From NCBI GenBank assembly GCA_029953675.1, contig JAMWBK010000011.1, positions 1,178,001 through 1,242,000 on the forward strand: 64,000 bases of DNA. The letters are read 5' to 3'. Under the pieces are notes generated by a model. The model was not told where the DNA came from. It saw only the letters and a list, made by a program, of their open reading frames with translations, and made no database searches. Numbering within the stretch: position 1 is the stretch's first letter; each line of letters starts with the position of its first letter. Below are positions 1 to 64,000 of the stretch, one piece after another. The position numbers and the translations under genes are program-made. The DNA is from Rhodosorus marinus CCMP1338. Its lineage: Eukaryota > Plantae > Rhodophyta.

Positions 1-31
1 AACCGTATTTGTCTCTTGTGATATCAATTAG

Positions 32-234
32 CTTATGAAGTACTCAGTGACGAGAAAAAGAGACTGATATACGATGAGGAGGGCGAAGCTGGGTTAAAGG
101 GATCGCGGTTCGAGTGGACTAAGAGAACCTGGAGCAACGCCCGGCAGCGAGCTGGAGCCGCCGTGAAGAAGATATGGAGTTTCGGGTTCAAATTCTTTAA
201 TATCCAATTCGACTTTGAATTCACAGCTAAGTAG
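32..234 (+). CDS. Last exon of a DnaJ/Hsp40 J-domain protein (5' part lies outside the window)
   Basis: After acceptor TTAG (28-31) the frame reads (A)YEVLSDEKKRLIYDEEGEAGLKG...FTAK*, the typical helix III-IV end of a J-domain. It is absent from the ORF track because it has no ATG. Confidence 0.8.
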
Positions 235-1040
235 CCTGTGAAACGGCTCACCACGGGAGAATTTTTTCTGTTTATATCAACAATCATTTCTTATAGGTTC
301 ACAGGGCTTCCCGCAAAAGACAAAACTCCCATTAAACGGGAGTACAAACCCCATCCAGAGTTATTACCTCGGGACCAAGACCTCTGTTTCTCCTCTCAGG
401 AACCTGCAGATATCGTTGCTTCCATATTCTACACCACTATGTCAGTCCGAACTTGGCCTCGCTAGTAGTAGCCAACTCTAGTGCCCTAGACATGCCCACT
501 AAGGGGAGCGGTCGTTCACCAGGAGACATCTTTGAGGAGCGAATGACTCGGGCCACTCAAGCCGTGCGCTATCGGTAATAAAGGAAGAGCCCCAGCTTCG
601 GTGTCTCCGACGAGATTCTGAAGCTGCATTCTGCCGCCTTTTGTAGCTTCGAGCCGCCACGCACACTGTTTAAAGACGGAACCTAACTTGCACCTAGCGA
701 GATCTACGCCCACAGGATTCCCTAGAAGACGAGTCAACATCCGTCCAAAACGGGAAGCTGGTTTTTACAATACCCATTTGCTTTAACAGACGGCAAGGCT
801 CGGTGTTGAAATAAAACAGCGCCGAGTGTCCATATCCTCTTAGTCAAGACATGGCCATTGCACTAGCCCTGGCGATCGTCGATTCTGTCAGCGTTTTTGT
901 GTTTCTTGGATACACGAACAAATGAACCAACGAGGTCCCTACTAGGACATGCTTAATGGAATACGTAGAACTGGGGATCAAGGAGACTTGGAGCAACACA
1001 GAATAGCTTTCTGCTTCCAGTTACTAAGACTAGGTCGGTT

Positions 1041-1214
1041 CACTGCGGGATTCCTTCCGTGATGGCTACGATCAGCGTCATCTCCGCGTTTACGAATCCT
1101 CCATACCTCCTGCAGCGACGGGGGTAACCACCGTGGTAACGCATTCGCAACATTCGCGACCATTTTTTCATCGTCTTGACGAATTGAAGAAGTTGGACAC
1201 ATACGGAGCAACAA
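1041..1214 (-). pseudogene. Decayed inverted copy of an intron-exon segment of the adjacent succinyl-CoA ligase alpha gene
   Basis: The reverse complement of 1041-1095 matches 1903-1955 ([17 protein letters not shown], 5 mismatches in 53 nt). Weaker similarity continues into gene positions 1780-1860, including intron sequence (ttgttgctccgtatgtgtc vs ttgttgttcagtatctgtc). Confidence 0.8.
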
Positions 1215-1463
1215 GTGAGCAAACAGCTCACGCGTCTAGTCACAGAGGCCGAAACGAGACTGCTTCGCGCCGTTTCATCAATTCCTTACCAGAATCTGAT
1301 ATTTCATTCTTGTCCAGTTAGCCAATGTCTAACGGATATTTTTCGATCGATATTGGATAGCGTGGCAATGTTTTATATGGAGTTCTGGGGTGGCGGGGGT
1401 GGTGAAGGTAGCTGACCAGCTTCAGTCGCTATTGGATTTTTGCACTTTTTTCGTGTATTCAAT

Positions 1464-2698
1464 ATGGCAATTACTGGATATTTGATGCGTCCGCTTCATC
1501 GCGGAAGCTGTCTTCCGAGACCATGGAGGAATTTGAGCAGTTCAGCTGAATCTGGGCTGCCGATGCCGTACGTGGATAAGACGACGAAGGTGCTTATTCA
1601 AGGGTTTACTGGGAAGCAGGGCACGTTCCATTCAGAGCAGGCGATTTCTTATGGGACTAATGTTGTAGGAGGAACGAATCCGAAGAAGGCTGGCTCACTT
1701 CATCTTGATAGACCTGTGTTTGCCAGCGTCGAAGAGGTATGTCTTGGCTTTCCCATCGATACGGGATCTCTTTGATATATTGTTGTTCAGTATCTGTCTT
1801 CCTCACTTCTTTGTAATATTCAAGGCGATAAAAGAAACCGGCGCGAATGCGTCAGCAATCTACGTACCACCCTCTGGTGCCGCAGCTGCAATCGAGGAGG
1901 CGGTGAACGCGGAGATGCCGCTGATCGTAGCCATCACAGAAGGAATCCCACAGCGTGATATGGTCAGGGTCAAGGCACTAATGAAGGCCAGTCGAAAGTC
2001 GCGCCTCATCGGTCCAAACTGTCCCGGCATCATCAAGCCAGACGAGTGCAAGATTGGCATCATGCCCGGTGATATCCACATGGTCAGTTCCAAGACCAAA
2101 TCCCCAAAAGACGCGCTCCGAGCACTTTCGCTGATGCCTCCATCGCTTCCGGCTCATTGTAGGGTGGATCAGTAGGAGTTGTTTCAAGGTCTGGCACGCT
2201 TACCTACGAAGCCGTTCACCAGACCACGGTTGTTGGACTAGGACAGTCTGTCTGCATTGGGATTGGTGGCGATCCTTTCAATGGAACCAACTTCATTGAC
2301 TGCTTAGATATGTTCCTGAAGGACAAGCAGACGAAGGGGATCGTCATGATCGGTGAGATTGGCGGAACCGCTGAAGAGGCTGCTGCAGAATTTTTGAGGT
2401 CCAACTCTGTGAAGAAGCCCACCGTATCGTTTATCGCTGGAGTGACTGCACCCCCTGGAAGAAGAATGGGACATGCTGGTAAGAGTCTGGCTGCGCACCA
2501 AGTCCACTGCTATGTAAAGTAAATCTGAGTTCAGGATTCTTTGCCGACGCCTTAGGTGCGATCATTTCCGGAGGTAAGGGAACAGCAGCGGATAAGATTG
2601 CAGCGTTAGAGGCCGCGGACGTCCGCGTCGTACAGTCACCAGCCGTCCTTGGCACAGCGATCAAAGAGAGGATGCTCGAGGAAGGACTTATTAAATGA
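1464..2698 (+). CDS. SUCLG1: Succinyl-CoA ligase (synthetase) alpha subunit, mitochondrial; 4 exons
   Basis: Motifs [45 protein letters not shown] and [10 protein letters not shown] (phospho-His). N-terminal presequence. GT-AG introns start near 1737, 2083 and 2479. Confidence 0.97.
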
Positions 2699-3081
2699 AG
2701 CCGAGGGTTTAGAGTTTAGAGAGAGCGCAATCCAACTACTGTGGAGTTTCGTGTGACAATCGATGGTTTCCGAGTTACGACCCGGAACGTGGAAATCAAA
2801 CGTGATGATTGAACTCTGGAGACTTGATGGGTCTTTTTTTTGATTTTTGGTACTGTCTTTACAAGCTCCCCACCCCCCCTGGTGCTTGGATCAGTGCGTT
2901 CTTAGCCGAGGAATCCCAACTCGCGTCTTGGGAAGAAGCGCATTGATAAGGCGCAAAGCAAGACAGACCGTGCCAAGCTCAGGACGGGCTTGCTTTTCCT
3001 CGAAAGTTTCACTCGAAGTCCAAAACGGATACACCTTACACAATGGAGTAGCTTCTCCAGACCTGTTTTTTGTAAATATGT

Positions 3082-4073
3082 TTACTGACGTGCCTGTCCG
3101 GCATCGGATTCCTCCGGCGCCTGCACGGTATCTGATTCGTCTGTTGCCTCCACGGCATCGGACTCCTCAGCAGGCGCACCAGTCTCGGGCTCCGTTGAGT
3201 CGTCTGCTGCAGGTCCCATTGACACCATGACCATAGCTGGTCTGATAAGACGTTGTCCCACCTTGTACCCTCTTTGGAATTGCATCATGACGATGCCATC
3301 ACCGTATTCGGTAGATTCCTGCTGTTGAATCGCGGAATGAATCTCTGCATTGAACGGCGTCCCAAGAGCTTCGATTGGTTCGATACTGAGCTTCTCCAAT
3401 GTGTTGACGAACTGCTTATTGATCGACTGATAGGCGTTGTTGATCTTTTCTTCCCTTTCCGTCTCGGGGCTAACGCTGCTGGCGGCTCTCTCAAAACTGT
3501 CGAGCACAGTGAGAAATTCCTTGGTAATTTTCGCAGACGCCTTCTCCGTGGACTCCAAAATCTCTGCCGAAGACCGTCTTCTGAAGTTCTCAAAGTCAGC
3601 CGTAAGACGGATGAAGCTATCCTTCTCGGAATCCACCTCCCTCTCCAGCCTTTCCCGCTCAGCCTGCGATTCGTCAAGTTCGGATTGCAGTACCTAAGCA
3701 TATAAAAGGTCAACTTCGTATCGTCAACACTGGTTTCGACTCGATGCGGCTTTGAAGATCATATGCATCGTACCTCAATTCGCTTCTTGAGCATCGCAGG
3801 GGAGTTCAAGATGTCATTTACTTCCTCAACCTCCTCCCGTCCATCAACTTCCTGAGCCTCGGCATCCTCAGACTCAAACTCATCTTCGACCTCTTCCTCA
3901 ACCTCAGACTCTGCTTCTGGCTCTGGCGGCGGTGCCGGTGCAGACCCAAGTTCAACCACAACTCGTCGACTCCTCCTCACATTCGCTCGAACTTTAGCAC
4001 TACCATCAAACAAACTCACAACTCCACCAACACCTACCCGAGAAACCCCACCAAAACTTCCAACAAACGCCAT
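3082..4073 (-). CDS. grpE: GrpE nucleotide exchange factor, plastid-targeted; 2 exons
   Basis: RLTADFENFRRR, LDSFERA, F...H.AI, QRGYKVGQRLIRPAMVMVS. The MAFVGSFGG N-terminus resembles a transit peptide. Confidence 0.95.
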
Positions 4074-5256
4074 CCTTGCTCTTACTCCACTAACAGATCA
4101 ATTAATACGATACAAAACAGCAACAAAACTAAACGAATCCAACTCTTTTAGAAGCAACTCACGACCTTCTGTAGATCTTCCAAGCTTCCCTTCCACTATC
4201 CAGCCTCTACCCCGTTCTTACTGGAAACCCCCACCAGATCGCTAATCACCGCCGGTGACTCTCATAATGAATGCTCTTCACATTCTCATCAGCGGCGAGA
4301 TAGAAATCCCCCCGTCGAGGCTTCGGCAGTCGCCTTTGTGCTCACCTTGTGGTGTTCAGAAGGAATCATGGGCGCGCTCTTATCGAGAAGAACCCGTGCT
4401 TGGAGAGTGTGAAGAAAACGTCCTCGACTGTTTTTTGGGTTGATCTGGGTGCCGCCACCCGGCATTCCACTTTGGCAGCTGAGTGCAGAATTCTACAACC
4501 AGACTTCCACGGGCGGCGTTGGTTTCGTCGTATGTAGAGTGGTATCAGTTGAGGTAAACACGTTTTTCTTGTGAGAGCTATTCTGCATGAGATTCCAACT
4601 AAAGAAGAGGTCTACAGCTCCTTCAGCAGTCAAGAAGCGGGGTCGTGTGCAGGATTCAATGTACAACAGGGCAAATGGCGGGAAAGGCCATTGAATTCCA
4701 CTGCCATTCAAAAATAAGGATTCTGAGTTTCTCTCAACCCTAATTTAGACCTTACTTATCAAACATTGAAACAAAAACTAACCATATATCCTATTTTATT
4801 GTACATATTCACAGATCAACGCCATGCAAAGTTTCGTCAGGGATACGCGTTGCCTTAATAGTACTTAATATAGAACATATGTTAATTAAAGTTTACAATA
4901 ATGATAAATATAGGCGAAAAGTTCTCTCATATTCTTCGATGTATGTCATTATTTAGAATACTTTTTGTAGCATCATGTCAGTAATTGAATTTTTGCTGGT
5001 AGGACGTGGCGATGTTGTGTCGAGGCTGCTAAAACTTGGAGTCGATCCTTGATGACCGTTCTCTGAGGGTGTTGGGTGGAGTTTTGAGGACCCTATGAGC
5101 AGGAGCGTCCTACCAGTGAGGGACAGGTCAAAACTATGGACGAAGGGGAAGGTGAGGTATGAGATCGACGCACCTTTGTTAGAATTTGGATTCAATGGCG
5201 AGCGAGTAGGCAGAGGTTTTTTTTTTTTTTTTTTGGTTTTCTAAAGGTCGGATCTG

Positions 5257-6410
5257 ATGGGTTGCACCTGGCGCGGACTGTGCGTGGTGCTGTTGATCGG
5301 CTTTGCATCGGGGCTGGCACAGAACGTCTGCACTCGAAGGCGAGTGGGCGAAAGGCTTTGCCCGGAGCTGTTCTTTTTGGGTGTGCGCTTCGGGGGATCC
5401 ACCGCAGTTGCAATGTACGTCGCTTCTCAGCCGGCTGTGAGTTTGAATTTCCCGCACTCAGTCGACCCTTATGTAGAGTTCGAGGCGCATTTTTTCGACG
5501 ATAATTTTCTGAGGGGAATAGGTTACTACGCTGGCCTGTTCCCTGTCAGAAACGTCTCGTATGATCTTGCGGCGGATGCAACTCCGGACTACCTAATGGG
5601 CCGATACGTTCCGCTAAAAATCTACGATTCCTTGGACTTTAAAGCTGTATACTTCGTAGTTTCGCTTCGAGATCCCGCGGCGCGAGCTTATGCCTGGTAC
5701 AAGCATTCGATGGGGACCAGAATGAACGACGTTTCATTGGACAAGGCGATGTCAGACTTTGAGTACAAATACTCGCTGATGGCGAAGTACATCGGACCGA
5801 TTGTGGCGGAATGCATGAATGGAGAAGAGGATCCAGAGGAAGCATACTTCGCATGTAGTGGCAGAGTTTACTACCGAGAACGCGTCCGGAGTCCAGTGAT
5901 AGAGGAGACCGACAACTTGGCCACCGGAATTCCGCGCCTTCAGCGCGGCTTCACCGGCGGACTCTATGGACCACTACTACTCCACTGGTAGGAGAGAGCT
6001 TGAAAAATTTCGCTTTGGAAAGAATTCAGAACGTACTCTGACTGATGATCCCGTTTGTTTCCCTCGGAGTAATCTTCAGGTTTCGACACTTTCATGCCAG
6101 TCAATTTTGTCTCGTTATTTATGAGAATCTTTTGACGCAGTTCGAGGAAGAAATCGACCATCTGCGGCCGTGTTTGAAGCCATTTGGAAGAGACCTACAC
6201 GTGCAACCAGGAGATGGGATAACTGTTCCGACGATCACGTGCACAGACTGCGACGAGATGGAGCAATTGGAAGAGGACGCTGAGAGATCCATCGGCCTTG
6301 TGCTTCATAGCGAGCTGTATGCGTCCTCGAACAAGGTGGTTCGGGGTCTGCTCTGGAACTTGTACAGAAGGGAGGGCATTCCTGTGTGGGAGGAGCTGTA
6401 TACCGGCTAG
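5257..6410 (+). CDS. Secreted/Golgi sulfotransferase-fold protein (heparan sulfate 3-O-sulfotransferase-like) with degenerate PAPS motifs; 2 exons
   Basis: Signal/anchor N-terminus; PELFFLGVRFGGSTAV, EAHFFD, DATPDYL, LRDPAARAYAWY. The second exon continues LLHW|FRHFHASQFCLV after an intron at ~5989-6080. Confidence 0.8.
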
Positions 6411-8277
6411 ATCTGAAAAGGGAACAGGGTTCTTAGTGAAATCTGAAGAGGCTCTATGGAGCCTAGCCATTTGTTTTTTTGAATATCCTTCACTGATGAA
6501 TATAGTAATATCGTGAATGCGCTACTTGCTTTATCGAGCAGAAAAGTTGGCTGCCCTTTTCCGCCCAGCTCTGTCGCTGGCTCTTTGAACGGAAGAGGTT
6601 GTCCTAGCATCAAAGGCGGCGACGGCAAGAAATGTCCTTGGGATCGCTGCAAATTATTCGGAAACACGACTCCAGCAAAACGTTGTGTTCAGATTGGAAT
6701 TCGCTATTGAACAAGCTTCGAATGCTGCTTGCGCGAAGACTGCGCGGCTAGGTAGCGTCCAAATGAAGTGAAATGGGCAGCGTTCGCACACCACGATCGA
6801 TTCTGTGTTGGTAGAGTCGCTGACTAGACAGTAGCCGTGGTGGTCACGCAGTGGAGTCAATAGGTGTCGAAAGGTCGTGGAGTCGCACCATAGAGTAGTG
6901 AATCAGTCTGGTGTAATAGAGCCTCGGCTATGAAGAAGAACTCGAAGGACAGTCATATAGTTGTTGTTGACCTGCCAGCCCGCGGTTGTAGGAGGATAGA
7001 TGAGCACATCAAAACGGGTTCAATGCTGGGACCCAAACCAGGACTTGTAGGACGAGGGAAAGGCTGGAAACAAACTCTGCCAGCATACACGTCGTTTCAA
7101 ACTGCATGAGCGATGATTCTCCGCCGTCACTCTGCCCTCTGAAGGGCTCTCGTCTCTCTGAAAATCGAGTGGGAGGCTACAGGTCGACGATCACTTTTCC
7201 ATCTCGATCGCAGACTAACGCTTTAGTACAATGTACAATTTCACCAACCCAAGACTTTTCAAGTTCTCACAAAAGGCAACATCGCCATCCCACCAATCAT
7301 CCCCCCACCAGCAAATTTTCCGTTCCATCAATCTAAATGTAGCAATCAATCATTTCAAGTTTTTAGCATTATTCAGAGGGCCTGAGAACGTCTGAGCACC
7401 ACCAGTGCTTGAGGAGATTGCGCTTCCCTCATCAAGCAGATTACCATTGGTCATATCCCGCCTCATCATGCAAAAATCTAGTTTCTGAGCAGAATACCAA
7501 ATAAAGTTTTGGAAAATAAGATGCCAAACCCTTCCCACCACTGGGCCATCAAAAGACATGACTTTCAGTACAAATATGCAATGTCGTCATCTTAATTGGC
7601 TAATCCTCAGATCATATCACATCTGATCGCACAGAGCTCACCGAGGAACCCTACAAGTTTCACCGTCAATCAGTATAAATACAATATAGTCTTACAAAAA
7701 TCAAGTAAATTCCAAGCAAAGGTGTTTAATTGGATAAATTGGATAAATTTTGAAGTATCATTAGCACAAGCCTTTCAAACTGATTGTAGTTTGTCTAATT
7801 CGTGGATATTTTTATAACTGCGGGGCCAATCGGAGAGAAATGGAGCCAATGTTCTTCTATTATTCAAGCCTTTCCCGCTGGCTGGAAAAAAACGGCTTTC
7901 GGGAAAGAAAATAATTTGTTTAGTGGCAGTGTTTTCAATGGGCCTCTTTTTGAGCTTGTTTTGGAGGGGTTGAATTATCTTGGTTTTTGGTGTCGTTTTG
8001 GAAGGTTTTGGGATAGGTTGGGGATTTAGTGCACCATCTGGAAATGGTATTGGTGGGTGGGAGTAGAGGGGGGGGGGGGGGGGAAGGGAATATGTATCGG
8101 GGAGGAAGATGATGGTGGTTGTTGCGGGCTGTGTGTGTGTGTGGTAATTAGATAAGGGCTTTTGTTTTTTTTGTTGGAGGTGATGAACCAGCTTCGTGAA
8201 TTGTTCTGGATTGCGTTTTTGGAATCTAGGGATTGAGGTGGAGTAGGTTTTTTTTTTGGGTGGGGGTGTTGGGAAGG

Positions 8278-9754
8278 ATGGGGTTTGTTGGGGGTGTGGT
8301 GGTGGGTGGACTTCGCCGGGAGTCGCGAGTATGTAAGCGGCCGCGGATTGTGACCTCGGCGGTGAATGGAAGGCGCCGCGTTGCGGAAGGCCCACCGGAT
8401 TTGTGTGAGCTCACAAAGCGGTTGGGTGATTTGCTGTTGAGTGAAGCGGATAATGGGCTACTTCATGTGGAGCGGGAGAGGGAGAGCGTTCAGGGAAATG
8501 AGACAACGCACGTTGCAGTGGTTTTGGGCAAGACGTTGATTCGTGATCAGATCACCGTCGAGTATGCGACGAGGGTTTTCCGGCTGGTTACACAGATTGC
8601 GTCCTACAAGGATCAAACGAAAGTGGTACGTCTTCCTCCATGCATTCTCCTAGTACATCTATCATAAATGTTAACGCTCCTTCACTGCGATTGGTTTGTA
8701 GGTTTGCTTCATGGGATGCAAAGGGGAGGGTTTGGTATCCGAGGCCGCAGCAGGCTACACGTTCTTCCGTTCGGTTTGCGAGCAGTGCCATGTCGACATC
8801 TCGGGTCTAAAGTTTGTCCTATTGGAGTCATCCTACAACAAGGGCGAGGCGCTTAGGGACGTCTTTAAGCGAATTAACCAGACACTGGAAGGGAATGTCC
8901 TGCAGCGGTGCCATTTCACGTTCATTTCATCGGACTACCATCTTTTTAGAGTGCAGGAGATCCACCGCTTGAGTCCCTCCCGCTCGCTGTTGCGGCCGCT
9001 CGTTGTTGCCAAGTCTACATGGGATTTTGCCTACGCGTCGTACGCCTTCTGTGTGTCCACGGACACTACCACAGCGTTTCGGGGCAGAGTAATGGTTTTA
9101 ACGTCTGACATGTACATCGTAATTGCCAACCTGGAGGCGGTGATGTCGGAGCGCGTATTCTTCAGCAAGGAGAACTGGGAGCGTCTCAACACGTCTGTCG
9201 CGAAGTTGAGGAGGTTTTATGAGATCCTTCACCATCCAAGGGCAATGTTTCCAGGTGATAAACGGGTGTTCTCTGAAGTGCTCGAAATGTGCATCGCGAA
9301 TCTGCGTGAGGTATGCGCTTTCTTCCTTTACCATACGTTGCATGGTGCAGATCTAATTTATAGTCATTGCCCACTACTGTGTGTCCAGGCCCAAAAGATA
9401 CTGTGCCAACTTGTAGAATCGAGTGGGACTACTACCGAACGCGACCTTAAGAGAGCGCGAAATTTGGTGCTGGAGGCGGTTACATCAATAAGGCGGAAGA
9501 TCGATCCTGATCAGCCCATTGCTTTAGGAGACGTGGAGTCCCTTCAGAAAGAAATTGAATCCTACCTCTTGAACCAGACCCATGCTAGAATTGCGGACCC
9601 TGAACTGAGTGACAATACTATCGAGACGATCATGCCAGAGACGATCATGCCAGAGACGATCGTGCCAGAGACGGAGTCAAAGGCCCCCAGACGAAAAGCC
9701 AAGAGGTCTGTGAGAACACGGGCTCGAAAGAAGGAAGCCCAAGACATCATGTAG
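8278..9754 (+). CDS. DUF218 (YdcF/SanA/ElyC-like) domain protein, probably plastid-targeted; 2 exons
   Basis: VAVVLGK, MGCKG..VSEA, LLESSYNKGEA and FISSDYHLFRV follow the DUF218 motif order. MGFVGGVVVG transit-like start. Intron ~8626-8701. Confidence 0.7.
9623..9673 (+). repeat. In-frame 15-bp tandem repeat (ETIMP/ETIVP x3)
   Basis: gagacgatcatgcca x2, then gagacgatcgtgcca, then gagacg. Confidence 0.9.
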
Positions 9755-11145
9755 GCATGCTCGGTGTCAGCGGCACAACTGTACGGACGGGATGGGGGGG
9801 GGGCTCGCAGTTAGGGGAATAGGAAGGATTGGAGGGATCACGAGCATAGGCCCAGAACAGTCTAAACAATAAATATTTTTTCTCTCAACCTATCAGGCAG
9901 AAGAGACCACGCACGTGAACTCTGCACTCCCAACAACCATCGCATGTCCCCAGTATCCTACCAATTCGCTGCACGCGCCGTGCGAATACGACGCTCTCAG
10001 GTAGCATAGTTGTTCAATAGATCTCCGAGTACATCTCAATTCTTCAAAACAATACTGACCCGAACACCAGCTGCGCCCACCCAACCCAGATGAAAGTGCG
10101 GGATGAACTCAACACCCCACCTTAAAAACCAAAAATAAATTCCTCGTATTAATCAATTTGTCCAGTCAAAAACCAACACCCGTCCCAGTCGTCAAACACA
10201 CCCAATCATCATCCCAAACATCCCACGGAACAATCCAGATCAAAAACCAAAACGCATACCAAATAAACGCCAAAACAAACCCGATAAACTCTTGATTTAT
10301 TACTCAATACAACAATATCACTGTTTTATCATATCCTTCTATACAATAATATCAAGCAAAACTCCACTATCATACCAAAACCATTTAAACGGTATACATA
10401 AACCATAATATGTACTAATATTTATGTAAACCAATATAAAAAAATATTTATCACATAAACATACACATATAACCCATATCCGAAATATAGTGATTGATAA
10501 TTAGATTGAAGTTTTGAAAAGTCCAGAGAAGGCAGTCTTTTTGGAGGTTCCATCTAATTGAGAAGAGTTTTGGACGAAGGAGAGGAGAAACGAAAAGGAA
10601 ACTCCTTTTGGTGGGTTTCGGGAGGAAACAGCGCATTGAGTATAAAATGAGTCTCTTGGAGTGGGAGGCGATCTGGAATTGATATTTGGGAGGTTGTTTG
10701 GTGGATTGGATGGTGCTATCGTTCTCCTCACAGAAGGAAATTTGTTTTTGGAGGAAGACGAAGGGCTCTTGTTGTTGAGAATTTTTGTATTTCTCCGTGG
10801 AAGGGGTGAGAAGGGGTTTCGAGGATTTTTTTGAGGGATTGGGTTTGGGGTGGGTGGGTGGTTGAGTACGGGTGAATGTATTGTTTTAAAAGTTGTTTTG
10901 AGGAGGATAAGCGGATATTGAAAAGTGTTTTGGTGTTTCGTAGGAAGAGGGTTTGAAGGTCTTTGTAGGATTTGGATGGGAGTGTTTTCTGGAGAGGTTG
11001 TTGGGTGGTGTGACATGTAGGGTGAGATTGTTTTTGTTTTGTGTTGAGAACTGTGTTTTGAAGGTTTCTGGTGTTGTTTGGGGGTTTTTGCCTGAGGGAG
11101 GTTTTCTGGGGTGGTTCGTTTTGACCGGCGGGATTTGTGAATATC

Positions 11146-12984
11146 GTGATGGACGTGGGTACCGGCGAGATTGAGATTGTGGCAGAGGATGGACCACGGT
11201 TTGGGTTGGTTGGTGGGAGCAGAACGAGAAGAAGGAGGGGTGTTGTTGCAGTGGATTCAGGGCCTAAGGAGGTAGGTATTGGGTTCATGCTGGGCTTTGG
11301 GTTCGTCGTCTGGAAATGTTCTAAACGAGTGGCTGTGGAATGGGTTCAGGTGGTTTCTATTTTGTCGGATGACGAGTCGGTTGATACTCGACCGGGTCAA
11401 GCTCCAAGGAAAAGGCTGAGGAGCCAAACATCGAGCGATACCCTTGCTGGTCAAGAAAATGGTGATAGCTCGGAGATACAGGTCGTGGTCTCAACACCAG
11501 AGCAGAGAGGTGCGAGCAATAACCAGACTCCACCATGTAGAACCGTTTCCACTGTACCAGGAAGTGTCAATAGCCAGAGCGACACTGCGGAAATGTCTCT
11601 GGGCCCAAACCCGGAAGCCCCGCCTGCGGGGTCTGACGAGGTCGAGACGGTGAATATTATTCGGAGGCGTGGTGCTGGCGATGTTGCAGCAGTATCCGCG
11701 TCGGATGCGCAGCACTCCGGCGAACGCTTCAGGGTGATCGATGGTAACGCCGGACCTATGGCCCACGACTTTATGGATCCGGGAGTACTCAATTCCATCG
11801 TGGTTTTGTTCTACAGGCCGCTTGGTAAGGATTGGTCGAGAAAACGGCTCGCTGCAGACTCCGCATGAGACTACTAATGGCGACCATCATCACGCCCATC
11901 TCAACAGTGTCTTGGGTATGTGCGGTCCGGGTGCGATTGAATCTGGAATATGGTCGCTAGAAGACGCTGAAATTTTTTTTTTGTTTCGTTTGCAGGTTGG
12001 TCAACCGATGACGACGATGAATACATGCCGGGAGTGGATCCGTTTGCTGATGCAGCGCTTGCCCATCAGATGTTGGATTTGAGCGAGTCCGAACTTGATG
12101 CACTGGGGGGAACTGATTTCCCAGATGGATTTCCCACTGCTTATGCTAGGGGCACAGCACAAGCGCTTCGCGCACGTCACGGAGGTGGCGACCGAGGTAA
12201 CCCTTTTTGCTCAATGTGTTTGAACCTCCCGCTGCAAACTCATCCGCGTATCGAAAGCTGAACGTTTTCTCTGAACATCTGCGCTCCGCAGGAGCTCCCG
12301 TAAGCGTTTCGAGCAGACGACCACCTGTTAGAGCTTCAGGAACGAGACGTCGTGTTGAAGACAGTATGAGGCGTCTCAATGCACAGCAAAATCCAGGACT
12401 GCCGAGATTGCTGTGGCAGCGAGACAGTGCTCTCCAAGGTGGTGGCGGATATGCTGCGATGTGGCTGGGGGAGTTGGCGCGTTGGGCAATGCAGGAAGAC
12501 GCTAATGATACAACTGATCCTGACTACGAGGCCAATCTCCGGTTGGACGATTCTGTCCCAGTGCGAAGGGGAGCGACACAGGAGCAGATTCGGGCGATCG
12601 AGTCCACTACAGTTCAAGAATCAGATTTGAAAGACCTGGTACGACTCGTTCCATATCCGATTGATTGACCATTGCCTTCCCTACACGTGACTTTGGCTAA
12701 CGGTTTCTTTGTGATAAATGTTTGGCAGTGCTCGATTTGCATAAGCCCTTTCACCAAACGTGGGAAGTTGAAACGCCTACCTTGTGGGCACGGCTTTCAC
12801 ATAGTAGGTTGATTTCTTAAAAGCGATTGCCCCGCTCGAAAACTCGAGAGTGCAAAAAGACTAAATCTAAAATGGCGCTGTGCTCTCTCTTGTTTCGCAG
12901 AGGTGCATCTCGAAGTGGCTGAAGATCAATTCCAACTGCCCAAACTGTAAGCGACGTTTGGATGGATCACCGAGCGACAGCTGA
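11146..12984 (+). CDS. C-terminal RING-H2 E3 ubiquitin ligase; multi-exon, start uncertain
   Basis: Exons give DYEANLRLDDSVPVRRGATQEQI, then CSICISPF...LPCGHGFHI|RCISKWLKINSNCPNC. Stop TGA at 12982-12984. Confidence 0.88.
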
Positions 12985-13113
12985 GTAGAGTGGGGCCGTC
13001 GTCTATGAAGTCATTGGCGCTGGTAGTAAACACCAGGTGAACATGTGCCAACGCGCCTGTTGCTGCATAGCAACGACGTGTGTGGCAGTCCACGTGGCCG
13101 TATAATTAGGTGC

Positions 13114-13723
13114 CTATTCTGTCCGGCCCTCCGTTCGTTGCTGCCTGAAGAACTGGCGTAGAAGATTGGACGACTCCGCGGCCAATAGGCCGCCCGATAT
13201 TTTCACCTCGTGAAAGGGATGCTTCACGGATGGTACCGATATCTGTAGGCAGAAGCTTGGCGCTTAACTATGTAAATGTAATTATCACCATGTGAATCCT
13301 GGAATGGCCTTAGAGGACAGATCTTACCCAGCTGTGAACTGCACCCATGCGCAAGTCGTCCGCTCCGTACTTGAGTTTAGCTACCCTGGCGAGTTGTATC
13401 GCACCCAGGCACATAAGGCACGGTTCGAGCGTACAGTAAATAACCGAACCAAGGAGCCTCCAGTTGTTGGCAGTGGCCATGGCACTCCTCAAACACTCCA
13501 TCTCAGCGTGGCACGTGCAGTCCATCTTATTGTGCACTCGGTTTCTGCCCATCGATAATATCTCACCGTCCTCGGAGACCAGGACGCATCCAACTGGAAC
13601 CTCTCCTTCGTCATAGGCCAACTTGACTCAAAAGATGCAGAGAAGCTTTGGTTAGAAGGCGGGCAGTGTTAGGTTGAGACTAAAGTGCATAGCTACCTTT
13701 GCCTGCTCTAGAGCCAAGTTCAT
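13114..13723 (-). CDS. TadA/ADAT-like tRNA adenosine deaminase; 3 or more exons, N-terminus uncertain
   Basis: MNLALEQAK|LAYDEGEVPVGCVLV, TCHAEMECL, TLEPCLMCLGAI. The last exon reads KHPFHEVKISGGLLAAESSNLLRQFFRQQR. Confidence 0.9.
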
Positions 13724-14904
13724 AAACCTGTAGTCACGCTTGGCATCACAGAATGAAACCACTCTCCTCTTCCATCAGTAGAGGCCCCATGCATTGACGA
13801 GAAGCTTGAGAGATCTCCCACCTCATGAAACTCGCACGTCAACCGTTCCGATGGACATCGAGCCCGTCGTAGAGGCGATATCCCGAGAACGAAACTAACA
13901 GACGATGACCTGGACAGCATGATTTACTTCAGTCTCAGACGAGTCAGCTCGAGGTCTTTGCAAGCTTTGCGTGCGATGATCACATCAACGATTGTCCTAC
14001 AAAACACCTAGCTCTTGAGAACATTTCAAACTATGCCGGCTTAGATGGAGATCTGGATGGCTACAACTGAGCACCAGGGGTTGGACAAGGTATCTTTTCG
14101 CAGAATTTAGAGTGATATTTCCGCTTGAGAGTGCTCAGGAATTGCTGACTTTTCGCAACGGCTTCAACTCACCGAACATCGGCACTTTTACTTGGGTTTT
14201 CAAACCAATGTCGACGGTCATTCGGGTACTGAGAAGCAGGATAGTGTGAACCTGGGGTCAGATCAAGCACCAAGAACGTGATACCAGAAGTAAAACATTT
14301 CTCCGCAGATTCGGTAGCCGTCATGTCGAGACTCAACAAAAGTACTCCGGTTTACCTAAAACCGCCTCCTACTCAAACCACCGACTGAATAAACAAGAAC
14401 ACCAAAAGCCTTCCACACCTTGAATATTACAACAAAATAGATGGACAAAATGTTCCCATGGATCCATCACCTAAATAGACACAACACTCAACAACTACGA
14501 AGTAGAAAAACCAATTAAAATAGACAGCATTCAAGTCCCAATCCGCCCAGAAAGAACACAGCTGAAATGAGGACACGTGCAATTTAACAATTGATCAAAT
14601 TTTAGATTCAAGACAAGCGTCATATTATAATTGGTAGAACAACGACGGGCGTGAATAGGGGAAACTCGAGTTAGTTTCGAAGAGTACTAGTCGTGGGGCA
14701 GTTTGCTAGATGGGATTTGGTGAGGGAAAGGGACAGGGAATGTACTTTGAATAGAAAACGGAGTGCTTTTGAGGGGTTTCGGATGGTCTTGCTGATATAG
14801 ACGATTCTTGGATTGCGCAGATTTCTTTGTAGCTGTTTGGTTCCTTCTTTTTTTTGGTCGAGGAGGAATTTAGTGGATTGGCTTTGAGTTGTTTTACTGC
14901 GAGA

Positions 14905-17223
14905 ATGGAGGACGGATTGGCGGTTCAGGATCTTTCGAAGCTTGAGATTGACAAGCTCACGCCATTAACAGCAGAGGTGGGAGGCTGGTTGATATGAGAT
15001 TCCCTTTGCTGGTTATCTTGCGCTATGCAGATTGCTTATCTGGTTTGGTGCATTGCCAATTGCGTAGGTTATTTCACGACAGGCGACGATCAACTGTGGT
15101 ACGATTGGGCATGTGGCTCATGGAAAGTCTACACTCGTCAAGGCGCTCTCTGGGGTAGACACCGCAAAGTTTAAGAGGGAACGAGAGCGAAACAATACGA
15201 TCGAACTTGGCTATGCGAACGCAAAGCTGTACAAGTGTTCAAAAACGGATTGCCCTAGACCGGCATGCTACCGGGCGTACTCATCAGATAAGGAAGATCA
15301 TCCACTATGCGAGGTCAGATTGGTCTTTCAACGTTTACTTACAGAAATAGATACTCAGGATGCGGTCTCAAGCAGACTTCCATTGAAAGCGAACCAGGCT
15401 GAATTCTTTTATTCTCCCATCCACCTCCGACCAGGTCCCGGGATGTGACTCAAGCATGAATCTTCTTCGTCACATTAGCTTTGTTGACTGCCCCGGACAC
15501 GACATTCTCATGGCAACCATGCTCAACGGAGTCGCAGTTATGGACGCTGCACTTATGCTGATTTCTGGGAATGAACCATGCCCACAGCCCCAGACCTCGG
15601 AGCATCTAGCAGCTATTGATGTCATGCAGCTTGAAAATATCATCATCATCCAGGTAAGAAACCTTGTTCATTCCAATCAATTCGCTCCTTTCAACGAGTC
15701 CATTGCCCTATTGAGCATTCAAACTTTGCTTTCGTCTCCGTCATTGTATTGCGTAACAGAATAAGATCGACTTGGTCAACGAACAGACAGCTGAGAATCA
15801 GTACAAGGACATTCTAGAATTCGTACAGGGCACAATCGCTGAAGGCTCACCCGTGATTCCAATTTCCGCGCAGCTAAAGTACAACGTTGACGTCGTGGTG
15901 GAGTACTTGATCAAGAAGGTATGATTTCTGCAAACCAACCATCACGGACGAGATATCTCATCCGGTCATGAAGCAAAGGGAGCCCCGCTTTGTTGGGACT
16001 GGATTTATCCCACAAGGACGTGGACGTTGTGCTGCGATCACCCGAACGATGTATCATCACGAACTAGATCCCTGAGCTGATTTGTGAGCCTACTTGTGTG
16101 ACTTCCTCCGGACTCGATTGGGGAATACTCAGGTCCCAATTCCAATGAGAGACTTTGAGAGTCCTGCGAGAATGACCGTCATCCGATCGTTCGATGTCAA
16201 CAAGCCTGGTGAAGAAGTTGAAGGGCTCAAAGGTGGTGTTGCTGGTGGATCCATTACACGAGGCGTCATTCGAGTTGGACAAACGATTGAGGTAAGAGCT
16301 TTTCCATCTGGGGCCGGCGAGTTCCAGCGCGTTAGTTGTGCTTGTGAGTATAGCGAAGCTCTAAGAACGGAATCTTTCAATTGATTCAGTTCCGACCTGG
16401 AGTTTGGGGAACCAGCCAAAAAGGAGAAGTTATCTGCCAGCCTATTGTAACGACAGTTCAATCTATGCATGCAGAGAAGAACAGACTACAATACGCGATC
16501 CCTGGTGGTCTCATTGGAGTGGGTACCCTGATTGACCCAAGTCTGACAAGAGCGAATAGACTTAGTGGACAGGTAGGAACGGCTTGATATGGAGTTATCT
16601 GCTCTTAAACAGACAACCGAGTCTCAACGCCGTTTTGTTTTTGGTTTTGTAGATCTTGGGAGCCGTTGGGACATTGCCGGCTGTCTATGTCGAACTCAGC
16701 GTCAACTACTTTCTTCTGCGACGACTGATCGGAGTAAAATCTGAGGGAGAGGATGGCCCTGCCAAGGTGCGACGCGACTTAACAAGAAACAAGACTCATC
16801 TGTTTGAAAGCAAAGACTGAGATGATGGCTTCTCGTTTTGTAGGTTCAAAAGCTTGTCAAGCATGAGTTCCTCAACCTCAACGTTGGATCAAGCGTGGCC
16901 GGAGGCAGTGTTTTATATGCCAAGAAGGGTCGTGCTCGGCTCGCTTTGAAGACACCCGTTTGCACGGAGATTGTAGGCTGCCCCGATCATCAAGCTCTTT
17001 GACCTAAAAGTGAAGCGCAACTCCATCTAACTTGAATTTGAACTTGTACGTTGTCTACTTTGCTTTCTGGTTGCAGGGTGAGAAGATCGCAATGTCAAGA
17101 AGAATAGGACAAAGTTGGAGACTGATTGGATGGGGTGAGATTACGGAGGGTGTCGAGGTCACTTTGAGAACACCTGCTCACGGGCATGACGATGAACATG
17201 AAGACGAGGAGCTCGAAAACTAG
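14905..17223 (+). CDS. EIF2S3: Translation initiation factor eIF2 gamma subunit; about 9 exons
   Basis: [80 protein letters not shown]. Confidence 0.96.
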
Positions 17224-18214
17224 GGTCACAACGCTGAATTCTAAAATTAGGAGTTGGGGAGAGAAAAGCCGTTGGTGTTGTGTCTTGAGTTGCTGACATA
17301 GTGAGCTCCGCAACCACCAACTGCTTCAGATGGAACGCTGCTGGAGCTGTTCCTGTTAAGCACAGGCTCTAGGTCGAGGATGGACTCCCTCGAGGGAGAC
17401 GAGCGAGGATGAACGGGAAAACATGTAGCTTCAGTGCGAGTCTGGATTCAATAAAATTTGTCAAAGAAAATACTTCGTGCACCTGTCCTAGCGCGCATGC
17501 TCTGCAACCTGCTGCACCTCAAGTCTGATAAGGAAGCAAATCCTCTGCCCTAGCGACAAGGGAGAGGAGTGAGGTCAAAACCGCAATCACGCATCGATGT
17601 CTGGTCTCTCTTCCCTGAGACTATCAGAGGGATGCAGAGTAGCCGCGCAGCTCGATTTCCGCGCAGGCCGTTACAAGCTCGCCTACCCGCGTCTGGATTG
17701 GGATTCCCATCGAACCCCTATACGAAGGGATGGATTCCACCTCGCAGCCTCGGTTTCTTTACTATTTGGAACCGCATTCGTTGCCCAATAGCTTCTGAAT
17801 CGTACTGTGAAGACAATATCACGACAAACAGAACATACGGACGAGGAGATGACGAGAAACCAGAGCCGAACAACGCTTTCGCTGGTGGATAGACTATCGC
17901 CAGAGTCCCAACCGTGCGGCTGCTATTGATTCGCATTTGTCAACTTCCTCGACTTCCATGACGGAGGAAGAGGGCTCACACATCACATTGATCAACTGCA
18001 GCCCGTTAAAAGCCAGTTGACTGGAGACTAATTCGCTTCGACTGACGCATTGTTGGTTTGCAGCGGTTGTCCATCCTCTTCAAGCTCGGCGGGTATCGTA
18101 ACGTCCATGAAGTTGGTCTTCTTCGTTGGATGTTTTGAATGTGAAGAGATAATCACCTTGACGACGAGTGACGTCCCCATGATTTTGGGATTGTTTTGGT
18201 TTTAGTGGAATCTA

Positions 18215-20303
18215 ATGGGTATTACTGGATTTCAGAAATGGATTCGTACGACGTTTCCTGAGGCTGTTGATGATGTACCCAAATCCGCTGCGGATAGGTT
18301 TGACTACGTGTGTATCGACATGAACCATGTCATTCACAGCGTTGCGAATCGGTCTCCGGACCATCGACGACTTGCTATTCTCTTATTTGCTGAGCTAGAT
18401 AGATTGTTGAAGACATGCTGGCCGCTCAAGGCCGTCATTCTCGCGATGGATGGACCCGCGCCACTGGCAAAGGTAGCGACGGCAAGGAAAAGGAGAGAAC
18501 AGTACGTCAGTAGGAAGCAATATAACAGTGCAAGCGGACACGACTATTATCTTGAGTTTACTCCGGGTATGGAATCAGACTCAAACGGTCAAAAAACTGT
18601 TCCTTGGACACGCTTCACCTGACCAGGTATCAACCTTGACGAAACTAGGGACCGAGATTATGCACCAGCTCAGCAACGCGATTGAGTATTTCATATGCCA
18701 GAGACTCCTGAATCGATCAAAGTTCGGCAAAATCGACTTCATATTCTCTGGTTCGAACGTGCATGGCGAGGGAGAGATCAAGATTTTGGATTACCTCAAC
18801 TTATGTGTCGTTCCCAAAGACGAGAATTCGTCCGTGGTCATCATCGGAGGGGATTCAGATATTATCCTACAGGCTCTCTGCACTCCCCAGATCTATAATT
18901 TCTTCGTCTTCGTTCGAGGTGGAGGCACAAGTAGCTGCGTTTCCGTTCGGTTGCTTGGTAGGTGCGTTAACCTCTTCCTCCTCTCCCTCAGATCTTCCCC
19001 GGCGTGTCTTTCCGGAAAGGATTATACGGCTTGAAGCAATCACCGTTCGACAGACTCAGCTTGAAGGCGCAGGGATCCATCTTCAAATGGATAATAGCTG
19101 CCTCCTTGGCTTTCAATGTGAGCGAGTCGTTCTACTGATTTGTCCCAAGCTGTTAAATCTGTTCCAAAAGACCCGTCGGAGAAGGCAACCGCCTGCTCCT
19201 CGTAAACCACCTGCCTAAACACGACAGATCTGGCCGTTTCCAGCCTGATCGATGAGCTTTTAGGTGACAACCAACGACTTGATTTCGTGTTGCTGTGTCT
19301 TCTAAGCGGTAACGACTACCTCCCAAAGCTGCGTGGGTACAACATGTCCAAAGCGATAAAGAGATATAGTCGGATTAGGATGAGGACGAAGAAGAGCGTC
19401 ATTGGCGGACCTCCCTTGGGCATCAACTGGGAAACATTTTGTCATGTCATCGACAAGCACAATCACATGGCAAAGATGGCAAAGGCCTCCCGGCTGTCGT
19501 CGTCGGTGAACGCCTTTCCTTCGGGGTCACCACACGAGGAGGACGGGGAAGATATTGATGGATTTGATGACGATGAGCTCGAAGATGAAGCCGTTTCTAC
19601 TGGTAATTACGACGTGGAGATGTATCTGAAGGGTCTTTTATGGAACATGCAGATGTACATTGATGGCTATCCTCCAGATCAACTGTTCTACTATCGGTTC
19701 AAGTACGCGCCACCCGTCGATGCGGTTCTGGAGTACTTTCTGGAGAAAGGAACGTCGACTCAGGTGAACCTCCCGGTCTCAAATAGACCAGCGATCACAT
19801 CCCAACTTGCCCTCACCCTCATGCTCCCCAGCGCTGCGTGGAGCCTTGCTCCACAGCTTCTCCAGCCGCTCGTCAAGTCTGGCGCATCAATTAGCGACTT
19901 TGTGGAGGTTAAGAGCAGGGTTCGACAGATCCCATTCAGCAAGTACGAATACAAGGAGAGAATGAGGCTCCGCGCAGGAGTAGCATGGAGATATAGAAAC
20001 GGTTCAAAACCAGGTACGCGTCAGAGCATTGGCTGTTTGAATATTTGGCCTTGTAAAGATCGAATTGCTCAAGTTCCAATCCGGTTCTTGGGCCATTACG
20101 TTATAGGAACCTTCAAGCGGCCAACACGTCCAATGAATGACAAGCGTTTCAAGGGCTTGCCTCTAGGTCTAACGCAGAGAACTCCGTTTCAAGTGACCAA
20201 CTCGCCACCCCTTCGAACGTGGAGCGGTGTGTCGTACAGCTTGAACGGGAGCGATACCAGCGAGGAAAAGACCGTGAAGAATGCGTTTTCCAAGTATAGA
20301 TAG
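18215..20303 (+). CDS. XRN-family 5'-3' exoribonuclease (short form); 3 exons
   Basis: MGITGF.KW, CIDMNHVIH, AMDGPAPLAK...RKRR, FTPG, GEGEIK, GGDSD, LSGNDYLP. The acidic active-site residues are present. Confidence 0.9.
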
Positions 20304-20374
20304 GACGACAAAGAGGGTGTAGATCACAGGAACAAAAGAGTGCCTACCCCCCGGCTTGGAGGCGACAGTTTCGG

Positions 20375-22412
20375 TTAGGCTTCAAGCGGGAGGAGGTTGA
20401 CCTCTTTGAGGGCAGATTCGACAAGCATCTGCACCGTTGTCGTCATATTCAGCTTCCCACGGAGTGACTGGTGGTAGAAGACCACTGCTTTCGAGACGTT
20501 CCCCTCGCCGTGGTAAGTCATGGCCAAAGCTGCAGTTGTCGTCTGGCAGGTTGGGTTTAGCGCTTGGGCGTTCAAGTACATCTCCCTTGCCTTGGAATAT
20601 GACCGCTGGCGCCTGAGGACATGGCCTAGGCCCAAGTAGGTCGCTACCAGCAAGTCTTCATCCTCTGCACAACTGGAGCAGAGCAAAACCGCAGATAGCG
20701 TTGAATGTGAGTAATTATGTATGTAAATGAAGCGCAGTATTAGGATGGATGCCCTACGGTTTCAGCTCTTCCAACGCCTTGTGGAAATAGGTTCCTGCGG
20801 TTTCAAGGTCACCTGCCTGGTAAGAAAGGACACCCAGCTCGTACAGGGGAGTTGGATCCCAAGCGGCGATCTCCCGGGCCATGCTCAAGTACTTGATGGC
20901 GTGACTAATCAAGTTCAGGCGTGCGTATTCCATTCCGGAATAAATGAGCGGCAAGTGGCTAGCTGGCATTAATCTCGCCGCCGTGCGATACGCCGCAAGA
21001 GCTCCGTCGCTGTCGTCCTGCACGGACAGGACGTGCCCAAGCGCAATCCATGCTGGGCCAAACTGAGGATCGAAAGCAGTCGCTTTTTGCAGATACCTGC
21101 AGGTGATGGACGCGGTAATCCATTGTTATCATCGAATTAGGCAGTAGTGGGATATGCCAGGTTTGTCGGATGTCTTCATACGTACCTCTTTGCCTTGTCT
21201 TCCTGTTTGTTCTGTAAATAGTAGTAACCGATCGCCAGGAATGATATCTTCGTCTGCGGGAACTGGTCCTCGAGCCTGTGGGAAACGCTAAAGAGGTCCG
21301 AGCCGCTAGCCTCAAATGTCGCGGCGAGGTGAAGTAGGATCCAGTGCTCCCCTCGCTCAACCAAGTGAATGGCATCGGACGTCATTTTCATACAAGATCT
21401 GTACTTGTGTTGTGCGAACGCGTGTCTCGCAGTCAGATATCTTAACCATGGCCCACCGGAATGACCGCAGTTATCACGTAGAATTCGGAGATTCTCTTCA
21501 AACATGTCCTGGATAGATGTGGAAGCAAGTAAGCGCCTGGGATTCAGAGGCGTCATTCATATTGACCAATGCGGAGGGGAGAGACGCACCGATTTGCTTG
21601 GGTCTGAAGCGACTGAGAAACAGACATAGTAGCTCTGAATCCAAGCGTCATTCTGTTGAATATCAAGTTGCTTGATGAGGCTCAGCGCATCTTCCTGGTT
21701 GATCAGTGCCGCCGTGACGAGCCGTTCGAATGCCTGAACACATCGGTAATCTCGCTTGACGGCTTCCTTGTACCTTTTTGTGGCGCATTGGCGGAAGAGG
21801 AGAGCATGAGATTCGATTAGCAGCTTGCTGCTGTTTCCAAAAGGTGAAAGTCGCTAGACACACACCAGTTTGCCGCGCTGGAGGTGTTTTCCAAGGCCTC
21901 CAGAGCGGAAGCTCGGATGACACATATACCAGAGCTGATCGATTTCTCAGCAGATATTTCATCCTGAGGTGATTCCTCAAGAACCGAAGATAAGCACTGA
22001 TCGTAGTCCTTATCGTGCAAGTAGCACTGGCCAGCAATCAGCCGAAACTCCGGCTTCAGAGGCCGCCGATCCAGTCGCTCGATTAGGTACAAAGTATACT
22101 TTACATCCTTGGCCTTTAGACTCAGTCTAATCAGATCAGCAAGTGGTTACTCCAGGTCAGAGCTTCTCATCAACAGCAAGGCGTCCGTGCGCACGCTGAA
22201 ATTACAATAGCGTACCTAGCCAACTTGAGGATCTCATCCTCGGGACATCCGGGACCGCCGTACTGAGCTTCCGCGAAGAATGAAGCAGTAGAGTACAGAC
22301 CAAGCCTAGAATATGCTTCTACTGAATCATCCATTTGTCCTGGTTTGAGTTTCAGTCCTCCAGCTCCATTCCCAGCAACAGAAAGGTTGCTAATGACAGA
22401 CTTCCTTCCCAT
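20375..22412 (-). CDS. CDC16: Anaphase-promoting complex subunit 6 (TPR); multi-exon
   Basis: LFSVSHRLEDQFP, AIGYYYL, KATAFDPQFGPAWIALGH, DGALAAYRTAARLMPASHLPLIYSGMEY, LGLGHVLRR. Confidence 0.88.
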
Positions 22413-23165
22413 GAGGTTCGCACAGGCTAGGCCATCGAACTGATATGGATTGGGACAGGTTCATCTTGCTAGGTGGAACGCTTTGTCCCAGCTCATAGTA
22501 GGGTTAGTCTTGGGCTACAGAGATCGATCGTGGAGCAAATATGAAGAAATAGTTCCGAGCACATACGCTGCTCCTCTTGTCATCATTACCAGGATGAGAA
22601 TTTGTATCTTCCTCGCCCTTGGCTAAGCTAGTCACCGGGACACCATTGTCCCAGGTTGGGTAACGGTCGGTATAGGGTGGTCACAGGTATCGATTGTGGG
22701 GCATATCTCAAGCCAGACTCAGAACACATATAATGCCTCTCCTAGTTCCATAGATTGATTGAAATCCGTAGCTTTCTCCCTCGATCTTGGAAGGCGTCAT
22801 CCCGCCTTGCGATGTGTTGCTTCATCGCTGATGTCGTTAGGCTGAGGAAGGGGATGGCCCTTTGGAGGTGGCTGCTTACGGAAGAGTGAGGAAAGGTGTT
22901 GGCAGATCTAGTCTAATAAATAGACTTACGTTCTCTGATATAATGAAAACCCATGGGTTCATTTTACCGTCTGTTGGTGGATGCATTGGATTTCGAGGTG
23001 GTTAGCCGACGAGTACAGACATTCACTTTGTAGAGTTGAGATGTGTAGAGTTTGGCAGTTTAGATGGGGATGGAACGTAGACGTGGACAAGGCCGACACC
23101 TTGCGGAATGGATAGGCTCGAGGAGTACTGTGCTATGAAAGCGTTGATGAACTAAAACTCGGAGA

Positions 23166-24524
23166 ATGGTGGGGTTTGGCGTGGATGTGTTGGAGAATGT
23201 TGGTAGATATCTTGGCTTGGAGGACCGTTTGAAGCTCGCCTTGACGTCGAAGGCGTGTTTTAACGGGTTACAGAGGAAACTGGACTTTGTAAACGCTGCT
23301 GTGGAGCATCCTTCGGTACTGAGAATCAAGCATCAAGGTCATGCCGCGCCGCATCAGCCGGGAAAGTGGATGGTTTCAGGGGATGGAAGGGTCCTCGTAT
23401 CTGTCGAAGGCTGTCAGCGTGCAAGCGGTGAATTTTGTATAAGTCGAATGTCACTTCCAGAGCTCGAAACGAAGAGGCTGTATCTGAAAGCTGAACATCA
23501 CCGCCAGCGTTTCCGGAAGAGCCGGCTGTCCTACTCTGGGAAGCTTCTCGCTTTCGATGCCTGGGACCTCAGGAGCGGCACAACTGACACATTACATGTC
23601 GTCGAACTCGGGGAAGGTGGTGTGGTTCATCTCGGTTCGCAAAAGTTCCATCGGGACAACGTTTGGGAGATTCGAATATCTCCGTCAGACCAGTATATTG
23701 CTGTTGGGCTGAGTCGAGGCGGGCTTTTCGTGATGGATCGTGAAGCCCGAATCTTGTCCACTTGTCATCGTAGATTGCACAGGGATTTTTTCCCTGCCCA
23801 GCACAAGTTTGTTTTCACTCAGGGAGACCTCTTGCTGTTTTTAGAGGCAGAGGTGGACGGTGTTGAGGCAGGCGGGGAGAAGGCTACTGTGAAGATGAGT
23901 TCACCACCTTTTACGGATCAAGTTCGACTAGAGCCACTACCGGAACGGATCCGTGGGAGGTGGAGGATATCCTTGCAAGGATCCAACAGCCTCGTCTGTC
24001 ATGATCCGCAGGAGGGTCTGCTTGAGGCGTTCGCGGTCCTTCCACGGGGTCAGGGGTACCGGAATTATCTAAGGATATCACAAATAACCCGCCAGTGCAA
24101 AGCAGAGCTTGTTTCTTACGTTGAGGTAAGCGGTGCAAGAACACGAACTGCGAAATTGCACCAAGCTCAACGGGAGGTACCTTTGCTTTCATGAAAGGGT
24201 GACCAACCCATGGTATGGGCCTTTGCGGATGGACGTGGATCAGTTGGGGTTTCAAGAATTGTGGAGAGATTTTTTGCATCCAGCAATGGGAATGCTTCCG
24301 GTCAGAGTGTGAATGACCGGAAATCTTGGACGATTGCGTCCGATTCGGATAGATGGGGCAGGGCTTGGGAATCCAGTACCTGTATCCATAATGAAGGTGG
24401 ATGGTGTGTCTCCGCATACAGCTCGCAGGGCAGGGATGAGACGATTGTTTGCGTATTGAACCTACGTCCGTTTCTAGAAAGCAATCAGCCCTGGGAACTT
24501 GTCGAGCGCGCTGCTTACGCCTGA
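23166..24524 (+). CDS. F-box-like protein with a beta-propeller-like C-terminus; 2 exons
   Basis: N-terminal DVLENVGRYLGLEDRLKLALTSK F-box pattern, followed by beta-rich blades (VWEIRISPSDQYIAVG). Intron starts ~24126. Confidence 0.6.
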
Positions 24525-24895
24525 CAATTGAACTACGAGCCCTGGGTGCTTGTCCATAGAGGACAGTGGGCCCCTCAAAGGAGGCCTAGGAAAAAGGTTT
24601 CCCGAAGCCGTATTAGGGAAGACACTTTGGACGCCGCGCATACAGTAGGTTTCGAGATACGATGACTGGAAACCGTCGGTAACTTTCTGAAGGTACACTT
24701 ACGTGTTGGGTCTGAGCGCCCTACATGTAGAACAGTTCTTGGTCCTGGACCAAAAGCTTCGTAGTGTTTGGAGCCTATCCGTCATGACCTCAACTGACTT
24801 TTACAAACTTTTCACCAAACACGATCTCTAACAATAATTATTTTAAAATAATTTATCAACTATTCGTCAGAATACTATTGCGAACTTAGAAATCC

Positions 24896-25335
24896 ATCCA
24901 GTGAACACTGTTGACCATTTGCATGTTTTACGGAATCAAGCCCTTTCACTATCATAGCGGAGGTAGAGTAACTACATTGACATAGTATAACATCACGTTG
25001 CTGGCGTCCGCTGCCAGGCGCACGTACTCGTCGCCAGATGCGTATGAACCGGCTTTTATTTCGCTACTTACTGTCGCGGGCGCTCGGTACGGATCGCGAG
25101 GTGGACTACGAGTTCCCTTTCCCGGTAGCTCAGGCGCTTGATGCTGATGATGAGATACTTGTTGTCCATTGAGTGGCGGATTTGGTGGGCACTGACCTGA
25201 CCGCTCGCAGGAGAGTGAGTATCTCGAATTGTCTATTCATTGTAGTCACTGCGCGCTAGCTTACCACGTCTGCACAACGTCGTGGTGCAGCCGCTGGTTC
25301 CGTCGACAACTGAAGGAGTCTCAGTACCCTGAGGC
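24896..25335 (+). repeat. Decayed coding dispersed repeat, copy A (unknown transposon-like ORF)
   Basis: Homologous to 40735-41200. The residual frame reads RTRRQMRMNRLLFRYLLSRALGTDREVDYEFPFPVAQALDADDEILVVH*VADL. Confidence 0.65.
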
Positions 25336-25955
25336 CCTGACTCATCCTATGTTTCTGGACTCGGGGCTGTATCATCGGTTATACCGCTGACCATCGAGTC
25401 GTTTAGACAACTTTGCTTCTCTGGGGTTAGTAAAGCTTACGGTTACGTTAGTCGTCGTGTTTTTCGGAGGCCCCAACCGTCTTGACAGCCTTCTCCCATA
25501 GCTGTCTCTGACTCTCCGGCGTTCGAACGCTGGTTTGTTATTGAACGCGAGTCATCAGCGTCTCCCATTCCGCTCCTCGCGGTAGATAGGCTTTGAATAA
25601 ACGGATAATCATCGTCACTTTCAAGTTTAATTCGCACATCGAACCCTTCATGTACGCAGCGAGCATCTCCTTGTTACCCTTATTAAGGGCTACACTTTTT
25701 ATCGTTTCCAGTTAATCTGAAACCGTTGTCCAAAGAAACACGACGGGGTAAGGCCCCAGCTTTGATGAACAATCACAGAAGGTAGGAAGTCAACAATGGA
25801 CAGCATCCGAATAGACGCTAGGAATGTTTCTTCGTCCAAAAGGAATTGTACGTTTGTGAGCGATGGACTTCTTGACATTGTGAAGGAAGGAGGTGAGTGC
25901 GGTTCCTCCCCGGTCAGAAACGTCGGGAGGGCTACCACGATGTGGATGAGTTGTT

Positions 25956-26145
25956 GAATGAATTTTCGTTTAATCGGAGGCTGAAAGAAAAGACCCGCGA
26001 GGGCAACAAAAAAGACTAAGCGCGGCGAAGATCGCACGCCTCCAACATCAAAACAGCGTTCATACGCCACAGCAAGAAAGTGTTAAACTGGTAAACAACG
26101 AGGACAGACGGTCAGGGCGTTCGCGGCACAATTCGCACAAGTCGA
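25956..26145 (-). mobile_element. 5'-truncated remnant of the CRE-like retrotransposon (older variant)
   Basis: gtttaatcggaggctgaaa...gactaagcgcggcgaag...cctccaacatcaaa matches 27963-28130. Confidence 0.9.
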
Positions 26146-26538
26146 TGAGGTGGTAGCGAACAATCTCAGGTGGATATGTTTACTGTATCTACAGTGTGCG
26201 TCTATAGTATTTAGTATATGTAAGTTTTTAAAAAATGAATTCCAGGGCGAATATTATATATATATGTATATCTATATAACGTCTACGTCGTTGCTATTCG
26301 GTTTCTTACGGATAAACGCAGTGCATGGATGGGCGAGGGGGGAGCAGAGCCAGTGCGAGATTGGGACCACTTTCATTCCTCGCCCCAACCCCTTTTTGCA
26401 AGACCATTTTAGAACAATCATAATATGAAATAGCTTGATTACTGCTTACGAATACACGAGGAGCGGCTTGTCAAGTCTCTGTGTCGTTGATTGTGCTTGG
26501 ATGCCAATCAGTTGGCTCTCGTTGGTAGAAATGAGTTA

Positions 26539-26780
26539 GTTTAGTCGGAGACTGAAGAAAAAAAGTCCGGGGAAAAACAAAGACTCCAACATCAAAGCAG
26601 CGCTCACACGCCACAGCAAGAAACTTAAACGGGTAAACAACGAGGACAGACGGTCAGGGCGTTTGCGAGGCACTTCCCGAAGCCAACGAGAACCAACGGA
26701 ATCCAGAAACCCAGATCATTCAATGACCAAAGGTACTAGGCAATGAGCTAGAGCCGAAGCAAGAATTCCTGGGGAAGACA
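26539..26780 (-). mobile_element. 5'-truncated remnant of the CRE-like retrotransposon
   Basis: gtttagtcggagactgaa...ctccaacatcaaagcagcg...gacggtcagggcg...ggggaagaca matches 27973-28240, with a small deletion. Confidence 0.88.
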
Positions 26781-28017
26781 GCAGAAACTCAAGCATTGAA
26801 GTCGAATCCCACGCTTCAGGAGCCTATTCTCTTTCGCGTAATCCGCGGATTCTAAAACTAAACCTCCCGTTTGCCTTGCTGGTAACCCTCTAGCCTGATG
26901 AGTTCTAATAACTCATGAAAATGCTTTGCAAAGCATTTTCGAATCACCCTTGAGACTGTTTGATAAGTTCGATGCCAAAACAAGGGCTAAGGGTGTTCGC
27001 TAGACATCTGAACACTAACGTGGACAGGTGTCTACAGTTGCGCCCGCGAGGAAACCAGCTTTGGGAACAATTTGGCACTAGCCGGGACAACTGTACACGG
27101 TTGTGGCCACCGGGAAGCCTTCACTACTAAACACCCGGGCCTAGCTTCTGCAGGTCGTTGAAAAGTTGATGTAAAAACGTTGCAGTTTGAGGTTCCCAAC
27201 AAATACCCAGCCGAATTTTCCAGCTTTCCCATAGTCCCTACTTGAATATCGAGGTCTCAATGACAGCATCCCTCAGCTGACCCGTACGACAACATCATCA
27301 TCAGCTGAGTAGGCAAATCATGTTAAGAGAAAAAAAAAGATTGATTCAACGTTTTTTGCCTCGTTTGTTACATATAATTTTTCTATCAGACACATCCCAT
27401 TGGATCGATCAAATCATGCCTACCTCTTTTAACCAATCTCAAGAAACCACTTGTTACTGCCTTACCCCCCATCAACCTAGTTTTTAGCCCTGTTTTTAAA
27501 AATGACTTGAGGGGAGGGGGAACATATCTGTTTTAGAGTAATAGACACCTCTCTGTTTTGTATTACTTAAACCTACATCTATGATTGACCAAGTCTGGAA
27601 TTTGAATCATGGGAACACCCCCTTCTTTTCACCCGTTTTTTTCTCATCTTCGCTAAGAGCTTAGGATGAGGACTTGTTGTAAAACTTGAGAAAATGAAGA
27701 TTGAGACTCATCCCCACTTCACCAGAAGCGTTGTCAATAGGAGAGTGACGAGTGACACCAGTGTTTCGAATGTTAGCGTATCCTACCAAAAATATTTGTG
27801 TTTTTTTGTAAATTGGCGATTGAGATCGAAAGCTGACTAGTCGCTTACATGTAGAACAGCAGCACCGCATCATCATCATCCTCAGCCCAGATTAAAATTC
27901 ACACCTGGGATTGTATAGATTTAGCGATGATAGGAAGACGACTACCTTTGTGATATTACGAACGAACGAATGGTTTAATCGGAGGCTGAAAAAAAAAACC
28001 CCGAGGGGAAAAAAAGA

Positions 28018-31000
28018 CTAAGCGCGGCGAAGTACTCGCGCCTCCAACATCAAAGCGGCATTCATGCGACACAGCAGGAAACTTAAACCGGTAAACAACG
28101 ATTGAAGACGGTCAGGGCGTTCGCGGAACAACTCCCGAAGCCAGCGAGAACCAACAGAGTCCATGAACCCAAAGCACTCAATGATCAGGGGTACCAAGCG
28201 ATGTGCTAGTGCCGAAGCACGAACACCAGGGGAAGACAAAGCCCCCGCGTATTTGATCTCTTTGCGGCGTCTCATGCTGGCGGCGGCAGATCCACGGCGC
28301 TCCCCCGCAGCCGGGAGATAACGACTAGCTTGAGGGTTAGGAACAGCAAGATCAACGTATGTGGTACGGCGGCTGTCGTCACAGGTGATCACCAGGTCGG
28401 CTACACGGCGTTCATCATTTTGAAAGTCCGCGACGGGTAAAGGTTTCTCACGTTCGATTTCCAGACCGGCTTGCCGGACTATAGGCCGAAGTTCCCGGTA
28501 TAACAGGTTCAAGATCCGTGTATGGCGGCGGGTTCGAGCACCTTTCACCGCCGGGCAACTAGCGAGCAGGTGGGCGCCAAAATCTGCGTTGTCTTCAGTC
28601 TGAGAGCAGAGAGGGCACGACGAACCCATCTCGTACGGCCAAGGGGGCTGATGTAAGCCGAGGTATAAGCGCAGTGAAGTACGCACTTCGAAATCCGACA
28701 GTGTGAGTGGCGGAAAGCCTGGTACGGTCATGAGCCACTGAGAGCTAATAACCCCTCCAAGACTACGTAGGCGGGCGCGAGCGCGAGAAGATGAGACCAT
28801 CTGCGCGAGGAGTCGGCCATATGCAGCACGGTGCAAGTCCCAAGAAAGGATATTTTGCAGCGCATCCGTGCGTGCTTGAGCTCGGCTCCCAGCGCGCTGG
28901 GAATCATCAGGAGGATCAACTGGAACTTCTTCTTCTGCGGCAACCACTGGGTCAATCTCCCCTAGAACAGGTTCAGGCGCAGGACGAATCCCCGGGGCGG
29001 AGCCTCGAGAGCGGTCAAATACAGCTCGCCAGCCAGGAAGACGGGGTTGAACGGTTTCGGGGAGACTAGTACAGGAATTCAGGGCGGTTTGGAGCTCCAG
29101 AAACAAGTCTTGGGCGCTTTCCGGTACGCTGGGAAGCAAGACACCCCGCGAGAGGCTCGCCATCAAATTGCGGAACTTCGAGATACCCAAGCTGCTCAAA
29201 GTGGGAAGTGCGGTTCCCCAGGCCCCTACTGCGGCTGCAGGTTGGACCACAACACGATTGCAGAGGCCCAGTCCCCCCAATCGCAATGGGAGGCCTACCT
29301 GGGCGCGCACGACATCAGAGGTGGGTCGCGGCAGAGCGCTCAGCTCTTCATCGAGAAAATACCCCAGGTCACGGAAACTTTCAGCATCCGCACGAGTGGC
29401 CAACCACCGGTCCCAATGAGTTGGAAGTGAGCGAAGCCAATAGGTTAACCGCTGACTGCAACAATACCGAAACAGCAACAACGAGCACTGGAGAAAGCCC
29501 GGAGGTAGCCGTCGAAGCTCTGCAACCAGCTGTCTGTGCTTACCGAGGAGCTGCAGCAACTCGTCTTCAACGAAGGACGGCGACCCGTAGGGGATGCCTA
29601 AGTGGACAAAACCATCCGGTCTCCAAATATCCTGGAACGACGCAGGTACCTGCTGCTCTTGTGCAGCTACACCTCCCCAGTAGAACGATTTGTGATGATT
29701 AACCTCCAGGTCAACCCGCGAAGCCAAGGAGCGGAGACGATCATAAGCGAGTGCTAGAGTATCAGGGGGCCCCAGGAGGCACACGTCGTCGTGGTATGCA
29801 ACCGTACGAACCTGCGGGAATTCGGAGCGAAGACAAAGCAAGACGAGTTGTAGTCCACAGGCATGTAGGAAAGGGGACAAGGGATCACCCTGTTGTACCC
29901 CTGTGCGCGCCGCAAACGTGTGAGGAAGCGCCAAGGGTGTCATAGGTAGCCCCACGACCAAGCGGAGAATAAAGTCTACTAACAAAGGGAAAGCCTACAG
30001 GGAAGACTTCGCGCACCACGTGCATGAGAGCCGGACGAGAGACGCGGTTGAACGCATTGGTAAAATCTACAGAGAGGAGCCCAGAATCTGGGGAGTACGC
30101 CATTTCCGAACGGAGTAAAACAGACAACAACTCACAGCCACCACGATAGCCCACGCCTAACTGCACGTGCCCAAAGAAACGGCGGGATTCGGGAACCAGG
30201 ATTTTCACTAACCATCGCGCCGCCAATTTGCGGACCACCTCAACCAGGCCAATAGGGCGAATAGCAGGGCTCGAGGCCGTGTGGCCGGGCTTCGAAAGCA
30301 GACACAACTGCGAACGCCCGACCAAGAACCACGCACACTCACACAGGGGATCACCATTCACAAGCGCTTCGACCACCCACGCCAACGCTTCAAACCTTCA
30401 TCACTTAAGAAACGGAGATATTCCACCCGCAGCCCCGAGGGCCCTGGGGAACGGCCCTTCGGAGCATCATGAACCAACTCACGCACCGCCTCCAGATTGA
30501 CCACTAACCGCGCACTGGGATGTGGCGCGGCGCGGTACTCTTCCAACACTGATTCAAACGAGGAGTCCCAAGGGGAGCCTTCCGAGGGAAAGAGCAAACG
30601 GAGCGGTGAAGAAAGATCATCGGAGTATGGAACCACAGGTTGCCGCCGCTGGAGGATCCCGGCTGCCCGCCGCAGATCACCGCCTGCCACCGCGTGACGC
30701 GCCCGATTCTGTCGAGAAGACCTAAAAGCTGAGGGAGCACTAGGAGAAAAGGAAGAGAGAGAAGCGAAATAAAGACATTCGAGGTCCTCAAAGTCGCCGG
30801 AAAGGAACATTTGCAGTTTTCGGCGAGGGTGGACCCGGCGAGGATGTGGGTTGAGGGGGACGGTAGAGGAGGTGAGCACGAGGCGGGGAAAAAAGAACAA
30901 GAGTTCCCAGCGAAGAGAGCAGTGAGGGTTCGCGGCGACCTGCTGCCAGAGAAAATCCAACACCAATCCTAGGGGCTTATGAAGTCGACGAGGGAGCCGT

Positions 31001-31158
31001 ACGGCCGTGCTCTGACGACAAAGGGGAAGAGAACCGTCCGGGTAGGATGCGACAAGGTGCGAAAACCACGAGAGAACACGCTCATGCCAGGCTGAGCGGT
31101 CACTGGTAAACAGGGGTAACCGGGACGACACGCACGCGGAGGAGGAAGACTCAGACAT
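28018..31158 (-). pseudogene. Retrotransposon ORF2 (RT-RLE, ~1046 aa if repaired), split by two compensating frameshifts
   Basis: ATG at 31158. A -1 shift near 30385 (EGLK/LAWVVEAL) and a +1 shift between ~29915 and 29965 (LYSP.../TFAARTGVQQGDP). ORFs 30358..31437 and 28018..29985 share a frame. Confidence 0.85.
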
Positions 31159-32449
31159 CGGGCCTCCCCTCAGTCGGGAAGGCAGATCGAATATCCGGAG
31201 GAGGTGCCTCGGAGGGAGGCTCAGGAGCCGCACGACGCTTACGTGGAGGGCGCACGAAGGAACTAAAAGACCTGAAGAAAGTAGACACAGGGTTTTCAGC
31301 AGCGGAGTCTTGACTGAGGGTGTCCAGAGCCAGCGGATTCGGAGAGGCCGATTGTGCTTCTGCCATGTCGGTGTCACGAGCCTCGGAGACAGGGCGAGGG
31401 GAGGAAGGGTGCTCAAGAGTCGGCGGCAGAAGGTCAAACGCAGGGTGGGCTTCCAGCAGGGTGGCCTCAGTGGAGAGGAAGGCCTCTAGCGCGGTGCGGA
31501 GAACCCCGCGAGGAGGAAAACGCGCGAAGAGGCTCGCCTGTATGCGCGAGAGCCGCGCCGCATGAGTGTGTAGCGCGACAACCGAAGCCTGCGAGGCATC
31601 CAGGTTTTGCAAGGCCGACGGAGGAACCAAGCCGGCGTCAAAACGATCGAACTCGACAAACAAAGAGACATGAGGACGAGTCAGTATCATGTTGGCCAGA
31701 GCAGAGCGCTGGGGCGCGGGGGTGGTTACAAGCGATTGAAGGAACTGGTAAGCCGAGTCAGTAACAAGAAAACAGGCATGAGGGCCCGTGAAGTCCACAT
31801 ATAGGAATTCAGACGGGGCCACCCCAAGGGAGGAAGCCATGGTGTCGCGAAAATCGCGGTAGTGGACGGGCGCGCGGCCCCGACCACGAGAGGGGGTCTG
31901 GGGACGCACGTTCGTCATCCAAACAAAGTGGAACGGAGATAGTTGGCGAGAAGAGTCAATAGGGATGTGTTGTGGCATCATACGCACCATTTCCGTCGTG
32001 CGTTGTTCAGAAGAGCCCCTGCGTAGGACCTGCGAATAGGTCGCACGTGGGGCACTGGAGGGAGCAGGATTCGGGCCCGACGCGGGCCCAGGAGGCGTCT
32101 GTCCTTGAATAGGGGTAGGCCAGTCGGAATCAGGAATGACCGGAGCGGAGCGCTGGGGTCGGGTGGAGGCAGGCCCCGCTGTACCGTGCGGATCCGCGGG
32201 GACGGGCACCGGGGGGTATGGGGCAGGCGCGGAGGCGGAGAAGCGCTCCAAATAGGCGATCAGCAGGGGCAGGCGGTGTTCCTGGGAAGCAGTCACAAGA
32301 AGACTCGTCAGTTTCGAGCAGATCCCATGGGCTAACTCGTCAGCGCAGTCCGTGAGGGTGGCCGCGGTACTAAACCCGCCCACGCAGAGCTCCACGCGCG
32401 CTGAGAGAACGGCTCCGTCCGCCGGAATGGGTGGGGAAACCCCAACCAT
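31151..32449 (-). CDS. Retrotransposon ORF1 (gag-like, ~432 aa from the first AUG)
   Basis: Open frame 31151..32620 with the first ATG at 32449. Pro-rich linker, TYSQVLR motif, and a central alpha/beta segment that may be RRM-like (inference). No CCHC knuckle seen. Confidence 0.75.
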   Translation of the reverse strand: MVGVSPPIPADGAVLSARVELCVGGFSTAATLTDCADELAHGICSKLTSLLVTASQEHRLPLLIAYLERFSASAPAPYPPVPVPADPHGTAGPASTRPQRSAPVIPDSDWPTPIQGQTPPGPASGPNPAPSSAPRATYSQVLRRGSSEQRTTEMVRMMPQHIPIDSSRQLSPFHFVWMTNVRPQTPSRGRGRAPVHYRDFRDTMASSLGVAPSEFLYVDFTGPHACFLVTDSAYQFLQSLVTTPAPQRSALANMILTRPHVSLFVEFDRFDAGLVPPSALQNLDASQASVVALHTHAARLSRIQASLFARFPPRGVLRTALEAFLSTEATLLEAHPAFDLLPPTLEHPSSPRPVSEARDTDMAEAQSASPNPLALDTLSQDSAAENPVSTFFRSFSSFVRPPRKRRAAPEPPSEAPPPDIRSAFPTEGRPDV

Positions 32450-33048
32450 AACGATTGGAAGGTGTGAAAAACCGATTCCCCCACGAAACTCCCAAAAAGA
32501 GAACTTGTTCCCAACGTTTGCAACCAAAGAGCAAAAAGTGGGGTTTGTGTTTGGCGTGCGTCCTCCCCGCAAACGACGACACCAAATATAGTGAAAACGG
32601 CAGCGGGCGGGGAAAAGCAAGTTCGTTCAAAAAATAAATAAACTTTTACCACTTTGCTTTCTCAATTAACTGTATGATCCTGTTGTCAAGATGAGGGCGG
32701 ATTGGATTGAAACCGGGTGAGGAGAGCAGTATGCATAAATCGTATTTCATGTAATCAGAATTATCTTAATTTTTAGCACGGCCTTTGGCATCGATCTACT
32801 CTCGGGAAAAGGATCCATTCTATGAAATGTTCGTGTTTTGGGGCTCAGCTTTGCTGGCGGTCTGGAGAAGTCTGTATGTTCAAGTGCAAACTTCTGATCC
32901 TCTGGGAGAGAAGCAAGGGTATATATACTCAGACACTATGGCCTTTCATAATTCTGCAGCTGCTTTGGAAAACAAACCAAGCTAGAGAGTAGCAAAGAAG
33001 AATTGATTTGAGGACACAGGTTGGTGTGTATTTTGTATATCAAACGAA

Positions 33049-35793
33049 ATGACGATAAAATTTGCCAAACTATTTTGGTGGACTATCGCACTCTGTGCGA
33101 TGGTAGGATTCTCTGCAGATGCTGCTCCAGTGCCGTGTAGACATGGCAGCTGTTCGAGGGCGCCCAAGTTGATCCCGTCGACTCGGCAGGTGGACTGCGA
33201 AGGTGTTGGAGTTCTTCCCGATAACATACAGCTTAAGAAGATTCCCGGGATCGAGGAGAACTGCGTCAAGGTCGGAGACCTTTTAGAGCTTCCCGGCAAC
33301 TTTGCGGAGATTGCATTGAAGGACGCTGGATCATCCAGCAGCGCCGTCGATCTCCTGAACAATATCGTCGATCCTCTCGAGACTGCATTGAAGGTCGCCC
33401 TTCAGTCCGTCAGCGGAAGGGTCAACGACAACATCTGTTTCGGCAACTTCAAGGGATCGGAATTCAAGGCAGAGATCAACATCGACCAGGATCCAATGCA
33501 CTTCAACAAATGCAAGGAGTTGCCGGTCCTTCAGGATGCCGAATGGTCGGCATTTGGATTCGCCGTGACTGCACCGTTTCCAGGATGTTTCTCTACCACG
33601 GGCACCATGGCGTTTTGTGCGGCTGTGAGCATCTGCCCTGAAACCAAGCTTCCTTCGGTAGCGGTTGTCATCAACGCGGAGACACTGGAGTGTATGGGAG
33701 AGAATCTGGGCGCGGCCACTGCCGGCATCTCCGCCGTTGCTGGTAAAGTGATCAGCTTGGGCCTCGATTTTCTCTCCTGGGGAATCTCGCTCAGCAACTC
33801 GCTCGTGGCGAACGTGAACATCTATACCGGTCATCCGGACAGGGACTTCAAGTTTGTTGGCTATGAGGTCCGTGGCAACTACCAGGACTCGATTAGGCTC
33901 AAGATCAAGCTGGAAAAGTTCAAGGTTCCTCCTGTGTTGGGTCTCAGCGGCGATCACAAGCGAATTGTCTCAGTGCGTGGCGTGGAGAACGTCCAGTTTG
34001 AGAACCTGATATCGTCATTCACACCGGATGACGACGGCGACATGCTCGACGTGTTCGAGTCTCTCCAGGACGTGACGATTCAGGGGGCGATCATCATGAA
34101 GCTCCAGCTGAATTTCAAGTTCTCTGAAGTCAAGGCACTTCGTAAGGTCCTTCCGGATTCCGGCGCAATCACCATCGGAGAGTCGAACCTCTTTTTCACA
34201 ACCGGATCCGCGACACCTCCGGGAGAAGAATATGCCGGCCTCGTCGTCAAGCCGGGAGTCTACGGTCTCATTGGAAGCAACGCGGTCCCGGCAATAATCA
34301 AGAAGCTGCTCGAGTATGCACTCAGTTTCGTCGGCAGCATTCTCGACCTTTTCCCTGATTGGGTTCCGTTCAAGATCGATGCAAAGGATCTCCTCGATGG
34401 GATCAACCTTGACGTTGGTGCATCGGACACTCTGGGTTTTGGCTTCACCGTGAGCACTGAACAGACCGCCTTCGTAATCAACGCCCCGTTGATCTTCGAC
34501 TTCCTGGGCTTCATCACCATCGAGTGCAAAACCGACTACAGCTCTTTCAAATGCAAAGTCGATACCGAGTTCAACACCAAGTTCTTCTCGGCCGTTGCCG
34601 AGACTATTGCGGAGGGTGTCCTTTGGGTCATCAACGAGACTGATGAGCTCTTTACCGACATTGGAAATGTTGTCGGTGCAGCTTTCGAGGACGCCGTTGA
34701 CGGAGTTGTCAGCGCCTTCTCCGAGGACAACATTAAGGCGACGGCGAAGCTGATTGAGAAGGGATTGATCAGTGTCGGCGATGACATTGCTGACGAGCTC
34801 AAGAGCTGGGCTAGGTGGGCGGATACAGTTTTTGAGGACTTTGCAGATATCATGTCCGACTTGACATCGGATGCTGTCAACGAGATCGCTGAATTCGGCA
34901 ATGGACTTGTGGACGACGCCGAACAGATTTTCAAGGACGCCGGAGATGATTTCGAGTCGGCCGCGGAGCATATCGCAAACACCTTTACCTGCTCTGGTGA
35001 CAGCGTCGTTGACGCTATCACTGGCTGCAAGGGCTGCTGTATCCCGATGGGCGATGTTGTAGAGGCGCTTTTGAACGCCGGCAACAACATCGACGAAGCC
35101 TTCGAGACTGTTGTCAAGCTCGTCTCAAATATTGCTACGTCTATTGGAGATATCTTCTTCGCGACCAGGACCTCCTTCCGCTATGAGAACATCAGCCCGG
35201 CTAAGTTCGATGAGTTTAAGTGCCGCAGGCAGAATGTTATCAAGGTCACCAAGAAGTACGTGTTCGGCATCAAGGTGAGCGAGAAAAGGAAGAAGGTCGG
35301 AGAGACATCCCAGGAAAGTTGCCTCAAGTCGAGACTTGTGGAGGCAAAGACTGTTGTTGTCAAGTTCAACGCGACTGCAGACGCAGAAACCAAATACCTC
35401 AATACCCTGAACGCGAACAGGGACGCTGTCTTCGGTGCCAAGCTTACCAAGCAAGAAATCCTGGATTCTGCAGAAATGGTGTGTTCTCGTGATATCAGTC
35501 GGGATCAAGTCGAAGCTGGCAAGTTAACAATTCCAGTCACGGTCACCTGCTCTGCAAAATCAATCGGATCTGACGGGACCTTCTCCGGGCCGGTTGTGAC
35601 GGCCTCCCGGACCAAGGAGATCAATATGTCTAGCACCAAGACTCGTGGTGACATGATAGACCAACTCTGGAACGACGTCAAGAGGACCCTCGCGAATAGG
35701 ATGACCCCAACGATCGCAAGGGAGCCATTTATCATACATGGTGGCACCCTACCCCAACCCATACCCTTCCCCGCCCTCCCTGTCCAACCCTAA
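33049..35793 (+). CDS. Uncharacterised intronless secreted protein, 914 aa
   Basis: Signal peptide MTIKFAKLFWWTIALCAMVGFSADA. Cys-rich N-terminus, beta-rich middle, then a long acidic amphipathic-helix region. Strong C-ending codon bias. AATAAA near 35957. Confidence 0.9.
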   Translation: MTIKFAKLFWWTIALCAMVGFSADAAPVPCRHGSCSRAPKLIPSTRQVDCEGVGVLPDNIQLKKIPGIEENCVKVGDLLELPGNFAEIALKDAGSSSSAVDLLNNIVDPLETALKVALQSVSGRVNDNICFGNFKGSEFKAEINIDQDPMHFNKCKELPVLQDAEWSAFGFAVTAPFPGCFSTTGTMAFCAAVSICPETKLPSVAVVINAETLECMGENLGAATAGISAVAGKVISLGLDFLSWGISLSNSLVANVNIYTGHPDRDFKFVGYEVRGNYQDSIRLKIKLEKFKVPPVLGLSGDHKRIVSVRGVENVQFENLISSFTPDDDGDMLDVFESLQDVTIQGAIIMKLQLNFKFSEVKALRKVLPDSGAITIGESNLFFTTGSATPPGEEYAGLVVKPGVYGLIGSNAVPAIIKKLLEYALSFVGSILDLFPDWVPFKIDAKDLLDGINLDVGASDTLGFGFTVSTEQTAFVINAPLIFDFLGFITIECKTDYSSFKCKVDTEFNTKFFSAVAETIAEGVLWVINETDELFTDIGNVVGAAFEDAVDGVVSAFSEDNIKATAKLIEKGLISVGDDIADELKSWARWADTVFEDFADIMSDLTSDAVNEIAEFGNGLVDDAEQIFKDAGDDFESAAEHIANTFTCSGDSVVDAITGCKGCCIPMGDVVEALLNAGNNIDEAFETVVKLVSNIATSIGDIFFATRTSFRYENISPAKFDEFKCRRQNVIKVTKKYVFGIKVSEKRKKVGETSQESCLKSRLVEAKTVVVKFNATADAETKYLNTLNANRDAVFGAKLTKQEILDSAEMVCSRDISRDQVEAGKLTIPVTVTCSAKSIGSDGTFSGPVVTASRTKEINMSSTKTRGDMIDQLWNDVKRTLANRMTPTIAREPFIIHGGTLPQPIPFPALPVQP

Positions 35794-36050
35794 CCAGGAA
35801 CTGCCAAACCCTTCCGGCCTGGAGGGTTTCGTCCCTTCTTTCAGAGAAAGGTGTAGATAGATTCGAGATTCTATCCTCTTGACGAGCATGCACATAAAGT
35901 CTACGCGGTGAGAAATTTTCCAATCTCCGTAGTCATCGCCAGAAAAAACCTCGACCAATAAAAACTATGGTATTGAACCTATTCATCCAATCAACAGCAC
36001 CTGCATATCAACATTCATATTAGTAGGATTGTGAGGGAAGGAAGCATTTA

Positions 36051-36351
36051 ACGAATGAACTCGTTTAATCGGAGACTGAAAGATATACCCCGAGGGGAAA
36101 AATAACTCTAAGCGCGGCGAAGATATCGCGTCTCCAACATCAAAGCAGCGTTCATAGCAAGAAACTTAAACGGGTAAACAGACCGTCAGGGCCGATCGCG
36201 GAACACTTCCCCAAGTCAACGACAACTAACGGAATCCATACACCCAAAGGCACTCAATAACCAGAGGTACCAGGCGATGAGCTAGAACTGAAGCACGAAA
36301 CCGTCGGGAAGACAAAGCCCAAGAACATTTCAACTCTTTGCCACGTCTCAT
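36051..36351 (-). mobile_element. 5'-truncated remnant of the CRE-like retrotransposon, just downstream of the secreted gene
   Basis: gtttaatcggagactgaaa..ccccgaggggaaaa..ctaagcgcggcgaag..gggaagacaaagccc matches 27963-28275. Confidence 0.9.
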
Positions 36352-36559
36352 TTTGGCACACAGGAATTAATTGCCATTACCGGGTAAGAAACCTGAAAAT
36401 AAACACTAGGAATACGAGCTGGAATCGGTGATATTAAGAAAGATTACACGATTCGGGAAAAAAGATTGTTTTATATCAAAAAACGATGTTTACGTTGGTG
36501 GGGAAGTCAAACCGCCATTTAAACGCGCTAGAGAAGCGTATGAGGAACGCACTTCGTCC

Positions 36560-37400
36560 AGTATCATAGGTTTCTTGGATGCTTGATCCCCGCCTGAAGG
36601 GAGTGGCGTGTCTCCATGGGACAAACAACGTGCTAGCTTGGTCGTGGAGCATCTGTACCAAGAAAGTTCCTGTGGAGAGGACCTCCGGGATCAGACCTGA
36701 AGATTGGGCAGTTTCCTTCCGAATCTTTCTGGTTGGACCACATAGTCCGTGATCCGTTCATGTTCTGGTCCGTACCCTCGAAAGAAAACGCTCCAGGAAC
36801 GCGCGAACTTGGGGCGTGGATTGAGAGGATTCTGCCCACATGCAAACAGATCGTGAGCGATTCTGGATTCGACGGGGCTCCGATTAAACCATTCGTTCGA
36901 TGTACAAACCTACGCAATAGAATGACGGCCGCGAAGAATTCAAAGTTGGTGGCCCTGAAATGGGTCGTACGAACGTCAGCGCACGATCATCAGGAGCGAC
37001 TACTAAGCATGCTACGGAAGCAAATGGCTGACTTGGAAGCCAAGTCTGATTGGGGCTTACGTCTTTGGGCCCAGGGTGGAAAAGGCCAACCCTGAGCATG
37101 AAAAAGGAACCCCAACGGCTTACTACCAAGGGGAAAACCTCATCAGCCGAAGGATCGGAGAAGTTGTCCAACAAAAGCATGTAAGGAGGTGTTGATCGGG
37201 AACATGAGTCTGTCCCGCTCCAAAAACTGCCAACCATGGTTCTCAATCTGATTAAGCTGACGATGAATTTTGCGCGGATGAATCTGAAGGATCCGAGGGC
37301 AATGACAAGCTGGAGCACACCTACGACTTAGGCACAGATGATGATGGTGAGGAGGAGAATCACGCTCTTAAAAATTTTGCCAAGGACGACGAGGGCCTTC
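36560..37400 (+). mobile_element. Decayed hAT-family transposase C-terminus (dimerization domain and acidic tail)
   Basis: Across frameshifts: LDPRLKG, DPFMFW, ERIL, (R)ERFW, TNLRNRM..KLVALKW, then an Asp/Glu-rich tail. This follows the hAT order LDPR...W...ER.FS...RNRL...KLV. Confidence 0.5.
36873..36895 (+). mobile_element. 23-nt micro-insertion of the CRE-like element's extreme 3' end
   Basis: ctccgattaaaccattcg(ttcg) is the exact reverse complement of the element tail. It is flanked by TTCGA direct repeats at 36868-36872 and 36896-36900. Confidence 0.75.
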
Positions 37401-37894
37401 TTGAAGGAGACGCCGTGGAGTCTTTCAAATCGCACGTTAACCACCTCAAACAGTTTTTTCACTCGCCGATGTGAGAAACCCGTCAAGGAACAAAACAACT
37501 CAGATTCAAAGTTTCTTAATCCGCAGTCGATACCATCCAGTGCGACGCCCGGCGCATCTAAGCTACATGGATAAAAGCACCATACAAGCAATCCCCAAGA
37601 AAACTCTTTGGAAGAAACGCGGTGCGTCTCGAGTAAACCTGCTCGAAGTCGTTCCTCAACAGAGTTTCCCAGATAGAATGTCTCAGTACGCCCCCTCGTG
37701 TCTTGGGTCCCTCCCGGGCGCTTAGGAAACGTGCCAAGGCACCTCCAGTAAGTGAGTACGGTTTCATCAGAGTAGATTGACTCCGATCACGCACACCCGT
37801 CACAAATGCTTCCAAGCTTCTAACAAAAAAGGTGGACTGAAGTTATAGAGTTCCAACAAAATTTTGCAATTATCGATAGTACCGGTAATAATTC

Positions 37895-38115
37895 CAATTA
37901 CCTGCCGTCCAGTAGACAATGGTACAACCCTATTAATAATTGTTCGTCTCTGGCGTCTATGAACGCTGCTTTGAAGTTGAAGTTGTGGAGAGCGACGAGA
38001 AGATCGAGTCTTGTGGAGAGCGACGAGAAGATCGAGTCTTGTGGAGAGCGACGCGAAGATCGAGTCTTCCTTTTTTGCTCCGGGGTTTGTTCTTTCAGTC
38101 TCCCGTTCAACAAAT
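37895..38115 (+). mobile_element. Decayed CRE-like 3'-end remnant in opposite orientation, containing a 28-bp tandem triplication
   Basis: The reverse complement reads gggagactgaaagaacaaaccccggagcaaaaaaggaagact...ttcaaagcagcgttcatag, like 36065-36160. Confidence 0.65.
37983..38066. repeat. 28-bp tandem repeat x3
   Basis: ttgtggagagcgacgagaagatcgagtc three times, with one substitution in copy 3. Confidence 0.95.
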
Positions 38116-38121
38116 TCAGTC

Positions 38122-40265
38122 ATTAATATGAATGTTGATGTGAAGGTGCTGTTGATTGGATGAATGGGTTTGTATTGATAGTTTTTATTGGTCGAGATAT
38201 TTTCAAGCGGGATGATGATACGGGAGAATTTCTCAATCACTGTCTCCTTGCCATCGTTCGAACGAATGGTTTAATCGGAGGCTGAAAAAAAAACCCCGAG
38301 GGGAAAAAACGTTGGTGTCATCCTATCGGCCAGGGTCTTCTTGACGTCGTTCCAGAGTTGGTCTATCATGTCCCCACGAGTCTTGGTGCCGTACATGTTG
38401 ATCTCCTTGGTCTGAGAGGCTGTGACAATCGGCCCGGAGAAGGTCCCGCGTCTCCGATTTTTTTTGCAGAGCAGGTGACCGTGACTGGAATTGTTAATTT
38501 GCCAGCCTCGACTTGATCGCGACGGATATCACGAGAACACACTAGTTCAGCAGAATCTGGGATTTCTTGCTTGGTAAGCTTGGCACCGAAGACGGCGTCC
38601 CTGTTCGCGTTGAGGGTATTGGTGTAGTTGGTTTCTGCCTCTGCAGTCCCGTTAAACGTGGCAACAACCATCCTTGCCTCCTCAAGTCTCGACTTCAGGC
38701 AGCTTTCCTGGGATGTCTGACCAACCGTTTTCTTCTTCTTGCTTACCTTGATGCCCAACACGTACCTCATGGTGACCTTGATGAGTTTTTGCCCGGGACA
38801 GTTGAACTTATCGAACTGAGCCGGGCTGATGTCCTGCCAAAACCCAAAGTGTCCGACGCATCAACGTCGTGGTTGACCCCATCGAGGAGATCCTCAGCAT
38901 CGATCTGGAACGGGACCCAATCGGGGAAAAGCTCGAGAATGCTGCCGACGAAACTGAGTGCATGCTCGAGAAGTTACTCGATTATTTCCGGGACCGCGTT
39001 GCTTCCAATGAGACCGTAAAATCCCGGCTTGACGACGAGGTCAGCGTATTCTTCTCCCGGTGGTGTCGCAGATCCGGTTGTGAAGAAGAGGTTCTCCTTT
39101 CCGATAGTGATTGCGCCGGAGTCCGGAAGGACCTTACAAAGTGCCTTGACTTCAGAGAACTTGAAATTCAGCTGGAGCTTAATGATGATCGTCCCCTGAA
39201 TTGACACGTCCTGGAGAGACTCGAACACGTCGAGTATGTCGCCGTCGTCATCCGGCATGAAGAACGATATCAAGTTCTCAAACTGGACGTTCTCCACGCC
39301 GCGCACTGAGACAATTCGCTTGTGATCGCCGGTGAGGCCCAACACAGGAGGACCGTTGAACTTTTCCAGGTTGAGCTTGCCTCCCATCGAGTCCTGATAG
39401 TTGCCACGGACCTCATAGCCAACAAACTTGAAATATCTGTCCGGGTGACCGGTATAGACGTTCACGTTCGCCACGAGCGAGTTGCTGAGCGAGATTCCCC
39501 AGGAGATAAAATCGAGGCCCAAGCTGATCACTATACTAGCACTGGCGGTGAATCCGGTTGAGGCCGTCCGTAGATTCTCTCCCATACACTCCAGTGTCTC
39601 CGCGTTGATGACAACCGCTACCGAAGGAAGCTTGGTTTCAGGGCAGATGCTCACAGCCGCACAAAACGCCATGGTGCCCGTGGTAGAGAAACATCCTGGA
39701 AACGGTACGGTCACGGCGAATCCAAATGCCGACCATTCGGCATCCTGAAGGACCGGCAACTCCTTGCATTTGCTGAAGTGCATTGGATCCTGTTCGATAT
39801 TGATCTCTTCCTTGAATTCCGATCCCTTGAAGTTGCCGAAGCAGATGTTGTCGTTGACCGTTCCTGTGAGAGATTGAAGGGCGACCTTCAATGCAGTCTC
39901 GAGAGGATCGAAGATATTGTTCAGGAGATCGACGGCGCTGCTGGATGATCCAGCGTCCTTCAATGCGATCTCCGCAAAGTTGCTGGGAAGCTCCGAAAGG
40001 TCTCCGACCTTGGCGCAATTCTCTTCGACCCCGTGAACGTTCTTAAGCTGTACATTCTCGGGAAGAACTCCAACACCTTCGCAGTCCACCTGTCGAGTCG
40101 ACGGGATCAACTTGGGCGCCCTCGAACAGCTGCCATGCCTACACGGTATTGCAGCAGCATCCGGAGAGAATCCTACCATCGCACAGAGTGCGAGAGTCCA
40201 CCAAAATAGTTTGGCAAATTTTATTGTCATCTCGTTTGCTATACACAAATACCCACCAATCTGTA
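38122..40265 (-). pseudogene. Inverted, internally deleted paralog of the 914-aa secreted gene; intact 418-aa N-terminal ORF at 38974-40230
   Basis: High identity to 33015-36021. Premature TAA at 38974-38976 where the intact gene has AAG. A ~740-bp deletion (equivalent to 34444-35187) and a ~180-bp deletion near the 3' end. 3' UTR homology at 38122-38235. Confidence 0.92.
38259..38309 (-). mobile_element. 51-nt insertion consisting of the CRE-like element's 3' UTR, with a 4-bp target-site duplication
   Basis: Identical to 27963-28015 apart from A-run lengths. Flanked by CGTT at 38255-38258 and 38310-38313. Removing it restores gccatcgttggtgtcat, matching the intact gene's gcgatcgttggggtcat. 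Confidence 0.92.
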
Positions 40266-40734
40266 TGTGGAGAGCTTGTCATACCAAGAAGTAATCAGGA
40301 TTCAATGCCTGGCCTGAGGTTATTGATATTTAGACTAACGTGATTGAGTATCGGACTATTTATCGGACACGTTTAGCGGACGCCTACGGGACCTGTGTGT
40401 TCGAAGAATTTGGTCGAGATACGCCTTACGTTTTTCAATAGTCTATCCACTTCGTTGATTTATCGGACCCTCCGAGAAACGGTATCGGACAGCCCATGAA
40501 ACAGTACACTCATGGGCAGAACAACACCTCGGGTTCAACCCTGCGCTATGGAGTCCTTCAATGCATTAAAAAGTTAATAGTGTATTCCAATAATCCGGTA
40601 CGACCGCCATGCTTCCATAAACTGTGCTAGTCATATGCCTTCAGGCTATGCTAGTAAAGCCAGTCATATGCCCAACCTCAGCCCCTGAGCGAGCTGACTT
40701 TGGGATATCAACCTTAACATGACTGAATCTACAA

Positions 40735-41200
40735 TTATCGCCTCACCGTACTGATACTCCTTCAACTGTCGCATTGAACCAGAGGCAGAACCATGAAGTT
40801 GCACAGGAGTTGTAAGATAGCACACAGCCCGAGGGTAAGTAATCACAAGTCGAGACACTCCCTCCGCGAGAGTCAAGTCAATGATCCCCAACTCCGCCAC
40901 TTGATGGACAACAGGTGTCTTATCGCTAAGCAGATAGAGTAATTACATTATACTATAATGTAATTGCGTAATTATACCGCGGAGCACAGAAAAGGGAAAG
41001 GAGGGGTGTCATCGTTGCTGGAGTCAGGGGCAAGACGCCCGTACTCGGCTCTATACGCGTATGAACTGGCTTTTATTGCGCTATCTACAGTCGCAGGCGC
41101 TTGAAAGGATCGCGAGATGAACTACGAGGTCTCTTTGCCTGTAGCTCAGGCGCTTTTAATTCGGCAACATGCAAATAGTCAACAATGTTGACTGGACCCC
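40735..41200 (-). repeat. Decayed coding dispersed repeat, copy B, with its central ~230 bp inverted
   Basis: 40735-40925 and 41161-41200 match copy A on the minus strand, while 40930-41157 matches it on the plus strand. Confidence 0.65.
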
Positions 41201-41819
41201 TTTGCTATGGAATCGTCACCTGATAGGGACTAAGTAATGCCCAGGGCGCTCTACCCTTGCGCTTGGGCGGAATTGACTTTGGAGACCGCCTTCTGGTATG
41301 CTCGCCTGCGGCGGTAGCCTCCTGGGCGCAGTGCTTCGTACCTTGGTGAGCTTTCGGTTACGCCGTGGCTGTCTTTTGACTCGGGCACTGACCACTGAGG
41401 ATCTGGTCACTCTTCCAAGCCCGGAACTGAGTATCTATGATGGCCTGCAACAGGCGTTCAATAGGTGCAACGCCCTGCCGGACGAGAATCAATCAACGTT
41501 TAGTTTGTGGAGGGAGATGGAATGGGGACGCAATGTGGCAGTCGTGGAGTCTACCGTCTACCGAGTGTTGACAGACGGTATGTAAGCCAGCCCCCGGGCA
41601 CCTGCGGCAGATTGTCCGGGTACGAGCAGAACATGGAGCTCACGCACTGATGTGAGTCAAAATAGCCTCACCTGGGGCCAACACAGTGCAGCTCACGCAA
41701 TCTTGCTCAACTCTCCACTCACACACCCCACAAATGCGGCTCATCTATGAGCTAAGGAAGGTCATCTATCTCGTCTGGGGATAACCACTCTTCCCTAGTC
41801 ACAGGGCCAACGTCTGGGA

Positions 41820-41960
41820 GCCTTCCAGTTCCGGGTTGCCGCAAGGATATACCTGGGTTTGCCACAGGCTACTTGGCACTCTAATCGCCAGTCCTGCTGC
41901 CAAGGCTGTGAGAGTCGTATTGACGGTTGTGGATGATACCATTTTTCTAGGCTCGTGTGG
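41820..41960 (+). mobile_element. Degenerate reverse-transcriptase fragment (LTR/DIRS-like)
   Basis: FQFR(V) [frameshift] LPQG...VLTVVDDTIFLG resembles the RT motifs xPQG and YxDD. A distant VEYLG occurs near 42380. The match is weak. Confidence 0.35.
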
Positions 41961-42547
41961 ACTATTGAGAGGTCATCGTACGAAACGGCACACCCTTCTG
42001 ATTCACATCCTGAGCGAAGATTTGACCAGGGTTGACCACACAGTTGAGGTTGAATCGGAGCTGCCCCGATCAGCCTCGGCCACCACGTTGCATCGCAGAT
42101 CTCCTGGTAGCGAACCCCGCCGCCGGCCGCTAACCCGTATGTGGACCTCGCTGGCACATGCCCTGTGCCAAGTACCTATCTCTCCTCTACCGCTCTTTGC
42201 CGGGGGCAGTATCTGTATTTCGCCCACTGAAGGAACACGGTGCTGAGAGCCTGGCCAGTCTCCCCTGTCCCCTGTGCAGAGGGCCGTTCTCACAGGTTCC
42301 AGCCATTCATTGTGAAAAGTTTTGAGCACGTGGAAAAGTCCAGCTTGCAGTGGCTGCGGAAATGTTTTACGGAGCATCCTGTCGAATATCTGGGACTCGA
42401 ACGGCGTTTAAATTTCGCTCCCTGGCAATATTCTAGCAGCATGCTCGCCGAGGCGCGCCACCGCCGCCTGAGTTTGCACGCTTCTCTCACAAGTTTCTAG
42501 TGACCTTTCACGGTTGCGCACGCTTCAGGGTATGCTAGTAAACCTAT

Positions 42548-43100
42548 CCATTCAGCGGGTGATCATCATAATCCAGCTGAATTTCAAGTTCTCGGAAGTC
42601 GAGGCAGTTCGTGAGGTCCTTCCGGACTCCGGCGCGATCACTATCGAAGGGGAAAACCTCTCCTTCCCAACCGGATCTGCGACGCCCCTGCGAGAAGAAT
42701 ATGCCGGCCTCGTCCTCAAGCCGGGTGTCTACGGTCTCATTGCAAGCAGCTTGGTCTCACCCCAATGATCGCAAGAGATACATGAGGTGTGATAATCATA
42801 CAATAACCCCTCGTGGCTGAGGCTCCCTACCCGTACCCGCACCCTTCACTCTCAAACCTGTCCAAACCGAACCAGAAAATTCCTGACCTCTCCGGGGCTA
42901 AGGTTTCGTCCCTTCCTTCACAGCAAGGTGCACATACATTCGAAATTCTATCCTCTTGACAAATGAACACATAAAAGTCTAGACATTGAGAAATTCCATA
43001 TTTCCATAGTCATCCGCATGGAAGATATCTCGACCAATAAAAACTATAGTATGAAACCCATTCATCCAATCAACAGCACCTTCACTTCAACATTCATATT
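42548..43100 (+). pseudogene. Third, fragmentary copy of the secreted gene (middle piece fused to the 3' end/UTR)
   Basis: 42548-42748 matches ~34076-34280 (QLNFKFSEV..VLPDSGAITI..EEYAGLV.KPGVYGLI). 42760-43100 matches 35704-36021. Confidence 0.88.
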
Positions 43101-43432
43101 CAGTAAAACTTTAATCGAACAATCTCATTCATCCCCAACGGATTGCGACTATAGGCATTTCTTGATCATCGAAAACAGTAATTGAATTGCGTTCCCTAAA
43201 AGCAGTTGATGTGATATTGAGGAAGAATAAGACGTAAATTGTTGATGGAGAGATATGGTGAGCTCAGCCGAAGGCTGAGCGGGATTAGGATGTGAGGCTG
43301 GTTGGGGTGGGTGGGGGGTGAGGGTGGGGTATCAGGAAGTGTTCTGGAGATTTGTGGCGTATTGGAGTTGAGAATAGTTTCTTTTTTGTGTATGGTAAGG
43401 ATTGGAGGGGAGTTTTTAGTGATTTAGAAAGG

Positions 43433-44606
43433 ATGATGGGGTTTGTTGGAAGTTTTGTGTTGGGAAGAGGGGTGGAGAGGAGGGTTGAGGTATGCTGTAG
43501 GAGGAGGAGGAGTGAGTTGAATGTATTTTTGCCGCCTGATGGAACACCGAAAGTGGAGAAGGATGATGGAGAGGAGAAGGAAGAAAAGGAGATTGATTTG
43601 AGGGAGTTGAGGAGACGGAGTGCGACGACTTCTGTTGAGACTTTGAGGTTGGGGGTGGATGAGTTGAACGAGTTGTATGAGCCGGATTATACGGATCGGT
43701 TGAAGTATGTCTTGAAGCCGGATGAGCAGTTTTCGACGGTTTTCACGTGGGAGTCGCTCATCAAGAATGCGCGCGAGCTGGAGCTCAAGGCTTGGGAGCA
43801 GGTGGCGGAGGAGGAGGAATTGACAAAGCCGACAATGGCCGACGTTATTCGCGCTGAGAACTTTCTTCCGGAGATGGCCATCCAGAGGGCGTTTTTCTGG
43901 ACCTCCGACTGGGGAAGAATTAAAAGCCTGGTCTTCAGAAAAGTTGAAATCTTTGGGACTCTTTTTGACGACTTTGAGTTTGAGGTAGGGTTGGGCTTCG
44001 ATTCCCAGTAATCCCTGGTCCAGTGGGTTTCTCGCCGTCTTACGCCCTCTTGTCTTTTTCTTCTTTTTTTTTTTTGCCTGAAAAGCTTCATCGCGGTACT
44101 GAAGAGTGGCTGACTGGACTGAGGAAGTACAACGTACCCAAATGCCTATGCACCAGCCTCTCGCTGGAGAGAGCGGAACGGGTTCTGGAAGAATTTAAGC
44201 TACGACACTACTTTCATGAGCTAGTCACCATTGAGGACGAAGCCGAGGACTTTGGTCAGAGCGTTCTTCTCGGGTGTGATAAGCTCAAGAAACCCCCGCA
44301 CAAGGTAAGGCATCGACCTCGAGGAACAACACCAATGGTGGACTCTGACAGCAAGGATTACATGCACTCGTTCCCGTTCAGACTGTTGCGTTCTGTGATC
44401 GACCAGAGGAGATCGTTCTCGCACACGAGTGCCAGATGAAAGCGGTCGCTTTGATCGGGGCTTACAAGGCATATGACTTTCGTAGTGCAGACTCGAGCAT
44501 ATCTGGTTATGACGTTCTTGGTATTTACAATGTCAGAAAGTTATTCGCCGAAGAAACGAACAGCCCCGAGCTCCAACCCGAACCCGAACGGGAGGTATCC
44601 ACATGA
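43433..44606 (+). CDS. Plastid-targeted HAD-superfamily protein (PyrP2/CbbY-like subfamily); 3 exons
   Basis: MMGFVGSF transit peptide; STVFTWESLI (motif I lacks Asp), AWEQVAEE, W..L....VP..LCTS, YFHELVTIED, MKAVALIG..KAYDF.SAD. Confidence 0.75.
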
Positions 44607-44691
44607 CCAAAGTCGTGGAGAGAGTTTTTCGGTTGGGAAAAGGACAAGTCGCGATTTGGAGGCAGGAAGTAGCACGAATTAGCTGCGCTGT

Positions 44692-46512
44692 TCATCTGAC
44701 AAATTGTCTGAACAACAGGGACACGTTGGTTCCGCCAAACCCGAAGGAGTTGGACATCGCGTGCTGAACAATCGTGGGTCGACTCTTGTGGGCAACGTAG
44801 TCCATCAAAAATTCTTCGTCGGGCTCCTCGAGGTTGACCGTAGGCGGGACCACGCCATTGGATATAGCGAGAATGGTAAACGCGGCCTCGACGGCTCCAG
44901 CAGCACCCAGCAGGTGACCGATAGCGCCCTTTGTGGAGCTCACCAATGTCGTCTGTGGAAATAGTTGCTGTTGTGAGTACCAAAAAAAGGAAAAAACAAA
45001 AGAGCACGAAGACAACACAGAGAGTTTGCCAACTGTTCGTCAGCTTGTCCGGTTCATGACGCGCATGCACAGGGCTAGGGAGTTTTTGCAATTTCGGAGC
45101 CAGTGGTACCGCCGACGTACTTGGATAGCCGAATTTTCGGCTCGGTCTCCCAGAGGCGTTGATGTCGCGTGCGCGTTGATGTAGCCGATATCGGAGGCTT
45201 GACAATTAGCGTTCTCGAGCGCGATCCTCATGGCTCTCAGGGCGCCGGACCCATCTGGTACTGGACTGGTTATGTGATGCGCATCACTGGACATGCCGAT
45301 GCCTGCCACCTCGGCATAAACTCGTGCCGATCGCTTCTTCGCGTGCTCGAGTTCCTCCAAAACCATCACTCCCGATCCTTTTCAGTGGAAAAACCACGGC
45401 CGATTCATTTAGCAAAGGTCGACTGTTATTATCCACTTTCAGGAGCCGAGGTCGAAGAGTTGCACACCTTCTCCCATTACGAAACCATCGCGACGAACAT
45501 CAAACGGCCGTGATGCCTTTTGCGGATCATCGTTAAATGACGACGATAATGCCCTTAGTCGTGAGAATCCAACTACTCCGAGCTCATCTATTGCGGCTTC
45601 GGATCCTCCAACGACCATCACCTTTGCGCTTCCGGTCTGGATCATCCTTATCCCATCTCCGATCGCATGCGCACCAGCAGCACACGCTGTCGTCGGGCAA
45701 AGTGATGGACCCTACATAGAAACCACGCGGTGCTTCAGGAACACGTGAATCCTCTGATCGAGAAAGGCATCCTCCGATCCTCCACCAGGATCAACCAGCA
45801 GGTCCTACTGACCTGGGTGTAGGCTATTCCACACCGATGTGGATGCGTATTCTGGCATTTTGCCAGTCAACCAGTCTCAACTGGCGTTCTGCGCTTGCTT
45901 CTCGGACGCTTGATTGCTTAAGACCGTACCTGGAGTTTGTGTTTGATGGAGACATGACCAGCTGCCAGGTTTGGAAGGGCTCTTGGAATGAAGTATGGAC
46001 TGACGCGTCGGTATCCAGCCGGGGAGGAGTCGATTTGCTTAGCTGCGTCGACGACGTAAGCGAGGGAGGTCATACCGACGCCAATTGAGACTCCGGAACT
46101 TTGGCATTGTTCCTCCGTTCGAGGTTCCCAGTTGGCATCAGCAAGCGCCTCACGGGCTGCTGCCAAGGCGTACGAAATAAAGTTCGGAGTCTACGATCCT
46201 CTCAGCTAATATCAAGATCACGCACTAATCCCATGCTCTGACTGCTCTCACCTTTCGCGCCTCCTCCACGGTCGTCCCAAGCACCTCCCCTGCGTGAAAC
46301 AGCTCATCCTCCGCCAGTCCTCGATCTTCTCCTACTCCAATTTCATCAGCCTTCGGTACTTCCGCTGCGACTCGGCTCGGCAACCTCGACGCATCAAAGC
46401 CCCTAATCCGCCCTAAACCAGTCTCACCAGCCAAAAGTCGACTCCAAGTCCTCTCACGACCCACACAAAGTGGTGTAACCAGACCCACACCTGTCACCAC
46501 AACTCTCTTCAT
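44692..46512 (-). CDS. OXSM: 3-oxoacyl-ACP synthase (KAS II/FabF-type, mitochondrial OXSM-like); about 5-6 exons
   Basis: [20 protein letters not shown] (catalytic Cys), [57 protein letters not shown]. Confidence 0.93.
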
Positions 46513-47226
46513 CTTAACACACCACGCACAGCGTAGCTACACAAATTTGCACAGCTTCGCTTCACCCTTTCCACACCAAGCGCTCACAAGATGACTCTCC
46601 TATCGCCGAGAACAGTGAATCACCTCGTCTTGATAACAGACGTATGAGGTTCGAGCACCTGGTCAACTTCCTAGCCCCACTTCGCTCAGCGAAGCTGCGC
46701 CAATTCACAATTCGCAATTTGGAGGACATTGAATCAGCTCATCTTGATAACAGACGTATGAGATTCAGCACCTGCTTAGCATGGACTTTACCACCTCCGC
46801 GCAACGAAGCTGCGCAAATTTGCAGAATTTGCAGAATTGCGCAGCTCCTGCTTGACCGGGTTTTGGTTCTTGTTGGATATCATCATTGGGAATAATATGC
46901 TTTGGTTGGGAGAAAGTGTGCAGCTGGCTGCAGGGATCTCATACATCTGTTCTCAGGACGAGCTGATTCAGTGTCCTCCAAATTGCAAATTGTGAATTGG
47001 CGCAGCTTGGCTGCGCGAGGTGGGGCTAGAAAGTTGACCAGGTGCTCGAACCTCGTACGTCTGTTATCAAGAAGAGGTGGTTCACAGTTCTCGTCGATAG
47101 GAAAGTGATTTTGTGAGCGCTTGGTCGCTTGGTCGGTGTGGAAAGGGTGAAGCGAAGCTGTGCAAATTTGTGTGGAATTGAGAGCTACGCTGTGCGTGGT
47201 GTGTTAAGATGAAGAGAGTTGTGGTG
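46495..47226. promoter_or_regulatory. ~730-bp fold-back (long inverted repeat) forming the divergent intergenic region
   Basis: Arms at 46495-~46775 and ~46920-47226. The outer ~95 nt have no substitutions (two indels of 9 and 12 nt); the inner part is ~90% identical. An internal ~114-nt direct repeat lies at 46625-46738 and 46739-46836. Confidence 0.92.
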
Positions 47227-47276
47227 GTCTGGGCGGCGCGATTGTGTGGGTGGGGTTGGTATAGGTGACTGTGGGG

Positions 47277-50193
47277 ATGATGGAAGGGGATGTTGTGTCA
47301 TCTAGAGTGAGGAGTTTGAGGGCGAAGATTGATCGCGTGAAGAGCAAGGTGAGCGGAGGTGTAGAGGGTGTGTGTGAGAGTGAGGAAGTGGGTGCACTGC
47401 GGCGCTATGGCGAGGCTGGAGGTGAGAGCTTTGGAGCGGATGTGCTGCGTGAGTTTTGTTCTCCTGAATGGAACGGCTGAGATGTCCCTTGTTTTTTCCT
47501 CTTTTTTTCTTTTTTTTTCGGCTCTAGCTGAAGATGTCCCGTTCAAGGAGACTGTTAATGGGAGGCAGATGAGTGAACAGTTGAAGGATATCAAGCGGAC
47601 TTGTGGAGTTGGACTTTCGGACGAGTTCATTGAAACGTCTGTAGGAGCCGCTCGAGATGCATGGTACCGAAGGGAGAAGTCGTCATTCAAGAGGTATTGT
47701 GCGGAGGATAATGACGTTCTTCGTGCGAGCCGGGACTACTTGAATCAATCGCATTACCTCAAGCCCTCACTCTATCCGCTCCTATGGGAGTTGGGTAAAG
47801 AATTTCGGGGTACTGTAGCTCGTGCTTATGACGAGCAGCTTCCTGAACCGCTGACGTACAATGATATCGATCCACGTAGAGGTGATGTTCCGAAAATCGT
47901 ATGAAAATTGTCTGGCTTCTCAAATGCGATGCGTGTTCTTTCCCTCAGCGATCGAGAGGTTCATGACCCCGTCCCACCCAAAGAAAGATCCTGCTGCATC
48001 GGATGGCGACGACTCCGGAGTCACAACAAGGCTGCGTCGAGCTCAAGAGGAGCTCTTCCAGGCGGATGACACTACCAAGCCGCGACCCGGTAGGCTCACT
48101 TTCCTCTGGTCCAAATTGGACTCCCGTATCTGATCGCATTAACATTCCTCGATCTATTCCAGAACGGCAGTCGAGCTTGAAGCGGGAGAATTCCTACACT
48201 TTGTCGGCGAAGAATCCAAACGCTGGCCGCCTGTTCAGGAGCAAGGAGATGATGCTCGCGAGGAAACGAGGCGCTCACTGTGGACTCTGTCCGCCACTGG
48301 AGAGAGAAGAGGAGGAACAGCTCATGACCGAGCTCGTTGGGCCTTTCCCAAAGCGAGACGGAAGTATGTCGCTCTTTGTACATCTAGAATGTCTCTTGTG
48401 GGCTCCAGAAGTCTATACGGACGGGCACGGAAACTTCAGAATGGTTTATGAGGTATACAACAGAGGTCGGAAGCTGGTATGTTTGAGACTCGTTGCGAAG
48501 GATGCGGTAATTGGGGCGTCACGGGCAATTTTCGCTTATTCTGAATGGCTCTTCTCTAGGTCTGCGCAACCTGTGGGGTGAAAGGGGCAACGATTGGTTG
48601 CTACGTAGAGTCGTGTAGAAAATCGTACCACTTTGCCTGCCTGAAGAAGGGCTCGTGTCGCCTTGTTGAAGAACACTTTGTTTGTTTTTGTCCAAAGCAC
48701 CGCGGACGTGCAGATACAGCGATTTTCAAGCAAATTATCAGGTGGGTGTCGGCACTACCTTTGCGAAAGGGAAAAAAACCTTTAATGAGCTGACAACGTT
48801 ACGACGTTCTTCTTCGTGCCGGACAGTGCGGCATCGGCTGCTGCAAAGGCCAGAACAGAGGTAAAGGTGGATACAACGTATGGATTGGATACGCCGCACT
48901 CGTTTTTTACGGGGCTGCGGCGAGGCCAACAAGAAGTCATCTTCTCCCTTATATGGGGTGTGACAACTATTCCCAACGTAGAACACGTGGAAGAATCCTT
49001 GTTCTCTCTGAAGAGAAGGGCGGTTGTGAAAAAGTCCGACCGCCTGCGACTGCGCGATGGAGTTCGCGTCATAAAGCATTCTGTTTACAATGTGGCATCC
49101 GATCAGTTGGCTCTCAAGGTGAGCTTCAGTTCCCCGCTAGAACGCTTCATTTGGGAGGTGGTCTAATTAAACACCGGTGGTGGCCACCTTCAAATGCTCT
49201 CACCGCAGCAAGCACCCATCGCGCATGGCAAAGGTTTTGCCAGTCATTCACCATATCTGTGTTGTACGCTGTTTTTCCCAGGCAAACAAGGTCTATCGTC
49301 ATTCGTCTCTGGCACCGCCACAGCGTCAGCGGGTGATCATGGTGAGAAATTTTCGCGGTTGTCAACCATTCGCGCCCGGAGCAATGCGTCTGATTGAGTC
49401 CCAGTCCATACCACCGCCACCAGCCCCCGCTTTCGCGATCAAACCCGAACGAGACGATAAACGAGTCGAGCCTCCGGCGTCTTCTTGGGGTGCTGAAGAA
49501 GCGCATGTGGTGAGCCAGACCGCGATGGCGACAGACCGACCTCTACCTTCTACGGATCTTGTAGAACAGGCAGTGGGTGCCGGCTCCTCGGCAGAGAATG
49601 AACCTCGACTCCATGATGCTACCGTCGACAACCCCCTGATCCAGTCCCTGGTGCCAAATGCCCGAACACAGCAAGAAAGAACCGGAGCAGAAGATCGTCT
49701 CCCAGCGGGCCAACGCGTGCCCGATCCAGTGGAGACGACAAAGGAGAAGAAAATGGAGGTCACGCCGGTATCCGGGGCGAGTGAAAAACTGGCAGGTGCC
49801 GCACCTGCCAGTACCCCTGGCAATGATGCCGAGAAGCGAAAACCGGAAGAAGCAGTAGCCGCGCCAGTCAGTGGGTGGCTGCTGTTCCTTGTCGAAACTC
49901 TCGAGGAGGAAGGGGAGAACGACCCGGATGCGCTGCAAGATCCGCTTCTGAAAAGAAACGTCGCCTCACTCTGGAGCCGACTTTCTGTTGAAGCGAGGGA
50001 GGACTACGAGCGCAAGGCGATCCAACTTGACCGATCTGGGGTTGATGAAGCAAAGTTTCTGGAGCAGGCCGGACTGCAGCACGCGATCAAAGGCGGAAGG
50101 GATAGGAGAAGCTACATGAGGAAATCCAGGAAGAGAGGGCGAGACGGTGAAAGGAAACAAAAGTTTTATAATATTTATAGAGAAATTGATTAA
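47277..50193 (+). CDS. Nuclear protein with an extended PHD (zf-HC5HC2H) finger and a C-terminal HMG-box-like domain; multi-exon
   Basis: HCGLC...VHLECLLWAPEV...CATCGVKGATIGC...CRKSYHFAC...CPKH. C-terminal SGWLLFL...VASLWSRLSVEAREDYERKA. Joining these into one gene is inferred. Confidence 0.75.
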
Positions 50194-50355
50194 ACACAAT
50201 TAACATGAGAGCTTCTCGTGACGAGGCATGCCCAAGGGACTCGTGAGCACTCGCGCTGACGTCAAAGCTTATCACAAAGCGGAATTGTCCCTGCATTTAC
50301 AAAATATGCTCGGCTTCTTGGTTTCACTGAGGGTGGACGTGTAGAGCCTCCCGCT

Positions 50356-50882
50356 TTAAGCGTGACTTCTAGCATTGGGCTTTCGTAAGATATCCTCCAG
50401 ATGTGCATCATTCCCATACTGCGGCATTTTCTTCGAAGACGCGATCTTGTCGTTGAGCTCGTCGTATGAGCTCATATAAGCCGGACGAGGAGTCTCTTTT
50501 GATTTTCCAGTTGCTCCAGGAGAAACATTTGAAGGACGAGGATACGGAATCTTGTAATGGAGCGCGAGCTCCAACCTGCTCTCGCCTTCAAATAGTTTCT
50601 TCTCAATCTCCTCCGCTCCAACGACGAACTGATTCTTCCTAAACAAAGTCATGGACTCTTCGCGTATATACCTTCGTTCTTCCACAGTCTCCCCTTTACG
50701 CATAAAAGTCGAGGCGACGAATTCACATACAATAGAAGTCAAGACCGACAACATCAGAACACCATCAGCGCAGAAGCAAAAAATGCTTCCCCAACCCTCA
50801 ATGGCGTCTTCTCACAATACTTACATTCTCTAGCTGTTCTTAAAATACGCCTGTACAGCGCTAAAGCACGTTTAGAACTCAT
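50356..50882 (-). CDS. LYRM1: LYR-motif protein 1-like; 2 exons
   Basis: MSSKRALALYRRILRTARE|W spliced to EERRYIREE..LFRKN...ESRLELALHYKIPYPRP. Confidence 0.88.
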
Positions 50883-51291
50883 GATTTTTCTCCTTGAGCC
50901 CTTCTACTGATCATTCCCCATGTGTCGCTTGCTTCCCAAGAATCTCAAAAACACTGGCTTCGTCTCCCCCCTTCATCTTCTGAAGACGAACGACTAGGAA
51001 TCAAATTAACAACTTAAGAGTCACCTAGATATTCAATCTTTGTTAGTTTATTGACTGCCTATTGACCAGAATATTTGAATAATATGAATACTAGCCGTTG
51101 TTTGACTGATTCGAGATATGACGCTTATCGACCATTATCGGGTGGTTGAATGGGCGTACATCCTCCCGTCCGTCACTGCGAATAAAGTTTCATAGTGTAC
51201 ATAGCATCCGGGCACCTACGTGAAAACCCAACGTTGTACGGGAAGGAATTACCGAGAGGCCATCAATCCCTCCATTACATGAGGAAAGATC

Positions 51292-52773
51292 TCACGACGA
51301 TTCTACCTTGGGAGTCTCAGAGTTGCTAGGGAATCTTGCAAGCTCTGGACTGTCCTCAACGATATTATTGCCGTCGACCACGACCTCGATCACCTCTTGG
51401 TGACTTACTAACCCATTCTCCTCAGAAACCACCTCCGACTCTTTGCGGCTCTCAAGATCACACCCTGCGGGATTATAGCTCTTCCATACCGTGCTCACTT
51501 TCCTCTCCGAGCATAGCACGCTCCCACAGTGCTTGCAGCCCTCCTCATCTTCATACGGCTTACCATTCTCCCAGGTCTTCTTCGTTATATGTTCCTTCGT
51601 CGTTTTGTTGATGTAGATCAGTCGCGTGTGGAGTATGAGTAGGGGTACAAAGGCCAACAGCGTTAAGAAGCATATTATAGCACACACTAGCACCACCTTG
51701 ACAAAATCACACCAAACGCAAGTTCAGGCTCTTTCCCGAAAGTGCCCCCCGGCGGTGAAAAGGCCTGATGAAAGTGTGCTTACGGAGGCTGGAGTTTCCG
51801 ACAAGATGATGTTCAAACCTTCAACGCCGGAGACACCCCTTTCGGCGGCAGTCTCGTTACTAAACCCGACCAGAAATAGAATGCTACCCCAAAGCGTGAA
51901 CGCAGCGAGGAGGTCAGTGTACAGGACAAACAGGTAGAACCATCCATAGTTTCTAGATCCTATCGTGTGACCGCGTGAGAGACTGAGTGCTGAGTTTCCG
52001 TATTCGTCAATGGAATCTTGTTGATCGGCTCAATAGTCAGGCGTACCGATGCAGTTGCCCAGCCACGTACAGTGGTGATCGAATGTGTCGACGCAGTTGT
52101 CACATATCCTACAGTGTGATGATCTAGGTGGCCTCCAGATTTGGCACGTTCCTGTACATAGAGAAATTGGGCGCATTTGAACGTAGTATGCTTCGGGGCA
52201 TTTTGCTTGAATCGTGTACTCACGGCAATAGTTTAAGGCGATTGTGACGCCGTTTATGACTACTTCTTTAACAGCAACGTGTCCTGGATGAACGTCTACC
52301 GGGAGATCCTCGGGAGGGGTCTCGCTCCGAGGGATAATACCAGGATCACTGAGCGCGGCGAGGATCCATGCAGAAATCGTCATTGTTACCAAAACTTTCG
52401 TGACGACGAGCAAGAAGATCCCCAATCCGGGATTGCTTCCGGTTGTCCAGCCGCCCCTATAGCAATTCACGACGCACAATGAGCGAACGAATCAAGAGAA
52501 ACTGTAACCATGAATACGCGAGATTTTGTGGGAAGCTCACCCGAAAACCGCGTACAACACGCTTACCGAGATGATTAGCAGAAGCGTATAGAGATTACGC
52601 CACCAATCTGCTCCAGCGAGTGTCCTTCCGCAGAAAAAGATCCTGTTCTTCCCCTTTATCCTCTCCGTATCGTACCTCTCGGGCTCGAAAACAAGCGCCA
52701 TAAACCCACCGAAAAATATTGGGAGGATGACCGCCTTCAAAAACCTGAAGACTTGTTTCCTTTCCACAGCCAT
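51292..52773 (-). CDS. DHHC palmitoyltransferase P1 (ERF2/ZDHHC9-like), catalytic motif intact
   Basis: [52 protein letters not shown] (DHHC at 52069-52080), NKTTKE. Confidence 0.93.
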
Positions 52774-53460
52774 CTCGAGGGCAACCTGCGCAGCCTCTGG
52801 TCACCTCTTTCACGGAAGCTTTTGCCTACCTCTACCTATTCCACCAGTCATTAATTTCTTCTCCGGACGCCTTTCTTCGAAAGTGAAACCGCTTTTGCAC
52901 CAAGCTCACGGGTTGGTCCAGAAAAAACAAGTCCCAAGTCGATCTCGAAAAACCTACCCCTGAACCCAGTACAGAGCTAGTTCGAGACCAGCTGCCAGCA
53001 TAGAAGAGGCTTGCACGAGCAACGTGATTCGCAAACTTCTTCCAAAACGCAGCATTACTACTTCGGATATACAATCCAAACTACCAATGACTCCATCAAC
53101 CCCAGGCCGAACTATTGTTGACCTTCTAAGATTCATTTTTGCCGTATTGCCGTTTCGACTGGTGCAACGGATTTCCATCTCCACTTTTGGTAAAGAGTCA
53201 CCTGCAAATTCAATCTATATAAAAATATTGACTGCCTATTAATGTTTGAGAGATTAAATAGTAACGAACATATCTTAATTTGACTGAATTTTTGTTGACA
53301 CTTATACTTGTGGTGCTCGGATGGTTCTCCCACGAGGAGCTGTGTGGGGAAGGAGCGCTGCGACGTGATACAGGGCCATGCTGAGGAATCGGTTGTATTT
53401 CCAGCGTTTATTTTCATGAATACCAGGTAATAATTTAGATTTTCCAGTCTTGGGGTAGTC

Positions 53461-55023
53461 TCATAACGTATCTTTCGAAACAGGCCTGGAGTTATTGTAT
53501 TGGCCTGTCTCGTGCGCGGGTGGAGTCGGTCTGAGCGCCGTTGCGAGATCCGCGGGATGATCTTCTACGGACTCCCTGGAATCGACTGCAACTTCAACAT
53601 CCTCATCATCTTCGACTGAAATTTCAATATCCTCTTCATCTTGGACTGCTGCGTTTGCATCCGTTCCCACCTCCAATCCCTCATCGGCCTCCGGATCCAC
53701 CTCTGGCGGATGATAGCTCTTCCACATCGTGCTCTCTCGTCTTTCAGAAAAGACAACAGTCTTAAAATGCTGCCAACCCTGCTCATCGTCATATGGCTTA
53801 CCATCAGTCCATATCTTTTTCGTCAGATGTTCCTTCGTCGTCTTGTTGGTTAAGATCAGGCGCGTGTGTAGGCCAAGCAAGGGTGCAAACATCAATATGA
53901 TGAGGAAGCAGATAATGGCCGAGACAAGCCCCACCTTTTCATCCGCAGGAAAAATCTTAGGATCTCTGTTCCCCCAGAGCTTCCAGGCAGAGGTATGAAA
54001 CCTTGGCAACTTTTTACTTACCGGCGCTGGAGATTCGGATAGGATTATGCTAAACGCCTGGCTACCAGAGACATCCCGCTCGCCCGCTGTCTGATTCGTG
54101 AACAAGACCAGGTAGGTGATGCTTCCGGCGAGCGTGAACAACGAGAGCAGCTGTGTATGTAAAATGAACAGGTAGAAGGCTCCGTAATTTCGGGATCCTT
54201 TTGAAAGTCAAATGAGAATTTTAAAACTAAGTTTGCAATGCTTTGCAATGCCCGAATGAATCTTGTCCGTGCTCGTTACATGTTGGCCTACCCACGCAGT
54301 TTCCCAGCCATTGACAATGGTGGTCGAAAGTTTCAACACAGTTGTCACATACCCTGCAGTGAGACGATCTTGGAGGTCTCCAGATCTTGCACGTTCCTGT
54401 TCTCCAGTTAGATTAGCGTTATGAAGGCAAAAAAAAAGGTCCAGTCTAGGCATAAACTCACGGCAGTAGTTTAGCTGCACAGCAACATCGTTTATGACTA
54501 CTTCTTTCACAGCGACGTGCCCGCTCGGAATAACTTCTGGAAGGTCCTCCGGTGGTGTTTCGCTACGCGGTATAATGCCAGGATCGACGAGTGCGGCGAG
54601 TATCCACGCGGAGATGGCCATTGTGACTAAAATCTTTGTGAGAACGATAAAGGTGATTCCAACTGCTTGATAGTTATTGGTGAGCCAGGCTTCCCTGAGT
54701 AATGAAGTCGCCAAATGAAGGAACAGCGACTAGCTCAGAAGACAGACATTTGGGAGAAGATGTGGCAGAGTCCATGGTGGAAATCCTTACGGGACAGCGG
54801 CGTACATCACGCTCGTTCCAATAAGAAGCAAGAGCGTGTACAAATTCCTCCACCAATCACCCCCAGCCAGCGCCCTACCTAACAAGAACACCTTGTTCTT
54901 CCCTTGAATACGCTCCTTATCATACCTCTCCTTCTCAAATACAAGGCTCATAAATCCTCCGAAGAATACTGGCAGCAACCCAGCCCTCAAAAACCTCAGC
55001 GCACTTCGCCTTTCAACGTCCAT
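53461..55023 (-). CDS. DHHC palmitoyltransferase P2 (close paralog of P1), catalytic motif intact
   Basis: [48 protein letters not shown]. Same intron positions as P1. Confidence 0.93.
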
Positions 55024-56072
55024 CCTAGTTACACCGTTCAAATCCGCCCGGCAAACCCAGAAGTCGGCTTCCTCGTGACTACACGCCGGCCGATACCATT
55101 CCAATTCGCAAGCCCAACTCCCCCTAAACAAGAAAAAAGTTTCAGAATCCCAATCACTATTGCTCAACCAAAGCGATCTGGTAAGGAACAGCAGTCCTAC
55201 TCAACGCAGTTCTACCCCACTCCCACTCAGAGCTGTTGACCCGCTTCAACCAAACCCTCTAAAGTCTGCTTCCTCCCGACCGCAAAAGGCGTCTTAAAGC
55301 CTGACCGTTTCCTCCTCCAGTTCTTCGAGCCAGGAGTAAGAGTTTGATAAGTACTTAGTCGGCTAGGAAAGTACTCACTTGTTCGGTGGTATTCGGACCG
55401 TGCGGTGGAGCTTCCTGTAATCGGACTTCGAAAACTAATGCCTTGGTACAATTTGCTTTAGCTCCTATGGAGCGAGTAAGGAAATTCAACTTGATTGAAA
55501 GTACACAAAGGAGTTTGGTCGAGAGCCTCAATAGCTTCTCCACCCACGTACGTGAGTGATTTCGCCTCCGAAGCAGTTGTTCGATCAGGTCGAAAAGCAC
55601 CCGTTCGGCTTAGGAATTTAACCTTTTCTTCAAATTTTCTGTCTGGTGAACAGGATTAATATTTTGGAAATAAGTTAATTGACGAACGGTTTTTTTCTAG
55701 CGAATTTTCCGTATTTCAATTTCTTCCTTATGTCGAGCTGGAGCCGTTGGGTTCAATTGAATAAGTAACAGCGGAAGGCACTGCTTCAAATTCAACGAAG
55801 AGGAAACATTTGAAGCTTTGTGATAGACTGCGCGGGTGTGCTTATGATCTTCATCAAGGAATGCTTCCGACGCCTTCCTTTTCCTAGTTGGAAATATGGG
55901 CGGGGAGGTTGTCAAGTGCCTCTGGGGCAAAATCGGAGCTTGGCAGTTCCATGTGTAGCTTCCCGAGTTTTTCCTGTTCAGAAATCGTATACGCGTATTT
56001 TACATGACGAACTCAAGTGTTCATAATTAGATGGTTCCAAAATTGTACAAGCGGGAGAACGCAAAGAATGCC

Positions 56073-57415
56073 TCAGAGTAGCTCGATGTACCCATGAGTC
56101 GATTCGCCCTCAACGGGTTTGGACACCAACATCGGTTTTTGCACGGGTTCCTCGTCTTCACCCTTTTCTGGGTCCTCGCAATAGCCCTCGTGGAGTTTGC
56201 TCGGAGGTTTGCTCACGAATAGCGTAGAGCGGATGGACTTGAACCCGCGCTCCGAGAATGGATTGTGCCCTGCAATCTTCCATGTCCGGCGGTTCTGAGC
56301 ATTAAAAAGATGTATCGCTAACGTGAGTTTCCGGGGTCTTTCTTTGTTCGTTCTTCCCGCTAGTTATGTCTTAGAACTTACGAGCTCGTGCGCCGTTTGG
56401 TTGGTCCACATGAGATAACCATGCTTTAAAAGCAGGTAACCGCTATACAAACCACCGGCCATACACAGAATCATTATCGGAAATGCCAACTGCGAAGGAA
56501 GAATGAAGAGAAAATGTTAGCTCAACCGCGTGCGCCAAGGCCACAACAGCCAACCGACTGGAGCGGGAAGATCACTTACGGCGGCAGCGGAGTTGCTAAG
56601 AATCCAGTCAAAAGCTTCGTCTCGAGAAATACCCTGGGACTCCATTTCCGATGTCGTGTAGAGGTGGAGGTAGACAACAGCCATGGCGAACCTCATCCAG
56701 GAAACAAGGAACGTAAAAACTACAAAGCAAATAAAGTTTCCATAGGTCCGCTTTCCTGTTAAGGGCAAAGACGACATCTTCGTAAGGGGGCTGCATAAAC
56801 GCAAACATTTTTGCGATGACGCACCGACGCATGTTCCCAGCAGAATACTATGATGTGAGTATCCCTCAACACAATTGTCACAGATTCTGCAGTGCTCTAC
56901 CCGCGGAGACTTCCATACTTTACATGTCTCGCAAAACTTAACCTCCACAGGCTGTTCGTTTATGTGCATTATTTTGGGGCAGTAGTGATTGTCTTCGCGT
57001 TCTTCCGACTTGACCATTTCCCGGCGCGGAACGATCCCCGGATCCTGGGACATGGCCCTCCACATCGAAGCGAGTACTACTAGGATCAGAAATTTCGGCA
57101 AAATAATGATCACCAAACCGCCCGTGTGATACTCATCACTCCGTGTCATCCAGAGTACCCTACTCAAGATCGCAACAAGGTCGAGTCAGCTCGAGTTCCG
57201 TACCAACTACTGCGTTTGGTTATGGCTCACGGTCCCAAAACGAAGAGAAGACTAGGTATCAAAATCATCGCCGCAGGCACCAAACTCCACAGATACCCAG
57301 GCCCGAGCAGGGCCTTCTTCCGCATAAAAAATTTGTTATTTCCATGCACCTTATCCACGTCATAAGCCGGCCGTTTCGTCAGAAACGGTGTAACAAATGC
57401 TAAAACTCTCCCCAT
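56073..57415 (-). CDS. DHHC-fold protein P3 with SHHS in place of DHHC (predicted pseudoenzyme)
   Basis: [43 protein letters not shown] (SHHS at 56847-56858), NQTAHE in place of TTxE. The spliced frame is uninterrupted to TGA at 56073. Confidence 0.9.
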
Positions 57416-58546
57416 CTCGGTTTCCCACAGATTTCTCAACCTCTCATACCCTTTTTGACCCTCGTGGAAGGGAACCACTAGCCCTCCGCAACCAGTGCGT
57501 GATCCTTATATATATATATACACCACCATCACCTACCCCTGTTTTTCCTCCGACCAATCCGCAGATAACTCACTAGCTGCCATCAACCGTGCGGGAAGAA
57601 TTTCCAAAGACCTGCCCGAAACCGCCTCCAAATTGAAACGTGCCGAGCTCAATATCGTTGAACAACAATTCATCTCAAAAAGATATCAATAACTGCTCAA
57701 TTTTTTTGGTCACAGATCGCCTACCTTCTTCACGTCGGATTCTCAAACTATCGCCCAGAGTTCATTCAGCTCACCCCGATCATTGATCATTGTCAACGAG
57801 TCGCAAATCAGCGACTTGCCGTTCCACATTTTACTTAAATCAGCCAAAACCCCCGACGAATTTCCTGTAACGGCGGCTGACAGTGAAAAGTTTTCCATTT
57901 TTCTCGATAATTGAATTCAGATATTTGTAATTTATTGGGCAGAGCTCGATAATTTATTTCTTTTCTTGGTCAATGTTGCCTTCGAAAATCGTTTTGTTTG
58001 TTTGGAGGGCGGTCTGTGGGGGAGTTTTATAGTTCTGAAGGTGTTCATGTCCCCGTATGCAGTGCACAATGGACGACTTCAGAAATTTCGACAAGGGCTT
58101 AGCTTAGGAGAGCTTGTGTCGGGTGAAAACATCACGTTTTTTTCATTGCCCGTTTAAGATATATTTTTGATCTTTCTGTTCGCTACCTCCATATGATAAG
58201 ATTTGTGTTTTGGATCTTTCCTAGACGAACTAATTCGTACGAATGAAGTCCAATCCCAAGATTCGCCCTCTTCGGAGCTAGAGTTTAGGCTCTTAAAGAG
58301 GGCACAGCAAGTAAGTTTACGAACGATCCTTCTTCTAACCTGTTCCTGAAGGAACTGACGAATCACCCGATCCGACCCCATTTGCGAGGACTCACGAATA
58401 CCCCAGTCCGTGTATTCGAGCCCACCGGTAAACTTTACGCACCGATGTCCACTTGTCCGGGACAAGCACTTCTTCAACCCACCAACTATCCTTCCGAGCA
58501 CTTGGAATTTCTTTTTGCAAAATTCCGTTTTTTATCGCCCAGAGGG

Positions 58547-58670
58547 GCGTGAACCAAATCCGGGAGGAAGACGGTTCCCAGCTGGAGGCGCACGCGGTGG
58601 AAAGGTATAGATTTGTTCTCGAACACACACTGCACAGTAGCCGTGAGCAGCTAGACGTAGAAGAATCTGA
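58547..58670. repeat. 124-bp dispersed direct repeat, copy 1
   Basis: Three mismatches relative to 62375-62498. Confidence 0.92.
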
Positions 58671-59303
58671 TGGCTTCCTTCTTCCCTTCTACTACCGCTT
58701 TCCCCCACGGGGTTCGGATTATTACCGTCTTCGTCGTATCCCCTCTCGTATTCGTAGACACTTGTCCATCACAAGCAACTACTGTGTGAGAAATCCCTAC
58801 TGAAATATTCTGGATTGATTTACTAAAGTGTTCTAGCGTTGGGTGCTGGCCTCTACAACATGGATTGTAGGAACCTGGTGTTGGAGGTGAAATTTGAGCT
58901 GCTTTCGATGTTATGAGGTGAGTGATTGACTCACTGAATTTCAATATTGAGAAGACGAGAAAAGTCTACTGGTTCCGGAGAGTTGATGGTGTGAGCATGT
59001 AGGAAACTATGGACGGTTTTCTTGGGGTTTGTTATACATGGGCAGGTGACATTCTCTGCTTTCAGACTAATGTTATTGACATGATGGCTTTCAGAGCTCA
59101 ATTGTAGAGTCATCTTGATGGTGGTTAAGATCTATATCCTTCCAGACTCACATCCGGCAGCCAGGGAGAAAACCAACCGCCGGCTGAGCCAACGTTTGCA
59201 GACCAGCGTGTCAACTGGCAGGAACATAACGGCAATAACAAAGTTGTACAAGTTGCTTTCGCATATAAGTTATATAGTTTTTCGCCTATTTTCAGGTCCA
59301 TTC

Positions 59304-60659
59304 TCAAATAATTTCAATGAATCCGTCCTCGCTACTGCTCCCACAAACCTCCACTTTGGAAACCGGGCTCGGTTCAGGACCGGATTCCGCTTCCATCTCC
59401 GGGTCTTCGCAGTAATCTTCGTGCAGTTTGCTCTCAGGTTTACTCACAAAAAGGGTGCGGCTGATCGACTTGAATCCATGATCGGTGAAGGGCTTTTGCT
59501 CCACGTTTTTCCAAACTCCGCGTTTCTGTATCGTAAGAAGTTAGGCGCGGGTTAGCACGAAATTTTGCATCGCGGGGTTGGCGGCTTTCGGTCTCGTGAA
59601 TTACCAGCTCGTGTAAGGATTGGTTCGTCCACATGAGATAGACATGCTTTCCAAAAAGATAGCTAGAGTATACTCCTCCAATTCCGCATAGGACTATGAC
59701 CACAAACGCAACCTGTAGTGGAAATAAGGTCGACAGATGGTAAGCTACCGGGGTTCGTAGATTATTGGGTCATAGACGATTTGGAAAGGCTGCACTTACA
59801 GAAGCGGCTGAGTTTTGAAGAATCCACTGGAAAGCTTCGGCGCGCGATAGATTTTGTGACTCCATTTCCGCCTGTGTGTAGAGGCTCAGGTATACAAAGG
59901 ACAGTGCAAACCTCATCCAGGAAACGAAGATCGTAAAACACACGAAGCAGAAAAAGTTTCCATACGTCCTTTTACCTATCATCCAGAAAATCGGAGAATC
60001 AGCGTTTGGAGCCAGGCCAAATTTCGGAGCACTCTTGAGCATCTTTGAAAACTTACCGATGCAGGTTCCCAACAGAAAACTGTGATGCGAATAACCTTCA
60101 ACACAGTTATCGCATATCCTGCAGTGCTCCACTCGAGGAGATTTCCAGATGTTACAAGTCTTGCAATATTTCACCTCGACGGGAACATCGTTCACAATCA
60201 TCTGTCTCGGTGCCTCCAAATTACAATCCTCATCCTCTTCCGGGTGGATCATCTTCCTTCGAGGGACGATTCCCGGATCCTGGGACATAAGTCTCCACAT
60301 CGCGGCCAAAACGATAAGAATAAGGATCTTGGATACGCATATGACCGCCACACCAGCAGCATGGTGATTATGAATCAGATAAATCTCACTGCAAGCATTG
60401 GGGAACAGTTCAGGCGGAAACTATAATTAGCAAGGAGATCAGGGTGGAGCCGTTCGTTGAAAACGAAATCTTACGGTCCAATAATGAATAAGACACTTGG
60501 GATCAACAGCATCAACGCGGGAACGAGACCCCACAGATATCCCGGCCCCAGCAAAGCCCTCCTCTTCATGAAGAACTTGTTGTTCCCTTGAACCTTTTCT
60601 ACATCATATTGCGGCCGCTTCGTCAGGAACGGAAGCAAAAATCCCAAAACCTTTCCCAT
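59304..60659 (-). CDS. DHHC-fold protein P4 with SHHS in place of DHHC (predicted pseudoenzyme)
   Basis: [43 protein letters not shown] (SHHS at 60079-60090), NQSLHE. Same exon layout as P3. Confidence 0.9.
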
Positions 60660-62374
60660 CTTTCCTTCCTTGGTCCTTTCAACACATAAATTTCTCAAGT
60701 TTTAGCTCTCTAGTGCTCTGCTAACTCCATACGACTCACACAAGGACGTACGCATCTACTACATACGTGATCGTTTTATACTGATCACATCTTAAGAATT
60801 CATCCTGTCCTACTCGCAATGCTATCGCTATCCTCCAGGAATCTGCTGAAATGTATCGGTGTTCCTAGCAAACCATTCCGAAAACTAACAATCGACGCTA
60901 AACTATCAAACAGTAGGAAAAAATGAATCCCCCGATTTCTAAAATAAGATCGGAATAACTTGAATTAAAGTTCAATTATCGCACATACATTCAATACTTA
61001 TGAAAATTCTTTTTTCCTGGATTTCTATTAATAGATTTAGGGCGCTCTCCCCTGCGATTGGTTTTGGTTTTCAAAAAAACGGGACAGACTGTCGAATGGA
61101 GGAGGAGACGGAGGGGACCTGCGGATGGGGCTGATATCAGCCCGAACTGTCCTCCAGTGTGCCGTGCCCTATCGACTTGGGCTGGTGGGATTGGTGTGCC
61201 TGGATAGGCTCTCTCTGCTCAGTTTTGCTTTGTAGCTACTCTTGATGAGGATTTTGAATGGCGGGATGAGAACCGATGATGTAGTGCTCTGCCGGCGCTA
61301 TTCGAGAGAAACTGACGCCAGTACTGCTTTGAGGCTTTCGTGATTGCTGGATTAACTGTAGGTCTTCCCGGGTTGGATTTGCTCAACTTCATATCGGCAT
61401 GAGTTTGCTTAAGTTTCTGTCGAGAGCGTTGGGAAAGGTGCTGTCCAAATTCTGGGGTTGGGACTAGCGAATCCATAACCTTGACCCCTTCCCTGGATGC
61501 GATAATTTATCGGATAAACCAGATTCTGCTAGGAGCCCGACATTCCGGGGCCATACGCTTGAAGGCACTTGAGCCGTGTTTTTACGGATCCTTTTTTCTA
61601 TCAATGTCAGCATATGGTCTTCACCAAAGCCGTTAGCTGCCACAGACGCGCGCGCGGTCATCTAGAATTCCAGCACAGTACCAAGTCCATGAACAGCAGT
61701 GCGGGTCAAAGTGTTTCTACAGCGAACACCATGCTGTCGCTGTTCACAGAGCAAGCCAGCGTTATCACGAAAAGCTCACCAGCTTCCATCAATCTAATAC
61801 TCAAAAACTCAATCAAATACCGCAGAGCTTAGTCAAGCACATTGGTCTGATATGGGGACCACATGGCAGATCGCCTACAAAGCTTCTGGACTGAGGGTAA
61901 GCTGCGAGCTCGTGGTGGAGATTCGCAGTTGGGATGAGATGTTAAAAGCAGCTGGAAGTTTTCATCACCAACTACAAATGATGATGAACTACAAATAGGT
62001 CGTGGAGGAGGTTGTTTTGATCGTTGGGTAGTTGCCAAGTCGGGAGAGCTTCTGTGTTGAGGCTTGATCGCGGGGTCAAACACCTGGAACTGGTTTTTCT
62101 GGATTCTCATCGTTACATCATCGTCTCGCCTTCTGGCTTAGTATTTGCGTGTACGACAGTGGGCATGGAATGTCCCGAAGCCTGCTTTTGTACATGCGAA
62201 GATTAAGGGAGGAGTTGAGCCGGTGGTTCGGCGCTGTGAATCTGTTGGAACCATCTTGAGGTGAACAAGGCCTAACTTTAGCGAGGATTTGGTAAGACGC
62301 TGAAGCGAGCAAGGCCTTAGGACTATATAGCACAGATAATCTCCGAGCAGAGTGTGATCGCATGATCACGAGAA

Positions 62375-62498
62375 GCGTGAACCAAATCCGGGAGGAAGAC
62401 GGTTCCCAGCTGGAGGCGCACGCGGTGGAAAGGTATAGATTTGTTCTCGAACACACACTGCACAATAGCCGTGAGCACCTAGACATAGAAGAATCTGA
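62375..62498. repeat. 124-bp dispersed direct repeat, copy 2
   Basis: Three mismatches relative to 58547-58670. Confidence 0.92.
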
Positions 62499-63162
62499 GG
62501 GCTAATTAGAAACGTAACTGAGGTGCTCAAGACCGCTTGAACTCCAACACAACCTTCATGATGGGGTTCATATCTGCCTTTGTCTTCGGTGGCTGGGTCA
62601 TGAGATGTGGAAATTGATAGAAGATGTGATCATGGAGTCAGCCAGAGCGAATCTGAGGTGCGGAGGTAAGACAGATTCCTCCACATGGCCGCCTGAAGAG
62701 CCAAACTAGCCCGGATGTGGTTCATATCTGCCTATTTTGTGGGTGGTTGGGTCATGATGTGACGAAATTCATGGAACAAACGCCCAGAGGAAGGATAGGC
62801 GGAACGATAACCAAACGGTAACTCTTACCAAGACGGTACGTGGCAATTTGGTCTAAGAGCTCGTGGCATCACCACTCCAGGATAATAGATTTAGATTGCA
62901 ATGTCAAGTCTTTTTGCGGAACGGATTCGTTCATCATGGGCGAGAAGAATCGGCAGCGCCGTTTGCTCGAGCTTGAGTGGAATTGTGCTTTCTGTTAATT
63001 GATTGAACGCGCTTTGGACGTCGTTCGTTGTGAATTCTGACCTCGTCCCGTAGAGCTTTTGAAAGCCGAGATCTGGTTCCCTCGCGATACGGAGACGATG
63101 GAGGTGTGGCCTGAGGTAGCTAACGCTTTTTTTCATCCTGGAAGCGCGGAAAATCAGGTATC

Positions 63163-64000
63163 ATGGGTGGAAAGGACGCTGCTGTCGAGGACCGAACGGT
63201 AAAAGCAAAGGAAGCAAGCCCAAAACCTGAGGTGGAGCCCTCCAAGAAGTCTGAGAAGACTTATGCTAATTCCGTTGAAAAACTGCCTGAAGCGGAGGGG
63301 AGTGCATCGTTAAAAGTTGAGCTCTCAAGTGAGCAGCCATGGAAGAGTCATGAGAAGGCGAATGAGGTTGATCCAATGGAAGACAAAGCTGTACATTTGT
63401 CGATCCGGCTTGAAGCGGACAAGAATCTATTGTCGTTGCTGAAATCAGTTTCTCGCAGAACGAACCTTGCATTAAGCAGCTCCGGAGTAGCCCTGATAGG
63501 GCCGAAGTGGTTGACGGCAAGACTACGCCCTTGGGAATTCCGACGGAGGTCTCTCACCGGAGTCCAACCCTCGACGATTTGATTGCCAGCAATGATATCT
63601 GGAATGTCCTCGAGGACCCGCTCAGACGCGTAGTCGAAGGCACCTCAACAAAACAATCACATATCTGTCTCATACTGAGCCTCGACGGTTTACTATGTTT
63701 TCGGGAGACCGGAAAACTGTACTCGGGCTGTCAGACCCAGTTTGCCTTGGCTCGTGAGCCTGATTTTCCGGGGAATTCCCAGGGGACCTCTCTAGGAGGC
63801 GTTGGATCCGCAAAAGCACTGGCCTGCTCTTCTTCTACGCGTTCCGCCGCGCCTCCGTTGGATTCTGGAGCTTGGCTGATTCTGGCAATGCTAAGGACAC
63901 TCTGGACGGTCTGCGAACCAGCAAGCTCCTTTCCTCGTTTCAGAAGCCATTGTTCACTTTCAACCGGAACGAGATTGAGAAAGGATCGTGTTTGGAAAAA
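63163..64000 (+). CDS. Hypothetical protein, charged N-terminus; probably runs off the window
   Basis: 139-aa ATG ORF with Lys/Glu-rich composition. The downstream frame continuation is unresolved. Confidence 0.35.

Follow-up and report, generated by a model that had tools for sequence, protein, structure and literature searches.

A local inverted duplication of the 5' region of a beta-ketoacyl-ACP synthase gene probably supplies the proximal upstream region of the divergent ePHD gene in Rhodosorus marinus

In Rhodosorus marinus CCMP1338, the genes that encode a mitochondrial-type beta-ketoacyl-ACP synthase (KAS) and an ePHD protein lie head to head, separated by a long inverted repeat that ends, on the ePHD side, in a mirror image of the KAS start codon. 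The repeat probably arose when the KAS 5' region was duplicated locally, in inverted orientation, within this lineage, and it now probably supplies the proximal upstream region of the ePHD gene. Mirroring of the promoter, leader and start codon of one gene ahead of an unrelated neighbour is an uncommon feature; as the evidence stands, the repeat is a genuine small inverted (segmental) duplication of a fairly ordinary kind, a well-documented structural curiosity and not a new mechanism.

The window, which is the whole stretch of 64,000 nucleotides that was analysed, belongs to record JAMWBK010000011.1 (GCA_029953675.1), in which the record coordinate equals 1178000 plus the window coordinate. 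Window coordinates are used throughout. The two genes that flank the repeat are as follows.

44692-46512, minus strand: KAS gene, mitochondrial-type beta-ketoacyl-ACP synthase, NDN08_007323 / KAJ8901477.1, 432 aa (annotation, Pfam PF00109/PF02801)
46252-46512, minus strand: KAS exon 1, with the start codon at 46510-46512 (exon limits by tblastn)
47277-50193, plus strand: ePHD gene, NDN08_007324 / KAJ8901478.1, 788 aa, with a zf-HC5HC2H domain (annotation, Pfam)

A spliced KAS model of the minus strand, covering 46512 to 44692, is identical to P0122 / KAJ8901477.1. For the ePHD gene, enumeration of splice models to 788 aa gave an ambiguous result and was made unnecessary by P0126. The first-pass annotation had described this gene as ePHD/HMG; the ePHD domain was recovered by Pfam (PF13771, E 6.5e-12), but the HMG box appeared only below threshold (E 0.14; 13 bits, with the cut-off at 25.4). 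Neither gene is damaged, and related strains express orthologues of both, with matching start regions. The ePHD orthologue P0127 (MMETSP, 779 aa) begins with MVDMMDGE, in agreement with the start region of NDN08_007324. The KAS ATG (46512, minus strand) and the ePHD ATG (47277, plus strand) are 764 nt apart, and this arrangement, with 5' ends on opposite strands and less than about 1 kb apart, has the geometry of a bidirectional promoter.

A quasi-palindrome of about 730 bp at 46495-47226 lies within the 764-bp divergent intergenic region plus KAS codons 1-6. An inverted-repeat search returned three paired blocks, namely 46495-46538 / 47183-47226 (44 nt, 100% identical), 46539-46577 / 47135-47173 (39 nt, 100% identical) and 46575-46764 / 46936-47125 (190 nt, 91% identical), which a gapped alignment merges into two arms.

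46495 to about 46770, no strand: left (parental) arm, which runs from KAS codons 6-1 through the leader into the upstream region and has a core of about 50 nt twice (repeat search, alignment)
about 46930 to 47226, no strand: right (derived) arm, reverse-complementary to the left one and ending 50 nt upstream of the ePHD ATG (repeat search, alignment)
46771-46929, no strand: central region, not clearly palindromic, with a local palindrome on AGCTGCGCAAATTTG at 46808-46846 and an A+T-richer stretch

The right arm is longer by an insertion of 9 nt, GGAATTGAG, at 47174-47182 and by an expansion of 12 nt at 47118-47135, the latter by slippage of an 8-nt unit. Inward of the arms, weak and gappy similarity extends as far as 46808/46902. 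The whole interval of about 700 bp had been read as an inverted repeat; the repeat indeed lies where it was placed, but the claim has to be narrowed by the roughly 160 nt at the centre. When the region was compared with its own reverse strand, blastn gave E = 2.7e-163, and the single DNA strand folds at -323.7 kcal/mol compared with -105.9 for shuffles (z = -33.8), so that a chance origin of the symmetry is excluded.

The outer ends of the arms reveal the direction of copying. The right arm ends at 47209-47226 (plus strand) with ATGAAGAGAGTTGTGGTG, a perfect match to KAS codons 1-6 at 46512-46495 (minus strand), start codon included, in agreement with the earlier statement that the outer ends duplicate the KAS leader and first six codons. 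On the left, KAS residues 1-6 align to positions 1-6 of the PF00109 (ketoacyl-synt) Pfam profile, and eukaryotic homologues, that of Galdieria among them, keep the RVVVTG motif, as do proteins from two other Rhodosorus transcriptomes (P0124, P0243, P0244; MMETSP) and P0245 from a remote metagenomic relative. In the right arm, these 18 nt lead into unrelated sequence, and the frame that they open stops after 19 codons. The left terminus is thus ancestral, conserved KAS coding sequence, which identifies the left arm as the parent and the right arm as the copy, and the proposal that an inverted duplication of the KAS 5' region was the source of the structure is upheld. As read from the sequence, left-to-right copying is demonstrated for the outer end only. 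The copy may also have reached further into the KAS coding sequence than the identical codons.

47227-47251, no strand: possible degenerate remnant of copied KAS codons 7-18, in which GTCTGG and TTGTGTGGGT are collinear with 46459-46494

The exact collinear 10-mer TTGTGTGGGT has P = 0.009 and a general local-alignment test gives P = 0.07, values that weakly suggest a possible, decayed extension of the right copy into codons 7-18.

The same terminus bears on the view that a non-autonomous DNA transposon, Foldback-like or MITE, was inserted between the KAS and ePHD genes. Such elements resemble the repeat in having long terminal inverted arms, partly with internal sub-repeats, and no coding capacity; the ORFs inside the repeat have no Pfam match, and unclassified repeats make up 4% of the genome. 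However, an inserted element could not have conserved coding sequence of its host as a terminus. Furthermore, the flanks, ...CACACCTGT on the left and GTCTGGGCG... on the right, have no common direct repeat at or near the termini that could represent a target-site duplication, and no second copy of the arms, of the 114-nt unit described below or of either motif was found within the 64-kb window, which is part of a 31-Mb genome. The published RepeatMasker table for this genome lists just 35 DNA-transposon fragments (0.03%). An inserted element is therefore extremely unlikely, membership in the Foldback/MITE class was rejected, and the Foldback-like element put forward as a possibility in the first-pass annotation is not supported. 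A NUMT origin was also considered, NUMTs being abundant in this genome; it fails to explain an arm ending in KAS coding sequence.

Long-read data can contain palindromic chimeras, and the repeat could be imagined as a chimeric Nanopore fold-back, or its outer block as a product of homogenisation by Pilon. The CCMP1338 genome was indeed sequenced by Nanopore (ONT), assembled with NextDenovo and polished three times by Pilon with 100-bp Illumina reads (PMC10250338). Nevertheless, the 18-19 substitutions between the arms are evenly spread, show a natural bias with about 12 transitions to 7 transversions, and are accompanied by two indels; these differences look like true mutations and argue against misassembly. 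In addition, the structure of 730 bp is far below read length, both flanking genes are undamaged, and from any point in the identical block 100-bp reads get to unique sequence. An assembly or polishing artefact is thus barely credible.

The substitutions are absent from the outer part of the arms, where the following two blocks are partners.

46495-46589, no strand: outer 95 nt of the left arm, free of substitutions and paired with 47111-47226; the first mismatch inward is 46590/47110
47111-47226, no strand: outer 116 nt of the right arm (95 + 9 + 12 nt), likewise free of substitutions, with the two indels at 47174-47182 and 47118-47135

In the next 175 nt inward of 46590/47110, 18 substitutions were counted (10.3%), and the contrast between 0/95 and 18/175 is significant (Fisher p = 0.0005). 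The earlier statements of an outer part of about 95 nt free of substitutions and of inner arms about 90% identical are borne out, and with them the heterogeneous identity along the arms, although the two indels lie in the outer block all the same. Since one duplication event leaves this difference unexplained, a second process must be assumed. We infer either a conversion-like homogenisation, running from left to right, or a stronger constraint on the outer block in both copies. In the former, a conversion-like patch would have covered the outer block and the two indels would have followed; in the latter, core promoter and leader would be under tighter constraint in both copies. The 9-nt indel within a supposedly homogenised block is awkward for a single recent conversion tract and speaks mildly against it, and 18 perfectly matched nt that have no coding role in the right arm count mildly against pure selection. 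Large genomic palindromes of the human Y chromosome have arms that are homogenised by gene conversion. The arms between KAS and ePHD resemble them in heterogeneous identity, with one block identical well beyond expectation, but they are 3-4 orders of magnitude shorter, indels persist in the identical block, and conversion is one of two explanations for it.

A finer repeat structure is present within the arms.

46608-46835, plus strand: two tandem units of about 114 nt in the left half (46608-46721 and 46722 to about 46835), 77% alike (repeat search, alignment)
46630-46648, plus strand: core element TTGATAACAGACGTATGAG, first of four copies (pattern search)
46744-46762, plus strand; 46938-46956, minus strand; 47052-47070, minus strand: the other three copies of TTGATAACAGACGTATGAG (pattern search)

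The right arm contains, in reverse, one full 114-nt unit (46984-47092) and a partial unit (46938-46978). The arms had been described as built from units of about 114 nt; such units exist, but they are only 77% alike, and a four-unit alignment revealed that only the core of about 50 nt around TTGATAACAGACGTATGAG is well conserved, better than its surroundings in all four tandem and inverted copies. The four matches to TTGATAACAGACGTATGAG, against 0.02 expected, are symmetric about the centre with two in each orientation. A second motif, AGCTGCGCAAATTTG, makes small local palindromes. Neither motif occurs again elsewhere in the 64-kb window. A scan of the locus for sigma-70 promoters and terminators found nothing, the models being bacterial and not applicable to a eukaryote.

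The arrangement of inverted adjacent copies, a unique spacer and a left arm continuous with an intact KAS gene is that of a local inverted duplication. A model is proposed in which a piece of about 280 bp (possibly about 310 bp) from the KAS 5' end would have been copied in reverse about 160 bp further upstream. The piece would run from KAS codon 6 (perhaps 18) back through the leader into the proximal upstream region, where the element of about 50 nt is repeated, and it would have landed 50 nt ahead of the ePHD ATG. Its copying probably involved fold-back priming or a template switch while a break was repaired or the DNA was replicated. Palindromic duplications of this type likewise have two inverted copies with a short unique spacer, in which one copy is continuous with the source gene and the other abuts unrelated sequence. 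The present event differs in being very small and wholly within a promoter region, and no junction microhomology was convincingly identified at the repeat junctions. Inverted duplications of gene ends were described at inversion breakpoints in Drosophila (PMC3355041); there, in contrast, the copies lie at the ends of a large inverted segment. A micro-inversion with staggered breaks (PMC3355041) was considered and rejected, as the two copies are just 160 nt apart.

The age of the duplication was approached through relatives. Three contigs of related strains, L001-L003, are about 86-88% identical to the window overall and stop at 46482 or 45866; protein searches and cluster look-ups otherwise returned MMETSP protein records without DNA for related strains. 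Intergenic DNA of close relatives had no match in the metagenome collection, which evidently omits the JGI sample holding L001. A representative search with KAS exon 1 gave two close matches without a contig on record and a remote metagenomic outgroup contig, L005. When introns, 3' intergenic DNA and third codon positions of L001-L003 were taken as a near-neutral yardstick, these differed between Rhodosorus strains by 18-30%, and the inner arm-to-arm divergence of 10% (JC 0.11) is below this range. The duplication would thus be younger than the split of these strains, unless the arms have been constrained or homogenised. The distant contig L005 shares KAS exon 1 and its intron position, with 56% amino-acid identity in exon 1 and 63% G+C. 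No inverted repeat was found in the 590 nt upstream of KAS on this very diverged contig, which suggests that the structure is not of great age; L005 is short and shows no ePHD gene. The transcript contigs L001 and L002, the only ones recovered from a related strain, both begin at 46482, a point 30 nt into the KAS coding sequence and 13 nt beyond the repeat. That two isoform contigs end at the same base would be expected if an inverted repeat had broken the assembly graph in that strain, and offers a hint that one is present there.

As the right arm reaches to within 50 nt of the ePHD ATG, the copy supplies most of the proximal upstream region of ePHD. Judged by position, it would be this region and probably also the leader of ePHD. 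The mirrored KAS start codon falls within the supposed leader.

47209-47268, plus strand: mirrored KAS start codon and its 19-codon ORF, MKRVVVVWAARLCGWGWYR, with the stop at 47266-47268, 8 nt before the ePHD ATG

This ATG has the same sequence context as the KAS start and is the sole plus-strand ATG in 46898-47276, the 379 nt before the main start. Sense-direction ATGs are absent from the 310 nt upstream of it, with counts in the arms of 0/310 nt and 0/216 nt; such a depletion, being present on both strands of the right arm, argues weakly for a leader. The mirrored ATG was rejected as the true ePHD start, as its frame stops after 19 codons and the orthologous ORF begins at MVDMMDGE. A role as uORF would require that ePHD transcription begin upstream of 47209. 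Roles of the right arm as promoter, leader and uORF are inferred from its position. Should the mirrored core promoter be active at the corresponding site, the ePHD mRNA would open with the KAS leader and the KAS ATG, which would then serve as a 19-codon uORF damping ePHD translation. KAS and ePHD would also face the same cis-elements in mirror order, the four TTGATAACAGACGTATGAG copies and the AGCTGCGCAAATTTG-type palindromes, and might be co-regulated, as first suggested, just as the repeat might form a cruciform.

A symmetric promoter-plus-leader may be envisaged that is actively maintained, in which concerted evolution or selection would keep the outer 95 nt or so identical, both mRNAs would share the leader and ATG-MKRVVV, transcription of the two genes would be coupled and a KAS-derived uORF would act on ePHD. 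This elaborate version is distinctly improbable. It is also somewhat unlikely, though deserving of real weight, that the duplication is a neutral relic, real but of no regulatory consequence. The outer identity would then reflect recent conversion or repair and not function, and ePHD would use elements in the last 50-70 nt or so or in the centre. Several observations are consistent with neutrality: a functional role is argued from sequence position; the motifs, confined to the locus, are not recognisable general promoter elements; nearby inverted duplications of similar divergence have no obvious function; and a mitochondrial fatty-acid synthase enzyme has no evident functional link to a chromatin reader. 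However, nearly all of the ePHD upstream region is copy, which makes a promoter role hard to avoid, and both the conservation of the 50-nt core above its surroundings in all four copies and the lack of substitutions in the outer block speak for function.

Young miRNA genes of plants have been proposed to arise by inverted duplication of a target gene, and the origin of the repeat fits this model. An imperfect dsRNA of about 280 bp across both arms might give rise to small RNAs against the KAS leader and start; in fact, the repeat derives from a gene 5' end, and a strand over both arms would fold very stably (z = -34). The inverted-duplication model for young small-RNA genes also appears in bioRxiv 10.1101/2024.07.25.605110. 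The likeness to such genes lies in a hairpin-capable repeat derived from part of a protein-coding gene, whereas the repeat here holds only 18-54 nt of coding sequence and sits in a divergent promoter. A read-through transcript would need to cross the divergent promoter region, and no Rfam family matched the repeat, miRNA families included (best match E 0.48, 19 bits against a gathering score of 80). A hairpin-RNA locus is accordingly very unlikely.

Under the favoured reading, a local inverted duplication that supplies the ePHD proximal upstream region, the locus can be compared with described bidirectional promoters, which generally have short common regions without large-scale sequence symmetry. 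The KAS and ePHD genes resemble such pairs in sharing one intergenic region between head-to-head starts and in being both expressed in related strains, but here about 75% of the interval is an inverted repeat with 280-bp arms that includes the KAS start codon. If the copy drives ePHD, the locus would be a clean and datable natural case of a gene gaining the promoter and leader of its neighbour, start codon included. It would also present a concrete route by which a small inverted duplication can create both a bidirectional promoter and a new uORF.

Two other inverted duplications were observed in the same 64 kb. One involves a 51-nt inverted fragment of succinyl-CoA ligase alpha coding sequence, about 350 nt upstream of the ligase gene itself, and the other is a tail-to-tail pair of paralogues at 33-40 kb. 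RAD52 was reported absent from this algal class, and its absence was linked by the authors to microhomology-mediated recombination in the organelle (PMC10250338). Together, the nearby duplications and the absence of RAD52 suggest that small inverted duplications are not rare here, and the KAS-ePHD repeat, as one of three in 64 kb, adds to the signs of a RAD52-lacking algal lineage prone to them.

The 310 nt upstream of the mirrored KAS start (46899-47208, plus strand) contain no ATG on the sense strand, against about 4-6 expected, and none was found in the 216 nt upstream of the KAS start itself (46513-46728, minus strand), where 3-4 would be expected. Absence of sense ATGs upstream of both mirrored start codons points only weakly to long leaders, because the right arm of the inverted repeat is ATG-poor on both strands. 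In a related Rhodosorus strain, both KAS transcript isoform contigs, L001 and L002, stop at the same place, with position 1 of each corresponding to window position 46482, which lies 13 nt beyond the repeat and 30 nt inside the coding sequence of KAS. This common end may be an assembly-graph break at an inverted repeat in that strain.

KAS is of the alpha-proteobacterial (mitochondrial) type, and its Pfam domain begins at residue 1, with no N-terminal presequence (46495-46512 encodes the N-terminus). The Galdieria KAS carries an N-terminal extension of ~37 aa. Transit peptides are seldom detected in Rhodosorus marinus (PMC10250338).

The following genes lie beyond the ePHD gene:
50356-50882, minus strand: Complex1_LYR (LYR-motif) protein
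51292-56513: three DHHC palmitoyltransferase genes in tandem, beyond the Complex1_LYR gene

The mitochondrial KAS and the Complex1_LYR gene are two genes apart. LYR proteins bind acyl-ACP from mitochondrial fatty-acid synthesis.

An HMG box had been proposed for the ePHD gene in the first-pass annotation, but residues 680-731 of its protein, P0126 (window ~49800-50000), gave only a sub-threshold Pfam match (E 0.14; 13 bits vs a cut-off of 25.4). A word-indexed protein search with a 189-aa query from ePHD exons 2-3 returned no match, although P0126 and its MMETSP orthologues, retrieved with a different query, do contain that sequence; negative results of this search are therefore unreliable.

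Other inverted duplications in the window are:
1043-1093 and 1903-1953: inverted copy pair of succinyl-CoA ligase alpha coding sequence, 51 nt, 92% identical
33049-35793 (plus) and ~38366-40248 (minus): two paralogues, arranged tail to tail, of a large protein that looks secreted

The duplicated coding sequence specifies [17 protein letters not shown], and the first exon of succinyl-CoA ligase alpha lies ~350 nt downstream of the inverted copy; this is a second small inverted duplication, in which a gene fragment sits near the 5' end of its own gene. The paralogue arms are 87-94% identical, 3' flanks included, and the minus-strand copy looks interrupted or partly decayed.
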